Below, piece after piece: positions 1-64,000 of a DNA stretch of 64,000 nt. Made by a program: the position numbers and the translations under genes. The DNA is taken from assembly GCA_964358095.1 (NCBI GenBank), contig CAYHNW010000001.1, positions 71,108-135,107 on the forward strand, written 5' to 3'. The notes under the pieces are model-generated. The model had not been told where the DNA came from. It saw nothing but the letters and a program-made list of their open reading frames with translations, and made no database searches. Origin of the DNA: an uncultured Candidatus Peribacteria bacterium (GTDB taxonomy: Bacteria > Patescibacteriota > Gracilibacteria > UBA1369 > UM-FILTER-53-11). How positions within the stretch are numbered: position 1 is the stretch's first letter; each line of letters starts with the position of its first letter.

Positions 1-283
1 CAAAATCCGCCTGTACGTTAGAAAATTTACATTTGATAAAATTGCAATTATCAAAGCCTACCCCCACCAAAGCTAAATTCTTAAATAAAACATTATCAAA
101 TGTGCAATTATCAAATGTTGAACTGCAAAAATCACCCCCCCGGATTGTGCAATTTTTAAATTTAATATTCATCAAATCCAAATCCATCAAAGCATCACTT
201 TCTATAATCTGAAACTCTCCACTGACGGTACTGTTTGACTCTATAAGTTGTAAAAGATGTGTTTCGCTCTTATATCTGGGCAT
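1..283 (-). CDS. pentapeptide-repeat protein, N-terminal fragment (ORF runs off the left window edge; not in supplied ORF track)
   Basis: Own translation of the reverse strand from the ATG at 283: MPRYKSETHLLQLIESNSTVSGEFQIIESDALMDLDLMNIKFKNCTIRGGDFCSSTFDNCTFDNVLFKNLALVGVGFDNCNFIKCKFSNVQADF... Consecutive 5-residue units (FDNCT FDNVL FKNLA FDNCN FIKCK FSNVQ) fit the pentapeptide-repeat pattern. Confidence 0.6.
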   Translation of the reverse strand, partial: MPRYKSETHLLQLIESNSTVSGEFQIIESDALMDLDLMNIKFKNCTIRGGDFCSSTFDNCTFDNVLFKNLALVGVGFDNCNFIKCKFSNVQADF

Positions 284-362
284 ACACGCATAATATCAAT
301 AAAAACGCTTTCATAAAACGAAAAACATTAATTGATCATTAACAATCTAGAAGAATCAGTGG

Positions 363-407
363 GAATGAAATGTTTACTTGCAAATTAAATCCGTAGATAT
401 TTCATTC
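363..407. promoter_or_regulatory. 9-bp inverted repeat GAATGAAAT-N27-ATTTCATTC upstream of ORF 446 (possible operator)
   Basis: Read directly. It lies 39 nt upstream of the ATG and just before the AAGGAGG at 432-438. Confidence 0.2.
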
Positions 408-445
408 TCACTGACAGTTAAAATCACTGAAAAGGAGGCTGCTCC

Positions 446-754
446 ATGGCTAAACACACGTGGAACGATGGATCCGTTACTTCAACAGGAGAGTGGACTT
501 CGTGGCGCGCACACGAGGATGGTGCTCTCATAAAGTTTCAGCACGATGGCACGTGGATCCATATCCTGGCAAGCGTTGCTGATGAGCCAAAACCCAATGA
601 CAATCACGTCCACTTTAAGTTCAAGATGGACGGAGGTCACCCTCACTCCTACGTGCTCTGTTGCGTCAAGGTAGATGGCATGCGGGAAATCAACAGGAGA
701 AGGCTCATCGAAGAGATCAACAGTATAACCGGGCTGAACCTGAGCTACAGGTAG
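446..754 (+). CDS. hypothetical small protein (102 aa), no recognisable family
   Basis: The ATG is preceded by a strong Shine-Dalgarno AAGGAGG (432-438, 7-nt spacing). A plus-oriented terminator lies at 856-883. The region is visibly more G+C-rich than its flanks. The antisense ORF 482-763 was judged spurious. Confidence 0.55.
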   Translation: MAKHTWNDGSVTSTGEWTSWRAHEDGALIKFQHDGTWIHILASVADEPKPNDNHVHFKFKMDGGHPHSYVLCCVKVDGMREINRRRLIEEINSITGLNLSYR

Positions 755-855
755 TCCAACCATTCAAAACAATCTCGCTGTCAGAAAGAGAGTCCCATTT
801 ATCGGTTTTGGTTAAAGCCATCTCGATGAGCAGAAAACCTGCTGGTTAATGGGTA

Positions 856-883
856 GGGGGCAAGGAAACTTGCCCCCTTTTCC
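856..883 (+). terminator. rho-independent terminator
   Basis: GGGGGCAAG-gaaa-CTTGCCCCC followed by TTTTCC. Confidence 0.6.
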
Positions 884-988
884 AAAAACGAAGAATCTAT
901 AACTTCATTTTAAAATCTTGAGTGGACGTAGCATTTTTGAAGGATGGGTCTAGTGGGCACCAGGCTGAAAAAATGCGAGTGCAGTTTC

Positions 989-1135
989 TCAAGAGGAAAA
1001 ACCTCGCCTCACTCATGAAAATGTTTTCTGATTCTTTACGAATTGAAACACATTTTCATGGTTCGGCGTCCTTCGCTACGGCAAAATCTCGCGGAGCTCG
1101 TTTTGCCTTCGCTGCGGAACGGTTTTTTCGCACTT
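989..1135 (-). repeat. Y-element copy 2: about 147-nt non-coding repeat homologous to 24286-24431
   Basis: The reverse complement aligns with 24286-24431. Shared blocks are AAGTGCGA, TCCG, CGAGCT, GGACGCCGAAC, AAAATG, TT.AATT.GTAAA.AAT.AG, CATTTT, GAGGCGAG and CCTCTTGA, in the same order and at the same spacing (55 vs 56 nt between the first two long blocks). No common reading frame exists. Confidence 0.6.
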
Positions 1136-1138
1136 TGT

Positions 1139-1178
1139 CATAAAAAGTTTAGAAAAATTTAATCTTCATATGGTATGC
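1139..1178 (+). promoter_or_regulatory. conserved 40-nt upstream box (copy 1) with TGnTAT extended -10-like end, shared with comM upstream region
   Basis: cataaaaagtttagaAaaatttaatcttca tatggtatgc matches 45566-45605 at 29/30 plus 7/10 positions. It ends 7 nt before the GTG start (8 nt before the ATG in the other copy). Confidence 0.55.
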
Positions 1179-1185
1179 CAAGCGC

Positions 1186-2040
1186 GTGAAGAAATTTATC
1201 GCAGGCGTTTTTTCAATATTAATTTCCTCTGGCGTATTTTTATTTGAGGCACAGCCAGATGGGCTAATGCATGTGTATTTTTTAAATGTTGGCCAAGGCG
1301 ACGCAACTCTTATTCGCACGCCATCGGGTAAAAATATTTTAATAGACGGCGGGCCTCAAAAAAACATTCTTTCTGAAATAAGAAATGCGCTCCCCTATCT
1401 TAAAAGCAAAATCGACATTGTAATTTTGACTCACGCGGATCGCGACCACATTGAAGGGTTAATCTCTATACTCGAACGCTACAAAGTGGAAAAAGTTTAC
1501 TCAACCGGACTTTATAAAAGTGATTACTTTTCAAATAAATTTCTAAAACTCATTCGTGAAAAAAATGTTCAGTTGGTGGTGACCAATTCTCTTTCGGATG
1601 TCAGACTTGAGGACGGCACGTTGATAGATTTTCTGTTTCCTCTAGCCCAGACCTTCGATTCGGGCGCAAAAGCAAACAGCAATTCGGTTGTGGCTCAAGT
1701 TGTATTTGGAGAAAATAAAATTTTACTTACAGGCGATGCGGATTGCGCCGAAGAAAACTCTATTATTAAATCCGGGGTAGAATTAAAATCGAACATTCTA
1801 AAAGTTGGACATCATGGTTCACGCACCAGCACTTGTGAAACTTTTTTAGAGAAAGTAAAACCCAAAATCAGCGCGATTTCGGTGGGAGCAGATAATAAAT
1901 ATGGCCATCCGAACGGCGAACTTATGTCTCGGCTTAAAAAAATTCGAACTCAAATCTTGCGCACGGATAAAGACGGCCGCATAGAAATAACGCTCAATAA
2001 AAACGGTGTCACATCAATCAAAACTCAATCTATACGTTGA
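1186..2040 (+). CDS. ComEC/Rec2-family metallo-beta-lactamase domain protein (stand-alone, N-terminal signal/TM helix)
   Basis: MBL motifs HADRDHIEG, GDAD, LKVGHHGSRTS and YGHP. Hydrophobic N-terminus. GTG start. Confidence 0.8.
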   Translation: MKKFIAGVFSILISSGVFLFEAQPDGLMHVYFLNVGQGDATLIRTPSGKNILIDGGPQKNILSEIRNALPYLKSKIDIVILTHADRDHIEGLISILERYKVEKVYSTGLYKSDYFSNKFLKLIREKNVQLVVTNSLSDVRLEDGTLIDFLFPLAQTFDSGAKANSNSVVAQVVFGENKILLTGDADCAEENSIIKSGVELKSNILKVGHHGSRTSTCETFLEKVKPKISAISVGADNKYGHPNGELMSRLKKIRTQILRTDKDGRIEITLNKNGVTSIKTQSIR

Positions 2041-3284
2041 ATGTCGGCTCCAAGTTTGCGCAATTTCTCGTCAAATTTTTCGTAACCGCGGTCAATGTAT
2101 TGGATGTCTCGCACCACCGTTTTTCCTTTTGCCACGAGCGCCGCCAAAATCATTGCGGCACCGGCTCGCAAGTCCCAGCTTTTCACTTCACAACCGGTAA
2201 GATGCGTGGGCCCGGCAATAAGCGCCTCATGCGGATTCTGCATTTTTATATTGGCGCCCATTTTCACGAGTTCCGGGAAATATCTAAATCTGCCTTCAAA
2301 AAGGGCTTCGTGAATGTGACTTTCTCCATTGGCCTGTGTTAAAAGCACCGCAAACGGCGGCTGTAAGTCGGTTGGAAATCCGGGAAATATATTTGTCTGC
2401 AACCTTTTGCACGCGGAAACTTTTTGCATAGGAAAAACTTTGACTGAATTCTTTGAAACTTCAAATTTTACGCCCATGTCGCGCAATAAATTCCACATTG
2501 GATCCAAATCGTGAGGTACGATATTGCGCACCGTTATTCCGCCTCCACTCAAAACCCCAGCCAAAACAAAAGTTCCGGCTTCCAAATAATCCGACCTAAT
2601 TTTGTAACCTTTCACTCCGCGTAATTTCTTTTTTCCGCGAATTCTCAGCGTATGAGTCCCAATTCCATAAATATCCACACCGATTGCTTCCAAAAATCTG
2701 CATAAATCTTGGATGTGAGGCTCAACGGCTACTAGTCTGATTATTGTTTCTCCTGTTGTGCGCGCCGCAGCCATAATCGCATTTTCTGTAGCAGTAACGC
2801 TAAATTCCGGCATCACGACATCGCGCGCCAAAGGTTTTCCGGCAAAAATAATTTCATCTTTCGCACTCGGCATTCTTTTTGCACCGAGTTTTTCTAAAAT
2901 ATATGTGTGAGTATCAATGGATCTGGCTCCAAGCACGCATCCTCCGGGATACGGCGAGTGTGCACGTCCGGTTCTGGCTAATAGCGGCCCGATCAACAAC
3001 ACTGAGGCACGCATTTTGCAGCACAAATGGCTTAGGATCTGGGTGTGTTTTATCGCATGTGTCCGAATGCTAACGGTGTGATTCTTGAATTCAACCTCAC
3101 TGCCAAGCGACTTTAGAATTCCCAGCATTGTGTGAATATCAGCAATATCCGGCACATTTATAAATGTGCATTTTTGATCCGTTAAAAGTGTTGCCGCCAA
3201 AATTGGCAGAGCGGCATTTTTTGAACCGCCGATCTTAACTTCACCGTGCAGCTTTTTTTCACCATTAATTACAAAACTTGGCAT
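2025..3284 (-). CDS. murA: UDP-N-acetylglucosamine 1-carboxyvinyltransferase
   Basis: 419 aa. N-terminus resembles GGSKNAALPILAATLL, with the catalytic-loop Cys in PGGCVLGARSIDTH. Full-length EPSP-synthase/MurA fold pattern. Confidence 0.95.
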   Translation of the reverse strand: MPSFVINGEKKLHGEVKIGGSKNAALPILAATLLTDQKCTFINVPDIADIHTMLGILKSLGSEVEFKNHTVSIRTHAIKHTQILSHLCCKMRASVLLIGPLLARTGRAHSPYPGGCVLGARSIDTHTYILEKLGAKRMPSAKDEIIFAGKPLARDVVMPEFSVTATENAIMAAARTTGETIIRLVAVEPHIQDLCRFLEAIGVDIYGIGTHTLRIRGKKKLRGVKGYKIRSDYLEAGTFVLAGVLSGGGITVRNIVPHDLDPMWNLLRDMGVKFEVSKNSVKVFPMQKVSACKRLQTNIFPGFPTDLQPPFAVLLTQANGESHIHEALFEGRFRYFPELVKMGANIKMQNPHEALIAGPTHLTGCEVKSWDLRAGAAMILAALVAKGKTVVRDIQYIDRGYEKFDEKLRKLGADIQRID

Positions 3285-3323
3285 GTGTCGCCTATTATAT
3301 CAGATTTACGCTATAATGCAGCC

Positions 3324-4685
3324 GTGCAAAATGTAAGCTTTATTGCAGCCAAAGCGCGAGAAGTTTCCGCTCGTTTTGGTATGTTTTCTACAGATGCCAA
3401 GAATGAAATTTTGTTAAAAATCGCAGAAAGATTAAAAGAAGATACTGCCCGAATTCTAAAAGCCAATGCAAAAGACGTTGCAGTCGGTAAGCGAAAAGGC
3501 CTTTCAGAAGGCTTGCTTGACCGCCTGCTACTCACGAAAGAACGTATGGAGGGAATAATCGCAGATGTACGTAACATTGCAGGTCTAAAAGATTACGTTG
3601 GGAGTGTGATAGAAGAGCGTGAACTCCCAAACGGATTATTTTTGCGTCGTCTTCGCGTGCCACTTGGAGTTGTTGCCATGATTTACGAAGCTCGCCCAAA
3701 TGTGACCGTTGATGCCGCATGCCTTTGCCTAAAAAGCGGTAATGCCGTAATTTTAAAAGGCGGATCAGATGCCATAAATTCAAACCGAGCGATAGTTTCG
3801 TCCATTCAAAGCGTATTAAAAGAAACCAGTTTTTTGGAGCCGACTTCTCGCCTTCAAGATTTGGTGCAACTGGTAGACAGCACCGATTACGCAGTCACAA
3901 AAGAGTTATTAAGTTTAAATAATTTTATTGACGTTGTGATTCCGCGCGGCAGCATGAAGTTAATAAACTTTGTCCGTGAAAATTCGCGAATTCCGGTGAT
4001 AGAAACGGGCGCGTCGGTGGTGCACGCATACATTCACGAAGATGCCGACGTTGCACAAGCCGTACAGATAATTATGAATGCAAAATTGCGCCGTGTTTCT
4101 ATTTGCAACACGCTGGATACGCTCTTGGTACACAAAAAAATCGCGCCGGTTTTACTGAAAGCTCTCGTTGAAGCGCTGCCAAAAAATCAGTATAAAGCAG
4201 ATCACCTGGAGCTGCGTGCCGACGCAGAAAGTTTTGGAATTTTGCGCAAACTTTCGAAGCCAAAAGAAATTGCAGCCAAGCCACCTCACCTATCGGCAGG
4301 CGGGCGGCTCGGCCTGTTCGAATTAAATTTTAAAAAATCCACACCGCAAGATTATTCCACGGAATTTTTGGATTATATTTTGGCAATTAAGACCGTGCGC
4401 TCGCTTGACGAGGCGTTAAATCATATTTCCCACCACAGCCTGCGCCATTCAGAGGCGATTGTTACCGCAGATGAGCGCGTAGCACAGCGTTTTCTGCAAA
4501 GTGTGGACGCGGCTTGCGTTTACTGGAACGCCTCAACGCAGTTTTCAGATGGCGGACAATTTGGACTCGGCGCAGAGATTGGAATATCCACTCAAAAGCT
4601 GCACGCGCGCGGCCCATTTGCGCTGGAAGGCCTAACAAGCTATAAGTGGGTAATAGAAGGCAACGGACAAATTAGGACACCATAA
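3324..4685 (+). CDS. proA: gamma-glutamyl phosphate reductase
   Basis: Aldehyde-dehydrogenase-type ProA motifs (VIYEARPNVT, GNAVILKGG, CN..DTLLVH, ASTQF.DGG.FG). The listed ORF start 3246 overlaps murA. In-frame GTG at 3324 (or 3285) is a more plausible start; the start is uncertain. Confidence 0.88.
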   Translation: MQNVSFIAAKAREVSARFGMFSTDAKNEILLKIAERLKEDTARILKANAKDVAVGKRKGLSEGLLDRLLLTKERMEGIIADVRNIAGLKDYVGSVIEERELPNGLFLRRLRVPLGVVAMIYEARPNVTVDAACLCLKSGNAVILKGGSDAINSNRAIVSSIQSVLKETSFLEPTSRLQDLVQLVDSTDYAVTKELLSLNNFIDVVIPRGSMKLINFVRENSRIPVIETGASVVHAYIHEDADVAQAVQIIMNAKLRRVSICNTLDTLLVHKKIAPVLLKALVEALPKNQYKADHLELRADAESFGILRKLSKPKEIAAKPPHLSAGGRLGLFELNFKKSTPQDYSTEFLDYILAIKTVRSLDEALNHISHHSLRHSEAIVTADERVAQRFLQSVDAACVYWNASTQFSDGGQFGLGAEIGISTQKLHARGPFALEGLTSYKWVIEGNGQIRTP

Positions 4686-4689
4686 AAAT

Positions 4690-5571
4690 ATGGGCAACAT
4701 AATCAAAAAGTCCGACGTTCAGAAAATATATCCGGTGCGCGATACGCGCTCTCACAAAGGGCAAAATGGCCGCATGCTTATTATTGGCGGTTCCATAAAT
4801 TATTTTGGCGCGCCGATTTTGGCCGGACTTGGCGCTCTTGGCAGTGGCGCAGATTTGGTTCATTTGCTTGTGCCGGAATGTAATTTTGATGTGAGCCGCG
4901 GCTTCTACGCGGATTTTATTGTGAAAAAATACCCTGGCGAACGAATAAATTCTGCAACTTTTGATGCAGCCAGTGATTTTTTTGAAAAAGTTGACTGCAT
5001 TTTAATTGGTCCGGGAGTCAGCGAAAATGAAGAGAGCTTGCAGGTAATAACGAAAATAGTTAAAAATGCGCCATGCCAAATAGTGCTGGATGCAGAAGCT
5101 ATTCCGGCAATTGCGCAGCTTGGATTGCCAGCGACTGGTGAGAACCCAGAAGACCGCGCGCGCAAACTCACAATAACTCCGCATCGTGGTGAAATGGACG
5201 AAATAACGGAAGGCTCATTGCCGGACGATCCATTTGCTCAAAATCAAATGGTAACGGATTTTGCGCAAAAATGGGGCGTAACAATTTTATTAAAAAATCC
5301 GCATGACATAATCGCGGCTCCGGGCAAACCAACCCGCACAAATGAAACCGGCAATGCAGGAATGACCGTTGGCGGCAGCGGAGACGTGCTCGCGGGATTT
5401 ACAGCATCTTTGATCGCTCAGCACTGTGCACCGTATGATGCTTGCCAGTGCGCCGCATTTCTATACGGACTCGCCGGTGACAATTTATTCAACGCAAAAG
5501 GCTACAATTTCACCGCGACGGATTTGGCATTGGAACTTCCATACACAATTAAATCGGTTATTGGCCGTTAG
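4690..5571 (+). CDS. nnrD: ADP-dependent NAD(P)H-hydrate dehydratase (YjeF C-terminal / carbohydrate-kinase family)
   Basis: HKG.NG...IIGGS near the N-terminus and GGSGDVLAG near the C-terminus. Confidence 0.8.
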   Translation: MGNIIKKSDVQKIYPVRDTRSHKGQNGRMLIIGGSINYFGAPILAGLGALGSGADLVHLLVPECNFDVSRGFYADFIVKKYPGERINSATFDAASDFFEKVDCILIGPGVSENEESLQVITKIVKNAPCQIVLDAEAIPAIAQLGLPATGENPEDRARKLTITPHRGEMDEITEGSLPDDPFAQNQMVTDFAQKWGVTILLKNPHDIIAAPGKPTRTNETGNAGMTVGGSGDVLAGFTASLIAQHCAPYDACQCAAFLYGLAGDNLFNAKGYNFTATDLALELPYTIKSVIGR

Positions 5572-5582
5572 ATTAGTTTTTC

Positions 5583-6227
5583 ATGCTTCAATTTAAAAAT
5601 ATTTTGCAATTTAGCGACCGCGTTCGGCACTGCGTTCTCTCGCGACACGAAAAACTTGAGGACGCGCAAAAAAATCTCGGCGCAGCTATTCCGCCAATTC
5701 AATTCGAGAGTCAACTTCATGGCGCAGATTCAATAATTGTTAAATGCGAGAAACTTTCAAAAAACGGCGACGCGCTGATGACAAACAAACCCGGGCTTCC
5801 AATTTTAATCCGCACCGCGGACTGTGCGAGCGTGATGCTTTTTGATCCGGTTAAAAACGTAATCGCAAATATTCACGCCGGCTGGCGCGGCACTGCGCAA
5901 AAAATAGTTCACGCGACTATTCAAAAAATGCACGAAGCTTTTGGCTGCAACGCAAGAGACTTAATGGCAGGCATTAGCCCTTCCATCGGCTCATGTTGCG
6001 CAGTTTTTACAAAACCATACGAAGAACTCCCAAAATTCCTACACACATACATTACCGAAGAAAATACTTTTAATCTTTGGGCGGCCATAGAAGGTCAATT
6101 GTGCGAATGCGGCGTGAAAAATATTGAAAATCCGCGCATTTGTACCATGTGTAATCCTGAAGATTTTTATTCTTACCGCCGCGGAGACAAGGAAAAACGC
6201 TCCGGCACTGCTATAATGCTCGTATGA
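5583..6227 (+). CDS. pgeF: YfiH/PgeF (DUF152) family purine-nucleoside phosphorylase / laccase-domain protein
   Basis: TADC..V.L.D...IANIHAGWRGT, the Cys pair and the C-terminal SYRR motif. Confidence 0.75.
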   Translation: MLQFKNILQFSDRVRHCVLSRHEKLEDAQKNLGAAIPPIQFESQLHGADSIIVKCEKLSKNGDALMTNKPGLPILIRTADCASVMLFDPVKNVIANIHAGWRGTAQKIVHATIQKMHEAFGCNARDLMAGISPSIGSCCAVFTKPYEELPKFLHTYITEENTFNLWAAIEGQLCECGVKNIENPRICTMCNPEDFYSYRRGDKEKRSGTAIMLV

Positions 6228-7015
6228 ATATTGGAATTATCGGCTGCGGCCACATGGGAAGTGCAATCGCAAACGCGTTGCTAAACAAAAAAGTAGGAAA
6301 AATTTTCGCTTCAAGTAAAACTTTTTCGCGCACTGCACCAAATGCAGCAACAAAGAATTTTAAATGGGTGGTAGACAATGTGGACATAGTAGACAGCTGT
6401 GAGCTTATTTGTTTGGCTGTGCGTCCTGGAGATATTCAAGAAATTCTAACTTCAATAAAAAAGAACCTCAAAAATCAGATTTTAGTTTCCATTGCAGCCG
6501 GAGTTTCGCTTAAAAAACTTACGGCGTGGTCTGGCGGATACAAAAAGATCGTCCGCGTGATGCCAAATCTGCCGGTGCAAGTTGGTGAAGGCATGTCCGT
6601 ATGGAAATCCACACCGGGCATAAGCGCAGCGGACAAAAAAATAGTTTTGAATTTTCTAAATTCATTTGGAAAATCACTGGAAGTAAGCGAAGAAAAACTT
6701 ATAGATATAGCAACAGCAGTTTCCGGCGGTGGCCCGGCATACACCGCAGCTTTTTTGGAATGCATGGCAGATGCATGTGAAAAAATCGGATTTACAAAAG
6801 ATGCCGCGAAAGAGCTCGCTCTTCAAACCGTCATAGGCTCCGCTAATTACATTCAAAAGACTGGCGCAGAATTTTCACTACTAAAAAAACTCGTCCAAAC
6901 AAAAGGTGGTACCACTGAAGCCGGCTTCAAGGTTTTAAAGAAAAAACAGTGGCAAAAAACTCTCAAAAATGCGTTTTTTGCGGGTTATAAAAGGGCACGA
7001 ACAATAGCCAAATGA
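6224..7015 (+). CDS. proC: pyrroline-5-carboxylate reductase
   Basis: N-terminal GIIGCGHMG Rossmann motif, SGGGPAY and TKGGTTEAG motifs. 4-nt overlap with the upstream gene. Confidence 0.9.
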   Translation: MNIGIIGCGHMGSAIANALLNKKVGKIFASSKTFSRTAPNAATKNFKWVVDNVDIVDSCELICLAVRPGDIQEILTSIKKNLKNQILVSIAAGVSLKKLTAWSGGYKKIVRVMPNLPVQVGEGMSVWKSTPGISAADKKIVLNFLNSFGKSLEVSEEKLIDIATAVSGGGPAYTAAFLECMADACEKIGFTKDAAKELALQTVIGSANYIQKTGAEFSLLKKLVQTKGGTTEAGFKVLKKKQWQKTLKNAFFAGYKRARTIAK

Positions 7016-7039
7016 CTTATTGACGTTCCGTTGTCTTAT

Positions 7040-7057
7040 CTTGGGCACGCGCCCAAG
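7040..7057. terminator. hairpin between convergent proC and glycosyltransferase genes
   Basis: CTTGGGC-acgc-GCCCAAG. No clear U-tract. Confidence 0.3.
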
Positions 7058-7099
7058 TAGCGCAAGATATTCTCGTTATTGCAACAGTTCGTGGTACTT

Positions 7100-8089
7100 T
7101 TACACAAACCACTTTCGCATCTCTTTAGCAGAAGTGTTCTTTGCTTTCATAATTTCCCGCCTCTTTTTAAGAGCTCGTGGAAGTTGTTTTATGAAATGCC
7201 AAACAGATTTAAACAAAAACTGTTCGCGCAGAACAATCCAGCCACTCATCAAAACTTCTTTAAATAAAATATGCGGCAAATCGCGCAGGGCATGAGGCAA
7301 AAGTTCATTCTTAACCCTCATCAATCTTTCATTCTTGTATGAATAAAACCGCTGAAACTTAGAAAGCGCACCACGATTTTTCGCAACCTTCAAAGAACTA
7401 TCACGGCTTAAAACCCCAGTCCCGCGGCCATGATAAGCCAACGCTTCCGGTTCATAAAAACACTTCCACCCGGCGAGCCGCAGCCTCCACGAAACGTCCA
7501 CATCCTCTTTATACATAAAGAAATCATTATCGAAAATCTCGTCGCAAACTTTTATATCTTCAAGCGCACTGCGCCTATAAAGCGGAGCCGCGCCGGTAAT
7601 TCCAAAAACTTCTTCAGCTGTGTCATATTGCCCAAGGTCTTCTTCTCCCTGCCCCCTATCCACACAACGACGATTTTTAAACATCAAAAGTCCCGCGCTA
7701 TCAATCAAATTAGTTTTTTTGTGATGCTCAAAATCATATTTGCGCAGCTTTCCAATTATCGCGCCAATTTTTGCATCGCGCCCTACCCTCCTCATCAAAA
7801 CGTCCAAGTAATCAGATTCAAAAACAATGTCCGGGTTAAGAATAAAAACAAATTCGCCGCGGCTCACCTCAATTCCCTTGTTCGCGCCCCCCGCATACCC
7901 GGAATTTTCTTTATTAACAACCATCCTCACCTCGGAAAAATTCTTCAAAACATATTCCACAGAATCATCGGTGGACGCATTATCCAAAAAAATCACTTCT
8001 TTATCGGCATATTTTAGCGCCAAAACCGACTTAAGACACTCACCCAGCAATTTTCGCCCATTGTAATTTAAGATGACAATTGAGACCAT
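7100..8089 (-). CDS. family-2 glycosyltransferase
   Basis: VSIVILNYNG...LDNASTD...NSGYAGG.N...ILNPD (GT-A DXD-type) motifs. The ATG at 8089 is preferred to the upstream GTG at 8122. Confidence 0.8.
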   Translation of the reverse strand: MVSIVILNYNGRKLLGECLKSVLALKYADKEVIFLDNASTDDSVEYVLKNFSEVRMVVNKENSGYAGGANKGIEVSRGEFVFILNPDIVFESDYLDVLMRRVGRDAKIGAIIGKLRKYDFEHHKKTNLIDSAGLLMFKNRRCVDRGQGEEDLGQYDTAEEVFGITGAAPLYRRSALEDIKVCDEIFDNDFFMYKEDVDVSWRLRLAGWKCFYEPEALAYHGRGTGVLSRDSSLKVAKNRGALSKFQRFYSYKNERLMRVKNELLPHALRDLPHILFKEVLMSGWIVLREQFLFKSVWHFIKQLPRALKKRREIMKAKNTSAKEMRKWFV

Positions 8090-8123
8090 AAATCTGCCAC
8101 AAGCATACAAAATAAGACCCACC

Positions 8124-8151
8124 TTGCCTATAGCGATTTGGCAGGTATAAT
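8124..8151 (+). promoter_or_regulatory. sigma-70-type promoter for metK
   Basis: TTGCCT-16 nt-TATAAT, 27 nt upstream of the metK ATG. Confidence 0.45.
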
Positions 8152-8178
8152 GGCGCAGTAATCCTTTAATTTTAGACT

Positions 8179-9330
8179 ATGCGTGACTTTTTATTCACTT
8201 CCGAATCCGTAACGGAAGGCCATCCTGATAAAATTTGCGACCAGGTTTCTGATGCGATTTTGGATGCCATGTTAGCGCAGGACAAACATTCTCGCGTTGC
8301 AGTTGAAACTTTAACAAGCACCGGCCTCATAATGGTGGCCGGCGAAGTTACGACAAGTTGTTACGTTGATATTCCGCTTACAGTGCGCAACACCCTTAAA
8401 AATATTGGCTACACAAACCCGGAATACGGACTAGACAGCTCCGACTGCGCGGTTTTAACGGCTATCCATGCACAGAGCCAAAATATTTCCGTTGGCGTCA
8501 CCGGAACCAAAAAGCGCGAACAGGGCGCTGGCGATCAAGGCCTCATGTTTGGCTTTGCTTGCAACGAAACGCCAAGCCTCATGCCGCTTCCAATAAGCCT
8601 CGCTCACCAATTAACGATGCGGCTTGCAGAAGTTAGAAAAAAGAAAATTTTGCCTTGGGTGAGACCGGATGGAAAATCTCAGGTCACAATTCAATATGAG
8701 AATGGCGTGCCAAAGAGAATTGATGCGGTAGTTATAGCGGTACACCACAGTCCAGAAACTCCGCGCAACAAGATTCGCAGCGATATTATTGAGAACGTAA
8801 TAAATCCGGTTTGCAGAAAGATGATGGACAAGAACACCAAGATTTTCATAAATGAAACCGGCGTTTTCTCCGTCGGCGGACCGGAAGCAGATACGGGCGT
8901 GACCGGAAGAAAAATTATAGTGGATACATACGGCGGCTACGCACCTCATGGTGGCGGTTGTTTTAGCGGGAAAGACCCAACAAAAGTTGACCGCAGCGCA
9001 AGTTACGCATCGCGCTACATTGCAAAAAACATCGTGGCTGCAGGATTTGCAGACAAGTGCCTCGTCCAGCTCGCTTATTCAATTGGCGTTGCGGAACCTG
9101 TTTCAATTTCAGTTGATCTTTACGGCACCGGCCGCGTTGATGAGAAAAAACTCACAGCTGCAATTAGAAAAATTTTTCCGGTAAAACCTGCCGACATGAT
9201 TTCCGAATTAAAACTTCTCCGTCCAATTTATTTAAAAACCGCGGCATATGGCCATTTTGGTCGCGAAGAACCGGAATTCACTTGGGAAAAAACCGACAAA
9301 GTCGCCGCCCTCAAAGCCGCGTTAAAATAA
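8179..9330 (+). CDS. metK: S-adenosylmethionine synthase
   Basis: [43 protein letters not shown]. Confidence 0.97.
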
Positions 9331-9336
9331 TTTCTT

Positions 9337-10599
9337 ATGAAATACCAAGTAAAAGACATCGGCCTCGCCGCTCAAGGCGAGAATCAAATTAAATGGGCTC
9401 GCCAAAGCATGTCCGCACTGCTCGAAGTAGAAAAGCGCTTTGCCAAAGAAAAACCATTTAAAAATCTAAAAATCGGCATGGCATTGCACGTCACAAAAGA
9501 AACCGGCGTTTTGGTTGAAGTTTTGCAGGCCGGCGGCGCAGAAGTGCACATCGCAAGCTGCAATCCCCTTTCCACTCAAGATGATGTAGCCGCTTACTTG
9601 GCAAAGAAAGGTGTCGCGGTTTTTGCATATAAAGGCGAAAACAAAAGCGACTATTACAAGTTTATCAAAGCTGTAATCGCGTCAAAACCTCACATCACAA
9701 TAGACGACGGTTGCGATGTGGTTTCGGAAATTCATTTGAAGCATAAAGAATTAATTCCACAGATTCTGGGCGGCTGCGAAGAAACGACGACCGGTATCAA
9801 CCGCTTAAAAGCCATGGAAGCGGACGGCGCGCTTAAATATCCAATGATCGCCGTAAACGACAATCGCACAAAACATCTTTTTGATAATTATTACGGAACC
9901 GGGCAATCAACTTGGGACGGCATTTTGCGCGCAACAAACATTTTAATAGCCGGAAAAACCGTTGTCGTGGCAGGTTACGGCGATTGCAGCCGCGGCATTG
10001 CAAATCGCGCAGCCGGTCTTGGCGCAAAGGTGATAGTTATGGAAATTGACCCGGTTCGAGCACTTCAAGCATTTATGGATGGATATCGCGTTATGAAAAT
10101 GGAAAATGCTGCGACGCTCGGAGATTTGTTTATAACGGCGACCGGTGGAAAACACATCATCAGTACATCTCACATGAAAAAAATGAAATCCGGGGCAATT
10201 ATGGCGAATAGCGGGCACTTTAATGTTGAGATAGACGTGGAAGGTTTGAATAAAATGGCAACGCGCAAAAAACTCATTCGCCCATTTGCGGAAGAATTCC
10301 AAATTGGCACGGGTTCAAATGCAAAAAATATTTATTTGTTGGGCGAAGGCCGTTTGATAAATCTGGCAGCGGCAGAAGGCCATCCGTCCGAAGTTATGGC
10401 GATGTCGTTCTGTGGCCAAGCGCTAGCTTGCGAATGGTTGGTTAGGCAGCGGGGGAAATTAGAATCAAAGGTCTACACTTTGCCGCAAGTAATAGACGAC
10501 GCAATTGCTTCATTACAACTAAAATCACTTGGCATCAGCATAGACAAGCCAACCGCCGAGCAGAAGAAATACGCCTCTTCCTGGCAAGAAGGAACCTAA
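9337..10599 (+). CDS. ahcY: adenosylhomocysteinase
   Basis: Typical AhcY sequence (CNPLSTQDDVAA, EETTTG, GYGDCSRG, NSGHFNVEI). Confidence 0.95.
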   Translation: MKYQVKDIGLAAQGENQIKWARQSMSALLEVEKRFAKEKPFKNLKIGMALHVTKETGVLVEVLQAGGAEVHIASCNPLSTQDDVAAYLAKKGVAVFAYKGENKSDYYKFIKAVIASKPHITIDDGCDVVSEIHLKHKELIPQILGGCEETTTGINRLKAMEADGALKYPMIAVNDNRTKHLFDNYYGTGQSTWDGILRATNILIAGKTVVVAGYGDCSRGIANRAAGLGAKVIVMEIDPVRALQAFMDGYRVMKMENAATLGDLFITATGGKHIISTSHMKKMKSGAIMANSGHFNVEIDVEGLNKMATRKKLIRPFAEEFQIGTGSNAKNIYLLGEGRLINLAAAEGHPSEVMAMSFCGQALACEWLVRQRGKLESKVYTLPQVIDDAIASLQLKSLGISIDKPTAEQKKYASSWQEGT

Positions 10600-10637
10600 G
10601 GACAGGCTGGCATCCTTAAAATGTAACAAAAACCCCC

Positions 10638-10666
10638 TTGACTAATATAAGTATTAAGTGAATACT
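10638..10666 (+). promoter_or_regulatory. candidate promoter of the Cys-rich surface protein gene
   Basis: TTGACT-17 nt-AATACT, 26 nt upstream of the ATG at 10693. Confidence 0.3.
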
Positions 10667-10692
10667 TACCTCTTTACCGTTTTTATAAAAAT

Positions 10693-12204
10693 ATGAGCAA
10701 ACTACCATCGTCTCCAGATAGAAGCACACTCCCTGACCGAGTCGGTGTCCGGACACAAATTGGAAAACCAACCGGATTTAGCGCCTTTACCGGAGCTATT
10801 GCACTTGCAGCACTTAGCCAAGCCGGATGCATAGTTGAATTTGATTGCAAAGATAACATTCCATGCAAAGTTGGCACAGGAGTATGCGCACAGGGGGGTA
10901 CTTACGTATGTGATGGTTTGACGGACGAAATAGACAAAAAGACCAGTAAATGCAGCGCAGAACCACTTCCGCCAACAGAACTTCCAGAAATTTCCTGTGA
11001 CGGTTTAGATAATGACTGTGATGGAGACACTGACGAGGACGGGCTATGTAAAGTTCCACTGCCGGATGTAGGGACTCTCGATGCAGATGCTCCCGATGTC
11101 GAAACTGCTACCGATACTGGAGCTCCTGACGCTGGTACACCAGATGCTGAGGCCGAAGACTCCGGACTTCGCACAGACAGTGACACCGGCATGATTTTCC
11201 CAGACACCGGTGGAGACGACAGCGGTCAACCACAACCTGATGAAGGAGAACCTGATGCCGAAATATCTGTGGATACAGGCAGCGTCGATGTCGGCGGCAA
11301 CGTGCCCGACGAGGGAAGCCCGGATGCCGAGGCTCAAGACTCTGGACTTCACACAGATAGTGACACCGGCATGATTTTCCCAGACGCCGGAAGTGATGCC
11401 GGCCAAGCCGACGGCGGCGAGGTTTGCCAGCCCACAGAAGACCTCGAAATTTCCTGTGACAACATAGATAACGATTGTGACGGCGCAACCGATGAAGATC
11501 TTGTGTTTGGCGATTGCAGTGAAGGCGTTGGCTCATGTGAAGCTCAAGGCCAAATAGTATGCCGCGATGGCGAATTAGAGTGCGATGCCCTTCCTGGCGA
11601 ACCTCAAGAAGAAGCTTGCGACGATGAAGATAACGATTGTGACGGACTAATAGATTTGGATGAAGCTAACCGCCCACTCCAACTCGAATGCTTATCTCCG
11701 GTTTGCGGAGTTCAAGGAGCAGAGACCTGCATAGGTGGTGAATTTCAACCTTGCACGGCGGTAGATCCGGATGCCGATAGGGACTTAGTTCTGGATTGCA
11801 TAGACAATTGTCCCGACACTTCAAATCCAGACCAACAAGACGCAAACCAAAGTGGTACAGGAGATGCCTGTGAGGACTCAATGGGCAGATTGTCTTGCGT
11901 CAACAACGGTCGTTCTCCGAGTTTTATACTGCGACAGACCCCTAACGCCCGCACGATGGATGTATTTCTAGAAGGGTGTGGCAATGTAACTATTAACCCA
12001 AACGATGGCGTTCATGGTTCTGTTTTTGCACACAACATACCCGCAAACCCAGGTGCCGTTCCAGAAGCTGCACGCGTTACCGTTGGAATAACTCCGGGCG
12101 TTCTAGTAAGCGGATGTGTAGCCAATACGGACGGCACTCAAGAGACTATGATTCCAGGCAATCCAAACAGCAACTGCTGGGGTCAATCGTTTCAGCCTCA
12201 ATAA
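10693..12204 (+). CDS. secreted acidic Cys-rich protein with CD..DNDCDG..DED metal-binding-type motifs and a thrombospondin-type-3-like repeat
   Basis: Signal-like segment AIALAALSQAGC. Three copies of C-D-x-x-D-N-D-C-D-G-x-x-D-E-D. DNCPDTSNPDQQDANQSGTGDAC. Internal 60-aa duplication. Confidence 0.7.
   Translation: MSKLPSSPDRSTLPDRVGVRTQIGKPTGFSAFTGAIALAALSQAGCIVEFDCKDNIPCKVGTGVCAQGGTYVCDGLTDEIDKKTSKCSAEPLPPTELPEISCDGLDNDCDGDTDEDGLCKVPLPDVGTLDADAPDVETATDTGAPDAGTPDAEAEDSGLRTDSDTGMIFPDTGGDDSGQPQPDEGEPDAEISVDTGSVDVGGNVPDEGSPDAEAQDSGLHTDSDTGMIFPDAGSDAGQADGGEVCQPTEDLEISCDNIDNDCDGATDEDLVFGDCSEGVGSCEAQGQIVCRDGELECDALPGEPQEEACDDEDNDCDGLIDLDEANRPLQLECLSPVCGVQGAETCIGGEFQPCTAVDPDADRDLVLDCIDNCPDTSNPDQQDANQSGTGDACEDSMGRLSCVNNGRSPSFILRQTPNARTMDVFLEGCGNVTINPNDGVHGSVFAHNIPANPGAVPEAARVTVGITPGVLVSGCVANTDGTQETMIPGNPNSNCWGQSFQPQ
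11140..11390 (+). repeat. in-frame 180-bp-period duplication (71-bp cores at 11140-11210 and 11320-11390)
   Basis: The cores encode PDAEA(E/Q)DSGL(R/H)TDSDTGMIFPD(T/A)G twice. They differ at only a few positions. Confidence 0.8.
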
Positions 12205-12248
12205 ATTCCGTTTGCCTTCCTTAAGATACGCCCCTATCATCAGTAGGC

Positions 12249-14471
12249 ATGATGGTTAAATTAGAAAAAGTTTTCCTTCAAATTACGCGTTTTTTTATTT
12301 TTGCCGCGCTGCTGTCGCCAGTAATTTCAAGTAATTACTTTTTGTTCCCGTACATGCAGCCGGCCGTATTTTTGTTTCAAACATTTATTCTGCTCGCGGC
12401 CATATCCCTGTGTGTGCTATTTGCGCTAAATTCAACATACAGACCACCTATAAATAACCTAACCATAGTCATCACAGTATTCTTTGCTATTCAGCTTTTA
12501 CTGGTCTTTACCGGAGTAAATCCGTTAAAAAGTTTTGGGGGGTCTGTCGAAAGGCTGGATGGAGTGTGGAATATACTGCACTACTGGCTCTTCATGATCG
12601 TGACTCTCAGTGTATTTCGCGACTTAAAAGAAATTAAAAAACTTATTATATTTTCAATGTTGGTAAGTTTGTTTGGGAGTCTGCGCTATCTAATATTTTA
12701 CGCACTACATCTCACAAAATATCCAACCTATCCATTTGGAAACCCGGGTTTCTTTGCAAATTACATAATGCCCCACATCCCCCTTGCTTTGTGGGTACTG
12801 ATTACGGCAAAAAGTCGCGAGATAAGGATATTTCTCGGCGCATTTATAATTATGCAAACCGCCGTAGTGATTAATACCGGCAACAGAGCGGTATTTCTTG
12901 GGCTAATGTCCATGGTATTTATGCTTGGCATATACTTTATCTTTCAGTATAAAAAATTACGTAAAATTATAGCAGGCGGGCTAATTTTGGTATTTGTATC
13001 TTTTGGTTTACTGGTGGCTTTTCGCAACACGCCGACTATTCAAAAAATATATTTCTTACAAAAAATAACGGATTGGTCATTGCATTCAGAAACAGTAGTT
13101 AAGAGGCTTTCCATCTGGAATATGGCCATAAATGCTATTAAAGAGAAACCAGTTTTTGGCTGGGGCAGAGAAAATTTCAATAATGTTTTTGCCAAACATT
13201 ACGATCCAAAGTTCTATAATTTCAATTCTTCGGAACAGTGGATAGATAGGAGCCACAATGTGATTTTAGACGAACTGGTTTTTGGCGGCATCGTTGGTGG
13301 CTTGGCCGGCTTAATATTAATAGCATTTTTTGTGTACTACCTGGTGCGGGCATTGAGGAAATATAGTGACGACCCCGATCATTTGCACCTGCCTGCAATT
13401 TTGTTATGCATTATTGCGGTTTATTTCGTACAAACGGCTTTTACACCGAACAGTTTTGCCTCTTATTTGCCTCTATTTATTGCGTTCATCGCCACAACAC
13501 TGATGTCCAGCAAAACGGAATCGCCAATTAATCATGCTTTTCTTAACACGAGAAGCATAAGGATAATCGGTGGATGCGTAGCAATAACGGCATTCGTGGT
13601 GTCTTGGATCAACTTCACACTGACACCCGCAAGAGTAAGCAACTACACAGTGATGGCTGCCATTCAAATACATAAAAATGACGTAGAAAAATTCAAATAC
13701 TTCAACGACAAGATAGACGGGTTATTACCTGATAATAACCCCTATAAGGCTGATTCAATTATGTTTGAGGGAATCGGTCTCTATACCGCCGGTGAAAGCC
13801 CGGGAAAGTCAGATATGGTACGGCCGTTTCAAGACTATTTTATTCCAAAGCTAGAGAAAATATCTGAGATTCACTCATATGCTCCACGGCTAGCCGGTGT
13901 ATACGCGTCTAATGTTTCAACTTTGGCAAGGATAACTCGTTCAGAAAAAGACATCAAAAAAGCCATTGCTGTGTGGGAAGATACAGTAGAAGAATACCCG
14001 CAATTTCAACTATTTTTCGTGAGTCTTGGAGGCGTGTATGCGCTAGATGGCCAAATCCAGCGTTCATTAGACGCAATCAATAAAGCTATAGAATTATCTA
14101 CCAGAGAAACAACCGGTGTATTACGTTGGAGGGGCGGACTATCACTGATGACAGCGGGGTGGTACAGCGATGGATTAAATTTACTCTCCAGCGCTGCGGA
14201 GATAGGTTTTCTTCCGTATGATGGAGATATACCTTTCGCCTTTAAAATGGCGGGGATTTTGACCAAATCCAAAAACACGATCACCTTCGCGCGTGATGTA
14301 TACCTGGCAATTTTAAAGGTTGATCCTGCCGGACCATATACGCCACTTGTTCACGGGAATCTGTCCATTGTATATGGTCAGCTTGGAGAGAAGGATCTTG
14401 CCCAAAAAGAAGCGTTAGAAGCTGTACGAACTGCCCCACTTATGGATAAACAACTTGAACATTTCCAATAA
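12249..14471 (+). CDS. O-antigen-ligase/Wzy_C-like polytopic membrane protein with C-terminal TPR-like domain
   Basis: More than 10 hydrophobic helices, a Wzy_C-like loop (NRAVFLGL...SIWNMA...GWG..NF...HN) and a soluble helical-repeat C-terminus. Confidence 0.7.
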   Translation: MMVKLEKVFLQITRFFIFAALLSPVISSNYFLFPYMQPAVFLFQTFILLAAISLCVLFALNSTYRPPINNLTIVITVFFAIQLLLVFTGVNPLKSFGGSVERLDGVWNILHYWLFMIVTLSVFRDLKEIKKLIIFSMLVSLFGSLRYLIFYALHLTKYPTYPFGNPGFFANYIMPHIPLALWVLITAKSREIRIFLGAFIIMQTAVVINTGNRAVFLGLMSMVFMLGIYFIFQYKKLRKIIAGGLILVFVSFGLLVAFRNTPTIQKIYFLQKITDWSLHSETVVKRLSIWNMAINAIKEKPVFGWGRENFNNVFAKHYDPKFYNFNSSEQWIDRSHNVILDELVFGGIVGGLAGLILIAFFVYYLVRALRKYSDDPDHLHLPAILLCIIAVYFVQTAFTPNSFASYLPLFIAFIATTLMSSKTESPINHAFLNTRSIRIIGGCVAITAFVVSWINFTLTPARVSNYTVMAAIQIHKNDVEKFKYFNDKIDGLLPDNNPYKADSIMFEGIGLYTAGESPGKSDMVRPFQDYFIPKLEKISEIHSYAPRLAGVYASNVSTLARITRSEKDIKKAIAVWEDTVEEYPQFQLFFVSLGGVYALDGQIQRSLDAINKAIELSTRETTGVLRWRGGLSLMTAGWYSDGLNLLSSAAEIGFLPYDGDIPFAFKMAGILTKSKNTITFARDVYLAILKVDPAGPYTPLVHGNLSIVYGQLGEKDLAQKEALEAVRTAPLMDKQLEHFQ

Positions 14472-14476
14472 GTGGA

Positions 14477-15799
14477 TTATTTCAAATCCGCCAACTGCAC
14501 TAACCAAACAGCAATTTCGGTTGGGGTAACAAAGCCACGCAGCTTTGTATATTCCACAAAGGTCTGATCTTTTACCTTCATGCCCTTTATAGTCAAAAGG
14601 ACTTTAAATGCCGTCTTCTTCGTCATTTTTTTACCTGCTTTTACCGTCTTGGAAAAATAACGTAGTGTTTTAAAAGTCTTTAAATAACTGCCTTGTTGCA
14701 ACTCCACATTCATGGCCTTTCCGGCAATACCGGCGAAATCGGCGTACTTAAGCTCTTTAGCTGGACGCATTTTTGTTCCCCTTGGGGCAAGTGCGCCTAA
14801 TTTAATTAAATACACAAGCCCTTTTAAATTCTCCGTATCTGGCTTAAGGTCAGAATATTTTGCAAGCGCGGCATCCACTTCTGATTGAGTGACTGTGTCC
14901 AGCACACTTTGACTGGTTAAAGTCGGCTGTTGAGTCGTATTATTCCCTTCACTGCCGGTAGGGGGCTGCTCAGAAGAAGCTGCCGGAGTAGTATCCGCAA
15001 CTACTACAGTCGTAGCCAGCGCCTCCCCCAAATTACTCACATTGTCCTTAGTCCTAAAAGAATATTGAACACTATCCCCTACGAGTGATTCATTGTCCGT
15101 ATATTGTGTGTCCAAACGTCCCAGAGGAATTTCTTTTGGAGCAGATACAACTCCCGCCCTCGTTAAAGTGCTTGTTATAATTAGCCCGTTATAGTCGGGA
15201 TCTGGCGGATTTTCCCACGAGAGTATAATTTTTCCATTTTCAATTTTAGTTGTTAAGGCAGATACCTGATACGGTGGCAAAAAATCCGTAGCGGGGTTAG
15301 CATTATCTATCCTAAGGCCATTTACACCGGTAATATCTCCAACTCCATCTCCAGTAATATCTAACTGCAAATCTTTATAAATGTAAGCTCTATCATAAAT
15401 ACGTACTTTCTGGCCGGTAATCGTCATTGATTCATTAACCCCAAAAGCTTTTGAGACAGGAACAGTTAGGCTTTTCAATGTCTTATCATATGTTACTGTC
15501 ACGGTAGACGTACCATCCACTGTCACTTCCGTTATGGATTTATCCCAAAGCAGATCCATATCTTTAGGTAGCATTATTGACATACCGTTCGCCGACGTTA
15601 TATTACCGCCATCCACGTCCGTAACGGTAATGGCAGGTAGAAACTGTGGCGAGTCATTAGAATTAAAACCCACCCACGTTGCCATAAATAGTGTTACATT
15701 TGGCGTAGTAGCAAAAATCACTTGCCGTATTCCAAAAGTAAAAAGAAGCGTTAGAAGTGAAAATACAACCACCGCTTTCGTTAAGTTAAAATTTTTCAT
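14477..15799 (-). CDS. secreted/anchored surface protein with FN3-like segment and Thr/Ser-rich linker
   Basis: N-terminal signal anchor VVVFSLLTLLFTF, the segment ILSWENPPDPDYNG...YSFRTKDNVSN, and the linker TTPAASSEQPPTGSEGNNTTQQPT. Confidence 0.6.
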   Translation of the reverse strand: MKNFNLTKAVVVFSLLTLLFTFGIRQVIFATTPNVTLFMATWVGFNSNDSPQFLPAITVTDVDGGNITSANGMSIMLPKDMDLLWDKSITEVTVDGTSTVTVTYDKTLKSLTVPVSKAFGVNESMTITGQKVRIYDRAYIYKDLQLDITGDGVGDITGVNGLRIDNANPATDFLPPYQVSALTTKIENGKIILSWENPPDPDYNGLIITSTLTRAGVVSAPKEIPLGRLDTQYTDNESLVGDSVQYSFRTKDNVSNLGEALATTVVVADTTPAASSEQPPTGSEGNNTTQQPTLTSQSVLDTVTQSEVDAALAKYSDLKPDTENLKGLVYLIKLGALAPRGTKMRPAKELKYADFAGIAGKAMNVELQQGSYLKTFKTLRYFSKTVKAGKKMTKKTAFKVLLTIKGMKVKDQTFVEYTKLRGFVTPTEIAVWLVQLADLK

Positions 15800-15805
15800 T
15801 TTATT

Positions 15806-16336
15806 TTATTGGGGGTTACCGAATAATTTTATTAATTCTAAATCTTGACCACTCGTAAACTGCACATATCTGCCATATGCCTCTCTCGCCTTTGGAATAT
15901 CTTCGAGTCGGTAATAATCCCAAGCCAAACTTAGATAATAAGCGTTGAGATCAAAAGTCTCCACTAGTTTGGTATAGAAAACAATTGCAGACTTATAATC
16001 TCCCTTTTTATCATACAATTTTGCAATATTATTCCAACCAACGCTGGTATTTTCGTAATACTTAAAGGACTCAAGCAGAACGTCTATTGCCTTGCCATAC
16101 TTGCCCAAATACTCCAAATACCGCGCTTTTTCTACGAACAAATCTATATCCGGCTTCTCCGGTGGAGTAACTGTCTTTATTCTCTTATCCATCAAATCAA
16201 CTTTTTCTGTATACTCGGCTATTTGTTCAGGCGTTAACTTTAGATCCACTTCGTATCCGGATCTTGAAAAATAAATCAACACACCGACAATCGCGATTAC
16301 CAGGAGTAGCAATCCAATTGTGTATTCTTTTTTCAT
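15806..16336 (-). CDS. membrane-anchored TPR-repeat protein
   Basis: N-terminal TM helix IGLLLLVIAIVGVLIYF followed by TPR-like A..Y..LG.Y..A repeats. Confidence 0.65.
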   Translation of the reverse strand: MKKEYTIGLLLLVIAIVGVLIYFSRSGYEVDLKLTPEQIAEYTEKVDLMDKRIKTVTPPEKPDIDLFVEKARYLEYLGKYGKAIDVLLESFKYYENTSVGWNNIAKLYDKKGDYKSAIVFYTKLVETFDLNAYYLSLAWDYYRLEDIPKAREAYGRYVQFTSGQDLELIKLFGNPQ

Positions 16337-16379
16337 AGCGAAGAAATTATATCACATTAAACAAAAAGCTATAAGCAAA

Positions 16380-16402
16380 GAGCCCCGCACGTGGCGGGGC
16401 TC
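16380..16402 (-). terminator. terminator hairpin downstream of the giant surface protein gene
   Basis: GAGCCCCGC-cacgt-GCGGGGCTC with T-rich flanks on both strands. Confidence 0.6.
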
Positions 16403-16445
16403 TTTTGTTAACCGATTAAGTAAGTTACCACTTGGGCTAAGCCGA

Positions 16446-19400
16446 TTAGAAGCTCAAGCTGACTGTAGATGTCGGTAAGCTTGGAATGTCAACACCGTTT
16501 GTCCAGTCGTTCGTAGTTGTAGCGTGACTGGTAGCGGAGTTATCAGACCATATGAAGTTTGCACTTGATGTAAACATTTCCGTGTTGTTGGCAGGAGCTG
16601 ACGTAGGCGCATTTACCAGACCTAATCCTCCAGTTGTACTACCAACGATGGTGAAGTCACCAGTTGCTGAGAAGGCACCGACACCAGTATCTCCAAGAAC
16701 GTCAATATATACACCAGCCGTACCACCGGTAGAACCGGCAACAGCGCTATAGTACAAGAGATTGCCGACTACGGCATTGTTCAAGGTTGTCAACGAAGCA
16801 GTCGAACCGGTAACGCTTGTCGTAGACAGTGGCATACCGAAGTCACTACCAGCTGTATAAGTACCAGCCGTTCCACCTGGAAGGTCAAAGTAGACACCAG
16901 CTACAGAAGCTGCAGATAGAACACTATCCAAGTCCACAGAGTTCTCAAATCTTAACGTACCAGGAATTATAGAGCCACTTACCAGGAATGGTGCACCAAA
17001 TGCTGCGGATGAAGAATATGCCGTTACACCAGCTGCACCTGTCGCACCGATTGAAAGATAGAGTATTGGATCATTTGCTTGCGTGAAAGCACCATCACCA
17101 CCAACGTCTATGAAAGCACAACCGTTAGTAGCAACCGCATATGGACAAGAAGTACCATCGAATAACCATCTCCATATAACTCTCGTATTGGCAACAGATG
17201 CGTTTGCATCACTTGCCGTGGTGGCACCAGTTAATGATACCAATTCATCAATACCACCTACGGCGGTGTTAGATGCATTTGCCGTTGAACCAAGTCTTGT
17301 TGTGTCATCGGCAAGATAAGTAGAAATGCTTGTATTTGCGGCAGCGCCAGCAACGTTCGTTCTCACCAAGTAAGTATTTGTAGCACCTTTGGCGACAGTT
17401 TCTTCCGCCGTGGCCTTACCAAGAGTCAAAGTCTTATCCCATGTAACATAGACAGTATCTGTAGTTACAAGATTTGCGCTCATTGCAGTACCACCAGACT
17501 TCAGGTTAATACCCCTTCTGTTGCGGATTGAAACATTTGACGTGACGCTTGTCTCAGAACCAGTACCGATCTTTCTGTAAAGTTCAAAGTTATTTACAGT
17601 GATTGTAGCTGTTGAGTTATATTCAAACGCAAATCTCTTCAGAGAAACTGCCTCCTTGGCATCTGCAGCAATCGTGATTGCAGCAATGTCATTTTGACCG
17701 CTGTTAAGTTTTGTAGCAGCAGAAGCAAGTTTTGCAACTGTTGGAACAGTCTTGCGTACCACAACCGGATTAATACCGGTTGAGTTACCCATCGTGCTGA
17801 CAGACGTAGCATCTTTCTTTTCGCTTGAACCTTCACCTATTGATTCGAACGAGTTCGTATCAACTGTGGCAAGTTCGTTCAAACCAAGTCGGAAGCTAGT
17901 TCCAGATACAGCCCCAAGATCAATCGTGTTTATGTCGGCAAGAATAGTGATTGTTGCACTCTGATCCTTAGCTACATAGAAATTCAAATTCGTAAAAGAA
18001 GCTTTTCCAGAAGCCATGTTTGCATACATAGTCTCTGTAGTTCCATCTTTCTTAGGATAAGACAGACCAACCCTTATCACGTTGTTACCAGCCGTAAAGG
18101 AGGCTGGCGTGCCGTTGAACGCTGTGGAATTTGTAGTCGTACCAACAACGTCAAGTTTGGTGATAGTGGAAGCTTCGGTTGCAGAAGTAAATTTGTACTT
18201 GCCCACCGTAACGCCAGTAACACCGGCAACTGCGACAGAAGCATCCGGGCTACCCTCTTGTACCCCAACTAGAGTACCACCGGTTGCAACTGTCTTAAGT
18301 ACAGTTGGGTTACCAGTAGCTAAATTATTTGGACCAGTAGCAGAAGCTCCGGATGTTTGAGCGGCCAACACCGTGTTGCCGTCCTTGTCTTGAGCTTCGA
18401 TATCGTTTGCGGTAGCACCATTTAATATCAAATCAACACCAAAGTAGCGTGTTGCAGATATCGTATTCTTCAAATCAACCTTAACAAGCCATTTCTCGCT
18501 GATTGATTTTGCCAATGTGTAACCAAGGCTATTGAATTCAGCCTTGTAGTAACCGGCTGCAGCGCCAATAGTGCCTACCAAGCTCATACCGACTGGACCA
18601 GAAATACGTGTTTCGCTATTGTCAGCATTCACTTTGTAGAGAGACACCGTGTCAATAATTGTGTTAGCAGCTGTGTCACCATAACCACTGTTGTCGAATG
18701 TACCATCATCATCAGCGACCAAGCGCAGTGTTACTTTGGTAATTTTGACATCAACACCATCGCCTGCTTTTACAGCAAGGCCAAGTGCATTTACGCCTTT
18801 TTGACCCTTTACATGAGTTTCGGAAACCGGTGTTGAAGCTCTATCAACGGTGAGAGAAGCCGCAACTATGCTCATGCCCTTGCCAAATGTATTGCCACCA
18901 ACCACATCGGATGTAGCAATGAATTCATTGGCATCCGGATCCTTGATCATGCTTGCCTCTGCGAAGTCAACACCAGCCTTAATCGTGTTGCCTGCAACGA
19001 GAGAAGAATCAAGATCCACTAATACTGACAGAGACTTAGCTGTAGCGGATGTTAGATCAAAGTCATCACTGAACGCGTTCAAGTAAGTAGATGTTGCAAC
19101 GGAAGCGAGTGTACCGTTTGCTCCATTATCCACAAGTTTTACATTCTTCACCTTCGAAATCAAATCATGATCGAACACCTCAATATAATCATTACTAGCT
19201 GCCTCATCTGCCCAAGCAAGCGCCACAGCCACAGATGTTGGATAAACCAACGTAGCTGTTACGTCAGCAGCGGAAGTATCTGCAGGTGCTGCTGTTGTAA
19301 CCTTGGCATAGTAAGTGCCAGCCGTGCCGGCAGTTACTGTTGTCAATGTTAATTTAACTACATCGTTTAAGATAAGAGCATTGTCATCTGCATCGGTCTG

Positions 19401-21395
19401 AAAAGTGACAACGCCAGCTGTTGTAATGGCTCCGGCATCTAGATCTATAGTAGCACCGTCCGTACCCGCGCCCGTACCAGCCTGGAAAGAACCGGTTTTG
19501 TTATCAAATGCAGTCTGTTCAAGCCATACATAATAATCTTTGATTGTGACATTTCTATCTGAAGTCAAAGAGAAGTCGAACAGGTGAACATTAGTCGTAT
19601 TGATAGCGACGTTTTGAGCAACAGGACCATTATCGGCCAATGTGATCTTGCCACCTTGGAAGGTGGTGTCGGTCACGAGAACCTTGGTCATAGTATTCGT
19701 TACGCGTGCGCCATAACCAACTGTTGAATCAACAGCAACCAAGTCGGTTGATTCATCGAGATAGAAGTCTAGAGTGTCCGTTGTCTTGCCACCCAAAATA
19801 TCGCCCCATATGCGGAAGCTGCGATTGTTGTTTTTTGGAATCTTATATGGGGTAGCGAGAGTTAAGACCAAAAGATCAGAATCCATAGTAGCAACAGTAG
19901 CGAGAGCAACTGTCGTATCGGCGGAATCTGTCAATTTGAGGTTACTTAAAAAGCTCCTCGTAATTGTGCCACCATGAGTCAATGTGATTGACGAAAAGTT
20001 TATATCATTTGTACCAGCCGTAAGTTTGAAGTTAGAGACCTCAACTTGCTTTTGACCAAGTGTCGGCTTTGAAAGGACATTAGCTGGAGCAATAGTTATA
20101 GTTTGTACTACAGCGCCACCAACTGTCATCAAATTTGATGTAACCGGAACACCAGTAACACCGGTTGCGTTGCTCTTAACGGCGGCCGCATTTTCAATCG
20201 TGAATTGATGCGTGCTTGCTGCAGCTGCAGCAATAGTAAGGTCGCCCTTTAGAGTCAACGTGACAGGAGCACCGTCCGCCACGACAAGATTCAAACCGGC
20301 AAAGTCAACAGTGTTCGTATCTGCAGAAATCGTCTTGCCTGCCTTTAAGCGCGTCGCGCCTTTGTAAAGACTGACAGCCGAGAAATCTGTAGAAGCACCA
20401 CCTCCAGTTCTTTTGAAAGTGATTGTATCAATAGTTCCAGCGCCGCTAAAAGTGAACATGGCTATAGGAACGCCGTTTGCACCCGGGTTAATTGTCTTTG
20501 AAGCTGGAGAATCAGGAGCGAGAGATACAGCAATCGCACCAGCTACTGGGACAGTGTCCACAGGAATATCGTCCACAGGGACATCATCCACAGGGACATC
20601 GTCCACAGGAACATCATCCACAGGGATTACCTCAACCGCAACCAGTACGCCATCAACGACGTTCATACCCGTATCGAGAGCTTCTTGCATAACATCTAGC
20701 TCAACATCCGCCCTTTCTGCAGCAATAAGTATGACATCGAGCTCTTCTGTATCAGCGTAATCAACCTGAGCGTTCAATATTACAATAACCTCAGCTTTGA
20801 TTGCACCTTTTAATGGGTTGAGTTGCGTTACGCCCTCACCCTGACCCATCAATTTGTTCTCAACCATACAAGCCATAGCGTCTTTTGCCCAAATATCAAT
20901 AGAAGCCTTGTCCGTATAAGCGTTGAGCACTGTAGCGTCGCAGCTCTCGAGACCAAGAACCTTAGCGGCGGCAACAGCCATCTGTTCACGAGTCATATCA
21001 CTTGAGCCTCCGAACTTGCCGGTGCTTACACCGGAAGTCCAGCCAAGTGTATATGCAGTATTTGCAGCAGCTTCCCACCATTTGCCGCCAACGTCTCCAA
21101 ATGGAGACATTGCGCTCTCGCTAATAACATCAAAACCAGCAGCGAGCATTTGGTAACCAACTGCTCTGTTTACAATCGTCTTGAGGCCCGCATCTGCAAG
21201 TTCGCAGTCTATAATACCCTTTTCACAGGCCGCATCAACGGCATCTTTGGCCCAAGATACGCCAGCTTTAACGGCATCAGCACCTGTATAGGAGGCGCTT
21301 GCTGCAGGAATTCCCACAACGAATGTGGAAAGAATTGAGAATAACGCGACGACTGAAAGCCATCTGCGGATTCTCGTAAGTGTTTTTGCATTCAT
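16446..21395 (-). CDS. giant S-layer-type surface protein (1649 aa) with N-terminal signal peptide and SLH-like domains
   Basis: Signal peptide ...VVGIPAASA. Two SLH-like units (FGDVGGKWWEAAANTAY..MTREQMAVAAAKVL; YTDKASIDIWAKDAMACMVENKLM). (VDDVP)n linker. A long Thr/Ala/Gly/Val-rich beta-type body. Confidence 0.85.
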   Translation of the reverse strand: MNAKTLTRIRRWLSVVALFSILSTFVVGIPAASASYTGADAVKAGVSWAKDAVDAACEKGIIDCELADAGLKTIVNRAVGYQMLAAGFDVISESAMSPFGDVGGKWWEAAANTAYTLGWTSGVSTGKFGGSSDMTREQMAVAAAKVLGLESCDATVLNAYTDKASIDIWAKDAMACMVENKLMGQGEGVTQLNPLKGAIKAEVIVILNAQVDYADTEELDVILIAAERADVELDVMQEALDTGMNVVDGVLVAVEVIPVDDVPVDDVPVDDVPVDDIPVDTVPVAGAIAVSLAPDSPASKTINPGANGVPIAMFTFSGAGTIDTITFKRTGGGASTDFSAVSLYKGATRLKAGKTISADTNTVDFAGLNLVVADGAPVTLTLKGDLTIAAAAASTHQFTIENAAAVKSNATGVTGVPVTSNLMTVGGAVVQTITIAPANVLSKPTLGQKQVEVSNFKLTAGTNDINFSSITLTHGGTITRSFLSNLKLTDSADTTVALATVATMDSDLLVLTLATPYKIPKNNNRSFRIWGDILGGKTTDTLDFYLDESTDLVAVDSTVGYGARVTNTMTKVLVTDTTFQGGKITLADNGPVAQNVAINTTNVHLFDFSLTSDRNVTIKDYYVWLEQTAFDNKTGSFQAGTGAGTDGATIDLDAGAITTAGVVTFQTDADDNALILNDVVKLTLTTVTAGTAGTYYAKVTTAAPADTSAADVTATLVYPTSVAVALAWADEAASNDYIEVFDHDLISKVKNVKLVDNGANGTLASVATSTYLNAFSDDFDLTSATAKSLSVLVDLDSSLVAGNTIKAGVDFAEASMIKDPDANEFIATSDVVGGNTFGKGMSIVAASLTVDRASTPVSETHVKGQKGVNALGLAVKAGDGVDVKITKVTLRLVADDDGTFDNSGYGDTAANTIIDTVSLYKVNADNSETRISGPVGMSLVGTIGAAAGYYKAEFNSLGYTLAKSISEKWLVKVDLKNTISATRYFGVDLILNGATANDIEAQDKDGNTVLAAQTSGASATGPNNLATGNPTVLKTVATGGTLVGVQEGSPDASVAVAGVTGVTVGKYKFTSATEASTITKLDVVGTTTNSTAFNGTPASFTAGNNVIRVGLSYPKKDGTTETMYANMASGKASFTNLNFYVAKDQSATITILADINTIDLGAVSGTSFRLGLNELATVDTNSFESIGEGSSEKKDATSVSTMGNSTGINPVVVRKTVPTVAKLASAATKLNSGQNDIAAITIAADAKEAVSLKRFAFEYNSTATITVNNFELYRKIGTGSETSVTSNVSIRNRRGINLKSGGTAMSANLVTTDTVYVTWDKTLTLGKATAEETVAKGATNTYLVRTNVAGAAANTSISTYLADDTTRLGSTANASNTAVGGIDELVSLTGATTASDANASVANTRVIWRWLFDGTSCPYAVATNGCAFIDVGGDGAFTQANDPILYLSIGATGAAGVTAYSSSAAFGAPFLVSGSIIPGTLRFENSVDLDSVLSAASVAGVYFDLPGGTAGTYTAGSDFGMPLSTTSVTGSTASLTTLNNAVVGNLLYYSAVAGSTGGTAGVYIDVLGDTGVGAFSATGDFTIVGSTTGGLGLVNAPTSAPANNTEMFTSSANFIWSDNSATSHATTTNDWTNGVDIPSLPTSTVSLSF
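20556..20628 (-). repeat. about 5 tandem copies of a 15-bp unit (gtccacaggRacatc) encoding (VDDVP)n
   Basis: Read directly. In-frame within the S-layer gene. Confidence 0.85.
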
Positions 21396-21695
21396 AGAGA
21401 ATGAAAAATTAAGTAATAAGTACGTTTTTGAGTGTAGTTTTCTCCGATTTGCGCCCCAGAGAAAGGCGGTTCCAACAGTAGAGGAACGTCTGAATCCTTC
21501 CCTTCTGACGTTAGCATCGACCTCAAGAACTTCAGAAGTTTAGGAAGATTTTCATAAAGGTAATAAAGGAAAGAAAGTCTAGTTTTTAATGAGCGGTAAC
21601 AACAGAAACACCTAGGGTTCCACGTGTGTCCCTAAGTGCGTAATACGTGATTTACATCAACAAATCCCGAACTCTCGCATAAATAATCGAAGGAA

Positions 21696-21724
21696 ATTCT
21701 ATAGGAATTAAAATTCGAAGTCAA
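21696..21724 (-). promoter_or_regulatory. strong sigma-70-type promoter of the S-layer gene, implying a leader of about 290 nt
   Basis: On the reverse strand: TTGACT (21724-21719), a 17-nt spacer, then TAGAAT (21701-21696). The start codon is at 21395. Confidence 0.45.
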
Positions 21725-21930
21725 ACTCATAATATGGTTAAAAGTTAGACAATAACTCACTAAAAATTCTAACGGACACGAAGACTTGGCGGGTAGTTTC
21801 ACTTGTATCTAACAGGTTAAATCCCCTCTTTGCATTCAATAACCCTACTGGCATTTGTAACGGAGAAACTTTGGGTTTATTTCTAAAATCCAAGTGACAG
21901 AATATAGTTTTGTGGTAACATTTGTAGCGG

Positions 21931-22038
21931 TGGTATCGCGTATGGGATTTGGTCACACGTCATTCCGCCTTAGCGGAATGCGCGCGACCCCGCCTCGGTA
22001 AGCCTTTTCTAAAGGCTTACCTCCGGCATTCAAACCCC
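21931..22038 (-). ncRNA. X-element copy B: structured element ending in a copy of the tRNA-Glu 3' end
   Basis: Reverse strand: GGGGTTTG AATGCCG GA GGTAAGCC-tttagaaa-GGCTTACC GAGGCGGGGTCGCGCGC ATTCCGC-TAAG-GCGGAAT GACGTGTGACC AAATCCCATACGCGATACCA. Homologous to 24173-24282 and 31785-31895. Confidence 0.6.
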
Positions 22039-22089
22039 AATACGGTTCTGTGGAGCCGCTTAGTGTTTACCGATTAAACGTATGTAAAT

Positions 22090-22166
22090 TGGTACCGCGT
22101 ATGGGATTTGAACCCATGATTTCCTCCGTGAGAGGGAGGCGTCCTAGGCCACTAGACGAACGCGGC
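22090..22166 (-). tRNA. tRNA-Glu (anticodon CUC), CCA encoded
   Basis: GCCGCGT TC GTCT AGTGGCCTA GGAC G CCTCC CTCTCAC GGAGG AAATC ATGGG TTCAAAT CCCAT ACGCGGT A CCA folds as a cloverleaf. Confidence 0.9.
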
Positions 22167-22187
22167 GCGTACTTGCGCACTATGGTA

Positions 22188-22193
22188 TATAAT
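22188..22193 (+). promoter_or_regulatory. TATAAT -10 box 10 nt upstream of the dnaJ ATG (leaderless-type)
   Basis: Read directly. There is no Shine-Dalgarno between the box and the ATG. Confidence 0.4.
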
Positions 22194-22203
22194 CTACCAC
22201 GCT

Positions 22204-23340
22204 ATGGCCAGAGATTTTTATGAAATTCTAGGAGTAAATCGCAACGCTACAGAGGATGAAATCAAGCGTGCGTACCGGAAACTCGCACAGAAACACCATC
22301 CCGACAGAACAAAGGGAGACAAGGAGTCTGAAACCAAGTTTAAGGAGATTAATGCGGCATATGAGGTTTTATCGGATAAGAAGAAAAGAGGCCAGTATGA
22401 CCAGTTCGGAGAAAGTGTATTTACGGGTGGGGGCGACGGACAAGGATTTCCGGGCGGATTCGACTTCAGTGGATTTTCAGGGTTTGGGGGTGGAGGATTT
22501 GCAGATATATTTGAGTCTTTTTTTGGAGGGGGATCTACTAAATCGAGAGCCGGTGGGCAGCCGCTAGCGGGTGAAGATCGCGAAGTGCACCTTACTATCA
22601 GTTTTGAAGAGGCAGCATTTGGGGTCGAAAGGGAGGCGAAAGTTAACCGCGTGGGGGAATGTGAAGTTTGTAAAGGCAAAGGTGCGGCTCTGGGATCAAA
22701 AATAGTGCTGTGCGAAACATGCCGAGGTGCCGGAGAGGTGAAAACCGTGAGAAATACCATACTTGGACAAGTGAGTACCCGCCGGGTATGCGATGCCTGC
22801 TCAGGGGTAGGCAAGAGGCCAGAAAAGCCTTGTACAAGCTGTCGCGGTGCTGGCAGAGTTCGGCTATCCGAAAAATTACGCATAAAAATTCCGGCGGGCA
22901 TTGATGATGGTTCGACTATACGACTAGTCGGCAATGGAGATAGCGGCATGAGGGGCGGAGAAAGCGGTGATTTGTACGTAAACGTCACGATCACTCCGCA
23001 TAAGACATTTACCCGCAGAGGAGCCGATGTATATTCGGAACAAGGAATTCGCTTAGTACAGGCCGTCTTGGGGGATGACCTAGAGATTGAAACTGTTTAT
23101 GGACCAGTAAAAATGCACATACCAGCTGGCATCCAAGCCGGAAAAGCTTTTTTCCTAAAAGGATATGGCGTTCCAAAAATTAAAGGCATCGGAAAAGGAG
23201 ATCACTTTGTGACGATAAGAATTAAAATTCCACAGAAATTAACAAAAAGAGAGCACGAGCTCTACCACGAGTTAGCAAACGAAGAAGGGCTTAAAATAAA
23301 GGAAGACAAGGGGTTCTTTAAAAGAATAATTGGAGAGTAA
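22204..23340 (+). CDS. dnaJ: molecular chaperone DnaJ
   Basis: J-domain with HPD (KHHPDR), a G/F-rich region, and four CxxCxGxG zinc-finger motifs. Confidence 0.95.
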
Positions 23341-23393
23341 TTCTAAATTGTCCTTTTATTTTCAACTGGTGTAAAATATTAAAAGATTTTCTT

Positions 23394-23966
23394 ATGCTAA
23401 AACTTTCCTGGGATCTTTTCGTGGTTGTAGTGTTCGCGGTAATCATCGCTTACAGCTTTATTATTGGCAAAGAAAATACCCTAAAGGTGATGATAGGCAC
23501 TTATATTGCCATTCTGGCCGCAGACGGACTTGGGAATTTATTTCAAACTTACATACTAAAATCGCCGGATGCCGTGATGTTTCTGCGATTTTTGGGGCTT
23601 GGCGGCGAAGATAGAACGATGATTTTGGTGAAAGTGTTGGTGTTTATACTCGCAATTCTCATCATAACGGTTAAGGGCAGTTTTGAAGTGAGCCACGGCG
23701 GACACCACGGCGTAATCGGATTGATTATGACCCTGATTTTTGGCTTTTTAAGTGGCGCCCTCGTGATTAGCACACTGTTGGTCTATGCGTCCGGCGCGTC
23801 ATTCGTGAGTGGCAATATTCAAATAGTTAATAATACGCTTGCAGCAGCTTATTCTGAGTCACAAATGGTGAAGCTGATGATTGATAATTATAATTTTTGG
23901 TTCGCGCTACCAGCAGTGGCGTTCTTGGTATCAAGCTTGTTTAGCAAAAAACAATCTGTTGCGTAA
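23394..23966 (+). CDS. hypothetical integral membrane protein (about 5 TM helices)
   Basis: Hydrophobicity pattern only. Confidence 0.55.
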   Translation: MLKLSWDLFVVVVFAVIIAYSFIIGKENTLKVMIGTYIAILAADGLGNLFQTYILKSPDAVMFLRFLGLGGEDRTMILVKVLVFILAILIITVKGSFEVSHGGHHGVIGLIMTLIFGFLSGALVISTLLVYASGASFVSGNIQIVNNTLAAAYSESQMVKLMIDNYNFWFALPAVAFLVSSLFSKKQSVA

Positions 23967-24032
23967 AACCCACTAATCTCAAATTTTGCTTTGAGTATTT
24001 TTGGATAATCTGATAATTTTTCACCGTCATTT

Positions 24033-24108
24033 GGGTCGGTAGCTCAGTTGGTAGAGCAACAGCCTTTTAAGCTGATGGTCGCGGGTTCGATTCCCGCCCG
24101 ACCCACCA
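24033..24108 (+). tRNA. tRNA-Lys (anticodon UUU), CCA encoded
   Basis: GGGTCGG TA GCTC AGTTGGTA GAGC A ACAGC CTTTTAA GCTGA TGGTC GCGGG TTCGATT CCCGC CCGACCC A CCA. Confidence 0.92.
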
Positions 24109-24172
24109 AGAAAAATCACAATAGACGTTTTTATAGCACGCTAAAAAATAGAAGCGTTATTTGTGAAAATCA

Positions 24173-24282
24173 GGGAATCGAATGCCGTAGGAAAGCCTTT
24201 AGAGAAGGCTTTCCGAGGCGGGGTCGCGCGCAATTTTGCTAAGGCAAAATTGACGCGTGACCGATTCCCGCCCGACCCACCA
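24173..24282 (+). ncRNA. X-element copy A: structured element ending in a 21-nt exact copy of the tRNA-Lys 3' end
   Basis: GGGAATCG AATGCCG TA GGAAAGCC-tttagagaa-GGCTTTCC GAGGCGGGGTCGCGCGC AATTTTGC-TAAG-GCAAAATT GACGCGTGAC CGATTCCCGCCCGACCCACCA. The last 21 nt are identical to 24088-24108. Confidence 0.65.
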
Positions 24283-24285
24283 AAT

Positions 24286-24431
24286 AAGTGCGAGTTTTGC
24301 GGTCCGAGTGCAATGAGGCCGAGCTTCGTCGAGGCCGAAATGGCACGAGGACGCCGAACTGTAAAAATGCGCTTTAATTTGTAAAAAATTAGAAAGCATT
24401 TTTACGAGAGAGGCGAGCAAAACCCTCTTGA
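24286..24431 (+). repeat. Y-element copy 1 (about 146-nt non-coding repeat, homologous to 989-1135 reverse strand)
   Basis: See copy 2. It starts 3 nt after X-element copy A. ORFs 24163-24384 and 24199-24534 cross it, but their frames are not conserved in the other copy. Confidence 0.6.
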
Positions 24432-24539
24432 ACACGCTTCCCTCCCCCACCCCAAACTCTGACCACATCCGCATAGTCACGCTAGAGCTTTCTTGCGTAG
24501 CCACTTGCGTATCCAAACGGTTTTGATTATTCATAGGGT

Positions 24540-24983
24540 ATGGAACTACTCACAATTAACGAAGCGGCATTATTCTCCGGTAAATCTATCCAGACTATCC
24601 GCCGCATGATCAAGCAAAAGAAAGTAACCGTAAAACGCCAAAAAACCCCTCAGGGATTCAATTATTTGGTTATTAAAGATTCATTATTGGAATCTATAAG
24701 TCGGGCTAGCCAGACACCTACTCAAGCTGAGCCGATTATTCAAGAGGATACCCGAGAACACCGCCCTATCACGGAGGCCACTTCTCCGGATCTTGAGCAG
24801 GTATTCAGACGTGAAATTGGACAGTTTAATACGACTATTCAAAAGCTTGTTGAGCAGAATCAAAAGGACAAAGAAGGATTTTTCCAATTGATAAAAACTT
24901 TTCAAGATCGCGTCGTGGTTTTAGAGGATCAAATAAAGCAATTGGGAGCTCCTCAAGCATCTTGGTGGCAATTCTGGAAATAA
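24540..24983 (+). CDS. helix-turn-helix (excisionase/MerR-superfamily HTH_17-like) DNA-binding protein with coiled-coil tail
   Basis: N-terminus LLTINEAALFSGKSIQTIRRMIKQKKV. Confidence 0.65.
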   Translation: MELLTINEAALFSGKSIQTIRRMIKQKKVTVKRQKTPQGFNYLVIKDSLLESISRASQTPTQAEPIIQEDTREHRPITEATSPDLEQVFRREIGQFNTTIQKLVEQNQKDKEGFFQLIKTFQDRVVVLEDQIKQLGAPQASWWQFWK

Positions 24984-25009
24984 TTATGAAAAAGGTGTAA
25001 GTTTCTGGC

Positions 25010-26284
25010 ATGAGCTTTTTTCAAAATACGTTAAACCTGATAGATAAGGCTGCGAAGCTGATGAAGCTTTCCGCAGACACAAAACAGCTTCTTAGTAATC
25101 CGGACAGGATTATTGAGGTTAGCCTTCCGGTAAGAATGGATAATGGGAAAATTAGGGTATTTCGCGGTTTTAGGGTACAGCACAACGACCTAGCTGGCCC
25201 TTACAAGGGCGGCATTCGCTATCATCCTCAAGTTGATATGGAAGAGGTGAAAGCTTTGGCTACGTTGATGACTTTTAAATGTTCTGTAGTGGGTATTCCC
25301 CTGGGCGGAAGCAAAGGTGGAATCATTATGGATCCAAGAACACTTTCAAAAGGGGAACTCGAACGCGTAACCAGAGCCTACGCTAGAGCTATCGCTAAAT
25401 TTATTGGTCCTACAGTTGATATACCGGCTCCGGACGTGAACACGGACGGACAAATCATGGCTTGGATAGCCGACGAGTATTCAAAGCTTATGGGGGAGAA
25501 TATGCTTGGGGTAGTCACTGGTAAGCCGCTTGAAGTAGGCGGATCTCTTGGACGTGATAAGGCGACTGCAAAGGGCGGTTTTTATGTACTTATGGAAATT
25601 GTAAAAGAAAAGAAAATGAATCCCGGAAAAACGACTGTCGTTATTCAAGGTTTTGGAAACGCCGGAGCAAATGCTGCCCGCATACTCGACGAGGCTGGTT
25701 TTAATGTTGTTGCGGTTTCCGATTCAAAAGGTGGAATTTATTGCAAAGATGGTATCCATGCAATTAAGGCAATAAAATGTAAAGAAGACTTGGGTTCGGT
25801 TCATGCATGCACGGTAAAAGGAAAAGTGGATTACCATGTGGCCAAAGGTTCTAAATGTGAAAAAGTCACTAATGGGGAATTACTGGAGCTACCTTGCGAC
25901 ATCTTAGTTCTCTCTGCGATGGAGAACCAAGTTAATGAAAAAAATGCCGGTAAAGTTAAAGCTAAAATGATTTTGGAATTGGCTAATGGCCCGGTTACTA
26001 CCGAAGCCGATGATATTTTAGAAAAAAGGGGTATACCTATCATTCCGGACATTTTGGCCAACGCCGGAGGCGTTACTGTGAGTTATTTTGAACTTGTCCA
26101 AAACCAAATGAATTATTATTGGACGAGTGAAGAGATTCAGGACAGACTAAAAATAATAATGGTGGATGCATGGAAAGGTGTCTCCGAAATTCAGGCCAAG
26201 TACAAGTGCACATATAGAATGGCTGCGTTTATTCGGACGCTTACTAGACTGGCACAGATGGCAAAGATAAGGGGGCGTGTGTAA
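25010..26284 (+). CDS. gdhA: Glu/Leu/Phe/Val-family glutamate dehydrogenase
   Basis: GPYKGGIRYHP, PLGGSKGG, the GFGNAG Rossmann motif, and ANAGGV. Confidence 0.92.
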   Translation: MSFFQNTLNLIDKAAKLMKLSADTKQLLSNPDRIIEVSLPVRMDNGKIRVFRGFRVQHNDLAGPYKGGIRYHPQVDMEEVKALATLMTFKCSVVGIPLGGSKGGIIMDPRTLSKGELERVTRAYARAIAKFIGPTVDIPAPDVNTDGQIMAWIADEYSKLMGENMLGVVTGKPLEVGGSLGRDKATAKGGFYVLMEIVKEKKMNPGKTTVVIQGFGNAGANAARILDEAGFNVVAVSDSKGGIYCKDGIHAIKAIKCKEDLGSVHACTVKGKVDYHVAKGSKCEKVTNGELLELPCDILVLSAMENQVNEKNAGKVKAKMILELANGPVTTEADDILEKRGIPIIPDILANAGGVTVSYFELVQNQMNYYWTSEEIQDRLKIIMVDAWKGVSEIQAKYKCTYRMAAFIRTLTRLAQMAKIRGRV

Positions 26285-26293
26285 TTGTTACGT

Positions 26294-28975
26294 ATGCAAA
26301 AAACTTACACTTCGACTACTCGTAAAAGTTCCAGGGTGATTAGGCGACACCCACGTATTACTGACATTAAGTTTGTTTATTCATTCCAAGAGGGAAAGGC
26401 TGATATGCACCTTCTTCTTGGAGGTAAGGGCTCTGTATTGGCAGACATGACAAAGTTGGGGTTGCCGGTTCCCCCCGGATTTACTATTACAACTGAGGCT
26501 TGTCATTTTCTTCATGAGAACGGCGACTACCCAAAAAACCTCTGGGATGATTTTGAATTACAACTTGCTGCACTCGAAAAAAAACTCGGGAAGAAATTTG
26601 GATCAAAAGAAAATCCATTGCTCGTTTCGGTTCGCTCCGGCGCGGCAGTTTCTATGCCGGGAATGATGGATACTATTTTGAACTTGGGACTCAATGACGA
26701 AACGGTGGTCGGACTTATAAATAAGACAGGAAATGAGAGGTTTTGCTACGATGCCTACCGTAGGTTTGTAAATATGTTTGGGGAAGTGGTTCTTGAAGTT
26801 GAGCATGACTTGTTTGAAGAAGCTATTTCGAAGATAAAGAAAGAGAAGGGGATTACGTTGGATACCCAGCTCGACATTACAGATTTAAAACGACTAGTCG
26901 CTGCGTATAAGCAGCTGATTAAGCAACATACGGGTGCTGATTTTCCATCGAATCCGCGAGTACAAATTAAATTGGCCATAGAGGCTGTGTTTAACTCTTG
27001 GGACAACGAACGCGCAAAGGCGTATAGGCGAATAAATAAGATTACAGGGTTGCTCGGAACGGCTGTGAATATCCAAAGCATGGTATTTGGAAATATGGGG
27101 GAAACTTCCGGTACCGGAGTGGCATTCACTCGAAATCCGTCAACTGGTCAAAAAGAATTTTATGGAGAATTTTTAATAAATGCACAGGGCGAAGATGTGG
27201 TGGCAGGAATTAGAACCCCTCAAAAAATTAGCGACTTAGGAAAAATAATGCCCGGCGTATACAAACAGCTTTTGACTATTCAGAAAAAATTGGAGAGCCA
27301 TTATGCAGATATGCAGGACATTGAATTTACTATTGAAGAAGGAAAATTATTTATTCTTCAAAGTAGAAATGGGAAACGTACCGCGGCTGCGGCACTAAAA
27401 ATTGCCACCGATATGGTGAAAGAAAAGTTGATTACCCAAAACCAGGCGATATTGCAGGTGAACCCGATGCAGTTAGATCAACTGCTTCATCCGACAATTG
27501 CGGCAGGAGTAAGATCAAACGTTCTCTGCAAAGGCTTGGCGGCATCACCTGGCGCGGCCACGGGGAAAGTCGTTTTTACTCCTGAGGACGCAGTGAAGTG
27601 GACCGAAAATAAAGAAAAGGTAATTTTAGTTAGAAAAGAAACTTCACCTGAAGATATTCAAGGAATGTATGCGTCACGCGGAATTTTAACGGCCATGGGC
27701 GGGATGACTTCTCATGCTGCGGTGGTTTGTCGTGGAATGGGAAAATGTTGCGTAGCCGGATGCTCGGCTATCCATGTGGACGTGAAGAAAAAAATATTTT
27801 CTTGTGGCGATGTAATTTTAAAAGAAGGGGATTTGATTACGCTTAACGGTTCAACCGGTGAAGTGATAATTGGCGAAGTGGAATTGCAGGAACCGAAGAT
27901 GAGTCCGGATTTTGCAAAATTTATGGGTTGGGCGGACAAAATACGCAAATTAAAAGTTAGGGCAAATGCCGATACCCCACATGATGCTATGCGTGCTCGC
28001 GAGTTTGGCGGTGAGGGGATTGGCCTATGCAGAACGGAACATATGTTTTTTGAGGAAGATCGAATACCTCTTATTAGAGAGATGATTATTGCAAAAGATC
28101 GCGCGGGAAGAATAAAAGCCTTGGATAAGCTGCTGCCTTTGCAGAGAGGGGATTTTGTCGGAATCTTTAAAGCTATGGACTCCTACCCTGTGACTATCCG
28201 ACTACTCGACCCGCCACTGCATGAATTTTTGCCCACAAATAGCTCTCAAATAGAAAGCTTGGCACTAACCATGGGAATAACAGTAGACGAATTAAATAAA
28301 ATTGTAATCGGATTACATGAAATAAATCCGATGTTGGGTCACAGAGGATGCCGACTAGCCGTGACCTATCCAGAGATTTATGAAATGCAAACGCGCGCAA
28401 TTTTGGAAGCTGCAATAGATGTTACAAAAAAGGGAATTAAAGTAATACCGGAAATAGAAATACCACTCGTTGGATTGGCAACGGAATTAAAATCCATGAG
28501 ACAGTTGGTAGAAAATATTGTGAAAGAATACTGCGGAAAAATTAATTTTAAATTCAAAATCGGAACAATGATTGAATTACCGCGAGCATGTTTAACCTCA
28601 GATGAACTTGCGCCCATTGCTGATTTCTTTTCTTTTGGCACAAATGATTTAACTCAAATGACGTATGGGTTTTCTAGGGATGATGCAGGAAAATTTTTGC
28701 CGTCGTATTTGGAGCAGGGACTTATGGAAAGAGATCCGACCGAGACAATTGACCAAAAGGGAGTTGGGCAGTTGATGAAAAAGTGCGTGCAGCTTGGACG
28801 AGGGATTAAACCAAATTTGGAAATAGGTATTTGCGGTGAACATGGCGGCGAACCAAAGTCTGTTGAGTTCTGTCACTCCATAGGACTAAACTACGTGAGC
28901 TGCTCGCCTTATCGCATACCGATAGCAAGGCTTGCCGCAGCACAGGCCGTAATAAAAGAATCTAACCAAAAATAA
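26294..28975 (+). CDS. ppdK: pyruvate, phosphate dikinase
   Basis: LLGGKG..LA.M...GLPVPPGFTI, the phospho-His loop GGMTSHAAVVCRGMG, and the C-terminal PEP-utilizer motifs FFSFGTNDLTQ and GICGE. ATG at 26294 was chosen; GTG at 26336 is also possible. Confidence 0.93.
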   Translation: MQKTYTSTTRKSSRVIRRHPRITDIKFVYSFQEGKADMHLLLGGKGSVLADMTKLGLPVPPGFTITTEACHFLHENGDYPKNLWDDFELQLAALEKKLGKKFGSKENPLLVSVRSGAAVSMPGMMDTILNLGLNDETVVGLINKTGNERFCYDAYRRFVNMFGEVVLEVEHDLFEEAISKIKKEKGITLDTQLDITDLKRLVAAYKQLIKQHTGADFPSNPRVQIKLAIEAVFNSWDNERAKAYRRINKITGLLGTAVNIQSMVFGNMGETSGTGVAFTRNPSTGQKEFYGEFLINAQGEDVVAGIRTPQKISDLGKIMPGVYKQLLTIQKKLESHYADMQDIEFTIEEGKLFILQSRNGKRTAAAALKIATDMVKEKLITQNQAILQVNPMQLDQLLHPTIAAGVRSNVLCKGLAASPGAATGKVVFTPEDAVKWTENKEKVILVRKETSPEDIQGMYASRGILTAMGGMTSHAAVVCRGMGKCCVAGCSAIHVDVKKKIFSCGDVILKEGDLITLNGSTGEVIIGEVELQEPKMSPDFAKFMGWADKIRKLKVRANADTPHDAMRAREFGGEGIGLCRTEHMFFEEDRIPLIREMIIAKDRAGRIKALDKLLPLQRGDFVGIFKAMDSYPVTIRLLDPPLHEFLPTNSSQIESLALTMGITVDELNKIVIGLHEINPMLGHRGCRLAVTYPEIYEMQTRAILEAAIDVTKKGIKVIPEIEIPLVGLATELKSMRQLVENIVKEYCGKINFKFKIGTMIELPRACLTSDELAPIADFFSFGTNDLTQMTYGFSRDDAGKFLPSYLEQGLMERDPTETIDQKGVGQLMKKCVQLGRGIKPNLEIGICGEHGGEPKSVEFCHSIGLNYVSCSPYRIPIARLAAAQAVIKESNQK

Positions 28976-28977
28976 TT

Positions 28978-29427
28978 ATGACGCTCAAAGAAAAAGTTAA
29001 CGCAGATATGTTGGCAGCGATGAAAGCTAAAGAAGAAACTAAACTTGGCGCACTCCGATTACTCAAGGCTGCGATTATGAAATTTGAAGTTTCGGGGAAA
29101 GAGAAAAAAGATGCGAGCGATGAGACGGTCATGCAGATTATTAATAAGGAGGTAAAACAGAGAAAAGATTCGATTGATGCCTTTAAAAAAGGAGGCCGCG
29201 AAGATATGGCAAAAAAAGAGGAAGATGAAATGAAAATTCTTCAAGAATATCTTCCTGCTCAAATGTCCGAAGAAGAGATAAAAACTTTGGCTAGTCAGGT
29301 GATTAGTCAAACCGGCGCCTCTTCAAAAGCCGACTTTGGAAAAGTTATGGGTGTCGTAATGGCACAGGCGAAAGGAAAAGCTGATGGACAAGTTGTGAGT
29401 AAAGTGGTGGGGGGACTTTTGAAGTAA
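28978..29427 (+). CDS. yqeY: GatB/YqeY-domain protein
   Basis: LRLLKAAI...KEVKQRKDSI..F.KGGRED...E..E..IL.EYLP pattern. Confidence 0.85.
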   Translation: MTLKEKVNADMLAAMKAKEETKLGALRLLKAAIMKFEVSGKEKKDASDETVMQIINKEVKQRKDSIDAFKKGGREDMAKKEEDEMKILQEYLPAQMSEEEIKTLASQVISQTGASSKADFGKVMGVVMAQAKGKADGQVVSKVVGGLLK

Positions 29428-29553
29428 AAAGGACAACTGCGTTCAGCCACATCTGCTTGATGATGGCACCCGCCTTAGCTTGTCTCTAAAGAAAGCCATT
29501 CTCTTGCTGACTGGCAGCATTCATGGTTTTCTTTAGGATTCACTTGTTGTCTT

Positions 29554-29640
29554 TGGTGGGCAGGGAAGGATTTGAACCTTCGAAGGCCGTAGGCCGACAG
29601 ATTTACAGTCTGTTGCAGTTGACCACTTTGCTACCTGCCC
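29554..29640 (-). tRNA. tRNA-Tyr (anticodon GUA), long variable arm, CCA encoded
   Basis: Reverse strand: GGGCAGGTAGCAAAGTGGTCAACTGCAACAGACTGTAAATCTGTCGGCCTACGGCCTTCGAAGGTTCAAATCCTTCCCTGCCCACCA. Confidence 0.9.
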
Positions 29641-29657
29641 ATATTGTAAAACCCCAA

Positions 29658-29732
29658 TGGAGCCGCCTGTCGGATTTGAACCGACGACCCACAGTTTACA
29701 AAACTGTTGCTCTACCACTGAGCTAAGGCGGC
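29658..29732 (-). tRNA. tRNA-Thr (anticodon UGU), CCA encoded
   Basis: Reverse strand: GCCGCCT TA GCTC AGTGGTA GAGC A ACAGT TTTGTAA ACTGT GGGTC GTCGG TTCAAAT CCGAC AGGCGGC T CCA. Confidence 0.92.
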
Positions 29733-29769
29733 AATATATAATATAGCTGGCACATATTAACAACGATGC

Positions 29770-30660
29770 ATGACTTTGAAAAGTTTTAAAAAACAGTTTC
29801 CGGGGATAAAAGAACATGAATTGCTTAAAAATCACTGTACTTTGCGGGTTGGGGGATCAGCCGATTTCTTCTATGAATTGACAAATATAGAGGAATTGCC
29901 GACCCTGGTTAGCTTATCGGAAGAAAATCGTATCCCTTATAAAATTATTGGGCGTGGAACTAATGTCTTGTTTACAGATAAGGGTTTTCGGGGTCTTGTA
30001 ATAAAAAATCTTACTAACAGGATTGAAGTCACCGGAGAAGAAATAATTGCCGACAGCGGCGTTCTTTGGGCTCAAATAATAAAAGTGGCAATGGATAATA
30101 ATTTAACCGGCTCCGAACCCTTGCATGGAATCCCAGGAACTATTGGTGCGGCGGTATATGGCAACGCCGGGGTTCCTGGGATTGAAACAGGAATGTTAGT
30201 AAAAAGTATAACCGCCTTTAATGTTGGCGATGGTGTGCGGGAAATATCTAGAGATAATATAGCCTTTAGATATAGATGGAGTTCACTGCAAGAGCACCGA
30301 GAAATAGTAATGCGTGTGATTCTTATGCTCAAAAAGAGTGGCGTCCAAAAATCACAGGAACTAATAAACAAAACAAACGAAGCAAGGCGCAGCAAACAAC
30401 CTACCGGGTTGAGCGCAGGATCTTTCTTTAAAAATCCATCTTCCGATAAGTCCGCCGGCTACTTAATTGAACAAGTAGGACTAAAGGGATTTAAAATTGG
30501 AGACGCGCAAATTAGCGAGAAGCATGCGAACTTTTTTATGAATATGGGGAAGGCCACATGTGCGCAGATTTTAGAATTAGCCGATATAGCAAAGGGAAAA
30601 GTGCGTGACCGCTTTGGAATTGAGCTCGAAATGGAGGTAAAAATAATCGGTGAACTATAA
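29770..30660 (+). CDS. murB: UDP-N-acetylenolpyruvoylglucosamine reductase
   Basis: FAD-binding N-terminus (T.RVGG.A...) with GRGTN, and the C-terminal GSFFKNP...AGYLIE..GLKG...G.A.ISEKHANF. Confidence 0.92.
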   Translation: MTLKSFKKQFPGIKEHELLKNHCTLRVGGSADFFYELTNIEELPTLVSLSEENRIPYKIIGRGTNVLFTDKGFRGLVIKNLTNRIEVTGEEIIADSGVLWAQIIKVAMDNNLTGSEPLHGIPGTIGAAVYGNAGVPGIETGMLVKSITAFNVGDGVREISRDNIAFRYRWSSLQEHREIVMRVILMLKKSGVQKSQELINKTNEARRSKQPTGLSAGSFFKNPSSDKSAGYLIEQVGLKGFKIGDAQISEKHANFFMNMGKATCAQILELADIAKGKVRDRFGIELEMEVKIIGEL

Positions 30661-30758
30661 GCTAAACCTACAACGCGTCAATTTTCTGTATATTGAATTT
30701 AAACTTATTCGTAGTAAAATATCAGGTGAGGATTTAATTTTTTAATAACCTAACCAAT

Positions 30759-31166
30759 ATGCAACTCATAAAGACACTGCGGCAATTCACGGTAGTGACT
30801 GGGCTCACCGTCTTGGCTCTGCTCTTGGTCAATGCCTTTGGAATTGACTTGGCAATGGCTCAGGGCGCAATTGATCCGGATGCAGATCAGCCAGGAATTA
30901 TCCGCCAACTTTCCGGCGGTCAAACTGGTTTGCGCGGTATGGTTCTCACACTCGTCAACTTTGGCCTTGGCTTCCTCGGCCTTCTTGCCGTAGTCATGGT
31001 GATATATGGTGGCTTCCTATATGTGAGTTCGGCCGGTAACGAAGAAAACGTGAACAAAGCGAAAAAAATTCTTCTTTATGCCGTGGTCGGTGTTGTTTTA
31101 ATCATCGCATCATTCGCTATAGTAAACACTCTTCTCAGCGCCGGTACAGCTGCTAGAGGAGCTTAG
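30759..31166 (+). CDS. TrbC/VirB2-like (T4SS-pilin-type) small membrane protein common in CPR genomes
   Basis: Signal peptide ending AMAQG and two TM helices flanking IYGGFLYVSSAGNEENVNKAKKIL. Confidence 0.7.
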   Translation: MQLIKTLRQFTVVTGLTVLALLLVNAFGIDLAMAQGAIDPDADQPGIIRQLSGGQTGLRGMVLTLVNFGLGFLGLLAVVMVIYGGFLYVSSAGNEENVNKAKKILLYAVVGVVLIIASFAIVNTLLSAGTAARGA

Positions 31167-31183
31167 TCGTACAAAAGAACATC

Positions 31184-31214
31184 AAAAAAGCCCTGCAAAC
31201 AGCGGGGCTTTTTT
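31184..31214. terminator. bidirectional rho-independent terminator between convergent genes
   Basis: AAAAAA-GCCCTGC-aaaca-GCGGGGC-TTTTTT. Confidence 0.7.
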
Positions 31215-31221
31215 GATGTCC

Positions 31222-31737
31222 CTAACCGGCAAATGCGGACTCGCCAACGGCAACTTTTGCCTTTGACATCACGGCTTGCTCTTTCACTATAACGCTGTGT
31301 TTTTCTATTCGCACTATATGTTTAAAATCAATTATTCGTTCATTGAAGTGCAGAAATAAGAACTGTTTAGCGACATGAATATTAGCGAGAACCATGTGCG
31401 TAGTATCTATTTCAAAATCCGTTACGCGACCCAAATACTCATGATTTTTTTCCGTGATCACTTTTGCGCTTGGAATTGAGATATGACGCGACAAAACCAT
31501 TTTTACGCGCAGAACATCGTCCACCGGTAGAATGCGGTCATTATCGGCAATAAAGATAGCCGAAGTGGTTGATCTTTCTATATCCATTGGCACTATGATG
31601 TGGTTATTTTTTACAAGCAGAGCCAACAATTTGCCATTTTCCGGATCAATAATTGCATCCTTAATCAAAGCAAGCGGGGAAGATGAATACTCGCTGAAAA
31701 CCGGCATGCCGATGAATTCGGAATAAAGTTTTTGCAT
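31222..31737 (-). CDS. PRC-barrel domain protein
   Basis: Two PRC-barrel-like halves (GMPVFSE....LA.IKDAIIDPENGKLLALLV; YLGRVTDFEID). Confidence 0.6.
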   Translation of the reverse strand: MQKLYSEFIGMPVFSEYSSSPLALIKDAIIDPENGKLLALLVKNNHIIVPMDIERSTTSAIFIADNDRILPVDDVLRVKMVLSRHISIPSAKVITEKNHEYLGRVTDFEIDTTHMVLANIHVAKQFLFLHFNERIIDFKHIVRIEKHSVIVKEQAVMSKAKVAVGESAFAG

Positions 31738-31784
31738 GAGTCAATAATATAACTATTATTAAACAATATGAAGGCGTGAGTTTT

Positions 31785-31895
31785 AGGGACATGCTGGGAT
31801 TTGGTCACGCGTATTTTTTGACTTAGCAAAAAATCGCGCGGCCCCGCCTCAGAAAGCCGCCGCTTGCGGACTCGGCTCCGGCATTCAAATCCCGG
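31785..31895 (-). ncRNA. X-element copy C: structured element ending in a decayed copy of the tRNA-Pro 3' end
   Basis: Reverse strand: GGGATTTG AATGCCG G AGCCG-AGT-CCG-caag-CGG-CGGCT TTCT GAGGCGGGGCCGCGCG ATTTTTTG-CTAAGT-CAAAAAAT ACGCGTGACC AAATCCCAGCA tgtccc. Confidence 0.55.
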
Positions 31896-31939
31896 AGTTT
31901 GTTGCACATCTAAAACTAGAGTTGTTCCAACTATAGTTT

Positions 31940-32016
31940 TGGTCGGGGTGCTGGGATTCGAACCCAGGACCTCTTGCTCCCAAAGCAAGCGCGCTAGCCA
32001 GCTACGCTACACCCCG
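31940..32016 (-). tRNA. tRNA-Pro (anticodon UGG), CCA encoded
   Basis: Reverse strand: CGGGGTG TA GCGT AGCTGGCTA GCGC G CTTGC TTTGGGA GCAAG AGGTC CTGGG TTCGAAT CCCAG CACCCCG A CCA. Confidence 0.92.
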
Positions 32017-32028
32017 ATACCTATTAAA

Positions 32029-32463
32029 TTATACCATCATTTTATCCGTCAGTCTCTCCATGAGCTTTGACGCTGCCGGTTTTTGGTGGTCGTAACCAAA
32101 TAAATGCAGTAGGCCATGTATGAATAAAAACATCAATTCTGCCTGCAAAGAGTGACCCATTTCTTTTGCCTGCCACTTTGCAAATTCCAGGCATATGAAT
32201 ATTTCCCCGGCAAAATTGTCGCCCGTTTTTTTATCAAAAAAAGAAATGGAAATTACGTCCGTGGGTTTATTTTTGCCGCGATATTTTTTATTCAACTCCG
32301 TAATTTCTTTTTTAGAAACGAGTGTTAATTCAATTGAATGTGTTTCGCTTTTTTTTATAACTTTTTCTTTGGCTAAAACGGTTTCTGTGCGTGGTATAAG
32401 CTTTAAAAAGAAATTTTTATTTAGCTTACTCTTTGTGTGATTGTAAATATCAAGATTCAACAT
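32029..32463 (-). CDS. ybeY: rRNA maturation endoribonuclease YbeY
   Basis: HGLLHLFGYDH zinc motif. Confidence 0.9.
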   Translation of the reverse strand: MLNLDIYNHTKSKLNKNFFLKLIPRTETVLAKEKVIKKSETHSIELTLVSKKEITELNKKYRGKNKPTDVISISFFDKKTGDNFAGEIFICLEFAKWQAKEMGHSLQAELMFLFIHGLLHLFGYDHQKPAASKLMERLTDKMMV

Positions 32464-32650
32464 ATTCGGACTGTTGCCACTATGCGCACGCCTGTGGACG
32501 GAACGACATCAGTGACCTCAAGTGCAGGTTTGTCTATACTTTTTTGTACGGACTTCGTTGACCGCCGGCTTCTTATTTTTTATTTCTTCGTTTGAAATTT
32601 TCTCTATGTGCATTTGACTTTTCATTCAAAGGTTTTAATAATAGGAAGAG

Positions 32651-33202
32651 ATGATTGACCTAGACAGGAAATCAGCCGGTAAAATACTCGGTGTCTCTGT
32701 GAGGACTATAGACAGATATATTAGAAGTGGCAAGCTCTTTGCGTATGAGCGGAGCGGCAGAATCTGGCTGAAGAAAGACGAAATTGCACGTTTTTCTCGC
32801 GAGAAAATGCCCGTGGTTTTACGACCAGTAGACAAGGAACGACGCAGTCCATCCGTGTCTACATTTGCCGCCAAATCTCAGGAAACGGATTTTTACAAAG
32901 ATCTGTACGAAGAGGCAAAGCGCGTGCTCACCGACTACCAGCAGAAGTTGGAACAGTCAAACTACAGAATCGGGCAGCTTGAATCTCAAACAACTCATCC
33001 AATTTCAATTCCAAAAACCACCGAGCGGTATGAAGATTCTGCGGCTCAAGAAATAATAAAGAGGGAACTTCATGACCGCGAACGTGAGCTTGCTCAATCA
33101 AAAGAACTTTTTAAACAAGAACGCGCAGGAAAAATAGCGTTCTCTATTTTGACGTATATATTGCTCGCGGCTATACCGTTGATTTGGTATTTACTGCGTT
33201 AA
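32651..33202 (+). CDS. HTH_17-like DNA-binding protein with coiled coil and C-terminal TM anchor
   Basis: SAGKILGVSVRTIDRYIRSGKL, and the C-terminal segment IAFSILTYILLAAIPLIWYLL. Confidence 0.6.
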   Translation: MIDLDRKSAGKILGVSVRTIDRYIRSGKLFAYERSGRIWLKKDEIARFSREKMPVVLRPVDKERRSPSVSTFAAKSQETDFYKDLYEEAKRVLTDYQQKLEQSNYRIGQLESQTTHPISIPKTTERYEDSAAQEIIKRELHDRERELAQSKELFKQERAGKIAFSILTYILLAAIPLIWYLLR

Positions 33203-33823
33203 TGCCGGAATCGTAATTGTATCTTTTCCTGTGACGATTATTTTTGCTTTGCCATACGAACTTCCGATGCGATCCAGTATGCCGCCGCTTTGGGAAATGG
33301 CCTGTTTTAGTTCTACCTTTGGCCCAATGACGGTTATCTTGAATGGCGGGCGTAAGAATTGACTGCGCATCAAAAGACCCGCGGAAGCCGGATCGTTGCC
33401 AATATCTCGCAAACCTGCCGTGTTTTCTGTGAACCGAATATCGTTTATGGCCACAGCTTCTGCTCCTGCGCTTACCAATTGCGCGATTAAATCTGACAAC
33501 CAAAACGCCTTAAGCCATTGCGGGAACACAATCTCAATTCCTTCTCCGGAGACCTCTTCTGTGCCCGAGAGTGCGCGTAAATTTTTGATTTCATCTTCTA
33601 TTGTCTGGCTGGAAATTTTTGATTTTATATCTTCCAAACTTTTCTCTTTTTCAGCTATATGATCCCTTAATTGCTGGTTGGCGACTTGCAATACGCGTAA
33701 TTCCTTAATTAAATTTGCCGGACCTGAACGCGCAACTAAAATTTCAACTTGTTTAAACGACCTCATTTGGATGGATAAAAATATCCCGACTATTAAAGCT
33801 GTAATGATAAGTGCTTTTTTCAT
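33191..33823 (-). CDS. DUF881-family (YlxW-like) membrane-anchored protein
   Basis: N-terminal TM helix, a coiled-coil region, and the C-terminal (GEGI.I..)...I..LV..L...GAEA..IN..R pattern. Confidence 0.7.
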   Translation of the reverse strand: MKKALIITALIVGIFLSIQMRSFKQVEILVARSGPANLIKELRVLQVANQQLRDHIAEKEKSLEDIKSKISSQTIEDEIKNLRALSGTEEVSGEGIEIVFPQWLKAFWLSDLIAQLVSAGAEAVAINDIRFTENTAGLRDIGNDPASAGLLMRSQFLRPPFKITVIGPKVELKQAISQSGGILDRIGSSYGKAKIIVTGKDTITIPALTQ

Positions 33824-34512
33824 TTACTAATGATAGATAAATATTTTACCGATCGCGGGGTTTGGATAGACTCAATTTCCATTTTTTCAAGGCGCTCCAA
33901 ATAAACATGTATTTTTTTGCTCTGTAAACTAATGGCAACTTCCTTGAGAGCATCTGAATTTCCAACTGCTTCTACCATAAACGGCGATGATATTTGAAAA
34001 TTGCCCACTAGAATGCTGTCAAAAACCGGTTGTATTGGCATGAGTGGCGATACTCTTTTTCCGTTTATGGAAATTGCCTTGGCATCTTTTAAATACAAAG
34101 CATTAACGAGGTCGCGCAAATCAGTGGCCTGAACGAAATTTTCATTAATGGCGCTAAAATCCAGCCTGGAAACCGAAGGATTGTCACTTAAAGTTATTCG
34201 AATACCAGAACCTGTAGCAGCATTCAATTGTGTAAGTTTTTTTAGAGAATCAAGTTGGCGCAAGGTTTGCCTGGAGGATCTTCTCTCAACTATAGCCCTG
34301 GCTTCAGTTAATTTATTCTCAACAGATTCTAATTCCTTTTTTAAATCTGTTTGTTCCAGAGAAAAAGTAGACAAAAGAGATTTTTGCACTTCAAGTTGAT
34401 CTAGGGGAAACGACCTATTGCCAATAGGTTGGGATCTTATTTGCAAAGACAAAATAATACCGACAGCGAGGCCTATTAGGATAAAAACTGTATCTATTAG
34501 GCGCAATTTCAT
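33820..34512 (-). CDS. DUF881-family protein (paralog, 4-nt overlap with the downstream gene)
   Basis: Same architecture: GSGIRITL...DLRDLVNALYLKDAKAISINGKR. Confidence 0.7.
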   Translation of the reverse strand: MKLRLIDTVFILIGLAVGIILSLQIRSQPIGNRSFPLDQLEVQKSLLSTFSLEQTDLKKELESVENKLTEARAIVERRSSRQTLRQLDSLKKLTQLNAATGSGIRITLSDNPSVSRLDFSAINENFVQATDLRDLVNALYLKDAKAISINGKRVSPLMPIQPVFDSILVGNFQISSPFMVEAVGNSDALKEVAISLQSKKIHVYLERLEKMEIESIQTPRSVKYLSIISK

Positions 34513-34611
34513 AAATCAGGCTACTAAACTAATTTCTGTATATAAATACTGTTTGCATACATTCGCCCGCTTTGGTAAATTGGCATGATTTGTTCTTTGA
34601 AAATTTGGAAG

Positions 34612-34707
34612 GCAGGAAAAGATGCGAGGTAAACAGCCTTCACTATAGCAAATTCCGAATCTTGCTGGGAAGAAATATTTGCTCACAAATCTCGCACCTT
34701 TTTCTGC
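34612..34707. other. 96-nt long-stem hairpin (17-bp closing stem, one mismatch) in an ORF-free region
   Basis: GCAGGAAAAGATGCGAG ... CTCGCACCTTTTTCTGC, enclosing an AGCAA-N10-TTGCT inner hairpin. Strand undetermined. Confidence 0.35.
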
Positions 34708-35048
34708 TTTACAGTGGCAAGGGATTACAAAAGACCGCCCTCGCCTCTCAAAACAAAAACAAAGCTTGGTGTCCTTTATTCTTCTCATTGACGGCCTAGC
34801 CGCTCAAAAATAAAAACACAATAAACAGGCCGCCGTTATGGTTCGGCGGAAATAAAACCCAAGTAAGGCAGATTCGCTCGTCGAACCAGAAAGGATTGGT
34901 CTCCTTTCTCTCCATTAATTTCTGGGAAAAATCACCCTCTGGTGTCTTTCAATTTTTTATACTTTGAACATCTGATAGGGTTACCCGGGAAAGCGTGGAT
35001 GCTCTGGGCCTCAATTAATCTTTGGGGCCCATAAAAAAGTCCCTCGTT

Positions 35049-35081
35049 AACCGGACATACGTGCGGTTGGGGGATTTTTTT
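35049..35081 (+). terminator. terminator-like hairpin plus T7 run inside the murI upstream region
   Basis: AACCG-gacatacgtg-CGGTT GGGGGA TTTTTTT. It implies that a plus-strand transcript ends here. Confidence 0.4.
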
Positions 35082-35089
35082 ATGTGGCT

Positions 35090-35196
35090 GCGGCTGGGGT
35101 GTGTCTGCTTCGGTCACTGGAAGTCGGCCTGCCTCATACATGATTCGGCAGGCACTCCTTCTGGAAACGTTTCCTGCGCAGACACACCCCAGCCGC
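35090..35196. repeat. 107-bp element bounded by perfect 19-bp inverted repeats (structured RNA or MITE-like)
   Basis: GCGGCTGGGGTGTGTCTGC (35090-35108) and GCAGACACACCCCAGCCGC (35178-35196). The interior has GCCTGCC-N13-GGCAGGC and GGAAACGTTTCC hairpins. G+C-rich compared with its surroundings. Confidence 0.5.
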
Positions 35197-35258
35197 GCCC
35201 CAATCTAGGCTTACTAAAAGGCCTGTATTTCAGGTTAATTCACGTGTATAACGTTGGC

Positions 35259-36140
35259 ATGATCGGTATATTTGACTCGGGCTATGGCGGCCTTACAATA
35301 ATGCGCGAGATCGTCAAGACGTTGCCGCAGTATGATTATCTTTACCTCGGCGATAACGCGCGCGCTCCTTATGGAAACCACAGCAAGGAGACGGTGACGA
35401 AGTTTTCGGAAGAAGCCGTGAGATTTTTGTTTGATAAGGGATGCAATTTGATAATTTTTGCGTGTTTCACGGCGAGTTCGCTTGCACTGCGTGAATTGCA
35501 GGAAAAGTATTTGCGGAATCCCTGCCTGCCGGCAGGCGAGGCAAAATCTAAATTTAAAGACAGAAAAATTCTGGGGGTGATTCGGCCGATTGCGGAGCAG
35601 GCGGTGCGCGAGACTATGACCGGACGCATTGGCGTTACTGGCACGCGTGCGACGGTTAATTCGCACACTTTTGATGTGGAGCTGGAAAAAGAATGGAAAC
35701 TCGCGTCAGGGCATAAAAAAGGCATTAAACTGGATTTGACTAGCCAGGCTTGCCCGCTGCTCGTGCCGCTGATTGAGGAACACTGGCACACGAAGCCTGA
35801 GGCGCGCATGATTTTGAAAAAATATTTGAGGCCTGTGAAAAATCACAACGTGGATACGCTGATTTTGGGATGCACACATTATCCGCTGATGCTGCGGGAT
35901 TTCGTGTCGTTTATGGGTAGCCGCGTGAAGGTGCTGAATTCGGGAGAGATTGTGGCGCGCAGCCTTGCCGACTATTTAACTAGACATCCGGAAATTGAGA
36001 AAAAGTTGAGCCGTGGCGGCGCACGAAAATTCATGACCACCGATGATCCGGCGAAGTTTAAACAATTCGTGGAGGAGTTTGGCGGAATGAAGGCGGGAGA
36101 TGTGGAGGGGGCGGAGGTTGGAAAGATTACAAGCCGCTAG
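35259..36140 (+). CDS. murI: glutamate racemase
   Basis: MIGIFDSGYGGLT..., ACFTAS and LGCTHYP catalytic Cys motifs. The listed ORF start 35022 is a non-homologous extension over the hairpin element. Confidence 0.92.
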   Translation: MIGIFDSGYGGLTIMREIVKTLPQYDYLYLGDNARAPYGNHSKETVTKFSEEAVRFLFDKGCNLIIFACFTASSLALRELQEKYLRNPCLPAGEAKSKFKDRKILGVIRPIAEQAVRETMTGRIGVTGTRATVNSHTFDVELEKEWKLASGHKKGIKLDLTSQACPLLVPLIEEHWHTKPEARMILKKYLRPVKNHNVDTLILGCTHYPLMLRDFVSFMGSRVKVLNSGEIVARSLADYLTRHPEIEKKLSRGGARKFMTTDDPAKFKQFVEEFGGMKAGDVEGAEVGKITSR

Positions 36141-36283
36141 ATTACTTAATATTTTTTTATGGGAGCAGATATGGAAGGGGAGATATCCCAAGAAGTTGAA
36201 CTAAAACTCGGTACAATTGGCGAACTAAGGACTTTTTTAACGGAATACGTAGATATCGCCTGAGGGTGTGAGGGGACAAGAAC

Positions 36284-36318
36284 CTCACTCCCACTCAATC
36301 GTCCCTGGCGGTTTGTTT
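36284..36318. repeat. direct repeat DR1 (orphan copy of the guaA 3' end; att-like)
   Basis: 35/35 identity with 37636-37670. Confidence 0.9.
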
Positions 36319-36380
36319 TGTATTGCCGGGAATCCCGGTAGTTTGACATTTAATGCTAATTCCCGGTATACTTAACCTGT

Positions 36381-37340
36381 ATGAAGATACATATCCCAAA
36401 CAGCGTGTGGTTAGGGAATATAGACCCGTTCCTTAAAGGATTTAAACCAGCAAATCCTGATCAATTAAAAATAACATTCAATAAGAAATGGCTATCTATA
36501 CATCCAATGGTGCTGACGATGATTGCCGCTTTAGGCATAAAAACAAATCCCTCAAATATCGAGTGTGAAAAACTCGAAGCAAGATCTAAACATTACTTAG
36601 AGAGGATGAGATTATTTGATTTTCTGCATGTAACGTCGGGCATTACGATGAAAAAACATGAACTCGCGGGCAGATCTGTACCGTTGACTCAAATTAAAAA
36701 CTCGACGGAATTAACGGAATTCATCACAGAAGTAACGCCTTTACTTCACCTTGAGCCAAAACACGCTGAACCCATACGCTACATAATGAGCGAATTGATA
36801 AGAAATGTACTTGAGCACTCCATGTCAAAACACGGAGCTATTGTATCCGCCCAATACTACAAAAAAAGTAATACTATTCGCATTGGGATTGCTGACACAG
36901 GTATCGGCATATGGAAATCAATAAACCAATCTTACAACCCAAAGACTGATTTGGAGGCAATCCGTTTAGCATTAACTCCTGGCATTACCGGAACAACAAG
37001 GCAAGAAGGCGGGACGGATCGCAATGCGGGTGCAGGCTTGTTTTTCATAAAATCAATAGCTTCTGTAAATAGTGATTTTTTCGTTATCTATAGCGGAAAA
37101 GCAATGTATAAACTCTTAAAAAGAAAAGGTAAAAAAATAAAATTGCATGTTGACCCTTTTGAAGACAGACATTCTAAAAAAGGTGATCTGCCAAGCTGGG
37201 AAGGTACTGTTGTCGGTATCGATCTTTCATTGGATACTACACAAGAATTTTCCCTGCTCTTAAAACTGCTAAACGAAACTTTGAACGAAGCCATAAAAGA
37301 AAGGAAAAAAGCTCGTTATAAAAAACCGCAATTCACATGA
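36381..37340 (+). CDS. GHKL-superfamily (HATPase_c, RsbW/SpoIIAB-like) ATP-binding protein with an uncharacterised N-terminal domain of about 120 aa
   Basis: N-box SELIRNVLEHS, G1 IADTGIGI, G2 GAGLFF. No His-kinase H-box/DHp domain. TATACT -10 box lies 8 nt before the ATG. Confidence 0.7.
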   Translation: MKIHIPNSVWLGNIDPFLKGFKPANPDQLKITFNKKWLSIHPMVLTMIAALGIKTNPSNIECEKLEARSKHYLERMRLFDFLHVTSGITMKKHELAGRSVPLTQIKNSTELTEFITEVTPLLHLEPKHAEPIRYIMSELIRNVLEHSMSKHGAIVSAQYYKKSNTIRIGIADTGIGIWKSINQSYNPKTDLEAIRLALTPGITGTTRQEGGTDRNAGAGLFFIKSIASVNSDFFVIYSGKAMYKLLKRKGKKIKLHVDPFEDRHSKKGDLPSWEGTVVGIDLSLDTTQEFSLLLKLLNETLNEAIKERKKARYKKPQFT

Positions 37341-37627
37341 TTCACATAAAATTATTCAAACAGGTTGGCGTATTCGCTGAAAATAAAGACATTGCCGCAG
37401 ATATCAGATTAAACAAATTGCTTCCAGCCCTAGAGAAAAATCAAGATATCATATTGGACTTTGAAAAAATCGAAGGAGCCACTCAATCTTTTATACACGC
37501 CCTTATCAGCGATTTAATGAGAAAATACGGGAATGAAGTGTTAGATAAAATTCAATTTAAATCGTGCAACGCCACAGTGAAAGGAATCATTTCCATCGTA
37601 GTAGATTATATGCAAGAAAGTGATTAG
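37337..37627 (+). CDS. STAS-like (DUF4325-type) small protein, putative partner of the GHKL ATPase
   Basis: 96 aa. IILDFEKIEGATQSFIHALISDL matches the 'LDF..V....SF..ElF' signature as I recall it for DUF4325/STAS-like domains. ATGA 4-nt overlap with the upstream gene. Confidence 0.6.
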   Translation: MIHIKLFKQVGVFAENKDIAADIRLNKLLPALEKNQDIILDFEKIEGATQSFIHALISDLMRKYGNEVLDKIQFKSCNATVKGIISIVVDYMQESD

Positions 37628-37635
37628 GAACCCTG

Positions 37636-37670
37636 CTCACTCCCACTCAATCGTCCCTGGCGGTTTGTTT
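37636..37670. repeat. direct repeat DR2 (functional 3' end of guaA)
   Basis: Encodes ...NKPPGTIEWE-stop on the reverse strand. Confidence 0.9.
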
Positions 37671-39433
37671 GTGATGTCGTATAAAACGGCGCCGGATTTT
37701 TTGTGGAGTTTGGCGGTGAGTTTTTTGAGCAGCGTCGAATTCATTTTGTAAAAATGCGCGGTCATGGCTTCGTCGGAACAAATTGGGCGCAGAACCACGG
37801 ACTCCAGCGCGCTACCGTTCACCGACACGGGCAAAAGCACGCTTGGGAACTGCCAAACTTCGCGCTCGAGTTTATTTTGCGTGACGAATTTCATGGTGAT
37901 ATCGTCAAGTTCTTGCAGTTTTTTTATGCGAGCCGACGTGAGAGTTGATGGAATTGCACGGACATTTTCTATTTCTTTTGGCGAAAGGAGCAAGCACACG
38001 CGATTGATCGCCGCAAAACGATTCGTGAGCGCCGTTGAAATATTTTCCAAATGTTCAAAATCATAATTTTTGCCCCAAATCACAAGCGGATTGCGATACG
38101 TGCGGCAGTCGCCCTGCACGCCAACGCTCTGAATTGGCAAAATGCGGCCAAAAAGTCCGTGCGGCGCAAGGTGCTTGGAAATGGCTTCGGAAACGTCTGA
38201 ATACTCCGCCGGAAGACTCTCTTTTTTGGTGCACAAGATGCGAACCGCGAGACCCGGACCCGGGAACGGATGCTTCCACACGACTTCGTCCGGCAAACCC
38301 AAATCTGCACCGACTTCGCGAACTTCGTCTTTATAAAGCTCGGCAAGCGGCTCAACGATGCGGCCTTTCTTCATCAGCTCCAATATCTCCGGCACGCGAT
38401 TGTGATGAGTTTTAATTTTATCCGAATGCTTTGTGCCAGCGCTTTCAATCGTGTCAGGATAAATCGTACCTTGGCCAAGTACCCAGTCCGCTGGATTTAG
38501 TTTTAGTTTGCGCGTTTCTTCGGCTTGAATCCGCAAAAACATGTCGCCGATTATGTGGCGTTTTTCTTCCGGGTTCGTGATGCCCTTGAGTGCTTTTATA
38601 AATTTATCCGCGGCGCACACCATGTGAAAATTCTTAATGCCAACTTGAGCAAAAGTTTTACAAATTTTTCCTGCTTCATTTTTGCGCAAAAAGCCAGTGT
38701 CCACAAAAAGTCCGTACACGCGTTCCGTGCCAAGCGCCTTCGTTAAAAGCGCATAGGCAACGGTAGAATCCACTCCTCCACTAACCAGCAAAAACACTTT
38801 TCTATCACCAAGCATTTTCTTGACCTCCTTCATTTTTCCCTCCAAAAACATCTTCATATTCCAACTGCGTTTTGCCTTACAAATATTTATGAAATTATCG
38901 AGCATTTTTAGGCCTTCCGTGGTGTGCGCAACTTCAACATGGAATTGCGTGGAAAAAATCTTTTTTGAAGAGTAGGCGAGTGCCGCAAATTCACAATCCT
39001 CGGTTTTTCCAATACTTATAAAGCCCGGTGGTGGCTTTGTAACCGTGTCACCGTGTGACATCCAAACTTGACTGTGATCTTTTATTCCTTCAAAAATTCC
39101 TATTTTTTTCAGGACGTTCAAGCGCGCCAAGCCATATTCTTTAGTATTCCCTGACTCAACTTTCCCGCCAAGCAAATGCGCAATTATGTGATGCCCATAA
39201 CAGAGTCCGAGTACCGGGACTTCAAGCTCAAAAACTTTTTTATCAATCGTCGGCGCGCCGGATTCATAAACCGACTGCGGCCCGCCGGACAAAATAATTC
39301 CCTTAAATTTGCGAAAATCCGAAAGAGGTGACTCGGGCAGCAAAATTTCTGAATAAACGCCAAGCCTGCGGAGACGATTTGCGATGAGGTGCGCGTATTG
39401 ACTTCCGAAATCTATAACAGCAATGGCATCCAT
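37637..39433 (-). CDS. guaA: glutamine-hydrolysing GMP synthase
   Basis: GATase N-terminus (IAVIDFGSQY, LGLCYGHH), PP-loop LVSGGVDS, and C-terminal dimerisation domain ending TIEWE. ATG at 39433 is preferred; the 34-codon upstream extension has no homology. Confidence 0.93.
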   Translation of the reverse strand: MDAIAVIDFGSQYAHLIANRLRRLGVYSEILLPESPLSDFRKFKGIILSGGPQSVYESGAPTIDKKVFELEVPVLGLCYGHHIIAHLLGGKVESGNTKEYGLARLNVLKKIGIFEGIKDHSQVWMSHGDTVTKPPPGFISIGKTEDCEFAALAYSSKKIFSTQFHVEVAHTTEGLKMLDNFINICKAKRSWNMKMFLEGKMKEVKKMLGDRKVFLLVSGGVDSTVAYALLTKALGTERVYGLFVDTGFLRKNEAGKICKTFAQVGIKNFHMVCAADKFIKALKGITNPEEKRHIIGDMFLRIQAEETRKLKLNPADWVLGQGTIYPDTIESAGTKHSDKIKTHHNRVPEILELMKKGRIVEPLAELYKDEVREVGADLGLPDEVVWKHPFPGPGLAVRILCTKKESLPAEYSDVSEAISKHLAPHGLFGRILPIQSVGVQGDCRTYRNPLVIWGKNYDFEHLENISTALTNRFAAINRVCLLLSPKEIENVRAIPSTLTSARIKKLQELDDITMKFVTQNKLEREVWQFPSVLLPVSVNGSALESVVLRPICSDEAMTAHFYKMNSTLLKKLTAKLHKKSGAVLYDITNKPPGTIEWE

Positions 39434-39448
39434 GAGCCAAGTATAGCA

Positions 39449-39478
39449 GGGGATGGGGTATATGGGATAGGGGATGGG
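39449..39478 (+). other. G-run cluster (GGGG-at-GGGG-tatat-GGG-ata-GGGG-at-GGG), potential G-quadruplex / C-rich guaA leader
   Basis: Read directly in the guaA-mscS divergent intergenic region. Confidence 0.3.
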
Positions 39479-39545
39479 AAAGCGAATAACACAACCAACC
39501 TTACGGTACGTCAATGGTTGGTGCGTGCTAGGCACACGTTTTTGT

Positions 39546-39553
39546 GGTAGAAT
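39546..39553 (+). promoter_or_regulatory. extended -10 (TGGTAGAAT) 11 nt upstream of the mscS ATG (leaderless-type)
   Basis: Read directly. Confidence 0.4.
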
Positions 39554-39564
39554 AGCAAGATTTT

Positions 39565-40617
39565 ATGGATACAAGACTCCTCGCGTTCGAAATTTTTAAA
39601 ACGAAAACCAACCTGGCAAGTGGGATTGCGGAGCGAACGTCAGAAATTGACTATGCCGGCATTGCTGTCAATATTTTTCTAAAATTCATGGACGTGCTTG
39701 AGGGCGCGATCGTGATCGTCGCCGGTATTTTTGCGGTAAAACTTTTGAAAAGTTATTTTCAAAGAATTGAAACAACCCACGAAAGGCAGCGCACGGTTCT
39801 AAATCTTCTTGAAAAAATTACGAGCGGATTTTTGATTGCGGTTGCCATTACCTTGGGACTAAAAGTTATTGGCCTGGATTTGACACTACTAATCAGCGTG
39901 CTGACTTTGGGTTTGAGTTTTGGCCTGCGCGATGTGATTAAAAATTACGTGGCGGGTTTGCTGATTTTATTTAAATCTCCATTTGAAATAGGGGACATAG
40001 TAAAAATCAGAAGTTTTACCGGACGTATAGAAAAAATTGAATTTCAGTCTGTGACATTGCGCACTTTTGACCAAAAAGAAGTCACAATTCACAACAGCGA
40101 CCTGCTTACTCAGCCGCTTACGAATTTCTCGCGCAGTCAGCAAATGAGGCTTGAGATGAGCATGATGATGGGATATGGCAGCGATTTGCAGCGGGCTGTG
40201 AAAATTTTTGACAGGATTTTGCAAAATAATTCGTTGGTGTTAAAGACACCGAAATATTCAATTGTTTTTAAAGAATTTACGAGAGATGCGATGTCGGTTT
40301 TGATACGTTTTTGGGTGCAGCGTCCGTGCAATCCGCTAAAAATTCGCTCGGAATTGGCGATGCAAATACAAGAAGCTTTTGATGATGAAAAGATTTACGC
40401 ACCATATGCGCGCGAAGCGGGGCTTGCCGCAGATTTTGCCATGACCGAAGCGCGCAAGGAACGATTAAAAACTTTTTATGGACAATTTGCGGATATTGCG
40501 ACGCAGACAATAGAGCAGGTTGCAGCTGCAGCGCCAGCGGCTATTGGGTCGGACGGGCAACCGATTCCCACGGCTGCGCCGGTTGAGGAATATGCGGATG
40601 CGGAGGAGCCGGAGTAA
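39565..40617 (+). CDS. MscS-family mechanosensitive ion channel
   Basis: TM3/beta-domain signature GLRDVIKNYVAGLLILFKSPFEIGDIVKI....G.IEKIEFQSVTLRTFD.KEVTIHNS. Confidence 0.88.
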   Translation: MDTRLLAFEIFKTKTNLASGIAERTSEIDYAGIAVNIFLKFMDVLEGAIVIVAGIFAVKLLKSYFQRIETTHERQRTVLNLLEKITSGFLIAVAITLGLKVIGLDLTLLISVLTLGLSFGLRDVIKNYVAGLLILFKSPFEIGDIVKIRSFTGRIEKIEFQSVTLRTFDQKEVTIHNSDLLTQPLTNFSRSQQMRLEMSMMMGYGSDLQRAVKIFDRILQNNSLVLKTPKYSIVFKEFTRDAMSVLIRFWVQRPCNPLKIRSELAMQIQEAFDDEKIYAPYAREAGLAADFAMTEARKERLKTFYGQFADIATQTIEQVAAAAPAAIGSDGQPIPTAAPVEEYADAEEPE

Positions 40618-40789
40618 AGGTTCTATTTTTTACCCTTCTCCTTTTCTTCAGCATGGATCTTCAATATCACCGTTTGGTCGCGCGCCTCGTAATGAGATTT
40701 CTTGATTCACACAAAAAGGCCTAATCTTGCCGAGATTGTACCTACCTGTCAACCTGACTACGGGGCAAATCTGTTGGTTTATACCTAGT

Positions 40790-42391
40790 TTATGCCGCCG
40801 AAAACCTCTCGATCACAAACTCCCTTGGCAGCGCCTCCAGGAACCAGCCGGCTTGCGGGCCGGAAGTTTTTCCCAGGAGGGCGGTGTAAATTGCGCCAAA
40901 AGCTTGTTTTGCCTCTAGCGTGGAATTTTTCTTGAGTTCATGAATTGCGGCGTGAAGTTCCTCGCCCTGCCAGTCTTTTTGATTTAAAAGCGCGGCGACA
41001 TCGGCCAAAAATTTCTTTTGTTCGGGCGTTAGGGTTTTCATTAGTTCCGGCGCTTCTTTTTGAACTTCAAATTTGTCATTTTCGCCGGCGAAGTCGCAGA
41101 TCCAGCGTTTGGCGTAAGCCGCGCGGCGGTTTGCTTCCTGCTTTTCTTCTGCCGTCAGCGACGAGCCCTTCAACTTCTCAATTTCTTTCAAAAAATCCAG
41201 CTGCGGCATTTGGATTAAAAATGCGACACGGGAAAAACGCGGGCGGAAAAAATCTTTTTCTGTGCCGGGTTTTAGCTGCGCGAAGTGAAAAGCCTTTTTT
41301 ACGTCTTCGGGAACATCTGATTCTTTGCGGCCAAAAGTCACGTCCGCACCTTCATCAAAAAAATCGTAAAGCCTTGGCATCGTGCCGCCGCTTGGATCAA
41401 AATCAATGTGTCGTTCCGGACGGTTTCTAACCATCAAAAAGCGCAGCAGCTCTTCCGGCAAAAGCTCGGAAACTTCTTGCGCACTCGCCCCGCGAGCTTT
41501 GCTCGAACTCATTTTTACCCCTCCGATCGTAAAAAATTCATATGGAACATTCACAGGCACGTAGCCTTTGAAAATTTTGCGGGCGATTGTTTCTGCAACT
41601 TCGCGACTGCCGCCGGCAACCGAATGATCTTTGCCCGCGCCCTCAACGTGCACCGGCCAAATTTGCCATTTTGCAGCCCACTCAACTTTCCACGGCAATT
41701 TGCCGCGACCGCGGTATGGAGCCACTTTCCCGCGATGTCCGCAACCCGTGGCCCATTTTACTTTTGCCGGTTCGCAAACATATTCCACGATTTTTGCGCC
41801 GCGCGGCCCCTCCGAACCAACCACTGTCGTAGTCCCAACTTTTCCGCATTTCTCACAAATAATTTGCACAGGATTCCATTCTTCGCGTTTCTCCGAACCC
41901 GAAACTTCTTTATAAATCGCGCGAATTTCATCCGAATTCTCAAGCACAATATCAATCAGATCATCATATTTTCCCTCTTTATAAAGCGTGCTGTTTAAAT
42001 AAATTTCCGGTTCAAAGCCAAGCCGGCGAATCACATTCACAAATTCATCTCCATAAAAACGCGCGTAATTTTTTTCCGGAGTAGGCGGGGTATCCGGCGA
42101 CTCCGGCGACGGCACATCGCAGAGCGGTTTGCCCATATGCTGCAAAAACTTGTCGCGCGGAAGATAAACCGGCAGGCCGTCCATTGGATCCGAGTCATTT
42201 ATTTCATAATAATATTTGACATCATAACCGGCTCCCTTTAGTGCCAGCGCAACAACGCCATGAATCACAACTCCACGCAAAGAACCAACGTGCACTCTGC
42301 CCGATGCCGTTTTTTCATCACGGACAACAATCTTTTTCTGACCCGGAAAAGCTTTCGCAACCGCAGCGGTAACTTCGTCTGCCCAAAACAT
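40790..42391 (-). CDS. lysK: class-I (archaeal-type) lysyl-tRNA synthetase
   Basis: FWAD......ASGRVHVGSLRG (HIGH-like) and VKMSSSKARG (KMSKS-like). Length 533 aa. Confidence 0.88.
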   Translation of the reverse strand: MFWADEVTAAVAKAFPGQKKIVVRDEKTASGRVHVGSLRGVVIHGVVALALKGAGYDVKYYYEINDSDPMDGLPVYLPRDKFLQHMGKPLCDVPSPESPDTPPTPEKNYARFYGDEFVNVIRRLGFEPEIYLNSTLYKEGKYDDLIDIVLENSDEIRAIYKEVSGSEKREEWNPVQIICEKCGKVGTTTVVGSEGPRGAKIVEYVCEPAKVKWATGCGHRGKVAPYRGRGKLPWKVEWAAKWQIWPVHVEGAGKDHSVAGGSREVAETIARKIFKGYVPVNVPYEFFTIGGVKMSSSKARGASAQEVSELLPEELLRFLMVRNRPERHIDFDPSGGTMPRLYDFFDEGADVTFGRKESDVPEDVKKAFHFAQLKPGTEKDFFRPRFSRVAFLIQMPQLDFLKEIEKLKGSSLTAEEKQEANRRAAYAKRWICDFAGENDKFEVQKEAPELMKTLTPEQKKFLADVAALLNQKDWQGEELHAAIHELKKNSTLEAKQAFGAIYTALLGKTSGPQAGWFLEALPREFVIERFSAA

Positions 42392-42402
42392 ATAAGAGCA
42401 TA

Positions 42403-43758
42403 CTACGCCGCAATTCTTTGCCTTTCAATATCCAGAAACCTCATTTTTTCGCGTTCAAACATTAGCTCTATGTGGCCGGTTGGACCGTTTCTGTGTTTTC
42501 GGATGTAAATGTCCGTAACTCCCTTGCGGTCACTGTCTTCTTCGTAATAATCTTCGCGGTACATCATCAAAACTATATCGGCATCTTGTTCAATCGAACC
42601 GCTTTCACGCAAGTCGGCAAGTTGAGGGATTTTACTTGGACGGCTTTCCACCGCACGCGAAAGCTGAGAAAGCGCAATGACTGGAATGTGTAATTCGCGA
42701 GCCAGATTTTTTAGGGCGCGTGTGATTTCGGAAATCTCCTGCACGCGATTCATTTGATACGAAGATTTGATTCCGGCGCTCATCATCTGCAAATAATCCA
42801 CAATTAACAAATCCAAACCGTGTTCGGCTTTGAGCCGACGTGCTTTTGTGCGCAATTCCACAATCCCATTCACAGAAGAATCATCTATAAAAATTTTCGT
42901 TTGGTTGAGATCGTCCATTACAGCGCCAATTTTTGAGAAATCTTCGTCGGACAATTTGCCTGTGCGCATTTTCCAGCTATCTACGCCAAGCAGCGCGCAA
43001 AACATACGCTCAACCAGCTGCTCTTTGGACATTTCCAATGAAATTATGCCAACTGACCGGCCTCGACGAGCAATATTTTGGGCAATATTCATGGCAAAAG
43101 CCGTTTTTCCCATTGCGGGACGGGCGGCAATAATCACCAAATCGGTTGAATGCAGACCCGCCAAAATATTATCGAGTGAGCGAAAACCACTTGGCAGACC
43201 GATGAATTTGTCCTTCATCTCAGGATCGTGAAGATCTGAAATCTTTTCGTAGGTTTTATTGAGAACATCCTTTATGTGAATAAAACGATCTTTGACGAAA
43301 GCTTGAGAAACCGAAAATAGCGTTTTTTCCGCTTCTTCCAAAAGTGCGTCCAATTCGGTCACTTCATCATAACCGAGCCCAATAATCTTATCGCCGGAAG
43401 CAATAAGCCTGCGCAGCGTGGACTTGTGCTTAACAATGAGCGCGTATTGCAAAATGTGAGTAGCGGTCGGGACTTCCAGCGTGAGTTCTGCCAAATATGA
43501 TACGCCACCTATCGTGTCCAATTTGCCGTGATCCTCCAAATAATTTGCCAAAATCTTCAAATCAACCGGCATACGGCGACCAAAAAGATCGAGCATGCCT
43601 TGGTAAATAATATTATTTTGGTCAAAGTAAAAATCTTCAGGCTTCAAAAAGTCCGCGACCTTTATGATAGCGTCTTTATCTAACAAAATTGAACCGAGGG
43701 TTACTTTCTCGGCCTCAAGTGATTGTGGCGGAACTTTGGTGAGTGGCGTGGTCTGCAT
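42403..43758 (-). CDS. dnaB: replicative DNA helicase DnaB
   Basis: PPQSLEAE..LGSIL, Walker A ARPAMGKT, IVDYLQ and LSQLSR motifs. Confidence 0.95.
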   Translation of the reverse strand: MQTTPLTKVPPQSLEAEKVTLGSILLDKDAIIKVADFLKPEDFYFDQNNIIYQGMLDLFGRRMPVDLKILANYLEDHGKLDTIGGVSYLAELTLEVPTATHILQYALIVKHKSTLRRLIASGDKIIGLGYDEVTELDALLEEAEKTLFSVSQAFVKDRFIHIKDVLNKTYEKISDLHDPEMKDKFIGLPSGFRSLDNILAGLHSTDLVIIAARPAMGKTAFAMNIAQNIARRGRSVGIISLEMSKEQLVERMFCALLGVDSWKMRTGKLSDEDFSKIGAVMDDLNQTKIFIDDSSVNGIVELRTKARRLKAEHGLDLLIVDYLQMMSAGIKSSYQMNRVQEISEITRALKNLARELHIPVIALSQLSRAVESRPSKIPQLADLRESGSIEQDADIVLMMYREDYYEEDSDRKGVTDIYIRKHRNGPTGHIELMFEREKMRFLDIERQRIAA

Positions 43759-43801
43759 ATGTTGGATTCTTTATGTAGCGCCTCGCTGAGGCTCGGCGTG
43801 G

Positions 43802-43834
43802 TGTAATGAATTTTTAATGAATTTGTAATGAATT
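43802..43834. repeat. three tandem 11-bp repeats (G/T)TAATGAATTT in the dnaB-yraN divergent intergenic region
   Basis: gtaatgaattt ttaatgaattt gtaatgaattt, read directly. The period is about one helical turn. Confidence 0.7.
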
Positions 43835-43953
43835 TCAAATTAACCAGCTTGAAGAGTTTGTGGATTGATGTACGGTGCGTGTGAAAAGTGTGTAAAAAGT
43901 GTATAAAGCCAAAGCTGTGCCACAGTTCCTTACTACTATGCTAGAATCCATCT

Positions 43954-44316
43954 ATGCACCCAAGACGCTCAGGTTCTATCGGCGAAGAGCTGGCCTGCAA
44001 ATATTTGGCCAGCCATGGATTTAAAATAATTAAAAAAAACTTCACGATTTCCGGCGGCGAGGTTGACATAATTGCAAAAAAGGCTGACCTTTTAGTTTTT
44101 ATCGAAGTCAAAACTAGAACAAATGAAAGTTTTGGCAATGCCGATGAAAGTATTAACTTTGCAAAAAAGCGCAGCTTAAAACGCACCGTCGCAAAATATT
44201 TGGCAAAATTTACATCTGGCGATGTTGACTATCGCGTTGACCTGATAGAAATCGAACTGGATCGCTACACAAGTGTTCTTGTAAAAATCAATCACCTTGA
44301 AGACATAGAATTATGA
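43954..44316 (+). CDS. yraN: YraN-family (UPF0102) endonuclease-like protein
   Basis: GEELACKYL...G..I...N.....GE.DIIA......VFIEVKTR. Confidence 0.85.
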   Translation: MHPRRSGSIGEELACKYLASHGFKIIKKNFTISGGEVDIIAKKADLLVFIEVKTRTNESFGNADESINFAKKRSLKRTVAKYLAKFTSGDVDYRVDLIEIELDRYTSVLVKINHLEDIEL

Positions 44317-45530
44317 ACCAACCGCACCAGCCAAGCCGCAAACAGGCAGTCGTATTCTTCTTTCTTACACTCGTGCTGGCGATTGGCGTGTATGCCTGGG
44401 TTTTCTTTTTAAATAAAGGAACCCTGCGAATTAATGGGGCTTTTCCATTTAAGGTGCAAGTTTCCGGAATTACAAAAACTTGCGATGCCTCTCCGTGCGA
44501 AATAACTCTTGAACCACGCAACCATACAATCATTTTGCAAAAAGAGGGCTTCTTTCCAGATAAAATCATCACAGAGGTAAAACGTTGGAGCACAGTGGAC
44601 GCTACTGCCAGTTTCAAATTCATACCGGTAGCAAAAGAGCTTGGTGAAATTTCGTTTCCTTTTAAATCTCTGCCTTTGCGTCCGCCATTTTTGGCAGCAA
44701 CAAAGCTTAAAAATTTTCCAAAAGAAACGAAGGATGTGATTTTTTCACCATCCGGCTCTAGCGCACTGGTGGTACTTGGAAAAGAAATTTATTTATATGA
44801 CGCTTTGAGCGGTACAACCGACAAAACTGACTTATTGATTACGAGCAGACCAACTTGGGCAGGGGAAAATATAGCAATTCTGGAAGACAAAGCCTCTAAA
44901 CAAATTCTGCAAATTATTAAAAACGGCAAGCGCGAAGTTGTCGTGAGTTTTGAGCGTCCATTTAAAAATCCAAAAATTTTAGGCGATGTTGGCGGAAAGA
45001 AAATATTGGTGGCGGCGAATGAAACCGCTGGCAGTTCATATTATTTAGTTGATCTTGATCAAAAAACACGCAAAAAAATCAACGTGCAGGTTGATGCAAA
45101 AAATCCAACGTGGGTTGGAATAAATCTGGCATTTGAACTTGGTGATGTCAAAACGAAGCGGGTGATTTTGGTTAATACCGAAACGCTTGAAGAGTTTTTA
45201 CTACCAGCGGAAGATTCACAAAATATTATAGAAATGGATAATGGAAACATTGTATTTTTGTCATCTTCAAAGCAAGATTCCGACCAGCCACCATTGGGAA
45301 TGTCGGTTGCGGAAGCGGTCGAAGAGGCTACTAAAAAGACCTTTAATCCTGAGAAAAAAGGTACTTCGCTTTTTGTGGTTGAATTTGATTTCGCAAAAAA
45401 AACTTATAAAACTTTGGTCGAAATACCTATTAAAAAAGGAGAAACGGTGAGCAGGCTAACGCCTTATACGAAAGACGGAAAAATTTATTTTGAAAAAGAC
45501 GGGAAGTTATTTGAGATTAGCTTGCGTTGA
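44313..45530 (+). CDS. membrane-anchored PEGA-domain protein
   Basis: N-terminal TM helix, then a PEGA-like segment (V.VSG..K.C...PCEITLEPRNHTIILQKEGF), then a beta-propeller-like remainder. Confidence 0.6.
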   Translation: MNQPHQPSRKQAVVFFFLTLVLAIGVYAWVFFLNKGTLRINGAFPFKVQVSGITKTCDASPCEITLEPRNHTIILQKEGFFPDKIITEVKRWSTVDATASFKFIPVAKELGEISFPFKSLPLRPPFLAATKLKNFPKETKDVIFSPSGSSALVVLGKEIYLYDALSGTTDKTDLLITSRPTWAGENIAILEDKASKQILQIIKNGKREVVVSFERPFKNPKILGDVGGKKILVAANETAGSSYYLVDLDQKTRKKINVQVDAKNPTWVGINLAFELGDVKTKRVILVNTETLEEFLLPAEDSQNIIEMDNGNIVFLSSSKQDSDQPPLGMSVAEAVEEATKKTFNPEKKGTSLFVVEFDFAKKTYKTLVEIPIKKGETVSRLTPYTKDGKIYFEKDGKLFEISLR

Positions 45531-45565
45531 TAACTCTGCCGCCTATTTCTGTGTAATAAAAAATT

Positions 45566-45605
45566 CATAAAAAGTTTAGAGAAATTTAATCTTCAGGTGC
45601 TATAC
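45566..45605 (+). promoter_or_regulatory. conserved 40-nt upstream box (copy 2) with TGcTATACA extended -10
   Basis: cataaaaagtttagaGaaatttaatcttca ggtgctatac. 36/40 identity with 1139-1178. It ends 8 nt before the comM ATG. Confidence 0.55.
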
Positions 45606-45613
45606 AGGGCTCT

Positions 45614-47119
45614 ATGCCCTCAAAAGCGTTTTCGGCATCCATCTTTGGATATGACTCTAAAACGGTCGAAGTTGAAGTGGATATTTTAAATGGCCCGGCT
45701 TCTATAATCATAGTCGGACTGGGGGATGCCACTGTGCAGGAATCCAAAGAGCGCATACGTTCGGCAATAAAAAACAGTGGGCTTGAGTACCCACGGCGTA
45801 AAAAAACCATAAATTTGGCGCCTGCAAATCTGCAAAAACATGGCCCGATGTTTGATTTGCCGATCGCCTTGGGTCTACTTTTGCAATCCGAACAGATTCC
45901 GCAAAACTGTTTAGCTAAAACGCTTATTATTGGTGAACTGGCATTGAGCGGTGAACTTAGGCGAATTCACGGAGCCCTTGCCATTGCGTCACATGCAAAA
46001 AGTGAAAATTTTGAAACGGTCATTTTGCCGGAGACCAATGGATATGAGGCTTCGGCTATTGCCGGTATAAAAATAATCGGCGCGCAGAATCTGGGGCAGT
46101 TGGTGCGACATTTGCGAGGTGAAGAAATAATAAAACCTTCCGAGTCTCATTCTCCAGCCTCCGATTTTTCAATTAATATGCCGTGGCATTTTGAAGATAT
46201 TCGCGGGCACGAGAGCGCAAAACGAGTTTTGACTATTGCCGCAGCGGGATGCCACAACGTCCTTTTATACGGACCGCCTGGATCCGGAAAAACTCTTCTG
46301 GCACGCAGCCTACAAAGCATTTTGCCCATGCTTAAATTTGAACAATCCGTTGAGGTTACGAAAATTTATTCCATTGCGGGTAAGCTGCCAAACGAAGTTC
46401 CGCTTATAAAAATGCCGCCATTCCGCGCTGTGCATCACACGGCTTCGGCGGTTTCACTGGTTGGAGGCGGTACAATTCCCAGACCCGGAGAAATCTCTCT
46501 TTCGCACCACGGCGTTTTATTCCTTGATGAACTTTTGGAATTCCCGCGTGCGACCCTGGATTGTCTCCGCCAACCGATGGAAGACGGCACAGTAAACGTA
46601 ACTCGTGTAGCTGGTAGCTCTATTTTTCCGGCGGAATTCATATTGATTGCCGCCACAAATCCCTGTTCGTGCGGGTATTATGGCGACCCGGTAAAAGCCT
46701 GTATTTGCACTCCAGTAAAACTGGAGCAATACCGCAAGAAACTTTCCGGCCCTTTACTCGATCGCATAGACCTAATGTGTTATGTGCCGAGACTTCCATT
46801 TGAAAAATTTTCAACATTAACTAACGTAAATTCATCGGAGCAGATTAGAGAAACTGTCATTTCTACGCGAAAATTTCAAGACGCTCGTGCCCAAACAACA
46901 ACGAACGGAAAGATTGCTTCAAAACTTGTACGTGAATTTTGCGAGCTCGATGCGGGTGGCACTCAGCTACTCAAAGAGGCTTTTTCTAAACTCCAATGTT
47001 CCGGCCGCGCATATTACAGAATTTTAAAAGTTGCCCGCACAATTGCCGATCTGGAAAATTCGGAAAAAATACGGATACACCATCTGGCAGAAGCACTGCA
47101 GTATCGTCCGCATTTGTAA
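45614..47119 (+). CDS. comM: YifB/ComM-family Mg-chelatase-like AAA+ ATPase
   Basis: Lon-protease-like N-domain (VEVDI..G....IVGL.D..V.ES.ERI), Walker A GPPGSGKT, LFLDEL and the C-terminal ChlI-type domain. Confidence 0.9.
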   Translation: MPSKAFSASIFGYDSKTVEVEVDILNGPASIIIVGLGDATVQESKERIRSAIKNSGLEYPRRKKTINLAPANLQKHGPMFDLPIALGLLLQSEQIPQNCLAKTLIIGELALSGELRRIHGALAIASHAKSENFETVILPETNGYEASAIAGIKIIGAQNLGQLVRHLRGEEIIKPSESHSPASDFSINMPWHFEDIRGHESAKRVLTIAAAGCHNVLLYGPPGSGKTLLARSLQSILPMLKFEQSVEVTKIYSIAGKLPNEVPLIKMPPFRAVHHTASAVSLVGGGTIPRPGEISLSHHGVLFLDELLEFPRATLDCLRQPMEDGTVNVTRVAGSSIFPAEFILIAATNPCSCGYYGDPVKACICTPVKLEQYRKKLSGPLLDRIDLMCYVPRLPFEKFSTLTNVNSSEQIRETVISTRKFQDARAQTTTNGKIASKLVREFCELDAGGTQLLKEAFSKLQCSGRAYYRILKVARTIADLENSEKIRIHHLAEALQYRPHL

Positions 47120-47133
47120 ATATTAACTTGCTT

Positions 47134-47162
47134 TTGCAACTTTGCTCACCTTTCGCTATACT
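47134..47162 (+). promoter_or_regulatory. sigma-70-type promoter of carB, leaderless-type
   Basis: TTGCAA-17 nt-TATACT, with the ATG 8 nt after the -10 box. Confidence 0.5.
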
Positions 47163-47170
47163 TTCGCGGA

Positions 47171-50100
47171 ATGACGAAAACGAACTTGAAACTACCCAAG
47201 AAGGTACTGATTCTTGGCTCCGGAGCGCTAAAAATCGGAGAGGCTGGAGAGTTCGATTATTCCGGTTCGCAGGCTATCAAAGCCCTCAAGGAAGAGGGAA
47301 TAAAGACAGTTCTGGTCAATCCAAACATCGCCACGAATCAGACTTCCAAGAACCTCGCCAACGAGGTTTATTTTTTGCCCGTAAATCCATACTTTGTTGA
47401 AAAAATTATAGAGAAAGAGCGTCCGGACGGCGTTCTTTTGAGCTTTGGCGGGCAGACCGCGTTAAATTGCGGAGTTGAATTAAATCGCAAGGGCGTTTTT
47501 AAAAAACACGGCGTGCGAGTTTTGGGAACGCCGGTTTCTGCAATTGAAGAAACCGAAGATCGCGAACTTTTTAAACGGGCTTTGGCAAAAATTAACGTAG
47601 CGTGCCCACGAAGCTTTTCTTGCACAGACAAGCCAAGTTCACGAAAAGCCGCAAAAAAAATCGGTTATCCTGTTATTTTGCGAGCTGCATTTGCGCTCGG
47701 CGGAAAAGGTTCCGGCTCGGCATATAACGAAAAAGAATTGGATGAGCTACTAGACACGGCATTTGCATTTTCGAGCCAAGTCTTGATTGAGGAAAACTTA
47801 AAAGGCTGGAAAGAAGTTGAATATGAAGTTGTTCGCGACCAATATGATAATTGCGTCACCGTTTGTAATATGGAAAACGTGGATCCGCTGGGCATTCACA
47901 CCGGAGAAAGCATTGTGATTGCACCTTCTCAAACGCTTACCAATCACGAATATCACTTCTTGCGCGAGCTTTCCATTCGCACAATTCGGCATTTGGGAAT
48001 TATTGGCGAGTGCAACATTCAATACGCGCTTGATCCAAAATCTGAAGATTATCGTGTGATAGAAGTGAACGCGCGCCTTTCTCGCTCTTCGGCTTTGGCA
48101 TCAAAAGCCACCGGCTATCCGTTGGCTTATATTGCGGCAAAGCTGGGCTTGGGCTACAGACTTTCTGAACTCAAAAACGCAGTCACAAAAAAGACAAAAG
48201 CGTTTTTTGAACCGGCACTCGACTACGTTGCTCTAAAAATTCCGCGCTGGGATTTGGACAAATTCAAAAAAGTTTCGCATGAGATTTCCACGGAAATGAA
48301 ATCTGTTGGCGAAGTAATGGCGTTAGGTCGCAATTTTGAAGAAGTTTTGCAAAAGGGACTCAGAATGCTGCAAATCGGGCTTCAGGGTTTTGCGGCAAAT
48401 AAAAAAGTAAAACTTCAGTCCAATAATTTGGCGCACGACATCGCTGTTCCAACCCCAAAGCGCATGCTGGCAATTGCAGAAGCTCTGCGCAAAGGCTGGT
48501 CCACTGCAAAAATTGAAAAACTTTCCGGCATTGACCGTTGGTTTTTGGACAAAATGAAAAATATTATAAAGATGGAGAAGCTGCTTGGTTCCGCCCGTTG
48601 CACTTCAGAAGATCTGCGCATTGCCAAGACAATGGGTTTTTCTGACAAACAAATTGCGAATATCACCGGCAAATCAGAAATGGACATCCGCGCGCTACGC
48701 AAAAAATTAAAAATTCTGCCGAGCATTAAGCAAATTGATACGCTCGCCGCCGAATATCCTGCTGAGACCAATTATCTTTACGTAACTTATCACGGCGAAA
48801 AAGACGACATAACAATTGACCACCGCCGCAAAAAAGTGATGGTGCTCGGAAGTGGAGCTTATGCCATCGGCACATCTGTGGAATTTGATTGGTGTGGCGT
48901 AAATTGCGTACAGACTCTGCAAAAAGAAGGCTACGAAACCATCATCGTGAATTACAACCCGGAAACGGTTTCCACCGATTATGACATGTGCGACAAACTT
49001 TATTTTGACGAACTTTCGCTGGAGCGCGTTTTGGATATTTATGAAAAAGAGCAGCCGATTGGCGTTGTTATTTCAACTGGCGGGCAAGTGCCAAACAATT
49101 TGGCATTAAAATTGCACGAAGCCGGCGTAAAGATTTTGGGTACTCATCCTCACAATATTGACAGGGCGGAGGATAGAAACAAATTCTCCGCATTGCTGGA
49201 TGAATTAAAAATTGACCAGCCAATGTGGCGCGAATTAAGTTCGCTTTCCAAAATCAAACAGTTTGCCGATGAAGCTGGCTACCCATTACTAGTTCGCCCA
49301 AGTTATGTACTTTCGGGTGCGGCAATGAGTGTGGCCCATAATTACGACGATTTGGAACTTTATCTCTCTCTCGCAACAGACGTTTCACCGGAGGCACCGG
49401 TTGTTGTGAGCAAGTTCGAGCAAGGCGCAAAAGAAATAGAGATAGATGCAGTTGCTCATAAAGGAGAAATAATAATCTTTGCAATTTCGGAACATATAGA
49501 AAACGCGGGCGTACATTCCGGTGACGCTACAATGGTTTTACCTCCACAGAAACTTTATTTTGAAACCGTAAAGCAAATAAAAAATATTGCGGCAAAAATA
49601 GCGAAGGCGCTGCAAATTTCCGGTCCATTTAATATGCAGTTTTTGGCAAAGAGCAATCAAGTAAAAGTAATTGAGTGCAACTTGCGCGCAAGCCGCAGCT
49701 TCCCATTCGCTTCAAAAGTAACCGGTCACAATTTTATAGAAATCGCTACGTGCGCAATGCTTGATCTGCCAAAAATCAACAGCTTTAAGACCGAAACTTT
49801 TCACACATTAGACATGGATTACGTTGGCGTAAAAGCTCCGCAATTTTCCTTCTCACGACTTAAGGGTGCAGATCCGGTTCTGGGCGTAGAAATGGCTTCA
49901 ACCGGCGAGGTCGCATGCTTTGGCAGCGACCTCTATGAAGCTCTTTTAAAGGCCATGATTTCCGTGGGATTCACAATTCCAAAGAAAAATATTTGTCTAA
50001 CAATCGGACGCATCGAAGATAAAGCCGACTTTTTGTCTTCGGCGCGCAAACTGCATCAAATGGGCTACTCTCTTTTTGCAACAGAGGGTACTTCAAAATT

Positions 50101-50386
50101 CCTCTACGAGAATCACGTGCCAGTTATGATGCTACACAAGGCGCGTTCCGGCAAAAAGCCAAATATCATTGATTATTTGATTGAAAAAAAGTTGGATCTC
50201 GTAATAGATATTCCAAAAACTTATGCGCGCGACGAAATCACCGACGGCTATTTGATCCGCCGCCGTGCGATTGATTCAAATATTCCACTCCTAACAAACA
50301 TTCAAATTGCACGAACACTTGTTGAAGCGCTTGAGAAATACAAACAAGACGATTTACCTATAAAGCCGTGGAGCGAGTACATCTGA
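47171..50386 (+). CDS. carB: carbamoyl-phosphate synthase large subunit
   Basis: 1071 aa with duplicated ATP-grasp halves (ILGSG...IGQA.EFDYSG; VNPN..T) and an MGS-like C-terminus. No carA lies adjacent. Confidence 0.95.
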   Translation: MTKTNLKLPKKVLILGSGALKIGEAGEFDYSGSQAIKALKEEGIKTVLVNPNIATNQTSKNLANEVYFLPVNPYFVEKIIEKERPDGVLLSFGGQTALNCGVELNRKGVFKKHGVRVLGTPVSAIEETEDRELFKRALAKINVACPRSFSCTDKPSSRKAAKKIGYPVILRAAFALGGKGSGSAYNEKELDELLDTAFAFSSQVLIEENLKGWKEVEYEVVRDQYDNCVTVCNMENVDPLGIHTGESIVIAPSQTLTNHEYHFLRELSIRTIRHLGIIGECNIQYALDPKSEDYRVIEVNARLSRSSALASKATGYPLAYIAAKLGLGYRLSELKNAVTKKTKAFFEPALDYVALKIPRWDLDKFKKVSHEISTEMKSVGEVMALGRNFEEVLQKGLRMLQIGLQGFAANKKVKLQSNNLAHDIAVPTPKRMLAIAEALRKGWSTAKIEKLSGIDRWFLDKMKNIIKMEKLLGSARCTSEDLRIAKTMGFSDKQIANITGKSEMDIRALRKKLKILPSIKQIDTLAAEYPAETNYLYVTYHGEKDDITIDHRRKKVMVLGSGAYAIGTSVEFDWCGVNCVQTLQKEGYETIIVNYNPETVSTDYDMCDKLYFDELSLERVLDIYEKEQPIGVVISTGGQVPNNLALKLHEAGVKILGTHPHNIDRAEDRNKFSALLDELKIDQPMWRELSSLSKIKQFADEAGYPLLVRPSYVLSGAAMSVAHNYDDLELYLSLATDVSPEAPVVVSKFEQGAKEIEIDAVAHKGEIIIFAISEHIENAGVHSGDATMVLPPQKLYFETVKQIKNIAAKIAKALQISGPFNMQFLAKSNQVKVIECNLRASRSFPFASKVTGHNFIEIATCAMLDLPKINSFKTETFHTLDMDYVGVKAPQFSFSRLKGADPVLGVEMASTGEVACFGSDLYEALLKAMISVGFTIPKKNICLTIGRIEDKADFLSSARKLHQMGYSLFATEGTSKFLYENHVPVMMLHKARSGKKPNIIDYLIEKKLDLVIDIPKTYARDEITDGYLIRRRAIDSNIPLLTNIQIARTLVEALEKYKQDDLPIKPWSEYI

Positions 50387-51157
50387 ATTTAATTCACTAT
50401 CTTCTGCCAAAATGCCGATTGACATTGCGCGTCCCCCAGTCGATATCCTCATAGATTCAATAACAGTGCCTAATCTACCATCATCACCGATATACAGTAC
50501 TTTTCCCAATTCTTCTTTTTCTATTCTTGTCTGTAATCCTCGTTGTCTTTTCGCCCAAGATGGCAGTCTTTCCCTTATTGATTCTCTAGTTCGAGCGAAC
50601 ACGGTTCTCCCGACTGATGGGCGTGCTGGCTTTATAGCATGTATGCCTGCCCCTTTAATCTGCGGCAAGAGATCAATAAGATGTGTTAAAGTAGCAAGTT
50701 CTGCCTCAGGGCTTAATGTATCTTGCAAATAATCAAGCTGAACACAAGCGCGTCCACGAAGTAAATCCATACACCCATGCCTTAACCGGTCGAATAAATA
50801 TCTGAATTGCTTCATAAATTCCTGTTCAGATAAATCCGTCAGTGCTCTCGGATTTTCCACATGTACCCCTGCATCATGAATTAACTGGCCAAGGTATGGT
50901 GTATTCAGTGCCAGTAAAAAGTTTTGAAGTTCGTCTCCTAGAGCAACAAGCTCATTGGACTCCCTATCTGCAGTAACATCCGACCTTGCAACACCAGCTT
51001 GATCAATTGGCTCTACGTGTCCCTCTAATGAGGATGCAATCATAATAAAATTATAAAAACTACGCGCACAAAGACGTATTTTATGGATTTGTCCAACATT
51101 GTCAACAACATTCCCTAAAAATGACGCAGCGGCTCCTTGTGACTTAATCCTATACAT
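50354..51157 (-). CDS. hypothetical protein (267 aa), no recognisable family
   Basis: Long ORF filling the carB-pdxS gap. Its 3' end overlaps the carB 3' end by 33 nt (convergent). Confidence 0.5.
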   Translation of the reverse strand: MYRIKSQGAAASFLGNVVDNVGQIHKIRLCARSFYNFIMIASSLEGHVEPIDQAGVARSDVTADRESNELVALGDELQNFLLALNTPYLGQLIHDAGVHVENPRALTDLSEQEFMKQFRYLFDRLRHGCMDLLRGRACVQLDYLQDTLSPEAELATLTHLIDLLPQIKGAGIHAIKPARPSVGRTVFARTRESIRERLPSWAKRQRGLQTRIEKEELGKVLYIGDDGRLGTVIESMRISTGGRAMSIGILAEDSELNSDVLAPRLYR

Positions 51158-51188
51158 CCCTCTTTATATCTGCTAAAACCTTATTGCT

Positions 51189-52073
51189 ATGAAGAAAATT
51201 GAAAAGAACACGCCTGAATTAAAAAGGGGACTGGCTCAAATGTTAAAAGGCGGCGTAATTATGGATGTGGTCACGGCTGATCAAGCTAAAATTGCCGAAA
51301 ACGCTGGTGCGGTTGCCGTCATGGCTCTTGAACGCGTACCGGCGGATATTCGCAAAGATGGCGGTGTGGCTCGCATGTCTGACCCAAAACTTATTAAAGA
51401 AATAATGAAAGCGGTCTCTATTCCGGTTATGGCAAAAGTTCGCATCGGCCATTTTGTAGAAGCGCAAATTTTGGAAGCCCTTGGCGTTGATTATATTGAT
51501 GAATCCGAAGTTTTAACTCCGGCAGACGAAGAATTTCACATTGAGAAAAATAAATTCAAAATTCCGTTTGTTTGTGGCGCACGTGATTTGGGTGAAGCTC
51601 TGCGCAGAATTTCCGAAGGCGCGGCAATGATCCGCACAAAAGGGGAGGCCGGCACCGGAAATGTGGTAGAAGCCGTACGCCATATGCGTTACATCACTCG
51701 CCAGATGGAGGCGTTAAAAGAATTAAGCAAAGAAGATTTGGCCGCAAAAGCTGAAGAAATGCGCGTTAGTTGCGAGTTGGTTAGCTGGGTGGCCAAGCAC
51801 GGCAAATTACCTGTTGTTAACTTTGCAGCCGGCGGCATTGCAACTCCGGCCGATGCCGCAATGATGATGCAACTTGGATCCGAAGGCGTGTTTGTGGGTT
51901 CCGGAATTTTTAAATCAAATGAGCCGGAAAAGCGTGCCGCAGCAATTGTAAAAGCGGTTTTGCACTACAATGATCCGGCAGTTATCGCAAAAGTTTCCGA
52001 AGGGCTAGGTACGGCAATGGAAAGTTTTGAGATTTCAAAACTAGATCAACTCTACGCAAAGCGGGGGATTTAA
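51189..52073 (+). CDS. pdxS: pyridoxal 5'-phosphate synthase lyase subunit PdxS
   Basis: GGVIMDV...[27 protein letters not shown]. Confidence 0.96.
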
Positions 52074-53338
52074 TTAAATCCAAATACAGACGAAATTACC
52101 AGAAGAACCGTCGCTCCTATAATTCCAATAATTGTCAGCCACGAAATAATGTTTCCGATGGGCTTATTCGTGAACTCGCCCATTATCTTCTTGTTATTAA
52201 CTATCAGCATCACGAAGATAAGGATAATTGGCAGCAAAATACCATTTATATCCTGCGAAAAGATCATCACCTTCACAAGCGGCATACTTGGAATCAAAAC
52301 CAAAATCGCCGGAACTATAATTGAAACAAGAATTGTGATGTAAAAAGCTTTTCCATTTTCCCAATTAGTGTCGAATCCATATTCCCAACCAAACGCCTCA
52401 CAAAGGGCGTATGCGGTTGCTACCGGCAAAATAAAAGCACCAAGCATTGATGCGCTAAAAAGCCCAAAAGAAAATAACATTTGGGCAAAATCTCCGGCCA
52501 ACGGTTGCAGAGCAATCGCCGCGTCTTTTGCATCTGTAATTTTTATGCCAAATTTATACAACGTCGCCGCAGTACTGATAATAATAAAAAAACTAACGAT
52601 ATCGGTTATAAATGCGCCGGCAAAAACCTCTATTTTCTCTGCTTTGTAATGTTTTATTTTAAGCCCCTTATCCACAACATACGATTGAATGAAAAACTGT
52701 CCCCACGGTGTGATGGTGGTTCCAATTAAAGCGATCATAGTAAGCAAAAACGGCGTAGTCCACTCAACAGTTGGGGTCACAAGACTCGTGAGGGCACCAC
52801 TAAAATCCGGCTTAACTATAAATCCGTTGATAATATAAACGATGTAAAAAGCCGAAAATACCAAAAATATTTTTTGCGTCGTTTTAAATGAACCTTTGTA
52901 TAAAACGAACCACACAACCAAGGCGGCAAGTGGCACAGAAAGATACTTACTTACTCCAAAAATCTCAAATGATGAGGCCACTCCGGCGAATTCAGCCGTG
53001 ATTGTGCCCATGTTTGCAACCAGCATCGTAATCATGGCAAAAGTAGTCCATCTCACTCCGAAGTGCTCACGAATTACGCCACCGAGTCCCTGCCGCGTCA
53101 CAAGCCCTATGCGAACGCCCATTTCTTGCGTGATAGCCAAAGAAATCGTAACCAGCAACAAAACCCACAGCATTTTAAAACCAAAATGCGCACCGACTGC
53201 GGAATAGGTACTGATACCACCGGCATCGTTATCTGCATTGGCCGCTATAATCCCAGGACCAATGACGCTTAAGAAAAACATTATTTTGGTCCAAAACCGA
53301 CTTTTCGTGCCATTAGTAGGTGTAACTGCTGTGCTCAT
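52070..53338 (-). CDS. NRAMP/SLC11-family transporter with non-canonical metal-site residues (NRMT-like)
   Basis: 11 to 12 TM helices. The TM1 motif reads [18 protein letters not shown], so DAGG replaces canonical DPGN. The TM6 motif reads [12 protein letters not shown], replacing G-A-x-x-M-P-H-N. Confidence 0.8.
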
Positions 53339-54558
53339 TATGCTGTTGGGACAAGTCGTCTCATTATGTCGTCTACCGTTACCACTCCGATTAGTTTTCT
53401 GTCTTTATCCAAAACGGCGACTGAAAGTAAATTATATTTTGTCATTAATCGGGTGAGATATTCAAAAGTCTGATCCACATGAATTGTTGGAAGCTTTTTA
53501 TTTGGCTTCCTCATAATTTCTTTAATGGACTGTGTTTTTGCGGCCACAATCAAGTTACGCAAAGACACGACACCGAGGAACTTGCCGTCGGTATCCACAA
53601 TATAAATAAACTGGATTGAATGATGCAGATGAGAAACGCGTTTTATTTCTGCAATTGCCTGCTCCACGGTCATATCTGAACTTGCAGTAATGTACTCGGT
53701 TGTCATCAAGCCACCAGCCGTGTCTTCGTCATATTCCATAATTTTTTTAACCTTTTGTATTTTGCTATCCAGCGGCAATTTACTGATAATTTCGCGCGAT
53801 TCTCGACCTGGCAATAGCTGTATTAAATCAACAAGTTCATCAACTGACATTTTTCCCATCAAAGTTGCCGTTCGTTCCGCCCCAAGATTTTTGACAAGCA
53901 GTTTTTTAATATCAGGTTGAATTTCTTCAAGAACGCGAGCCGCAACAGTCGGATCCAAAGATTGTAGCAACGTGCTGCCTTGATACACATTCATCTTTTC
54001 AATCAAGTTTGCGATATCAGCCGGGTGAAGTTTTACAATTTCCTTGGCACCGGTGGATAGATAAAGCTTATTATCCATTAGTTTCACATTTTTCCATTCC
54101 AAAAAGTTCGGTTTAAAAATATGATTCAAAAAATGACTGCGCATACCAAGCCTACGCAGAATTCCGCGATTACTTATATCTATCGCAATTAAGCACATGG
54201 ACTGTTGAACCCTGCTAAACTGCAAATCGTTAACCCGAACCACTCGCATGCCAGCCAGATCCACAATTTGTTTATCGAGCACGTTGTCGCGCAATGAAAC
54301 TATATTGTCTCCAGTTGGAATCTTTGCCGTTGATTCATATAGTTTTCTGGCCAATTCAATTTCAGAAGCGCCCCAACTCTCAATATATTCAACCGGAATA
54401 AACTGTTTTGTGCTCCTTTTATCTTTTATAACTATCCCCATGACCGGCGGGAATTCCCTGTCAGTATCGTTGTTTATTAAAACGTCATAAACAACGCCAA
54501 CGACTTCTTCCAAGTTGTCGCGCACAGACGCATCGCGAATATTGCTGAAAAATAGCAT
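53338..54558 (-). CDS. soluble MgtE-N-domain + tandem-CBS protein with PRC-barrel-like N-terminus (no transmembrane domain)
   Basis: MgtE_N-like helical segment (DIANLIEKM.......LL..L.P..AA.VLEE........LV..L), then two CBS motifs (MTTEY...; VVDTDGKFLGVVSLRNLI / VLDKDRKLIGVVTVDDIM). The stop overlaps the NRAMP ATG (TAATG). Confidence 0.75.
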   Translation of the reverse strand: MLFFSNIRDASVRDNLEEVVGVVYDVLINNDTDREFPPVMGIVIKDKRSTKQFIPVEYIESWGASEIELARKLYESTAKIPTGDNIVSLRDNVLDKQIVDLAGMRVVRVNDLQFSRVQQSMCLIAIDISNRGILRRLGMRSHFLNHIFKPNFLEWKNVKLMDNKLYLSTGAKEIVKLHPADIANLIEKMNVYQGSTLLQSLDPTVAARVLEEIQPDIKKLLVKNLGAERTATLMGKMSVDELVDLIQLLPGRESREIISKLPLDSKIQKVKKIMEYDEDTAGGLMTTEYITASSDMTVEQAIAEIKRVSHLHHSIQFIYIVDTDGKFLGVVSLRNLIVAAKTQSIKEIMRKPNKKLPTIHVDQTFEYLTRLMTKYNLLSVAVLDKDRKLIGVVTVDDIMRRLVPTA

Positions 54559-54662
54559 TAAGCGTCCTAATTAAGTTAAGAGCAGTATAGTAGCCTCAAG
54601 CCTTCTTGACAATCCTAAATTTTGGGCTTTATTACAACTAAAAAACGATGTAGAATTTTGCC

Positions 54663-55259
54663 GTGAAAATTGGCGTTTTGGACATTCAAGGTTCAGTTGA
54701 AGAGCATTTGGCGATACTACAAAATCTTGGCGAGAATCCGGTTGCGGTAAAAACAAAAGCGGATTTGGCGAAAGTCAGCGGGCTTATAATTCCCGGTGGT
54801 GAGTCAACTACTATAGGCAAACTTTTGGCGCACTACGGACTGAGTGAAGAAATCGCCAGACGAGCACAAGAAAAAAGTCTGACGATCTGGGGGACGTGTG
54901 CCGGCGCTATTTTAATCGCAAAAAAGGTAATAAATAGGCCGCCGCAAAATATGGCACTCATGGACATCACGATTAAAAGAAATGCCTACGGCAGACAAAT
55001 AGACAGTTTTAAAACTCCGGTTTCCATACCAATTTTGGGAGCCACTCCATTCCAAGCTGTTTTTATCCGCGCACCGCAAGTGAAAGTGGCTTCTGCAAAA
55101 GCAAAAGTGCTAGCAAAATACGGCAAAAAGCCGATAATGGTGCGGCAAAATAATTTACTTGCTACAATGTTTCACCCTGAGTTAACGACGGACGGGCGAA
55201 TCCATAAATATTTTATTAAAATGACGCAAGAATATGTCTCAAAAAAATCTAAAAATTGA
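54663..55259 (+). CDS. pdxT: pyridoxal 5'-phosphate synthase glutaminase subunit PdxT
   Basis: KIGVLDIQG...EH, GGESTT, GTCAG and FHPE motifs. GTG start 6 nt after a TAGAAT box. Confidence 0.93.
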   Translation: MKIGVLDIQGSVEEHLAILQNLGENPVAVKTKADLAKVSGLIIPGGESTTIGKLLAHYGLSEEIARRAQEKSLTIWGTCAGAILIAKKVINRPPQNMALMDITIKRNAYGRQIDSFKTPVSIPILGATPFQAVFIRAPQVKVASAKAKVLAKYGKKPIMVRQNNLLATMFHPELTTDGRIHKYFIKMTQEYVSKKSKN

Positions 55260-55794
55260 ACAAGCTGTTGAGCAAATGATTGTTGCTCTCGGGGAAGATG
55301 TTGGACGCGACGGTTTGGTTAAAACACCTCAGCGCGTTGCAAAATCTTTTGAAAAAGTTTTTTCCGGCTACGGAAAAGAGCCTCGCGATATTCTCACAAC
55401 TTTCGTGGAAAACGATTATGACGAGATGATTGTGGTGAAAGATGTTGAGTTTTATTCCACGTGTGAGCACCACATGTTGCCATTTTTTGGTAGAGCGCAT
55501 ATTGGCTACATTCCAAGCGGGAAAATTATCGGGATTTCAAAAATCCCGCGCATTGTGGAAATTTATTCCCGTAGATTGCAAAATCAAGAAAGATTGACGG
55601 TTGAAATTGCGCGAACGCTGCAAGACTTGATAAATCCGCGCGGCGTTGGCGTTGTGCTTGAGGCTCGCCACCTTTGCATGATGGCTCGCGGCGTGGAGAA
55701 ACAGAGGAGCAGCATTGTCACATCTGCCATGTATGGACTATTTAAAAAAAATCTAAATACCAGGAACGAATTCTTAAAACTAATCGGAAAATAA
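55234..55794 (+). CDS. folE: GTP cyclohydrolase I
   Basis: GL..TP.RVAK, the YSTCEHHMLPF.G.AHIGYIP motif and RLQ.QERLT. Confidence 0.95.
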   Translation: MSQKNLKIEQAVEQMIVALGEDVGRDGLVKTPQRVAKSFEKVFSGYGKEPRDILTTFVENDYDEMIVVKDVEFYSTCEHHMLPFFGRAHIGYIPSGKIIGISKIPRIVEIYSRRLQNQERLTVEIARTLQDLINPRGVGVVLEARHLCMMARGVEKQRSSIVTSAMYGLFKKNLNTRNEFLKLIGK

Positions 55795-56417
55795 TGCTAC
55801 CAAAGTCGCTGCAAAAATTAATTGATTCTCTTTCCAAGCTGCCCGGCGTTGGCCAAAAAACTGCGCAGAGATTTGCGTATTTTTTGCTGCGTTCACACCG
55901 TTCTATTTCAAATGAGATCGGAGAATCGCTGTTAAATTTAAAAAATGAAATTGCACTTTGCAACGAATGTTTTTGCATTACCGATGTTAACGAAAGTGGC
56001 GAGCCGATTTGTAACATCTGCTCAAACGCAAGGCGCGATAAACACATAATTTGCGTTGTGGAACACATATTTGATGCCGAAGCTATTGAGCGTGCCGGTG
56101 ATTATCGCGGCCTATATCACGTTTTGCATGGGCGCATTTCCCCGTTAGACAACATTGCTCCTGATGATTTGAAAATTAAAGAATTAGTTTCACGCGTTCA
56201 AAAATATCAGGCGGATTCACAACCTGTTGAGGTAATTTTGGCTACAAATCCAAGTAGCGAAGGAGAGACAACTGCGCTTTACATTCAAAGACTTTTAAAA
56301 CCGTTTGGTGTAAAAGTAACACGCATTGCGACGGGGATTCCCGTTGGCGCAGATTTGGAATATGCCGATGCCGTAACTTTGGCTCGCGCCTTAAAAGGAA
56401 GGCAAAATTACGAATAA
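55794..56417 (+). CDS. recR: recombination protein RecR
   Basis: LPGVGQKTAQRFA HhH motif, C4 zinc finger (CNEC...CNIC) and Toprim domain. Confidence 0.95.
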   Translation: MLPKSLQKLIDSLSKLPGVGQKTAQRFAYFLLRSHRSISNEIGESLLNLKNEIALCNECFCITDVNESGEPICNICSNARRDKHIICVVEHIFDAEAIERAGDYRGLYHVLHGRISPLDNIAPDDLKIKELVSRVQKYQADSQPVEVILATNPSSEGETTALYIQRLLKPFGVKVTRIATGIPVGADLEYADAVTLARALKGRQNYE

Positions 56418-57190
56418 ACGCGAACCAGTGCGCCACCGGAGCCGCAGAGTAAAACGTGACCACCTTTTAATGATTCCATTTCGCGTTTTTTATCGAGCGA
56501 CTTTGGATATTTTTCAAAAACTATATCCTCAAAATCATTGTGAAGATTTTTAAGTATGCCATTAATATCTCCGCCGTTGATCGCATTCAACATTTGCTCC
56601 GTTTTGTGGGCATTTTTTCCGCATTTCCTTAAATCAATTTGCGAATATGCAAAGTGTGACGAAACTTCCACGTCGGTATCTATAATCTCAAATTTGATGC
56701 GTAACGGCAACGTCGGCAGGGGAGTAATCGTCTCTCCAAAATGCTCACCGAGAGCCGTGCCACCATCAAGGAAAAAAGCGCAATCCATGCCAATTTGGGT
56801 CGTGACTTTTCGCAATAAACATTGTGGGTCTTTTACGGCCCACAATGTCGCGAGTCCTTTTAGCGCGGCAACGGCATTGCTAGATCCTCCGCCAAGTCCA
56901 CTCATTAGTGGAATTCTCTTTTTGATAAAAATCTTGGCACCTTTTTTTGTGCCGGTATGTTTTTTTAGTAATTTCGCGGCTTTCAAAACTATGTTCGTAT
57001 CATCCAGTGGCAATGCGGGATTATCACACCCGATTTCAATTCTATCTTCGGACAAGTCTTCAATAATAAGTTCATCAAACAGCTCTGTGAGCATATGGAA
57101 AACCGTTTTTATTTCGTGATATCCTGACGCATCTTTATTTAAAATATCCAGTGCCAGATTTATTTTGGGATACGATTTTAGGCTTATCAT
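56408..57190 (-). CDS. ispE: 4-diphosphocytidyl-2-C-methyl-D-erythritol kinase
   Basis: PKINL.L.I......GYHEI, and the GHMP motif IPLMSGLGGGSSNAVA. Confidence 0.9.
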   Translation of the reverse strand: MISLKSYPKINLALDILNKDASGYHEIKTVFHMLTELFDELIIEDLSEDRIEIGCDNPALPLDDTNIVLKAAKLLKKHTGTKKGAKIFIKKRIPLMSGLGGGSSNAVAALKGLATLWAVKDPQCLLRKVTTQIGMDCAFFLDGGTALGEHFGETITPLPTLPLRIKFEIIDTDVEVSSHFAYSQIDLRKCGKNAHKTEQMLNAINGGDINGILKNLHNDFEDIVFEKYPKSLDKKREMESLKGGHVLLCGSGGALVRVYS

Positions 57191-57195
57191 AAAGG

Positions 57196-58356
57196 TTATT
57201 TAAACGACCCAAGTAGAACAACGGCCTGGCACTTAATAGCTTCTCCTCTCCCGAACGGTGTCAGCTTTTCTCCAGAGTGAGCCGTGACACCTATGTTTTC
57301 TGATGCGCAGTTGAGTAGCCCGCTTAACTTCTCTTTTATTTGCGGCGTAATTTTATCTATATTTGGACGCGCTGCTTCTATGCTAATTGCGCAGTGCAAA
57401 ACCGCCTTATTTAATTTTACGGCTTCTTGCGTTATATAAGCCAAATATTTTGTACTTTTTTTAATCCCATTCTGGCACATTTTAGTAGCATACGTTCCCA
57501 ATGAACCGCCTCCAAATGCAGAAGAAATCGCGTTGCAAAGCGCATGTATCACAACATCACCATCGGAATTAGCTTCAAGTTGCGGAAAGCCGCAAACTTC
57601 TACGCCGCCCAAAACCAAACTGCCTTTTTTGCCAAATCTGTGGCTATCTTCCCCAAATCCAACCGATTGTGCAAAATCTCCGCTTAAAAAACGCAATGTT
57701 TCCATGTCGTACTTGGTTGTAATTTTTCTATTTACGTCCGATGCATCAACAACAGCCGTGCATCTTCCGGCTTGTTCAAGCACAGAAAGGTCATCCGTAT
57801 AGTCAAACTTTTGTGGTGAAAATTTTTGGCATGCATCCGTAAAACCTTTTGCACGAACCACCTGTGGAGTTTCCATCTCCCTCAAATTTGCGCGTGGGAT
57901 CGTATACCCAACTTCACTTTTTGTTTCATTTTTAAGCACCTTTACGGTGGAATTAATTTTTCGTCCAACTGCAACGCCGAACACGTCGGGGTTAAATTTT
58001 TCAAAACAAGCATTTAGTTCCGTCTGCATAGCCAAAGGATTTGCAGCATTGTGTATCACTAAAAATTCGGCGTTTTGCGGTATTCTTTTAAGCGCATTAA
58101 TTACAGAAGAGTAACGTGTTGCCCCGCCAAGTAAAATACCTTTAACTTTTTTAAATTTCGCGTTCTCTATCAGCTTTTTTATGCGTTCGATATTATTTTT
58201 ATTAGCAACTATAAAAATAGTATTTATTCTTTTTGAATCGTGCAAAAACCTCAAAGAATGATATATGGTCGGTTTTCCATTAATTAAACAAAATAGTTTA
58301 TCGTTGCCACCAAAGCGTTTACTCTTCCCCGCTGCAAGTAAGATACCGATATTCAT
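57196..58356 (-). CDS. ispDF: bifunctional MEP cytidylyltransferase / MEcPP synthase
   Basis: The N-terminal AAGKSKRFG and C-terminal GFGEDSHRF...GDV..HA motifs lie in one ORF. Confidence 0.9.
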   Translation of the reverse strand: MNIGILLAAGKSKRFGGNDKLFCLINGKPTIYHSLRFLHDSKRINTIFIVANKNNIERIKKLIENAKFKKVKGILLGGATRYSSVINALKRIPQNAEFLVIHNAANPLAMQTELNACFEKFNPDVFGVAVGRKINSTVKVLKNETKSEVGYTIPRANLREMETPQVVRAKGFTDACQKFSPQKFDYTDDLSVLEQAGRCTAVVDASDVNRKITTKYDMETLRFLSGDFAQSVGFGEDSHRFGKKGSLVLGGVEVCGFPQLEANSDGDVVIHALCNAISSAFGGGSLGTYATKMCQNGIKKSTKYLAYITQEAVKLNKAVLHCAISIEAARPNIDKITPQIKEKLSGLLNCASENIGVTAHSGEKLTPFGRGEAIKCQAVVLLGSFK

Positions 58357-59444
58357 TTGATTATATCTCTTAAATTTTTTATTGCGTTAAGTGAAAGTTT
58401 CTCGTTTTTTACGCGACGCAAAGTATCCCCTATAAAATCGTAAATTTCTAAAAACGCGATTTCTCCGATAAGAAATTTATTTACGGCAATCTCATCCGCC
58501 ATGCACAGCGCAGCAGCCATAATACCGCCTTCTTCAAGCGCTCTGTAAGCCAATTCTGGTCCTTTAAATAAAGAAAAATCGGGGGTTTTAAAAGTAAGTG
58601 ATAAATTAGAAAAAGCCAATCGCGGAAGACTATTTTTAATACGCTTTGGGTAAAAAAGCGCGTAAGAAATTGGAACTCGCATATCCGTCGCGCCCAGGAT
58701 CGCAACAATATTCCCGTCCACAAACTGCACGAATGAATGAACCGCACTTTGGCGATGAATACTTATGTCAAGTTTCTCCGCCGGCACATCAAAAAGCCAA
58801 TGTGTTTCTATAATTTCAAAACCCTTATTCATCAAAGTCGCACTATCCACAGAAATTCGTTTTCCCATTTTCCAAGTCGGATGATTCAAGGCTTGAGCCT
58901 GTGTGACATTTTGTAATTCTTCTCGGCTACGTCCCCAAAAAGGCCCGCCTGAAGCGGTTAAAGTGATTTTTTCAATTTCCCTATCCGCATTTTTTTCCGC
59001 GGCACACGGCAAATCCCCACCACCCAGCGCCTGCCAAATCGCAGACGGTTCGGAGTCAATCGGCAAAATTTTTGCGCCAGCTTTGCGTGCAGTTTCCATT
59101 ATCAATTCGCCTGCCATAACCAGAGACTCTTTATTTGCAAGCGCGAGCGTCTTTTTGGCTTCACAAGCGGCATAAGTAGGCATAAGTCCCGCGTAACCAG
59201 AAATTGCATTAACTACCAAATCCGCATCTTTTGCACGTGCCAATTCCATTAATTCTTTTTCCGATTCTTTGCCGGCCAATACCACATACTTCGGCTGAAA
59301 TTCTTCGACCTGCCGCTTAAATAAATCCACGTTGTTATGAGCAGAAAGGCCGACTACTTCAAACTCGTCCGGGTGAGCCTTAATTACATCCAGCGTTTGC
59401 ATGCCTATTGAACCGGTTGATCCCAGAATAATAATCTTTTTCAT
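58353..59444 (-). CDS. dxr: 1-deoxy-D-xylulose-5-phosphate reductoisomerase
   Basis: ILGSTGSIG.QTLDV, LANKESLV, NHP.W.MG.KI.VDSATLMNKG.E. Confidence 0.93.
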   Translation of the reverse strand: MKKIIILGSTGSIGMQTLDVIKAHPDEFEVVGLSAHNNVDLFKRQVEEFQPKYVVLAGKESEKELMELARAKDADLVVNAISGYAGLMPTYAACEAKKTLALANKESLVMAGELIMETARKAGAKILPIDSEPSAIWQALGGGDLPCAAEKNADREIEKITLTASGGPFWGRSREELQNVTQAQALNHPTWKMGKRISVDSATLMNKGFEIIETHWLFDVPAEKLDISIHRQSAVHSFVQFVDGNIVAILGATDMRVPISYALFYPKRIKNSLPRLAFSNLSLTFKTPDFSLFKGPELAYRALEEGGIMAAALCMADEIAVNKFLIGEIAFLEIYDFIGDTLRRVKNEKLSLNAIKNLRDIIK

Positions 59445-60508
59445 AGTGATTCCTCAATTATTTTCATAAATTCATCTACGAGCTCTGCTTCCGGTATCCA
59501 TTTTATAATTTTTCCTTTTTTAAAAATCGCGCCTTGACCGCGCCCACCGGCAATTCCAAAATCCGCTTCGCGGGCTTCTCCTGGGCCATTTACTGTGCAA
59601 CCCATCACGGCAATTTTTAACGGTTTTTTAATTTTCGCCACGCGCTTTTCAATTTCTTTTGCCAGTGCAATCACATCAATTTCTGTTCGTCCACAGCTCG
59701 GGCACGCAATAATTTCCGGCTCCTTATTATAAAGCCCTACGGACTTTAAAATCTGATGCGCCACTCGCACTTGCTCAACCGGATCGTCCGAAGAAAGCGA
59801 AACCCTAATAGTGTCTCCGATTCCGAGGAGCAGCAACGCGCCAATTCCAATAGCGCTTTTGAGACTCCCATATGGAGGGATTCCAGCTTCAGTAACACCC
59901 AAATGCAACGGATAATTACATTTCTTCGCGATCATTTCGTATGCCTCAACCGTTTCTCTCACTCCCGAACTTTTTATGGAAATTACAAAATTCTTAAATT
60001 TATTCTTTTCAAAAATCTTCACCCAACGCAACGCAGAAGCAACCAACGCCTCCGAGCTTGGCCGTCCAAATTTTTCCAAAAGATCCGTTTCTAGTGAACC
60101 CGAATTAACCCCAAGCCTCAGCGCAGTTTTATATTTTCTTGCGGCAGCTAAAATCTGCTCAACTCGCTCGACATTCCCAATATTCCCGGGATTTATGCGT
60201 ATTTTGTCGGCTCCATTATTAATCGCCTCAATCGCAAGCCTAAAATCAAAATGAATATCTGCAACTAACGGAATATGGATTTTCTTCTTAATCTCGGGAA
60301 TTGCGCGTGCAATTTCAAGGTTTGGCACTGCAATTCTCACCAAGTCGCAACCCTCTTTTTCGAACTGCAAAATCTGCGAAATGATCGCCTTCGGCGTCTT
60401 TGCCTCTTTGGAACACATGGCCTGAATTGTGATTGGCGCACCGCCTCCCAAGGTTAAACTCCCCACCTTGACTTGACGCGTTTTTCGACGCCTGGATGTA
60501 AAGTCCAT
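59441..60508 (-). CDS. ispG: 4-hydroxy-3-methylbut-2-en-1-yl diphosphate synthase
   Basis: GcpE pattern (RIAVP....A..I..IK......PLVADIHFD; CPSCGR; MGC.VNGPGEA). ATG at 60508 is preferred over the upstream TTG at 60547. Confidence 0.9.
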   Translation of the reverse strand: MDFTSRRRKTRQVKVGSLTLGGGAPITIQAMCSKEAKTPKAIISQILQFEKEGCDLVRIAVPNLEIARAIPEIKKKIHIPLVADIHFDFRLAIEAINNGADKIRINPGNIGNVERVEQILAAARKYKTALRLGVNSGSLETDLLEKFGRPSSEALVASALRWVKIFEKNKFKNFVISIKSSGVRETVEAYEMIAKKCNYPLHLGVTEAGIPPYGSLKSAIGIGALLLLGIGDTIRVSLSSDDPVEQVRVAHQILKSVGLYNKEPEIIACPSCGRTEIDVIALAKEIEKRVAKIKKPLKIAVMGCTVNGPGEAREADFGIAGGRGQGAIFKKGKIIKWIPEAELVDEFMKIIEESL

Positions 60509-60596
60509 AGCAGCGTTATTATAAACTCCATCTCTTGACTTACACAAGGCTTTCCCATAAGATTACCTCTGCCCTGAAGTCCTTAATTTAAAATAT

Positions 60597-61103
60597 ATTT
60601 CAAAGCATTTTCGCCTCAATGAACGGATACGGGTTCCAACCGTTCGACTGATAGACCAAGATGAGAATCAGGCTGGGATTATGGCGCTTGAAAAAGCGCT
60701 AGCGATGGCGCGCGAACATGAACTGGATCTGGTGGAAGTGGCGCCAAATGCCAATCCTCCGGTCTGCAAAATAATGGACTTTGGAAAGTTCCTCTACAAA
60801 CAGAAGAAACAGGATCAGAAGCAGAAAAAGTCGCAGAAACAGGGAGAAGTGAAGGGAATCCGTCTAAGTATGAGAACGGATACTCACGATCTAGAAGTTA
60901 AAGCCAACAAAGCAAAAGAATTCTTGAGAGCAAGAAACCTCGTGAAAGTTGCAATGATATTGCGCGGTCGCGAACTCTCTCATATAGACTTGGCTAGGGT
61001 GAAGATGAATCTGTTTAAGACTATGATCGAAGACGTTGGTCAACTGGAGGAGGGGCCAAAAAAACAAGGAAACAATTTATTCATGATGATTACCCCAAAA
61101 TAA
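60597..61103 (+). CDS. infC: translation initiation factor IF-3, probable AUU start
   Basis: The frame is open from 60561. In-frame upstream residues ...SKHFRLNERIRVPTVRLIDQDENQAGIM... form the conserved IF-3 N-domain, which lies upstream of the first ATG (60681). ATT at 60597 is the only start-like codon. Confidence 0.8.
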   Translation: MSKHFRLNERIRVPTVRLIDQDENQAGIMALEKALAMAREHELDLVEVAPNANPPVCKIMDFGKFLYKQKKQDQKQKKSQKQGEVKGIRLSMRTDTHDLEVKANKAKEFLRARNLVKVAMILRGRELSHIDLARVKMNLFKTMIEDVGQLEEGPKKQGNNLFMMITPK

Positions 61104-61104
61104 T

Positions 61105-61302
61105 ATGAAGCTCAAATCACACAGTGGCACAAAAAAGCGCATAAAAATTTCCAGCACAGGAAAAATCATGTACCGCAAGCCTTGCAAGAAACATTTATTG
61201 ATAAACAAGAGCAAGCGCCAAAAATCTGTCGGCAACATGGGCGTAGCTCTTCATCATTCAGATGCGGACAAGATTCGCAAACTTTTGCCGCAGTCATTTT
61301 AG
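61105..61302 (+). CDS. rpmI: 50S ribosomal protein L35
   Basis: MKLKSHSGTKKR.K.S..GK......CK.HLL. Confidence 0.93.
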   Translation: MKLKSHSGTKKRIKISSTGKIMYRKPCKKHLLINKSKRQKSVGNMGVALHHSDADKIRKLLPQSF

Positions 61303-61334
61303 GTTTATACCCTACATCCTAATATCCCAATTTT

Positions 61335-61679
61335 ATGAGAGTTAAAGGTGGTGTCGTTACAAAAAGGAGACATAAGAAGATTCTTAAGAAGGCAAAAGGT
61401 TACCGCGATAAAAGGCATAACGTATGGAGTCTTGCCAAGCGTGCGGTAATGATTGCCGGCAAGAATGCATTTATTGGTCGCAAATTAAAAAAGCGCGATT
61501 ATCGCACTCTTTGGATTGCCAGATTAAACGCCGCACTTAAGTTGCAGGGCGTTTCTTATAGCAGATTCATCTACAAAGCGACTCGCAAGCAAATCGCCTT
61601 AAACCGTAAAGTGCTTTCGGAGCTCGCAATAAACGAGCCAAAAGTGTTTGACGATGTGGTGAAAACGGTGATGGCGTAG
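61335..61679 (+). CDS. rplT: 50S ribosomal protein L20
   Basis: MRVKGGVVTKRRHKKILK.AKGYR. Confidence 0.95.
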   Translation: MRVKGGVVTKRRHKKILKKAKGYRDKRHNVWSLAKRAVMIAGKNAFIGRKLKKRDYRTLWIARLNAALKLQGVSYSRFIYKATRKQIALNRKVLSELAINEPKVFDDVVKTVMA

Positions 61680-61728
61680 CGATGGGGGCCAACAGTGTTT
61701 TGTGCGTATTCCGAGCATGACTTTCGCA

Positions 61729-61755
61729 GGTTCTGCTTTTAGCGAAAGCAGAACC
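61729..61755. terminator. 11-bp-stem hairpin between convergent rplT and tkt (no U-tract)
   Basis: GGTTCTGCTTT-tagcg-AAAGCAGAACC. Confidence 0.4.
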
Positions 61756-61824
61756 GAGAACGGGGCGGCGGCGAATTAAGATGAGCCGACAGCCGGTTCA
61801 TGCGAGAAATATGCAAAAACACTG

Positions 61825-63822
61825 CTATTTCTTTATCTTCAATAGCTCTTTTGCGCTGGCCACGATATGCTCTGCTGCAAGCCCAAACTTCCAAATAAGC
61901 TCCCATGGCTGACCGGATTCTCCAAAACGATCTTTTACGCCGATCATATCCATTTTTACCGGAAGTCCCGCCCTAGCAACGACACCTGCAACCAAATTCC
62001 CAAATCCACCAACTTGGTGCTCTTCTACCGTAATAATATTTCCGATTTCTTTTGCAGCAGCCTTAATAGTTTTAATGTCGAGTGGCTTTACCGTGTGCAT
62101 ATTAACAACGCGAGTCTCAATTTCATGTTCAACTTTTAGAATATATGCGGCGCGCATTGCCTCTGGCACCTCCGGCCCGCACGCCATAATGCAAAGTTTC
62201 TCATCCTCCGGAGTGTATTCATCCGAAACGAACCATTCAAACGCTTCAATAAACGACTTGGCTTCTTTGCGAAACCTGCAAATATTGGCTTTTCCAAAAA
62301 CAAAAGGCGTAGTTGGCGTAGTCACAATGGGCGTCGCCTCACGAGCCAGTCGCACAGCGCCGGGTCCTTTTTGTTTCATCACTATTTCTTCGGTGGCCTT
62401 GTCCGCCTCAATCGAATCACACGGAACAACCACCTTCATATTAGGCAAAATTGTGAGTAAGGAAATATCTTCGAGCCCTTGGTGAGTTGCACCATCCGGA
62501 CCTACAGAAATTCCGCCGTGCCCAACCGCAATTTTTACATTCAAATCGCTGTAACAAACCGTTGTACGCAGCTGATCCCAATTGCGCCCCGTTACAAATA
62601 CGCTGTAACTGCCAATAACCGGAATTTTACCTTCTTTTGCGAGTCCGGCGGCTACCGTTGTCATATTTTGCTCTGCAATTCCCATACTCAAAAACCTATC
62701 TTTGCGCTCTGGATTATTTTTACAAAAATCGTAAATACAAATTGAGCTGGAAATATCGGCTCCCAAGCACACAACTCTTTTATCTGAACCAATTCTTGCG
62801 AGCGCACCGCCAAATCCCATTCGTGTTGGCACCATTTTTACTCGCATACCCTCCTCGGCATTCCACCAATGCGGACGGCGCTCTTTTGGAATCATTTTTC
62901 CGTATTCATGTGAAATCTCATCTCGCAGTTCTTTGGCTTTTTGCATCAGCTTTGGCGTAAGTAAGTGCGCTAAACCAAGTTCCTTTAACGCAGCCTGAGT
63001 TTCTTCAAGGGTCGGCCCTTTACCGTGCCACCCTGCGTTATTCTCCATAAAAGAAACGCCTTTGCCTTTTATTGTATGGATCACCAAAACCGTCGGCTTG
63101 CCCTTAACGGTTTTTGCCTGTTCAAAAGCCTTGAGCAGCGCAGGAATATCGTGTCCGTCCGCTTCGATTACATTCCAGCCAAACGATACATATTTATCTT
63201 TAACGGGCTCAATATCCATCACATCGCTCACGTTTCCATCTATTTGTAATTTATTGCAGTCAACAACGGCGCAAAGGTTGTCTAATTTATAATGAGCTGC
63301 ACTCATTGCCGCTTCCCAAATACTGCCCTCTTGCTGCTCGCCATCACCCATGATGCAGTAAATTCTGTGGTCTTCACCGTTTAATCTAGCCGCGAGAGCA
63401 GACCCTATTGCAATTCCAAGCCCTTGCCCAAGAGAGCCTCCGCTCATTTCAATCCCCGGCAGTTTCATCCAATCCGGATGCCCTTGAAACGCCGTGCCAA
63501 TAGTGCGCAACTCAGTGGCAAAATCCTCAACCGGGTAATATCCTGCGAGACCCATTACGGCATACTGAGCCGGACACTTGTGCTGACCCGAAATAAAAAG
63601 TCTATCGCGCCCTTCCCAAGACGGATTTTTGGGATCATGACGCATTACGTTGAAATAAAGCGCTGCTTCCGTATCTACAACAGAAAGACTGCCGCCTGGA
63701 TGCCCGGATCCTGCAAAATGAATCGCCATCAAAATATATGCGCGCGCCTCGTTCGCCTTTTTCTTTATTTGAGCTGCATCCAAGTTCAGCAGGATCGGCG
63801 CAGCATGTGTGTTTCTTGGCAT
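61825..63822 (-). CDS. tkt: transketolase (single-chain)
   Basis: GSGHPGGSLS, the TPP motif GDGE..EG..WEA, and the C-terminal pyrimidine-binding domain (GIAEQNM). Confidence 0.92.
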   Translation of the reverse strand: MPRNTHAAPILLNLDAAQIKKKANEARAYILMAIHFAGSGHPGGSLSVVDTEAALYFNVMRHDPKNPSWEGRDRLFISGQHKCPAQYAVMGLAGYYPVEDFATELRTIGTAFQGHPDWMKLPGIEMSGGSLGQGLGIAIGSALAARLNGEDHRIYCIMGDGEQQEGSIWEAAMSAAHYKLDNLCAVVDCNKLQIDGNVSDVMDIEPVKDKYVSFGWNVIEADGHDIPALLKAFEQAKTVKGKPTVLVIHTIKGKGVSFMENNAGWHGKGPTLEETQAALKELGLAHLLTPKLMQKAKELRDEISHEYGKMIPKERRPHWWNAEEGMRVKMVPTRMGFGGALARIGSDKRVVCLGADISSSICIYDFCKNNPERKDRFLSMGIAEQNMTTVAAGLAKEGKIPVIGSYSVFVTGRNWDQLRTTVCYSDLNVKIAVGHGGISVGPDGATHQGLEDISLLTILPNMKVVVPCDSIEADKATEEIVMKQKGPGAVRLAREATPIVTTPTTPFVFGKANICRFRKEAKSFIEAFEWFVSDEYTPEDEKLCIMACGPEVPEAMRAAYILKVEHEIETRVVNMHTVKPLDIKTIKAAAKEIGNIITVEEHQVGGFGNLVAGVVARAGLPVKMDMIGVKDRFGESGQPWELIWKFGLAAEHIVASAKELLKIKK

Positions 63823-63837
63823 AGCCGATAATTTTGT

Positions 63838-64000
63838 TCATTTAATCGTAACTTTCTTCATGATCACCGGAGTTTTTGGCTTGTCGTTAGCGTCACGAGT
63901 AACGGTTGCTATTGCATCAATAATATCTAAACCCTCAAATACTTGCCCAAAAATGGTGTAGCCTCCATCCAGCATCGTGGCTCCATCTTTGTTTTGTACT
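63838..64000 (-). CDS. cyclophilin-type peptidyl-prolyl isomerase, C-terminal fragment (5' end beyond the window)
   Basis: Own translation of the reverse strand: ...VQNKDGATMLDGGYTIFGQVFEGLDIIDAIATVTRDANDKPKTPVIMKKVTIK-stop (stop codon at 63838-63840). Confidence 0.75.
   Translation of the reverse strand, partial: VQNKDGATMLDGGYTIFGQVFEGLDIIDAIATVTRDANDKPKTPVIMKKVTIK

Follow-up and report, generated by a model that had tools for sequence, protein, structure and literature searches.

We found that a structured element behind the tRNA-Glu(CUC) gene of an uncultured Candidatus Peribacteria bacterium belongs to a covarying family, here called family X, whose copies follow the tRNA genes of many isotypes in CPR/Patescibacteria and end in a duplicate of the 3′ end of the tRNA that they follow. 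On balance, the probable reading is that X is a tRNA-trailer RNA module like the RtT repeats of Escherichia coli, carried on a tRNA-targeted insertion and co-transcribed with its tRNA.

An element downstream of tRNA-Glu closes on a copy of the tRNA 3′ end

The window, by which we mean the whole stretch of 64,000 nt that was analyzed, had previously been read from its letters alone, and that reading placed an element 51 nt 3′ of tRNA-Glu(CUC) on the same strand. Calls by ARAGORN and Rfam agree with the sequence on this placement and add the strand (minus), which the sequence-only reading left unstated (Table 1). The tail of the element (CAAATCCCATACGCGATACCA) is identical to the tRNA (CAAATCCCATACGCGGTACCA) at 20 of 21 positions from C56 to A76, the sole difference being a G-to-A change at 21936, so that the claimed repeat of the T loop-to-CCA segment with one mismatch stands; the tRNA-Glu gene itself ends in ...TTCAAATCCCATACGCGGTACCA. 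The first 8 nt of the element, GGGGTTTG, pair with CAAATCCC in the tail as had been proposed, one of the pairs being G.U. This arm is antisense to C56..C63 of both the tRNA and the tail, and together with the GAA that follows it is antisense to U54..C63 of the T loop of the real tRNA. Within the isolated element the first 8 nt of the tail form the 3′ strand of P1 and the remainder is single-stranded, while the last bases of the spacer, CGTAT (22044..22040), are able to lengthen P1 across a 1-nt bulge. The spacer is poorly conserved, and a homologous one belongs to the orthologous Glu copy of a related genome (L244).

Table 1 Features of the tRNA-Glu locus and of the two further copies of family X in the window
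Feature	Position	Strand	Basis
tRNA-Glu(CUC), complete, CCA encoded	22090..22166	minus	ARAGORN; Rfam RF00005, 61 bits
Proximal copy of 21-nt repeat (tRNA-Glu C56..A76)	22110..22090	minus	sequence
Spacer from tRNA-Glu to element, 51 nt	22039..22089	minus	sequence
Glu element, 108 nt	22038..21931	minus	sequence
P1 5′ strand of Glu element, GGGGTTTG	22031..22038	minus	fold; covariation across 68 copies
Conserved core of Glu element	21952..22030	minus	fold, consensus/conservation, covariation, compensatory variants
Variable P2 hairpin of Glu element	22025..21992	minus	fold
P3 long hairpin of Glu element	21989..21951	minus	fold
Tail, distal copy of tRNA-Glu C56..A76, CAAATCCCATACGCGATACCA	21951..21931	minus	20/21 identical
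tRNA-Lys(UUU)	24033..24108	plus	
Sister copy behind tRNA-Lys(UUU)	24173..24282	plus	core motif, fold, covariance model
tRNA-Pro(UGG)	31940..32016	minus	
Third copy behind tRNA-Pro(UGG)	31792 (about)..31893	minus	core motif, fold z = −3.1, covariance model

The occurrence of the family in the window is not a matter of chance. An 18-nt core motif occurs three times against 0.03 expected, and a covariance model of the family detected exactly three copies (Glu, Lys and Pro; E = 1e-20 to 1e-24), all of them surrounded by ordinary housekeeping genes. The same model found no element at the tRNA-Thr/tRNA-Tyr pair of the window. The copy behind tRNA-Lys(UUU) follows a 64-nt spacer, its tail is identical to the tRNA at 21 of 21 positions, and its core is the closest relative of the Glu core. 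The copy behind tRNA-Pro(UGG) looks partly degenerate, because the conserved U-A pair of its P3 is mismatched; its tail matches the tRNA only through position 67 (12 nt) and is decayed beyond that point.

The fold is that of a sense-strand RNA under selection

The isolated Glu element was predicted to fold into a three-way junction of P1, P2 and P3 (−60.1 kcal/mol, z = −7.1), and none of 200 dinucleotide shuffles folded as well. P1 in family X pairs the 5′ end of the element with the first 8 nt of the tail, and in the Glu element the joining segments are AAU (J1/2) and GG (J2/3). P2 consists of a GCC/GGC base, an internal loop with G(G/C)A opposite GA, and a variable hairpin, while P3 contains a G.U pair and a bulged A and has a 3′ end, GUGAC, that directly precedes C56.

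Covariation was counted on an alignment of 68 sequences. Standard pairs occupied 91% of cells compared with 80% in shuffles, double-sided changes numbered 162 against 41 expected (a count reached by 0 of 500 shuffles), and sliding the partners lowered pairing to 30–44% and destroyed the signal. The 5′ strand of P1 covaries with tRNA positions 59–65 across the 68 copies, with position 59 and its partner being UA in 39, AU in 12, CG in 11 and GC in 4. Divergent copies exchange the GCC/GGC base of P2 compensatorily for GUC/GAC, GGC/GCC or ACC/GGU, and at four orthologous tRNA-Ala(GGC) loci, all of which have kept the element, the arm, the tail and the T stem change together. A tail that copies the tRNA 3′ end and pairs with the 5′ end of the element, noted earlier from the letters of the window, proved general in the family, in which the copy starts exactly at C56 and the closing helix covaries.

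The G.U pair of P3 was present in 68 of 68 copies of the collected set, where positions that appear invariant are partly a product of ascertainment, since most copies were collected by a fixed sequence pattern; two copies found by synteny in one related genome (L248) have GAGGCAAG in place of GAGGCGGGG. Covariation of the helices, together with a P3 G.U pair that never varied among the collected copies, assigns the fold to RNA read from the sense strand, and this fold is under selection. The near-invariance of the junction nucleotides in the core suggests that a specific partner or activity exists. P1 extension into the tail's acceptor part showed weak enrichment (−4.45 vs −3.64 kcal/mol, p = 0.009).

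No family of Rfam 15 matches X, whether the window is scanned at gathering scores, its stretch around the element at E ≤ 10 or seven other loci at E ≤ 1, and by the Rfam covariance models the element is neither one of the small self-cleaving ribozymes nor a group I or II intron. ARAGORN and RF00005 call only the upstream tRNA, with no recognized cloverleaf in the element that would mark it as a tRNA or tRNA pseudogene. Readings of the conserved loops as kink-turn, C/D-box or hammerhead motifs were dropped, as the motifs are not conserved across subclasses.

Family X follows tRNA genes of many isotypes in Patescibacteria

A three-part pattern scan of metagenome contigs, together with five real matches from a genome collection, yielded 76 distinct elements, and the covariance model was built from 68 of them. 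Consistent with the earlier suggestion of a family of structured elements behind tRNAs, of which the window holds three, the model matched a further 102 copies in 85 loci. The taxonomic range of X rests on the five genome-collection elements and on protein neighbors. These five were the real elements among the 120 matches listed for a two-part pattern, the others being chance matches in GC-rich genomes, and all come from Patescibacteria (Saccharimonadales, Saccharibacteria, Levyibacteriota, a ‘Patescibacteria group’ MAG and one uncultured bacterium). A scan of viral contigs gave one match, by chance. Homologs of DnaJ assign the window to a CPR lineage resembling Peregrinibacteria.

Wherever the upstream sequence suffices, copies lie 0–95 nt downstream of a tRNA on the same strand, usually at a distance of 51–58 nt, and at least 17 tRNA isotypes have a copy. 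By the strict pattern, 64 of the 130 tRNA genes in the sampled loci carry X, and more do so with divergent copies included. Some copies lie between two tRNA genes of one cluster (e.g., L125, L146, L210 and L215). All-against-all clustering of the neighboring proteins in the 85 loci gave no protein family that recurs beside X; the top cluster was a spurious ORF running across the element itself. The CPR family is absent from Rfam and is not described in the literature searched. The layout as such goes back to the work on E. coli tyrT; to our searches, a conserved, covarying family with this layout over at least 17 isotypes in CPR is apparently undescribed.

The unit is bounded by a duplication of the tRNA 3′ end

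We compared occupancy across seven syntenic Peregrinibacteria loci, from the window and six related genomes. Elements stand behind both tRNA-Glu and tRNA-Lys in the window and in L248, behind tRNA-Glu and not tRNA-Lys in L244 and L247, and behind neither in L241, L243 and L249, such that the Glu copy is present in four and the Lys copy in two of the seven genomes. In L241, which has no element, the sequence that immediately follows tRNA-Glu is collinear with the flank of the window past 21931. The clearest case is the empty Lys site of L244, where comparison with the window has the flank resuming right after the tail CCA (AATAAGTGCGAG vs TAATAGGTGCGAG). Because the post-tail flank of the window aligns with the post-tRNA flank of the empty relatives, the unit is a spacer and core bounded by a direct duplication of C56..A76, and it was either inserted or is removable by recombination between the repeats.

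The left edge of the repeat is always C56, while the right edge is the tRNA end, extended by 0–12 nt in some copies; the duplication measures 19–33 bp, and tandem units lengthen the repeat. Where a tRNA gene has no encoded CCA, the tail usually has none either, the exceptions with CCA in the tail only being L162 Ser-CGA, L126 and L239. Where a proximal repeat is detectable, it and the distal copy both fit the local tRNA with few exceptions (L159 and L169), and where the two differ, the proximal one is functional (window Glu, L093). Tandem, degenerate and truncated copies exist, and 5′- and 3′-truncated fragments are equally frequent (~3 each), with no polar (5′) bias.

Direct repeats from the T loop to the tRNA 3′ end match the signature left by tRNA integrases, and the locus could accordingly be read as an integrase scar in which the tail is attR, the tRNA 3′ end attL and the core an attP arm, the cargo having been deleted. 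Tandem units and solo tail fragments exist, as this reading would have it, and unrelated islands integrate at such tRNAs (L171, L198, L231 and L126). Those islands, however, sit upstream of a retained tRNA-end remnant and spacer and hence represent separate events, and no copy has an integrase or cargo between its repeats, which enclose the spacer and core only. The compensatory pair changes and the conserved G.U pair suit RNA rather than protein-binding DNA arms, the presence of related cores on different tRNAs of at least 17 isotypes would require constant re-tailoring of attP, and a double-stranded circle of 150–175 bp is implausible. We therefore regard a scar of this kind as very improbable. 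The islands found between tRNA and element (L171 and similar) were set aside as separate insertions at the extreme 3′ end of the tRNA, without an integrase.

The same boundaries could arise if X were an active ORF-less mobile element, whose RNA or single-stranded copy uses complementarity to the T loop, inserts exactly 5′ of C56 and duplicates its target. Target-primed reverse transcription might start at a nick in the DNA of the T loop, with an enzyme acting in trans, and a second, staggered cut, made at the tRNA end or slightly beyond it, would on repair duplicate C56..A76; both repeat copies would thus be native to the new tRNA and the gene would stay intact. One junction is indeed fixed (core to C56) and the other variable (A76 plus 0 to 12 nt to spacer), and repeats native to the local tRNA over at least 17 isotypes are not easily explained by Campbell-type integration. 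Patchy occupancy among close relatives fits such insertion too, but loss alone, through recombination between the repeats, could yield the same pattern. Homologous spacers occur behind different tRNAs, and the L162 tRNA-Ser(CGA) copy has an arm that fits the tail of tRNA-Ser(UGA) better than its own; similarity within genomes, on the other hand, fits gene conversion of the central part, with ends that differ compensatorily. Fragments truncated at the 5′ end exist (L093:3965, L152:472 and L001:978), although 3′-truncated ones are as frequent, and no reverse transcriptase, transposase or nuclease is associated with X among the neighbors in the 85 loci or the genes of the window. SINE-like retrotransposition is not known in bacteria. 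Taken together, active mobility of this kind appears unlikely. It is likewise improbable that X represents a new class of ORF-less mobile elements with RNA structure, finding the T loop of tRNA genes through base pairing of arm and tail and sparing the tRNA by inserting exactly 5′ of C56 with duplication of C56..A76; the three-way-junction core would then be a handle or catalyst for the insertion machinery, and the same process would have left the E. coli RtT repeats as a fossil.

Mismatch between tail and tRNA was 6.6% per site in the P1 part compared with 16–18% in positions 64–76. Tail identity was bimodal, with 52 of 78 tails free of mismatches in positions 64–72 and about a dozen fully decayed, a distribution better explained by copies that are young or gene-converted and later decay than by steady purifying selection on the acceptor part. 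Decay of the tail was not significantly correlated with decay of the core (rho = −0.15, p = 0.2) in this sample, which is biased by the collection method. Glu and Lys cores are mutual closest relatives within a genome, both in the window pair and in the L248 pair, with ends that differ by compensatory changes, and their likeness indicates, as judged from sequence, concerted evolution or repeated intragenomic copying. That X persists at orthologous loci despite its easy loss by repeat recombination could reflect a benefit to the host.

Likely co-transcription with the tRNA and a possible role in its maturation

We consider co-transcription of tRNA and element plausible, because no promoter-like or terminator-like site was predicted in the spacer between tRNA-Glu and the element (minus strand of the window), because some copies lie between two tRNA genes, because the orientation of X is strictly that of the tRNA, and because in E. 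coli the annotation of the RttR RNA begins 8 nt past tyrV and runs exactly to the repeated CCA.

Within a joint transcript, X could act as a host-beneficial cis module of tRNA maturation or quality control, in which the arm would capture the 3′ part of the tRNA and the tail would substitute for it; the strand-swapped precursor would then control or protect 5′ and 3′ processing of the tRNA before resolving to free tRNA and module. What the tail copies is precisely the tRNA segment required for a rebuilt T stem, acceptor stem and CCA, and the invariant GAA beside P1 complements U54-U55-C56, which is present only in the real tRNA. Minimum free energy folds of the whole transcript paired the 5′ acceptor strand of the tRNA with the distal tail in 52 of 52 loci, but the energy gain was mostly unspecific (−6.6 kcal/mol in the wild type, −5.6 after changing GAA to GCC and −4.4 with the distal acceptor strand destroyed), and the ordinary tRNA is favored by tertiary structure and by co-transcriptional folding, neither of which enters the energy model. 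A host function would also suit the retention of X at the orthologous tRNA-Ala loci, where arm, tail and T stem co-evolve, and its presence at about half of the tRNA genes in the sampled loci. Close relatives, however, have no element at the same tRNA genes, many tRNAs of the same genomes are without X, and an intact core persists in copies whose acceptor part has decayed. A cis module of this kind is possible, though we find it doubtful.

The predicted strand-swapped fold would also suit an intron-like or split gene, in which the tail would be an alternative 3′ exon and the stretch from the proximal C56 to GUGAC would be removed in producing the tRNA. One locus resembles such an arrangement, as the 5′ half of a tRNA-Ser(UGA) in L162 (3334..3510, minus) runs into the element and the tail matches its acceptor strand. 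All other elements follow a complete, normal tRNA, and wherever the two copies differ it is the proximal one that functions, as in the window Glu locus and L093. Excision at the helix ends would not restore T54-Psi55, and the element has no bulge-helix-bulge, group I/II features or Rfam match, which makes a split gene extremely improbable.

Discussion

The account that we favor, of a tRNA-trailer RNA module on a tRNA-targeted insertion, would operate at two levels. At the DNA level, a variable spacer and a conserved core of about 80–90 nt would be inserted, flanked by the duplication of the tRNA from C56 to its 3′ end. The unit would be read in the direction of the tRNA, most likely within the tRNA transcript, where the duplicated 3′ strand of T loop and T stem would pair with a locus-specific antisense 5′ strand to make P1 and the three-way junction would form, with the conserved nucleotides carried by P2, P3 and the junction. 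Tail positions 64–76 would owe their presence mainly to the duplication as such; a young age or gene conversion would keep them identical to the tRNA, and they would decay once a copy dies. Units would be gained and lost at orthologous tRNA genes, duplicated in tandem and would evolve in concert within a genome. By analogy with what is reported for RttR, the enzymes of tRNA processing and maturation would probably excise the X RNA from the tRNA precursor and trim it. What we say of the mechanism of insertion, and of whether the RNA serves the host or itself, we infer from these patterns.

With family X, a radiation whose non-coding RNA has hardly been charted would gain an abundant and conserved family of structured RNAs, which accompanies roughly half of the tRNA genes in the sampled genomes. 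For the RtT repeats of E. coli, an orphan for decades, it provides more than 100 diverse comparators, and the shared design rule of a T-loop antisense arm, a core and a tRNA 3′ end becomes experimentally testable. Self-insertion of X, if real, would mean that tRNA genes can be targeted harmlessly in a new way, and an action on the tRNA precursor, if real, would mean a new layer of tRNA maturation in minimal genomes. Duplicated tRNA ends can also mislead predictors of att sites and genomic islands.

Comparison with known systems

Williams is said to have described, in 2002, direct repeats that begin in the T loop and reach the tRNA 3′ end or beyond as the classic signature of tRNA-targeting integrases. 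X shares with the att sites of this T-loop sublocation class a direct repeat from T loop to 3′ end that leaves the tRNA gene intact; unlike them, it has no integrase or cargo, is ~150 bp long, has a covarying core of RNA type and occurs at many different tRNAs. Like SINE or other target-primed elements and Cas1-type elements, X is flanked by a target duplication with one sharp and one variable edge, and, like SINEs and other non-autonomous elements, it is ORF-less and multicopy, with some copies truncated or decayed. Cas1-type integration duplicates a whole repeat, and the duplication of X differs from that of both systems in being long (19–33 bp) and in coinciding with a functional RNA segment. 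A reading as a MITE was rejected, as the only terminal inverted repeat is P1, whose 3′ arm is derived from the target, and the duplication is 19–33 bp and not 2–10 bp.

Plant mitochondrial t-elements and the MALAT1 mascRNA are tRNA-like processing signals. X resembles them as an RNA element that lies next to a transcript and borrows features of tRNA, such that tRNA-processing enzymes could set its ends, but X is no cloverleaf mimic, having only the 3′ strands of the T and acceptor stems.

The closest likeness in layout is to the RtT/RttR repeats of E. coli tyrT-tyrV (Bosl and Kersten 1991, as cited in PMC3318445 and bioRxiv 10.1101/2024.07.17.603846). According to these citing papers, the RttR RNA is processed from the tyrT transcript and its role is unknown (PMC3318445; bioRxiv 10.1101/2024.07.17.603846). 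In E. coli, tyrT-tyrV carries four RtT units (RF00391, 133–138 bits), one between the tRNA genes and three after tyrV. In each, a spacer leads to an antisense arm (GGGGAAGGAUGAG) and a core of several hairpins, after which come 19 nt that repeat the tRNA-Tyr 3′ end through CCA, the unit ending in AATCCTTCCCCCACCACCA. The arm is antisense to the 3′ strand of the T loop and T stem of tRNA-Tyr, and the predicted closing helix measured 12 bp in the one unit folded.

There are clear differences between the two. The cores are not alignable in sequence or in helices, RtT is confined to one tRNA species in enterobacteria whereas X follows no fewer than 17 isotypes and, in the sampled CPR loci, about every second tRNA gene, and RtT overlaps the small tpr ORF while X is without an ORF. 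The closing helix of RtT reaches almost to the discriminator base, whereas most X copies stop at about position 63. RF00391 (gathering score 45 bits) gave no match to X at E ≤ 10 in 21800..22250 or at E ≤ 1 in seven other loci, and the X covariance model detects RtT only through the closing helix (P1) and tail, at 11 bits. Because the cores cannot be aligned, RF00391 does not match and the X model sees RtT only through P1 and tail, X is not a member of the RF00391 family.

In layout, X resembles RtT. Both lie directly downstream of a tRNA on the same strand, also between tRNAs and in tandem, and both consist of a spacer, a core and a copy of the tRNA 3′ end, which spans 19 nt from A58 in E. 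coli and 21 nt from C56 in X. In both, a 5′ antisense arm closes the structure, with GGGGAAGGAUGAG followed by AA in RtT and GGGAUGAG followed by AAU in one subclass of X. The Glu element itself has this layout throughout, as it adjoins its tRNA on the same strand, ends in a CCA-terminated copy of that tRNA and is closed by a helix between arm and tail.

Element copies within and between related genomes

Within one genome, the elements behind tRNA-Glu and tRNA-Lys are near-identical in their central parts, helix P2 and distal P3 (window, 21931-22038 vs. 24173-24282; syntenic relative L248, 149-268 vs. 2283-2402), while the base of P3 and the closing helix P1, in which the 5' arm pairs with the start of the tRNA-like tail, carry compensatory differences in both genomes (for example, GUCG/CGAC vs. 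GCCU/AGGC in the L248 copies). Judged from the sequences, such like centers with compensatory ends would be expected from gene conversion of the element's central part.

The window and six relatives (L241, L243, L244, L247, L248 and L249) share a conserved gene order of large ORF, tRNA-Glu, dnaJ, 190-aa gene, tRNA-Lys, HTH_17 gene, gdh and ppdK. Both tRNA genes switch strand among related genomes with the surrounding synteny otherwise kept, and the element, where present, turns with its tRNA. No Pfam domain was recorded for relatives of the 1649-aa ORF. The HTH_17 gene by tRNA-Lys also occurs in element-free relatives.

Genes at the window loci and RtT units of E. coli
Feature	Coordinates	Strand	Remark
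1649-aa ORF	window 16446-21395		adjoins tRNA-Glu locus
tRNA-Glu	window 22090-22166	-	- also in L241, L247; + in L243, L244, L248, L249
tRNA-Lys	window 24033-24108	+	- solely in L241 and L249 (window and six relatives)
HTH_17 gene (excisionase-type helix-turn-helix)	window 24540-24983		adjoins tRNA-Lys locus
Small ORF, T4SS-pilin-like	window 30759-31166
HTH_17 gene (excisionase-type helix-turn-helix)	window 32651-33202		adjoins tRNA-Pro locus
RtT units	L246 (E. coli K-12 NC_000913 1286400-1287800) 311-442, 489-620, 667-798, 964-1095

Islands, remnants and atypical copies

At four CPR contig loci (L171, about 1050-6050; L198; L231; L126), unrelated DNA separates the tRNA from a unit comprising the last about 6 nt of that tRNA, the spacer, the element and the tail. 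Other islands thus land at the 3' end of the tRNA as well as at the tail. The inserted DNA in L171 is 3.6 kb long and encodes an HNH endonuclease and a DUF4145 protein, and no integrase was found in it. Shortly 3' of complete elements we also found solo fragments, consisting of the final 5-25 nt of P3 and tail-like sequence (GTGACCGAATCC...; L093 3940-3970, L152 465-500, L001 960-1000).

Three copies end their tail in a CCA that the adjacent tRNA gene or remnant does not encode (L162 4264-4367, L126 3956-4059 and L239 63-182), as where the gene reads ...CCGCAT and the tail ...CCGCCA; L203 shows the opposite case: its gene encodes a CCA that its tail lacks.

Elsewhere in L162 (3334-3510, minus strand), the 5' half of tRNA-Ser(UGA), comprising acceptor strand, D arm and anticodon arm, passes straight into an element whose tail bears the matching acceptor 3' strand plus CCA. 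This arrangement reflects either a deletion or the interruption of a tRNA gene. The neighboring tRNA-Ser(CGA) copy has an identical arm and an identical 23-nt piece upstream. At a tRNA-Met locus (L159 972-1180, minus strand), the CCA of the tRNA abuts the element start directly, and the tail has the T stem of tRNA-Met but a different acceptor strand (CGCTGGC). The 7-mer GCCAGTG, complementary to this strand, lies 26 nt upstream of tRNA-Met; the complementarity could be due to chance, with about 0.3 such matches expected.

Comparison with E. coli RtT units

We found no mention of an antisense opening or closing helix of RtT units in the RtT literature searched. In the E. coli tyrT-tyrV locus, the structured part of every RtT unit opens with GGGGAAGG(A/G)UGAG, which is antisense to the 3' strand of the tRNA-Tyr T-stem/T-loop. 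This opening sequence is predicted to pair with the tail over about 12 bp, closing the structure and leaving an ACCA-like overhang.

Follow-up and report, generated by a model that had tools for sequence, protein, structure and literature searches.

Five tRNA genes were found with ARAGORN and Rfam in the stretch of DNA analysed here (the window), which is 64 kb of a Peregrinibacteria chromosome coding only for housekeeping functions and two small HTH proteins. Exactly three copies of a structured element, which we call X, lie in this window, namely behind tRNA-Lys(UUU), tRNA-Glu(CUC) and tRNA-Pro(UGG), and each is on the strand of its tRNA (Table 1). Their positions and strands, which had been proposed from the letters of the DNA, were confirmed by the coordinates, by a covariance model and by RNAfold; the gap between the end of the tRNA and P1, the 5'-most helix of X, is 64 nt (Lys), about 50 nt (Glu) and 46 nt (Pro), in agreement with the proposed 46 to 64 nt. 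Also as proposed, tRNA-Tyr and tRNA-Thr of the window have neither X nor a duplicate of their 3' ends when searched with the covariance model and for repeats.

Table 1. Positions of the three copies of X in the window, with the tRNA genes and spacers in front of them and the tails behind them.
Feature	Position	Strand	Evidence or remark
tRNA-Lys(UUU), intact	24033..24108	+	ARAGORN; Rfam tRNA 77 bits
tRNA-Lys/X spacer with hairpin	24109..24172	+	RNAfold -16 kcal/mol, z -4.6
X core, Lys copy	24173..24261	+	covariance model 67.3 bits, E 8e-21
Lys copy, P1 5' strand GGGAAUCG	24173-24180	+	
Lys copy, junction AAU, P2, then GG, P3	P2 24184-24219; P3 24222-24262	+	
Lys tail CGATTCCCGCCCGACCCACCA	24262..24282	+	equals tRNA-Lys positions 56-76, 21/21 including CCA
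tRNA-Glu(CUC), intact	22090..22166	-	ARAGORN, Rfam
tRNA-Glu/X spacer	22040..22089	-	
X core, Glu copy	21952..22039	-	covariance model 61.7 bits
Glu copy, P1 5' strand UGGGGUUUG	22031-22039	-	contains a G.U
Glu copy, P2 and P3	P2 21992-22027; P3 21951-21989	-	
Glu tail CAAATCCCATACGCGATACCA	21931..21951	-	20/21 match to tRNA-Glu 3' end
tRNA-Pro(UGG), intact	31940..32016	-	ARAGORN, Rfam
tRNA-Pro/X spacer with hairpin	31894..31939	-	z -2.2
X core, Pro copy	31804..31893	-	covariance model 59.6 bits
Pro copy, P1 5' strand GGGAUUUG	31886-31893	-	
Pro copy, P2 and P3	P2 31846-31882; P3 31803-31843	-	
Pro tail, decayed, only CAAATCCCAGCA left	31792..31803	-	12 nt

Each copy ends in a tail that repeats the 3' end of the tRNA in front of it, and tracks the identity of that tRNA as originally claimed. 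At the Lys locus, the left copy of this direct repeat is the last 21 nt of tRNA-Lys itself (24088-24108), and the first 8 nt of the tail are the 3' strand of P1. The Glu tail is adjoined downstream by an orthologous flank. The Pro tail, C-AATCCCAGCA, matches tRNA-Pro at 11 of its 12 nt with decay beyond, and a G57-to-A change in it is compensated by P1. The Lys locus holds a further insert, Z, which is unrelated to X; the order is tRNA-Lys, X and then Z, which ends in a decayed Lys-like tail and is older than X there. Z also follows tRNA-Lys, with no X, in the loci L123, L136 and L138.

Genomes, one per species, were scanned with the pattern GAATGCCG..GAGGCGGGG..GTGACC, which gave at least 119 loci with about 85 true copies among the matches listed. 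The true copies are mostly labelled Patescibacteria/CPR (Saccharibacteria, WWE3, Gracilibacteria, Peregrinibacteria, Parcubacteria lineages and others), and the remaining matches are chance ones in high-GC genomes. About a dozen of the X-bearing MAG contigs carry the labels of non-CPR phyla. We then used a covariance model trained on 28 copies from other genomes, none of them from the window. This model picked out only the three sites in the 64 kb (E 8e-21 to 4e-18), the next match having an E of 0.08; since a model built from other genomes finds just those three sites, the window copies are not a matter of chance. A wider covariance-model search, which had been put forward together with the original prediction, gave at least 111 copies in 87 loci, linked to a tRNA or tmRNA with a matching tail apart from orphans, an ectopic copy and decayed tails. 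The X element is real and widespread in CPR, and it matched no described RNA or mobile-element family.

The partners of X are same-strand tRNAs of 18 amino-acid identities plus one tmRNA (L023), and no X was seen at the tRNAs for Asp and Met among the loci selected for X. In these X-selected loci, X lies within 300 nt of 90 of the 161 tRNAs that have room downstream, and it is rarer after tRNAs followed by another tRNA (8/28) than after the others (82/133); when loci were fetched without regard to X, 4 of 41 tRNAs were followed by it. The gap between tRNA and X is 7-90 nt with a median of 47 nt, and the spacer that fills it usually forms one strong hairpin (z below -2 in 81%; a dG of -10 or lower in 54 of 66), the arms of which are often A/U-rich and which ends about 8 nt (median) before X. 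The sequence 3' of the tail is mostly unstructured. In 76 of 79 pairs of tRNA and tail, the shared repeat starts at C56, just after the point where X carries GTGACC and the tRNA gene has the universal GGTTC; about 68 nt separate the T loop from the insertion. Most repeats are identical over 18-22 nt, and their right edge is the 3' end of the gene, namely A76 where CCA is encoded and about C74 where it is not. Because CCA is absent from the tail when it is not encoded, the tail is a copy of the gene and not of the mature tRNA.

The same three-way junction was predicted by RNAfold for all three copies in the window (z-scores of -7.9, -7.5 and -2.1). In this fold, the 8 nt at the 5' edge pair with the first 8 nt of the tail as P1, and the hairpin P2 is closed by GCC/GGC, in which the GCC of AAUGCCG pairs with the GGC of GAGGCGGGG. 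P3 is a long hairpin with GGUCG/GUGACC at its base, where one G.U is kept in 107 of the 111 copies, and zero junction nucleotides separate P3 from P1. The conserved blocks of X are GAAUGCCG, GAGGCGGGGUCG and GUGACC, and X has G.A motifs as well as the invariant G.U. The original prediction had also called invariant blocks single-stranded, thereby missing their pairing; they are partly helical, given the GCC/GGC that closes P2 and the GGUCG/GUGACC that forms the base of P3.

Across the family, P1 is formed by 6-8 nt of the 5' edge and positions 57-64 of the tRNA segment that is duplicated: positions 57-62 are paired nearly always and positions 63-64 in about 70% of the copies. The 5' strand of P1 changes with the identity of the tRNA, as had been claimed for the pairing of the 5' 8-mer with the tail in the window, and at the variable T-loop positions 59 and 60 all four Watson-Crick pairs occur as the two sides covary. 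No part of X other than P1 and the tail is specific to the tRNA. In the alignment of 111 copies, 89% of the cells in stems are paired, against 69% in shuffled and 35-43% in slid-partner controls, and both sides of a pair have changed in 637 cells where 190 are expected. Furthermore, 88 of 88 copies fold more stably on the sense than on the antisense strand, by 9.5 kcal/mol on average, and G.U outnumbers A.C by 137 to 4 in the lower part of P3; the outer pairs of P1 have no such preference for wobbles (G.U 30 vs A.C 40). Given this stability of the sense strand and the bias of G.U over A.C, it is the tRNA-sense single strand, be it RNA or ssDNA, that carries the fold, which is kept by compensatory evolution. 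Among 11 pairs of closely related copies, including the orthologous pair L123/L124, 39 of the differences in stems are compensatory double changes, 11 are wobble-preserving single changes and just 12 are disruptive. As compensatory changes dominate even in such close pairs, the copies are under structural constraint in place, and this pattern of substitutions suggests that resident copies may have a function beyond the moment of insertion.

As DNA, X also behaves as a unit that can be gained or lost, can form tandem stacks and occasionally lands in the wrong place. The nearest available relatives of the window, with a DnaJ identity of 65-68%, keep the gene order of an SLH protein, tRNA-Glu, DnaJ, ORF190, tRNA-Lys, an HTH protein and GDH. 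Empty tRNA sites, which the original prediction had proposed to look for in sister genomes, were found among them: behind tRNA-Glu, X is present in the window, L123 and L124 and absent in L121 and L122, and behind tRNA-Lys it is present only in the window and L131 and absent in L121, L122/L143 and L124. The flank that adjoins the tRNA in the empty sites adjoins the tail in the filled ones, and a filled site is therefore an empty site plus spacer, X and tail; the intact tRNA is always on the 5' side of the unit, and the original downstream flank comes after the tail. The repeat in L124 continues for 6 nt beyond CCA. In some relatives the orientation of the tRNA-Glu gene is inverted, with X still on its 3' side. 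At the level of strains, no gain or loss was found in the window's own population, where the copies are the same in all of the Hainich groundwater contigs L151-L156; a 79-nt difference in L155 was considered as an allele and rejected, as a scaffold gap joins two variants of tRNA-Pro there. Other tiny inserts are present at tRNA-Lys in L132, L142 and L149, and their repeats start in the anticodon or variable loop.

Tandem arrays of the form tRNA-X-X occur in L009, L039, L031, L024 and L114. In L114, L009, L070 and L068, damage to the tail or core is greater in the distal copy; the older copies in an array are the distal ones. At L026, a unit of X with a partial tRNA-Ser tail of 16 nt cleanly splits the ORF of an EcoRI-type methylase, of which the Pfam profile reads on over the junction (positions 249-345). 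CTCCA is found at both junctions of this insert, which starts with ACA, the same 3 nt as those after the 3' end of tRNA-Ser at L046 in the same genome. Units with no intact tRNA, or orphans, were found in L014, L103 and L032. A genome can, moreover, have near-identical cores behind several of its tRNAs, where the spacers are unrelated and P1 and tail suit the respective tRNA (for example, Gly-CCC at L039 vs Arg-TCG at L057, and Lys vs Glu in the window), so that the conserved core and not the spacer is what copies within a genome have in common. Such retargeting is not explained by a simple circle that brings along a tRNA 3' end of its own, because the new tRNA would be wrecked.

Searches for a partner, a family or a signal gave little. 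The 64 kb matched only the five tRNAs in Rfam 15 at the gathering threshold, and at E 10 X itself had no credible match (best 16 bits, to microRNA models) and none to a ribozyme, which agrees with the earlier statement that X could not be assigned to a known RNA family. No ORF lies inside the X unit, and no integrase, transposase or RT was found in the window. In the 2.5 kb neighbourhoods of the 111 copies, no recombinase, integrase, TnpB, IscB, Cas, IS110 or RT was found, and the largest protein family covers 5 loci; none is recurrent. Pattern scans of genome, metagenome and viral collections gave, among the matches listed, no autonomous relative that combines X with a recombinase. Two matches listed came from IMG/VR, of which L001 is a chance match and L125 is a true one with housekeeping genes around it and with neither a tRNA nor an integrase in its 3.3 kb; a phage database had no match. 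Scans for sigma-70 promoters and intrinsic terminators around the three window copies revealed nothing informative, with no terminator between tRNA and X, and a U-run outside the folded stem is present in just 3 of 66 spacers. Searching the full text of the literature gave no description of X, which is apparently undescribed.

Two tRNA-derived architectures were tried and rejected. X plus tail is not the remnant of a longer tRNA copy with an insertion in the T loop, as identity is 0.91 at position 53 and reaches background by 48-49. Nor is it a mini-tRNA with the 5' strand of the acceptor supplied by the spacer; the exact strand is present in 2 of 87 units (the subfamily of L074 and L038, the sole units carrying the complement of the tail's distal half), which is not above shuffled controls, and an acceptor-like stem as in a tRNA-like structure, a minihelix or an external guide sequence was accordingly found in those two units alone.

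Among known systems, the closest to X in their working are folded single-strand sites and integrative elements that target tRNAs, and the logic of the guide hairpins of IS200/IS605 is echoed in it; what defines each of them was not found in X. Genomic islands and prophages in tRNA/tmRNA genes (tyrosine-integrase, Islander-type, tycheposons) share with X the 3' part of a tRNA/tmRNA as the target, a direct repeat from the T loop to the 3' end, a regenerated tRNA and the newest insertion next to the tRNA. Fragments of tRNA genes are indeed left by kilobase-scale elements, and newer insertions push older ones outward (PMC9897764; bioRxiv 10.1101/2020.12.28.424599). X has the direct repeat with an intact tRNA at one end but no integrase between the repeats; it measures 150-200 bp with no ORF or cargo, has 46-64 nt plus X between the repeats, and forms on one strand a covarying three-way junction, one helix of which uses the displaced tRNA fragment. 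CIMEs and MITEs are, like X, gene-less, multi-copy, patchy and presumably helped by an enzyme elsewhere. X is att-flanked and integrase-less as a CIME is, but, unlike a MITE, lacks terminal inverted repeats belonging to the element: the sole inverted repeat is P1, which is formed with the tail derived from the target and differs from tRNA to tRNA. The 18-21-nt repeat is set by the end of the tRNA gene and is no target duplication of fixed length, and an autonomous partner was found neither among the matches listed in the pattern scans of genome, metagenome and viral collections nor in the phage database.

Integron attC and CTX-phage attP(+) resemble X in being structures of one strand with varied stems and conserved mismatches (G.U, A.G), in arrays with the newest member proximal, and in that the folded strand recreates a target-like duplex. 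The conserved structure of X is likewise specific to a single strand, but it is a three-way junction and not a hairpin, the target is the tRNA T loop, and neither GTTRRRY boxes nor dif-like XerCD sites were found. The ends of IS200/IS605 and the omega RNA of TnpB also have strand-specific hairpins, a 5' segment that pairs with the boundary of the element, and a scaffold joined to flank-derived sequence. X differs in having no tnpA/tnpB, a clamp of 6-8 bp vs a 4-nt guide and a duplicated flank; no adjacent tnpA/tnpB or DEDD recombinase and no match to a model were found for IS200/IS605, omega RNA or IS110 bridge RNA. Group IIC introns, finally, sit like X a few nucleotides downstream of a strong hairpin after a gene (median of 8 nt for X), but X is about 100 nt long and has no domain V/VI, no intron-encoded protein and no match to the introns in Rfam.

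Our preferred reading, to which we would assign a probability of roughly 0.45, is that X is a gene-less integrative mini-element that is mobilised in trans and targets the T loop of tRNA/tmRNA genes, with the single-strand fold as its recognition module. The unit of about 150-200 bp, composed of the hairpin spacer, the three-way junction of X and the tRNA copy from C56 to the 3' end of the gene, would lodge directly behind tRNA/tmRNA genes of CPR bacteria. It may undergo site-specific recombination at the T loop of the tRNA gene that it matches, with the crossover at or next to C56/G57, and the replacement 3' end that it brings would let the tRNA survive. A folded single strand, either ssDNA or a read-through transcript, would be what is recognised: the coaxial stack of P3 and P1 could serve as a pseudo-duplex that resembles the tRNA gene's T-arm, the conserved GUGACC replacing GGUUC and P1 being the target-specific half, and a recombinase or nuclease from elsewhere would act in trans. 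A CIME-like mini-element was one of the two explanations offered in the original prediction; filled and empty sites, arrays with decayed distal copies, a tmRNA target, the split methylase, tails that copy the gene and the lack of an integrase all speak for it, and the way in which the element would move is inferred. Against it stand the lack of an autonomous relative among the matches listed, the near-identical cores retargeted to different tRNAs, the compensatory changes in resident copies and the outer P1 pairs with no preference for wobbles. Slippage at the 20-nt repeats, and duplication likewise, as well as the one ectopic copy with microhomology (L026), could also mimic part of this mobility with no machinery dedicated to it.

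The other explanation offered was a co-transcribed RNA, which the sense-strand fold, the compensatory changes and the lack of a detected terminator support, but the mimicry of the tRNA end that it involved is weakened by the no-CCA tails and by patchiness. In its broader form, X would be a ncRNA maintained by the host from the 3' trailer of the tRNA through co-transcription or read-through, acting, for example, as a processing landmark or, in relation to the 3' half of the tRNA, as a decoy, sponge or spare part; it would have originated by local duplication, its core having spread by gene conversion and its tail owing its identity to conversion between the repeats. Strong covariation with a fold specific to the sense strand (88/88), the prevalence of compensatory change even in orthologous copies, and invariant G.U and G.A motifs of the kind typical of RNA tertiary or protein contacts all speak for such an RNA, and so do the lack of a terminator or promoter consensus between tRNA and X in the window, the rarity of X after tRNAs followed by a tRNA (8/28 vs 82/133) and a core, rather than a spacer, common within a genome. 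X is nonetheless patchy (4/41 tRNAs), being absent from relatives with the same synteny; its tails follow the gene with no CCA where none is encoded, and they decay (Pro and the distal copies) while the core stays. A copy inside an ORF and orphans with no intact tRNA are equally awkward for a trailer RNA, the strong hairpin of most spacers could end transcription, and in 85 of 87 units nothing pairs with the acceptor 3' strand of the tail, X being no tRNA-like minihelix. We regard a trailer RNA as rather unlikely. An improbable alternative is a guide RNA like the TnpB omega RNA or IS110 bridge RNA with which an unlinked protein homes to tRNA genes. X does look like a scaffold with a variable end, with P1 and tail as the sole tRNA-specific parts and a match that starts after GGTTC in 76 of 79 cases, and GGTTC in the tRNA gene vs GTGACC at the X locus might mark self and non-self. 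RNA-guided transposons insert at fixed offsets, which the distance of about 68 nt from the T loop to the insertion resembles. The start of the would-be guide is, however, sequestered in P1, tails decay where cores remain intact, no guide-RNA family in Rfam was matched, and neither TnpB, IscB, Cas, IS110 nor any other candidate effector was found near the 111 copies or in the window.

A small ribozyme that cuts or joins at C56/G57, or an RNA copied back into DNA beside tRNA genes, would also be in keeping with the compactness and conservation of the three-way junction, its invariant junction nucleotides and the conserved G.U. Retroelements show terminally redundant R repeats, which the terminal redundancy of the tRNA segment recalls, and the L026 insert begins with ACA as does the sequence after the 3' end of tRNA-Ser at L046. 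Against this stand the lack of any match to a ribozyme model even at E 10, the lack of a reverse transcriptase nearby and the no-CCA tails, which were hence not copied from mature tRNA, and we consider this origin very improbable. Least of all do we expect X to be a deletion scar, left where an ordinary prophage or island with an integrase had formerly separated the tRNA from its displaced 3' fragment. Duplicated 3' ends of tRNA/tmRNA are a hallmark of such islands (PMC9897764; 10.1101/2020.12.28.424599), and other tiny inserts at tRNA-Lys exist (L132, L142, L149), but more than 100 independent scars in many phyla would need the same spacer of about 47 nt and core of about 100 nt, covariation and a sense-strand bias are unexpected of double-stranded att arms, and no full-length parent was found among the matches listed in the scans of genomes, metagenomes and viruses. 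All three outcomes that the original prediction had named as speaking against it were looked for and came out negative: cmscan assigned X to no known family, covariation was not lost in the larger alignment, and ordinary islands did not lie between the repeats.

The mini-element mobilised in trans might even be directed by P1 itself. X would then be a programmable mobile module with no protein gene, of which the 6-8 nt P1 strand, as RNA or folded ssDNA, picks the T loop of a tRNA gene by pairing, and a CPR enzyme of a new kind, or the RNA of X itself, would carry out the site-specific recombination. This more specific proposal is one that we think unlikely, and it would, if true, be a new, guide-directed integration system the size of a viroid. 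If the short P1 helix sets the target, DNA could be placed beside chosen tRNA genes in a compact and reprogrammable manner.

CPR bacteria account for a large part of the diversity of bacteria and have tiny genomes with few recognised mobile elements or regulatory RNAs. Partial tRNA copies and "intergenic" blocks of about 150 bp in these genomes can now be modelled in annotation, and the presence or absence of X is a possible marker of strains. X is either a new class of mobile DNA, which is gene-less, structure-dependent and matched to its target, or a new tRNA-linked RNA.

Where X, the ~100-nt three-way-junction element whose tail copies the 3' end of the preceding tRNA, is present at tRNA-Glu(CUC), it keeps to the 3' side of the tRNA whatever the gene orientation, which differs by inversion among related Peregrinibacteria; namely, the gene lies on the minus strand in the window, L121 and L124 and on the plus strand in L122 and L123. 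Also, we noticed an ectopic X unit in the contig L026, where an ORF for an EcoRI-type adenine methylase, adjoining a DUF262-like gene, is split by a unit that bears a 16-nt partial tRNA-Ser tail and has CTCCA at both junctions.

At tRNA-Lys, the tail of the window's X copy is followed by a second structured insert, Z, which begins with GTGCGAGTTTTGCGGTCCGAG, is unrelated to X and carries a decayed tRNA-Lys-like tail (GCTTCCCTCCCCCACCCCA) close to its 3' limit; in three relatives (L123, L136, and L138), the same Z stands immediately 3' of tRNA-Lys. Further tiny inserts besides X were found at this tRNA in metagenome loci. L132 and L142 have a hairpin insert of 55 nt, and its repeat, 43 nt long, begins in the anticodon loop; L149 has a 46-nt insert whose repeat begins in the variable loop; L133 has an additional tRNA copy that is truncated at its 5' end and whose T loop holds a 25-nt hairpin; and in L150, a tRNA-Lys gene is cut off after the T stem and joined to the downstream flank. 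Two small ORFs of the HTH_17 type (excisionase-type helix-turn-helix) are each located <1 kb from an X locus in the window, and a link to X is unlikely, because synteny of the first ORF is kept in relatives without X.

Locations of the features (L-numbers, loci or contigs from other genomes, metagenomes or IMG/VR)
Feature	Sequence	Position	Strand
tRNA-Glu(CUC)	window	22090-22166	minus
Region with Z, 3' of X(Lys) tail	window	24283-24480	plus
First bases of Z	window	from 24288	plus
Decayed tRNA-Lys-like tail	window	24436-24454	plus
First HTH_17 ORF	window	24540-24983	
Second HTH_17 ORF	window	32651-33202	
X unit in methylase ORF	L026	7400-7560	minus
Scaffold gap	L155	2170-2260	
X subfamily, paired tail	L074	6304-6800	
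X subfamily, paired tail	L038		minus
Nest of X copies/fragments	L125	2850-3319	
Variant/unrelated cores	L006	after tRNA-Gly-GCC and tRNA-Pro	
Variant/unrelated core	L011	630-830	
Variant/unrelated core	L004	1853-1910	
Variant/unrelated core	L131		

In L155, a Hainich groundwater contig of the window's own population, an N run connects two distinct tRNA-Pro(UGG) 5' halves with one common 3' end, spacer and X; this join looks like either an assembly collapse over the shared repeat or co-existing strains.

In the X subfamily of L074 and L038, the last nine nucleotides of the tail, N73 and C74 included, have their exact reverse complement in an upstream 9-mer (e.g., GTGCGGGTA); a GC hairpin stands between this 9-mer and P1, and the entire tail is therefore paired. 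Behind tRNA-Arg in L074, a different core, “W” (GAAGACC...), was noticed within the same scaffold. In the IMG/VR contig L125, three X copies or fragments are nested, one of them within P3 of a variant X; the “viral” label of this contig looks doubtful, because its nest is surrounded by housekeeping genes (GalE, CysE-like, and cytidine deaminase). At other loci (L006, L011, L004, and L131), the position of X is taken by variant or unrelated cores with the tail logic unchanged; among them are a larger core “Y”, a miniature of 30 nt, and two forms of X, one of the GAAGCGCG type and one whose P3 base differs (GAGGCAAGCCUGCG). The X superfamily is wider than the range detected by R1, our covariance model.

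Follow-up and report, generated by a model that had tools for sequence, protein, structure and literature searches.

A structured, guide-bearing repeat behind tRNA-Pro in a Peribacteria genome belongs to an apparently undescribed tRNA-linked family that may target tRNA genes in a new way

The window analysed here, a 64,000-nt stretch of DNA, holds three copies of a short structured repeat that we call X, one each behind the genes for tRNA-Lys, tRNA-Glu and tRNA-Pro; no X lies behind its tRNA-Thr and tRNA-Tyr genes. The tRNA-Pro(UGG) gene (32016-31940, minus strand) was called by ARAGORN and scored 69.1 bits with Rfam RF00005, for which the gathering score is 29. The neighbours of this copy of X encode YbeY, a PRC-barrel protein, a T4SS pilin and MurB. 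The PRC-barrel ORF (31737-31222, with its ATG at 31737; Pfam PRC, E = 8e-14) starts 47 nt past position 31785, just where the original prediction had placed it, and unrelated sequence lies between it and the tail of X. The bounded Pro unit is ~150 nt long and contains no ORF. Its features, together with those of the tRNA gene, are as follows:

31940 to 32016, minus strand: tRNA-Pro(UGG), intact, with CCA encoded; positions 56-76 read CGAATCCCAGCACCCCGACCA
31894 to 31939, minus strand: spacer S, 46 nt, with a weak hairpin (AAAACUAUAG-UUGGAACAA-CUCUAGUUUU) and then a U-run
31886 to 31893, minus strand: 5′ strand of helix P1 (the "guide"), GGGATTTG, antisense to tRNA positions 56-63
31885 to 31884, minus strand: invariant AA after the guide, antisense to T55 and T54
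Directly 3′ of the guide GGGATTTG and before hairpin 1, minus strand: conserved sequence GAATGCCGGAG
31846 to 31882, minus strand: P2, consisting of a GCC/GGC base helix, a purine-rich internal loop and hairpin 1
31877 to 31855, minus strand: hairpin 1, AGCCG-AGT-CCG-CAAG-CGG-CGGCT
31804 to 31845, minus strand: J2/3 GGGG and P3, in which GCCGCGCG ... CGCGTGAC closes the hairpin AUUUUUUGC-UAAG-UCAAAAAAU
31842 to 31804, minus strand: long hairpin, GCCGCGCG-ATTTTTTGCTAAGTCAAAAAAT-ACGCGTGAC
31792 to 31803, minus strand: tail, CAAATCCCAGCA, a copy of tRNA-Pro positions 56-67 (11/12 identical)
31783 to 31791, minus strand: rest of the tail, decayed or replaced, TGTCCCTAA (the tRNA reads CCCCGACCA)

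Hairpin 1 has the predicted sequence and position. It is separated from the guide by AATGCCGGAG and from the long hairpin by TTCTGAGGCGGGG, and CTGAGGCGGGG comes after hairpin 1 and ahead of the long hairpin. The fourth pair of P3, as scored, is the G.U that is invariant in the family. The spacer carries only a weak A/U-rich hairpin followed by UUUU, and the terminator scan made no call here.

The tail begins exactly at C56 of the T loop, and its first 8 nt form the 3′ strand of P1. Positions 56-67 of the tRNA read CGAATCCCAGCA, of which AATCCCAGCA is common to tRNA and tail; there is no second full copy of the tRNA-Pro 3′ end in the 64-kb window. The data agree with the earlier claims that the tail is a surviving portion of this 3′ end, that its T-loop position has drifted (position 57 is G in the tRNA and A in the tail), and that the 5′ 8-mer matches the drifted version perfectly, GGGATTTG being the exact complement of CAAATCCC. 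Tail and tRNA differ at 8 of 21 nt, and 7 of these 8 differences fall within the last 9 positions (68-76; hypergeometric P = 0.002), implying that the P1-forming part of this copy was preserved and the remainder was not. The copy had been described as old and decaying; identity to the tRNA drops abruptly past position 67, a pattern that a deletion or rearrangement fits as well as old age does. Our best reading of the Pro copy is an empty cassette whose tail was truncated or decayed beyond position 67, and it is reasonable to regard it as an older or damaged member of its family.

The original prediction also held that the P1 helix, rather than identity with the tRNA, is what is being maintained. 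P1 is a solid helix of the family, with covariation at 8 of 11 pairs, but the argument for selection on P1 is weak at the Pro locus: the relevant U of the guide pairs with the A of the tail and wobble-pairs with G57 of the tRNA, so that it fits both and no compensatory change was needed. Across the family, too, changes in the tail mostly go without compensation. At the 12 loci where tail and tRNA mismatch inside positions 56-63, the guide follows the tRNA sequence in 10 cases and that of the tail in just 2, and ~12 further copies have uncompensated guide mismatches.

Membership of the Pro copy in a tRNA-linked repeat family has held up, although the original prediction made no mention of the terminator-like spacers of most members, of the constant C56 start of the tail or of the cassette-like behaviour of the family. 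Sitting behind tRNA-Pro and a 46-nt spacer, it matched a covariance model (R1, comprising P1, P2 and P3, with a seed of 48 copies) with 71.3 bits (E = 3.9e-18, model positions 1-105), a match that is partly by construction because the Pro copy sat in the seed alignment; a strain copy of it (L118) scored 71.2 bits. Taken alone, the Pro copy barely out-folds its shuffles (z = -1.56), compared with z = -7.5 for the Lys copy and z = -7.9 for the Glu copy. These two other copies lie as follows:

24173 to 24282, plus strand: X behind tRNA-Lys(UUU) (24033-24108), with guide GGGAATCG, core and tail; 81.9 bits
21931 to 22038, minus strand: X behind tRNA-Glu(CUC) (22166-22090), with guide GGGGTTTG, core and tail; 84.5 bits

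The Lys tail (24262-24282) is identical to its tRNA at 21/21 positions and the Glu tail (21951-21931) at 20/21. Each of the window's three X copies has an exact match to the 16-mer GAGGCGGGGYCGCGCG, against an expectation of 0.52 matches with up to 3 mismatches, and the observation as a whole is far beyond chance. Both strands are used within one GC-skew domain, with no replication-strand bias of X. Promoter and terminator scans of the three loci were uninformative, and no promoter was detected.

A search for relatives using YbeY returned the same genome (100% identity) and distant homologues of at most 49% identity, the latter without X. Look-ups of exact proteins added three contigs from strains that share the arrangement, with two SNPs. 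The strain variant L199 differs from the Pro copy by two SNPs, located in the spacer and in the P2 loop. None of the three strain contigs shows presence/absence polymorphism or an empty site at the window's own X loci, which counts against the insertion model that we favour below.

Beyond this genome, a pattern scan of species-representative genomes returned 117 loci with ~65 true copies, the remaining matches being chance ones in high-G+C genomes. The true copies come nearly all from MAGs of Patescibacteria (CPR), to which the family is so far almost entirely confined: the carriers are Saccharibacteria, WWE3, Microgenomates, and Gracili-, Peregrini-, Parcu-, Kaiser-, Falkow-, Yanofsky- and Nomurabacteria, and a few carrier contigs bear the bin labels Gammaproteobacteria, Bacteriovoracaceae or Eisenbacteria (labels as given). 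The search pattern fixed three conserved motifs, and most of our conservation figures come from copies retrieved with it; in particular, the invariance of GAATGCCG and of GAGGCGGGG.CGCG in most copies was imposed by the pattern. The covariance model gave 86 matches in 67 loci, and 17 had escaped the pattern scan; in 340 kb of other CPR loci it found no X except in the window's own genome. X is ~90-110 nt long and patchily distributed, and carrier genomes are multi-copy, with 5 copies in one 4.9-kb locus (L108) and 3 each in two others (L026 and L076). The cores are more alike within a genome, across tRNAs, than for the same tRNA across genomes (median identity 0.70 vs 0.63, P = 0.005). In L108, near-identical cores stand at different tRNAs, and their guides differ by 1-2 nt, each matching its own tRNA.

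The family is apparently undescribed. Rfam 15 yielded no X family in a gathering scan of the window or in scans of the Pro and Lys copies at E ≤ 10, a gathering scan of 15 X loci returned only tRNA and tmRNA, and a full-text literature search gave no description of X. The X pattern had 0 matches among IMG/VR viral contigs, where neither a free nor a viral form was seen, and X is thus no recognisable phage attP.

X folds as a three-way junction. P1 pairs the 5′ strand with the initial 8-16 nt of the tail; P2 stands on a 3-bp GCC/GGC base and has a purine-rich internal loop and a variable hairpin; and P3 opens with G-C, U-A, C-G and G.U pairs and carries a variable hairpin on top. In the 48-sequence alignment, 90.5% of cells are paired, as against 35-42% when the partners are slid, and 169 cells show double changes compared with 65 in shuffles (0 of 500 shuffles reach 169). 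P2b and the inner pairs of P3 covary as well as P1, and copies found only by the model include compensatory variants of P2a (GGC/GCC, AGC/GCU and CGC/GCG). The P3 G.U is present in 48/48 sequences, and 29/48 have a second G.U. The covariation and the G.U pairs together assign the fold to the tRNA-sense strand, in the form of either RNA or top-strand ssDNA. The fold is real and strand-specific: its anatomy, its covariation and its strandedness are all direct observations. GNRA tetraloops and C-GNA-G triloops were both common in a census of terminal loops, a result that does not separate RNA from ssDNA. The GAA past the 5′ strand of P1 is invariant, also in the pattern-independent copies, and is antisense to T54-T55-C56, which makes the 5′ strand complementary to an uninterrupted T loop across the 55/56 junction.

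Several known identities were tried for this fold and rejected. A T-loop intron or split tRNA is ruled out by the completeness of the tRNA upstream, a tmRNA relative by the lack of acceptor pairing and by negative ARAGORN and Rfam results, a hammerhead by its missing core, and an integron attC by the missing R″ (RYYYAAC) and R′ (GTTRRRY) motifs, the ends reading GGGATTTGAAT and GTGACCAAATCCC. Models of the hammerhead, twister, twister-sister, hatchet, pistol and HDV-like ribozymes had no match at E ≤ 10 in the Pro and Lys copies.

X is linked to tRNA genes to an extent that is directly observed: 69 of the 84 covariance-model copies lie <400 nt downstream of a same-strand tRNA or tmRNA, at a median spacing of 50 nt (mode 40-58 nt), and the tRNAs served belong to at least 16 amino-acid classes. 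A further target is tmRNA: one copy closely follows such a gene, and its tail and the tmRNA have a T-loop/T-stem 9-mer in common. In most loci the tail is identical to the adjacent tRNA at 21/21 positions. Its left edge is fixed, falling at C56 in every case, also a direct observation, and its right edge is variable, roughly at the tRNA end (at the discriminator or C74 where the genes lack CCA); in tandem loci, the identity runs on into the spacer of the following unit. A fixed left edge combined with a loose right edge is the signature of the identity blocks at att sites of T-loop-class integrases. In three loci (L036, L064 and L066) the tail includes CCA and the working tRNA gene does not, whereas in most other CCA-less lineages the tail copies the gene (CAA...).

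These ends bear on the idea that X, as a small ribozyme or as the RNA that guides a host enzyme, acts on the tRNA 55/56 phosphodiester and captures or donates the 56-76 fragment, so that genomic X plus tail would be retro-copies or templates of a tRNA reaction. The guide spans the right junction, with AA opposite T54-T55 and G opposite C56; the 55/56 junction sits at the three-way junction beside the conserved unpaired GAA and GGGG; and the three CCA-ended tails on genes without CCA are what such a reaction might leave. We nevertheless consider this quite improbable, given that X resembles no Rfam ribozyme, that no RT is linked to it, that most CCA-less lineages have a gene-copying tail rather than a mature CCA end, and that the position of X, past the terminator and right behind the same tRNA gene, is left without account.

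The spacers S of most members fold into a strong terminator-like hairpin followed by a U-tract (50 spacers folded), and a strict terminator scan called 21 of 66 spacers, the rate in random windows being 9%. Past the tail, terminator-like hairpins are likewise enriched (13/64). X was found behind 0 of 17 operon-internal tRNAs and behind 70 of 111 terminal or solitary ones, the latter being a count from ascertainment-biased loci; in L108 the figure is 4/5. A tRNA-Pro(UGG) X is common to three distant genomes (the window's, L002 and L043), its structure is kept by compensatory changes, and each of the three tails follows the tRNA of its own lineage. Copies have also been lost or truncated, as in the Gly copy of L002, the distal copies of tandems and the decayed tails.

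Such retention also fits a resident element under host-level selection, and X could be a host-beneficial RNA whose guide pairs with the T loop of the cognate tRNA and whose tail mimics the 3′ fragment of the tRNA or serves as a spare one. Such an RNA would be made by read-through from the tRNA operon or from the tRNA-like 3′ unit, could repair or buffer tRNAs cut in the T loop or control tRNA maturation, and would have spread by duplication and been homogenised within genomes. Much of the linkage data can be read this way: most terminal or solitary tRNAs of the carrier genomes have X (with the bias just mentioned), the L002 and L043 copies keep their structure and have tails with a lineage-specific base, the invariant GAA is antisense to an intact tRNA, the guide stays complementary to the tRNA despite tail drift, the tails of L036, L064 and L066 carry a CCA that the gene lacks, and the invariant G.U with the conserved junction purines suggests an RNA or RNP active site. 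We regard this as unlikely. A terminator-like hairpin usually stands between tRNA and X with no promoter detected, X is patchy among CPR with none in the 340 kb of other CPR loci, the loss or truncation of copies has had no obvious effect, the tails of most lineages with CCA-less tRNA genes are CCA-less too, and, as described next, insertion polymorphism with cargo exists.

The Saccharibacteria loci L093 and L103 share 97.7% identity on the upstream side of tRNA-Gly(CCC) and differ downstream, and the differing blocks are bounded by a 21-nt repeat with X at the right end. In L103 the tRNA is followed by R2 and what lies beyond it, and in L093 the order is tRNA, S-Xa, tail, Tmk-ThyX-nucleotidyltransferase, S-Xb, tail and then R2, which is 100% identical between the two loci over 50 nt. 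Two further cassettes are present in L103, one bearing a DGR (RT plus bAvd), and each ends with X and a tail. All four tails in these two loci match the tRNA at 21/21 positions, even though identity among the X units is only 88%. One 196-nt X unit is 100% identical in L093 and L103 and adjoins different cargo (Tmk/ThyX/nucleotidyltransferase in one and the DGR in the other). Tandem units occur in L040, L041, L089 and L102; all but L089 have a decayed or truncated distal copy, and in L089 the repeat is exact through all 133 nt compared. Insertion polymorphism and arrays are thus plain to see in the family.

The cargo ORFs are Tmk, ThyX, a nucleotidyltransferase, the DGR RT with bAvd, and unknowns, and no protein gene is linked to X: when the ORFs flanking 69 copies were clustered all-against-all, no family turned up at more than 5 loci, and the recurrent neighbours are housekeeping ones, such as a secreted glycosidase-like family near tRNA-Leu. 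No recombinase, transposase or RT is consistently near X, no recombinase or integrase is present in any cargo, and the sole RT seen is part of the DGR that is carried as cargo. An ORF of ~200 aa beside X in L103 was tried as a candidate enzyme and set aside, as it is a member of a large CPR family that stands next to bAvd and RT elsewhere; for that reason it is most likely the target protein of the DGR and not a recombinase.

One could take X for a passive remnant, the attP arm of integrase-bearing T-loop islands whose interior was lost, as in cis-mobilizable remnants. The direct repeat of the tRNA 3′ end does begin in the T loop, tmRNA is also targeted, tandem accretion and cargo-bearing versions are known, and other pseudo-3′-end remnants are present in the same Saccharibacteria loci. 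Yet more than 60 copies share equal boundaries and a 40-60-nt spacer, which independent deletions would not yield; the covariation and the invariant G.U speak of selection on a single-stranded fold that duplex arm sites do not need; one family covers tRNAs of at least 16 amino-acid classes with guides matched to each; and no cargo contains an integrase. Passive remnants therefore strike us as improbable.

The model that we favour, and to which we give about an even chance of being right, is that X is the conserved cis-acting end module of small non-autonomous, guide-bearing insertion cassettes that enter tRNA and tmRNA genes at 55/56. The inserted block, whose direction we infer, would run rightwards from tRNA position 56 and would contain a replacement tRNA 3′ end (56-76), usually a terminator-like S, 0-3 kb of optional cargo, and then X, that is, a guide antisense to T-loop/T-stem positions 54-63 together with the three-way-junction core. 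The original tRNA 3′ end would be pushed downstream together with its native flank and would persist as the tail, joined to the X core. The guide could pair with 56-63 of the tail in cis (P1) or with those of an intact tRNA sequence, and such pairing, with the tRNA-sense strand active as RNA or as folded ssDNA, is presumed to select and align the target. The recombining activity, which is not encoded beside X, would have to act in trans or reside in the RNA itself.

Insertion at 55/56 accounts for the fixed left and loose right edges of identity and for the perfect tails on diverged X units, and CCA in a tail but not in the gene (L036, L064 and L066) is expected of a displaced original 3′ end. 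Cassette insertion likewise accounts for the terminators on both sides and the absence of X behind operon-internal tRNAs, for tandem accretion with decaying older distal copies, for the use of tmRNA, and for a distribution that is patchy yet locally saturating. Against it count the want of any consistent recombinase, transposase or RT near X, and of any viral form. A crossover at 55/56 into a new tRNA would, moreover, produce a chimeric and probably dead tRNA unless the cassette has that tRNA's 3′ end, and target switching is thus left without account by this model.

A bolder version, which we hold to be possible but on the doubtful side, is that X is the nucleic-acid part of a hitherto unknown programmable insertion system, a ~100-nt RNA or folded single strand whose guide reads positions 54-63, or else a new small tRNA-acting ribozyme. 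X, alone or with a host enzyme encoded elsewhere, would then break and rejoin at 55/56, and cassettes could be loaded behind almost any tRNA gene in a manner both RNA-guided and integron-like.

Among known systems, the closest resemblance is to the T-loop (P4-type) att sites of tyrosine integrases, which also repeat the tRNA 3′ end from the T loop to approximately the gene end. As with X, islands of this kind restore the tRNA and use tmRNA too, and CIMEs and the Dehalococcoides ssrA islands form tandem arrays with the newest unit nearest the tRNA and variable cargo. Unlike them, X has no integrase inside or adjoining, may amount to only ~150-190 nt as a whole unit, covers at least 16 amino-acid classes of tRNA with one family, and possesses a covarying, strand-specific three-way junction and a target-complementary guide. 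Integron attC sites are, like X, structured, strand-specific elements resembling recombination sites at the 3′ end of a cassette, and integrons share with it arrays beside a fixed entry site, empty cassettes and an enzyme encoded outside the cassette. X differs in lacking R″/R′ core sites (RYYYAAC/GTTRRRY) and any visible intI (none is adjacent to the Pro copy), in having the T loop of many different tRNA genes as its entry site, and in the strongly conserved primary sequence of its junction, which is three-way where attC is an imperfect hairpin.

A target-complementary stretch that varies with its target, within an element-borne structure, is also found in the bridge RNA of IS110, the seekRNA of IS1111, the omega RNA of TnpB/IscB and the EBS/IGS of group II and group I introns. 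X, in contrast to these guide-RNA elements, has no adjacent recombinase, nuclease or RT gene and no Rfam match. It has a single 5′ guide that closes a three-way junction, whereas bridge RNA and seekRNA elements have two internal guide loops, a DEDD recombinase gene and no long target repeat, compared with the 12-21-nt repeat of X; and its ~100 nt fall far short of the size of self-splicing introns. REP/BIME sequences with their RAYT are many, short, lineage-specific structured repeats after transcription units with no gene inside, like X, and X, like them, could plausibly depend on one enzyme that acts in trans from another genomic site, but X is tied to tRNA genes, has target-derived sequence on both flanks of its core, and occurs on both strands within one GC-skew domain. 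X displays the hallmark of tRNA-targeted integrative elements but has no integrase, and it matches neither the attC motifs nor the architecture of bridge RNAs nor the models of known ribozymes; we file it as a miniature, structured, guide-bearing, multi-tRNA variant of the tRNA-gene-targeting integrative elements.

X may thus be a new way to target tRNA genes. If the insertion model is true, CPR bacteria hold dozens of tiny elements that choose their targets by pairing with the most conserved loop of tRNA, that rebuild the tRNA on entry, and that may carry cargo such as a DGR or thymidylate genes. They would form a new class, protein-free in cis, among the few guide-directed mobile elements, would account for some of the gene flux around tRNA genes in streamlined CPR genomes, and would offer a very small programmable targeting module. 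Should X serve the host instead, a major and poorly understood branch of the bacteria would possess a widespread RNA, so far unannotated, that is tied to the integrity of its tRNAs. On either reading, X produces assembly breaks and misleading pseudo-tRNA ends in CPR MAGs; among the three strain contigs found for the window, a scaffold gap mimicked an insertion.

At the tRNA-Gly loci L093 and L103, both retrieved in the family search, several generations of pseudo-3′ ends are present. Several tails (the element's copies of the tRNA 3′ end) are followed by GATGTTTGAAGTTCCGATAGACCCGTCTCCC..., a degenerate tRNA-Gly copy covering positions ~53–75, and a further remnant, GGTTTCCAGACTCGACTGGTGCTCCA, lies before S, the spacer between the tRNA and X:

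L093, 3916-3952, 6216-6254 and 6784-6822 (reverse-complement coordinates): tRNA-Gly pseudo-3′ ends
L103, after each tail: tRNA-Gly pseudo-3′ ends

Apparently, these pseudo-3′ ends come from at least two kinds of inserting element. Locus L014 contains the following:

L014, 3750-3945, minus strand: decayed X plus hairpin-type mimic, behind an intact X

In this decayed X the spacer is conserved and the core has diverged. Behind it come a simple hairpin and a Gly-like acceptor 3′ strand with a CCA end (GCGGGGC...GCCCCGTCGCCTGCTCCA), which together imitate a tRNA 3′ end in a second, hairpin-type form.

In three loci with the T-loop CAATT (L043, L117 and L074), one T has been lost or altered in the tail (CAAT-C or CAATC), although the guide, the element's antisense 5′ 8-mer, is still complementary to the tRNA. 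That like changes recur at positions 59/60 could reflect slippage or be a signature of copying.

Locus L103 also carries the following cargo, flanked by two X units, behind tRNA-Gly(CCC):

L103, 884-3417: complete DGR, comprising a target protein of ~205 aa, bAvd and an RVT_1 reverse transcriptase

The adjoining cassette holds a target-like ORF paralogous to the DGR target, and this ~200-aa target-like family, which lacks a Pfam domain, has >890 members in CPR.

Across the family, X is never found behind operon-internal tRNAs. In the window, all tRNAs but the two of the following pair, three in number, have X behind them:

29554-29732, minus strand: tRNA-Thr/tRNA-Tyr pair, 17 nt apart

The tRNA-Tyr of this pair is terminal, yet has no X.

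Many copies of X lie at contig ends, within ~200 nt of them, or beside N-runs (L011, L084, L081, L025, L117, L035 and L018). Such positions would be expected if short-read assemblies of CPR genomes break where copies are nearly identical. A strain contig of the window, L198 (ERZ1292638 NODE_244), contains the following:

L198, 2180-2270: N-run inside tRNA-Pro

After the N-run comes another, distinct tRNA-Pro-like gene, represented by its 5′ half, with the 3′ half common to both. This is probably a scaffolding join of two tRNA-Pro genes; it looks as if 79 nt had been inserted between YbeY and the PRC gene.

Three genes lie near X copies in the window:

24540-24983: small HTH_17 (excisionase/MerR-like) gene, downstream of the Lys tail
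32651-33202: small HTH_17 (excisionase/MerR-like) gene, upstream of YbeY
16446-21395, minus strand: ORF of 1649 aa whose N-terminus carries an S-layer homology domain

The two HTH_17 genes, of a kind frequent in CPR, are within ~260–640 nt of X-bearing tRNA loci, with no link to X established. Some 500 nt separate the Glu copy of X from the start of the S-layer homology ORF, which lies downstream of it.
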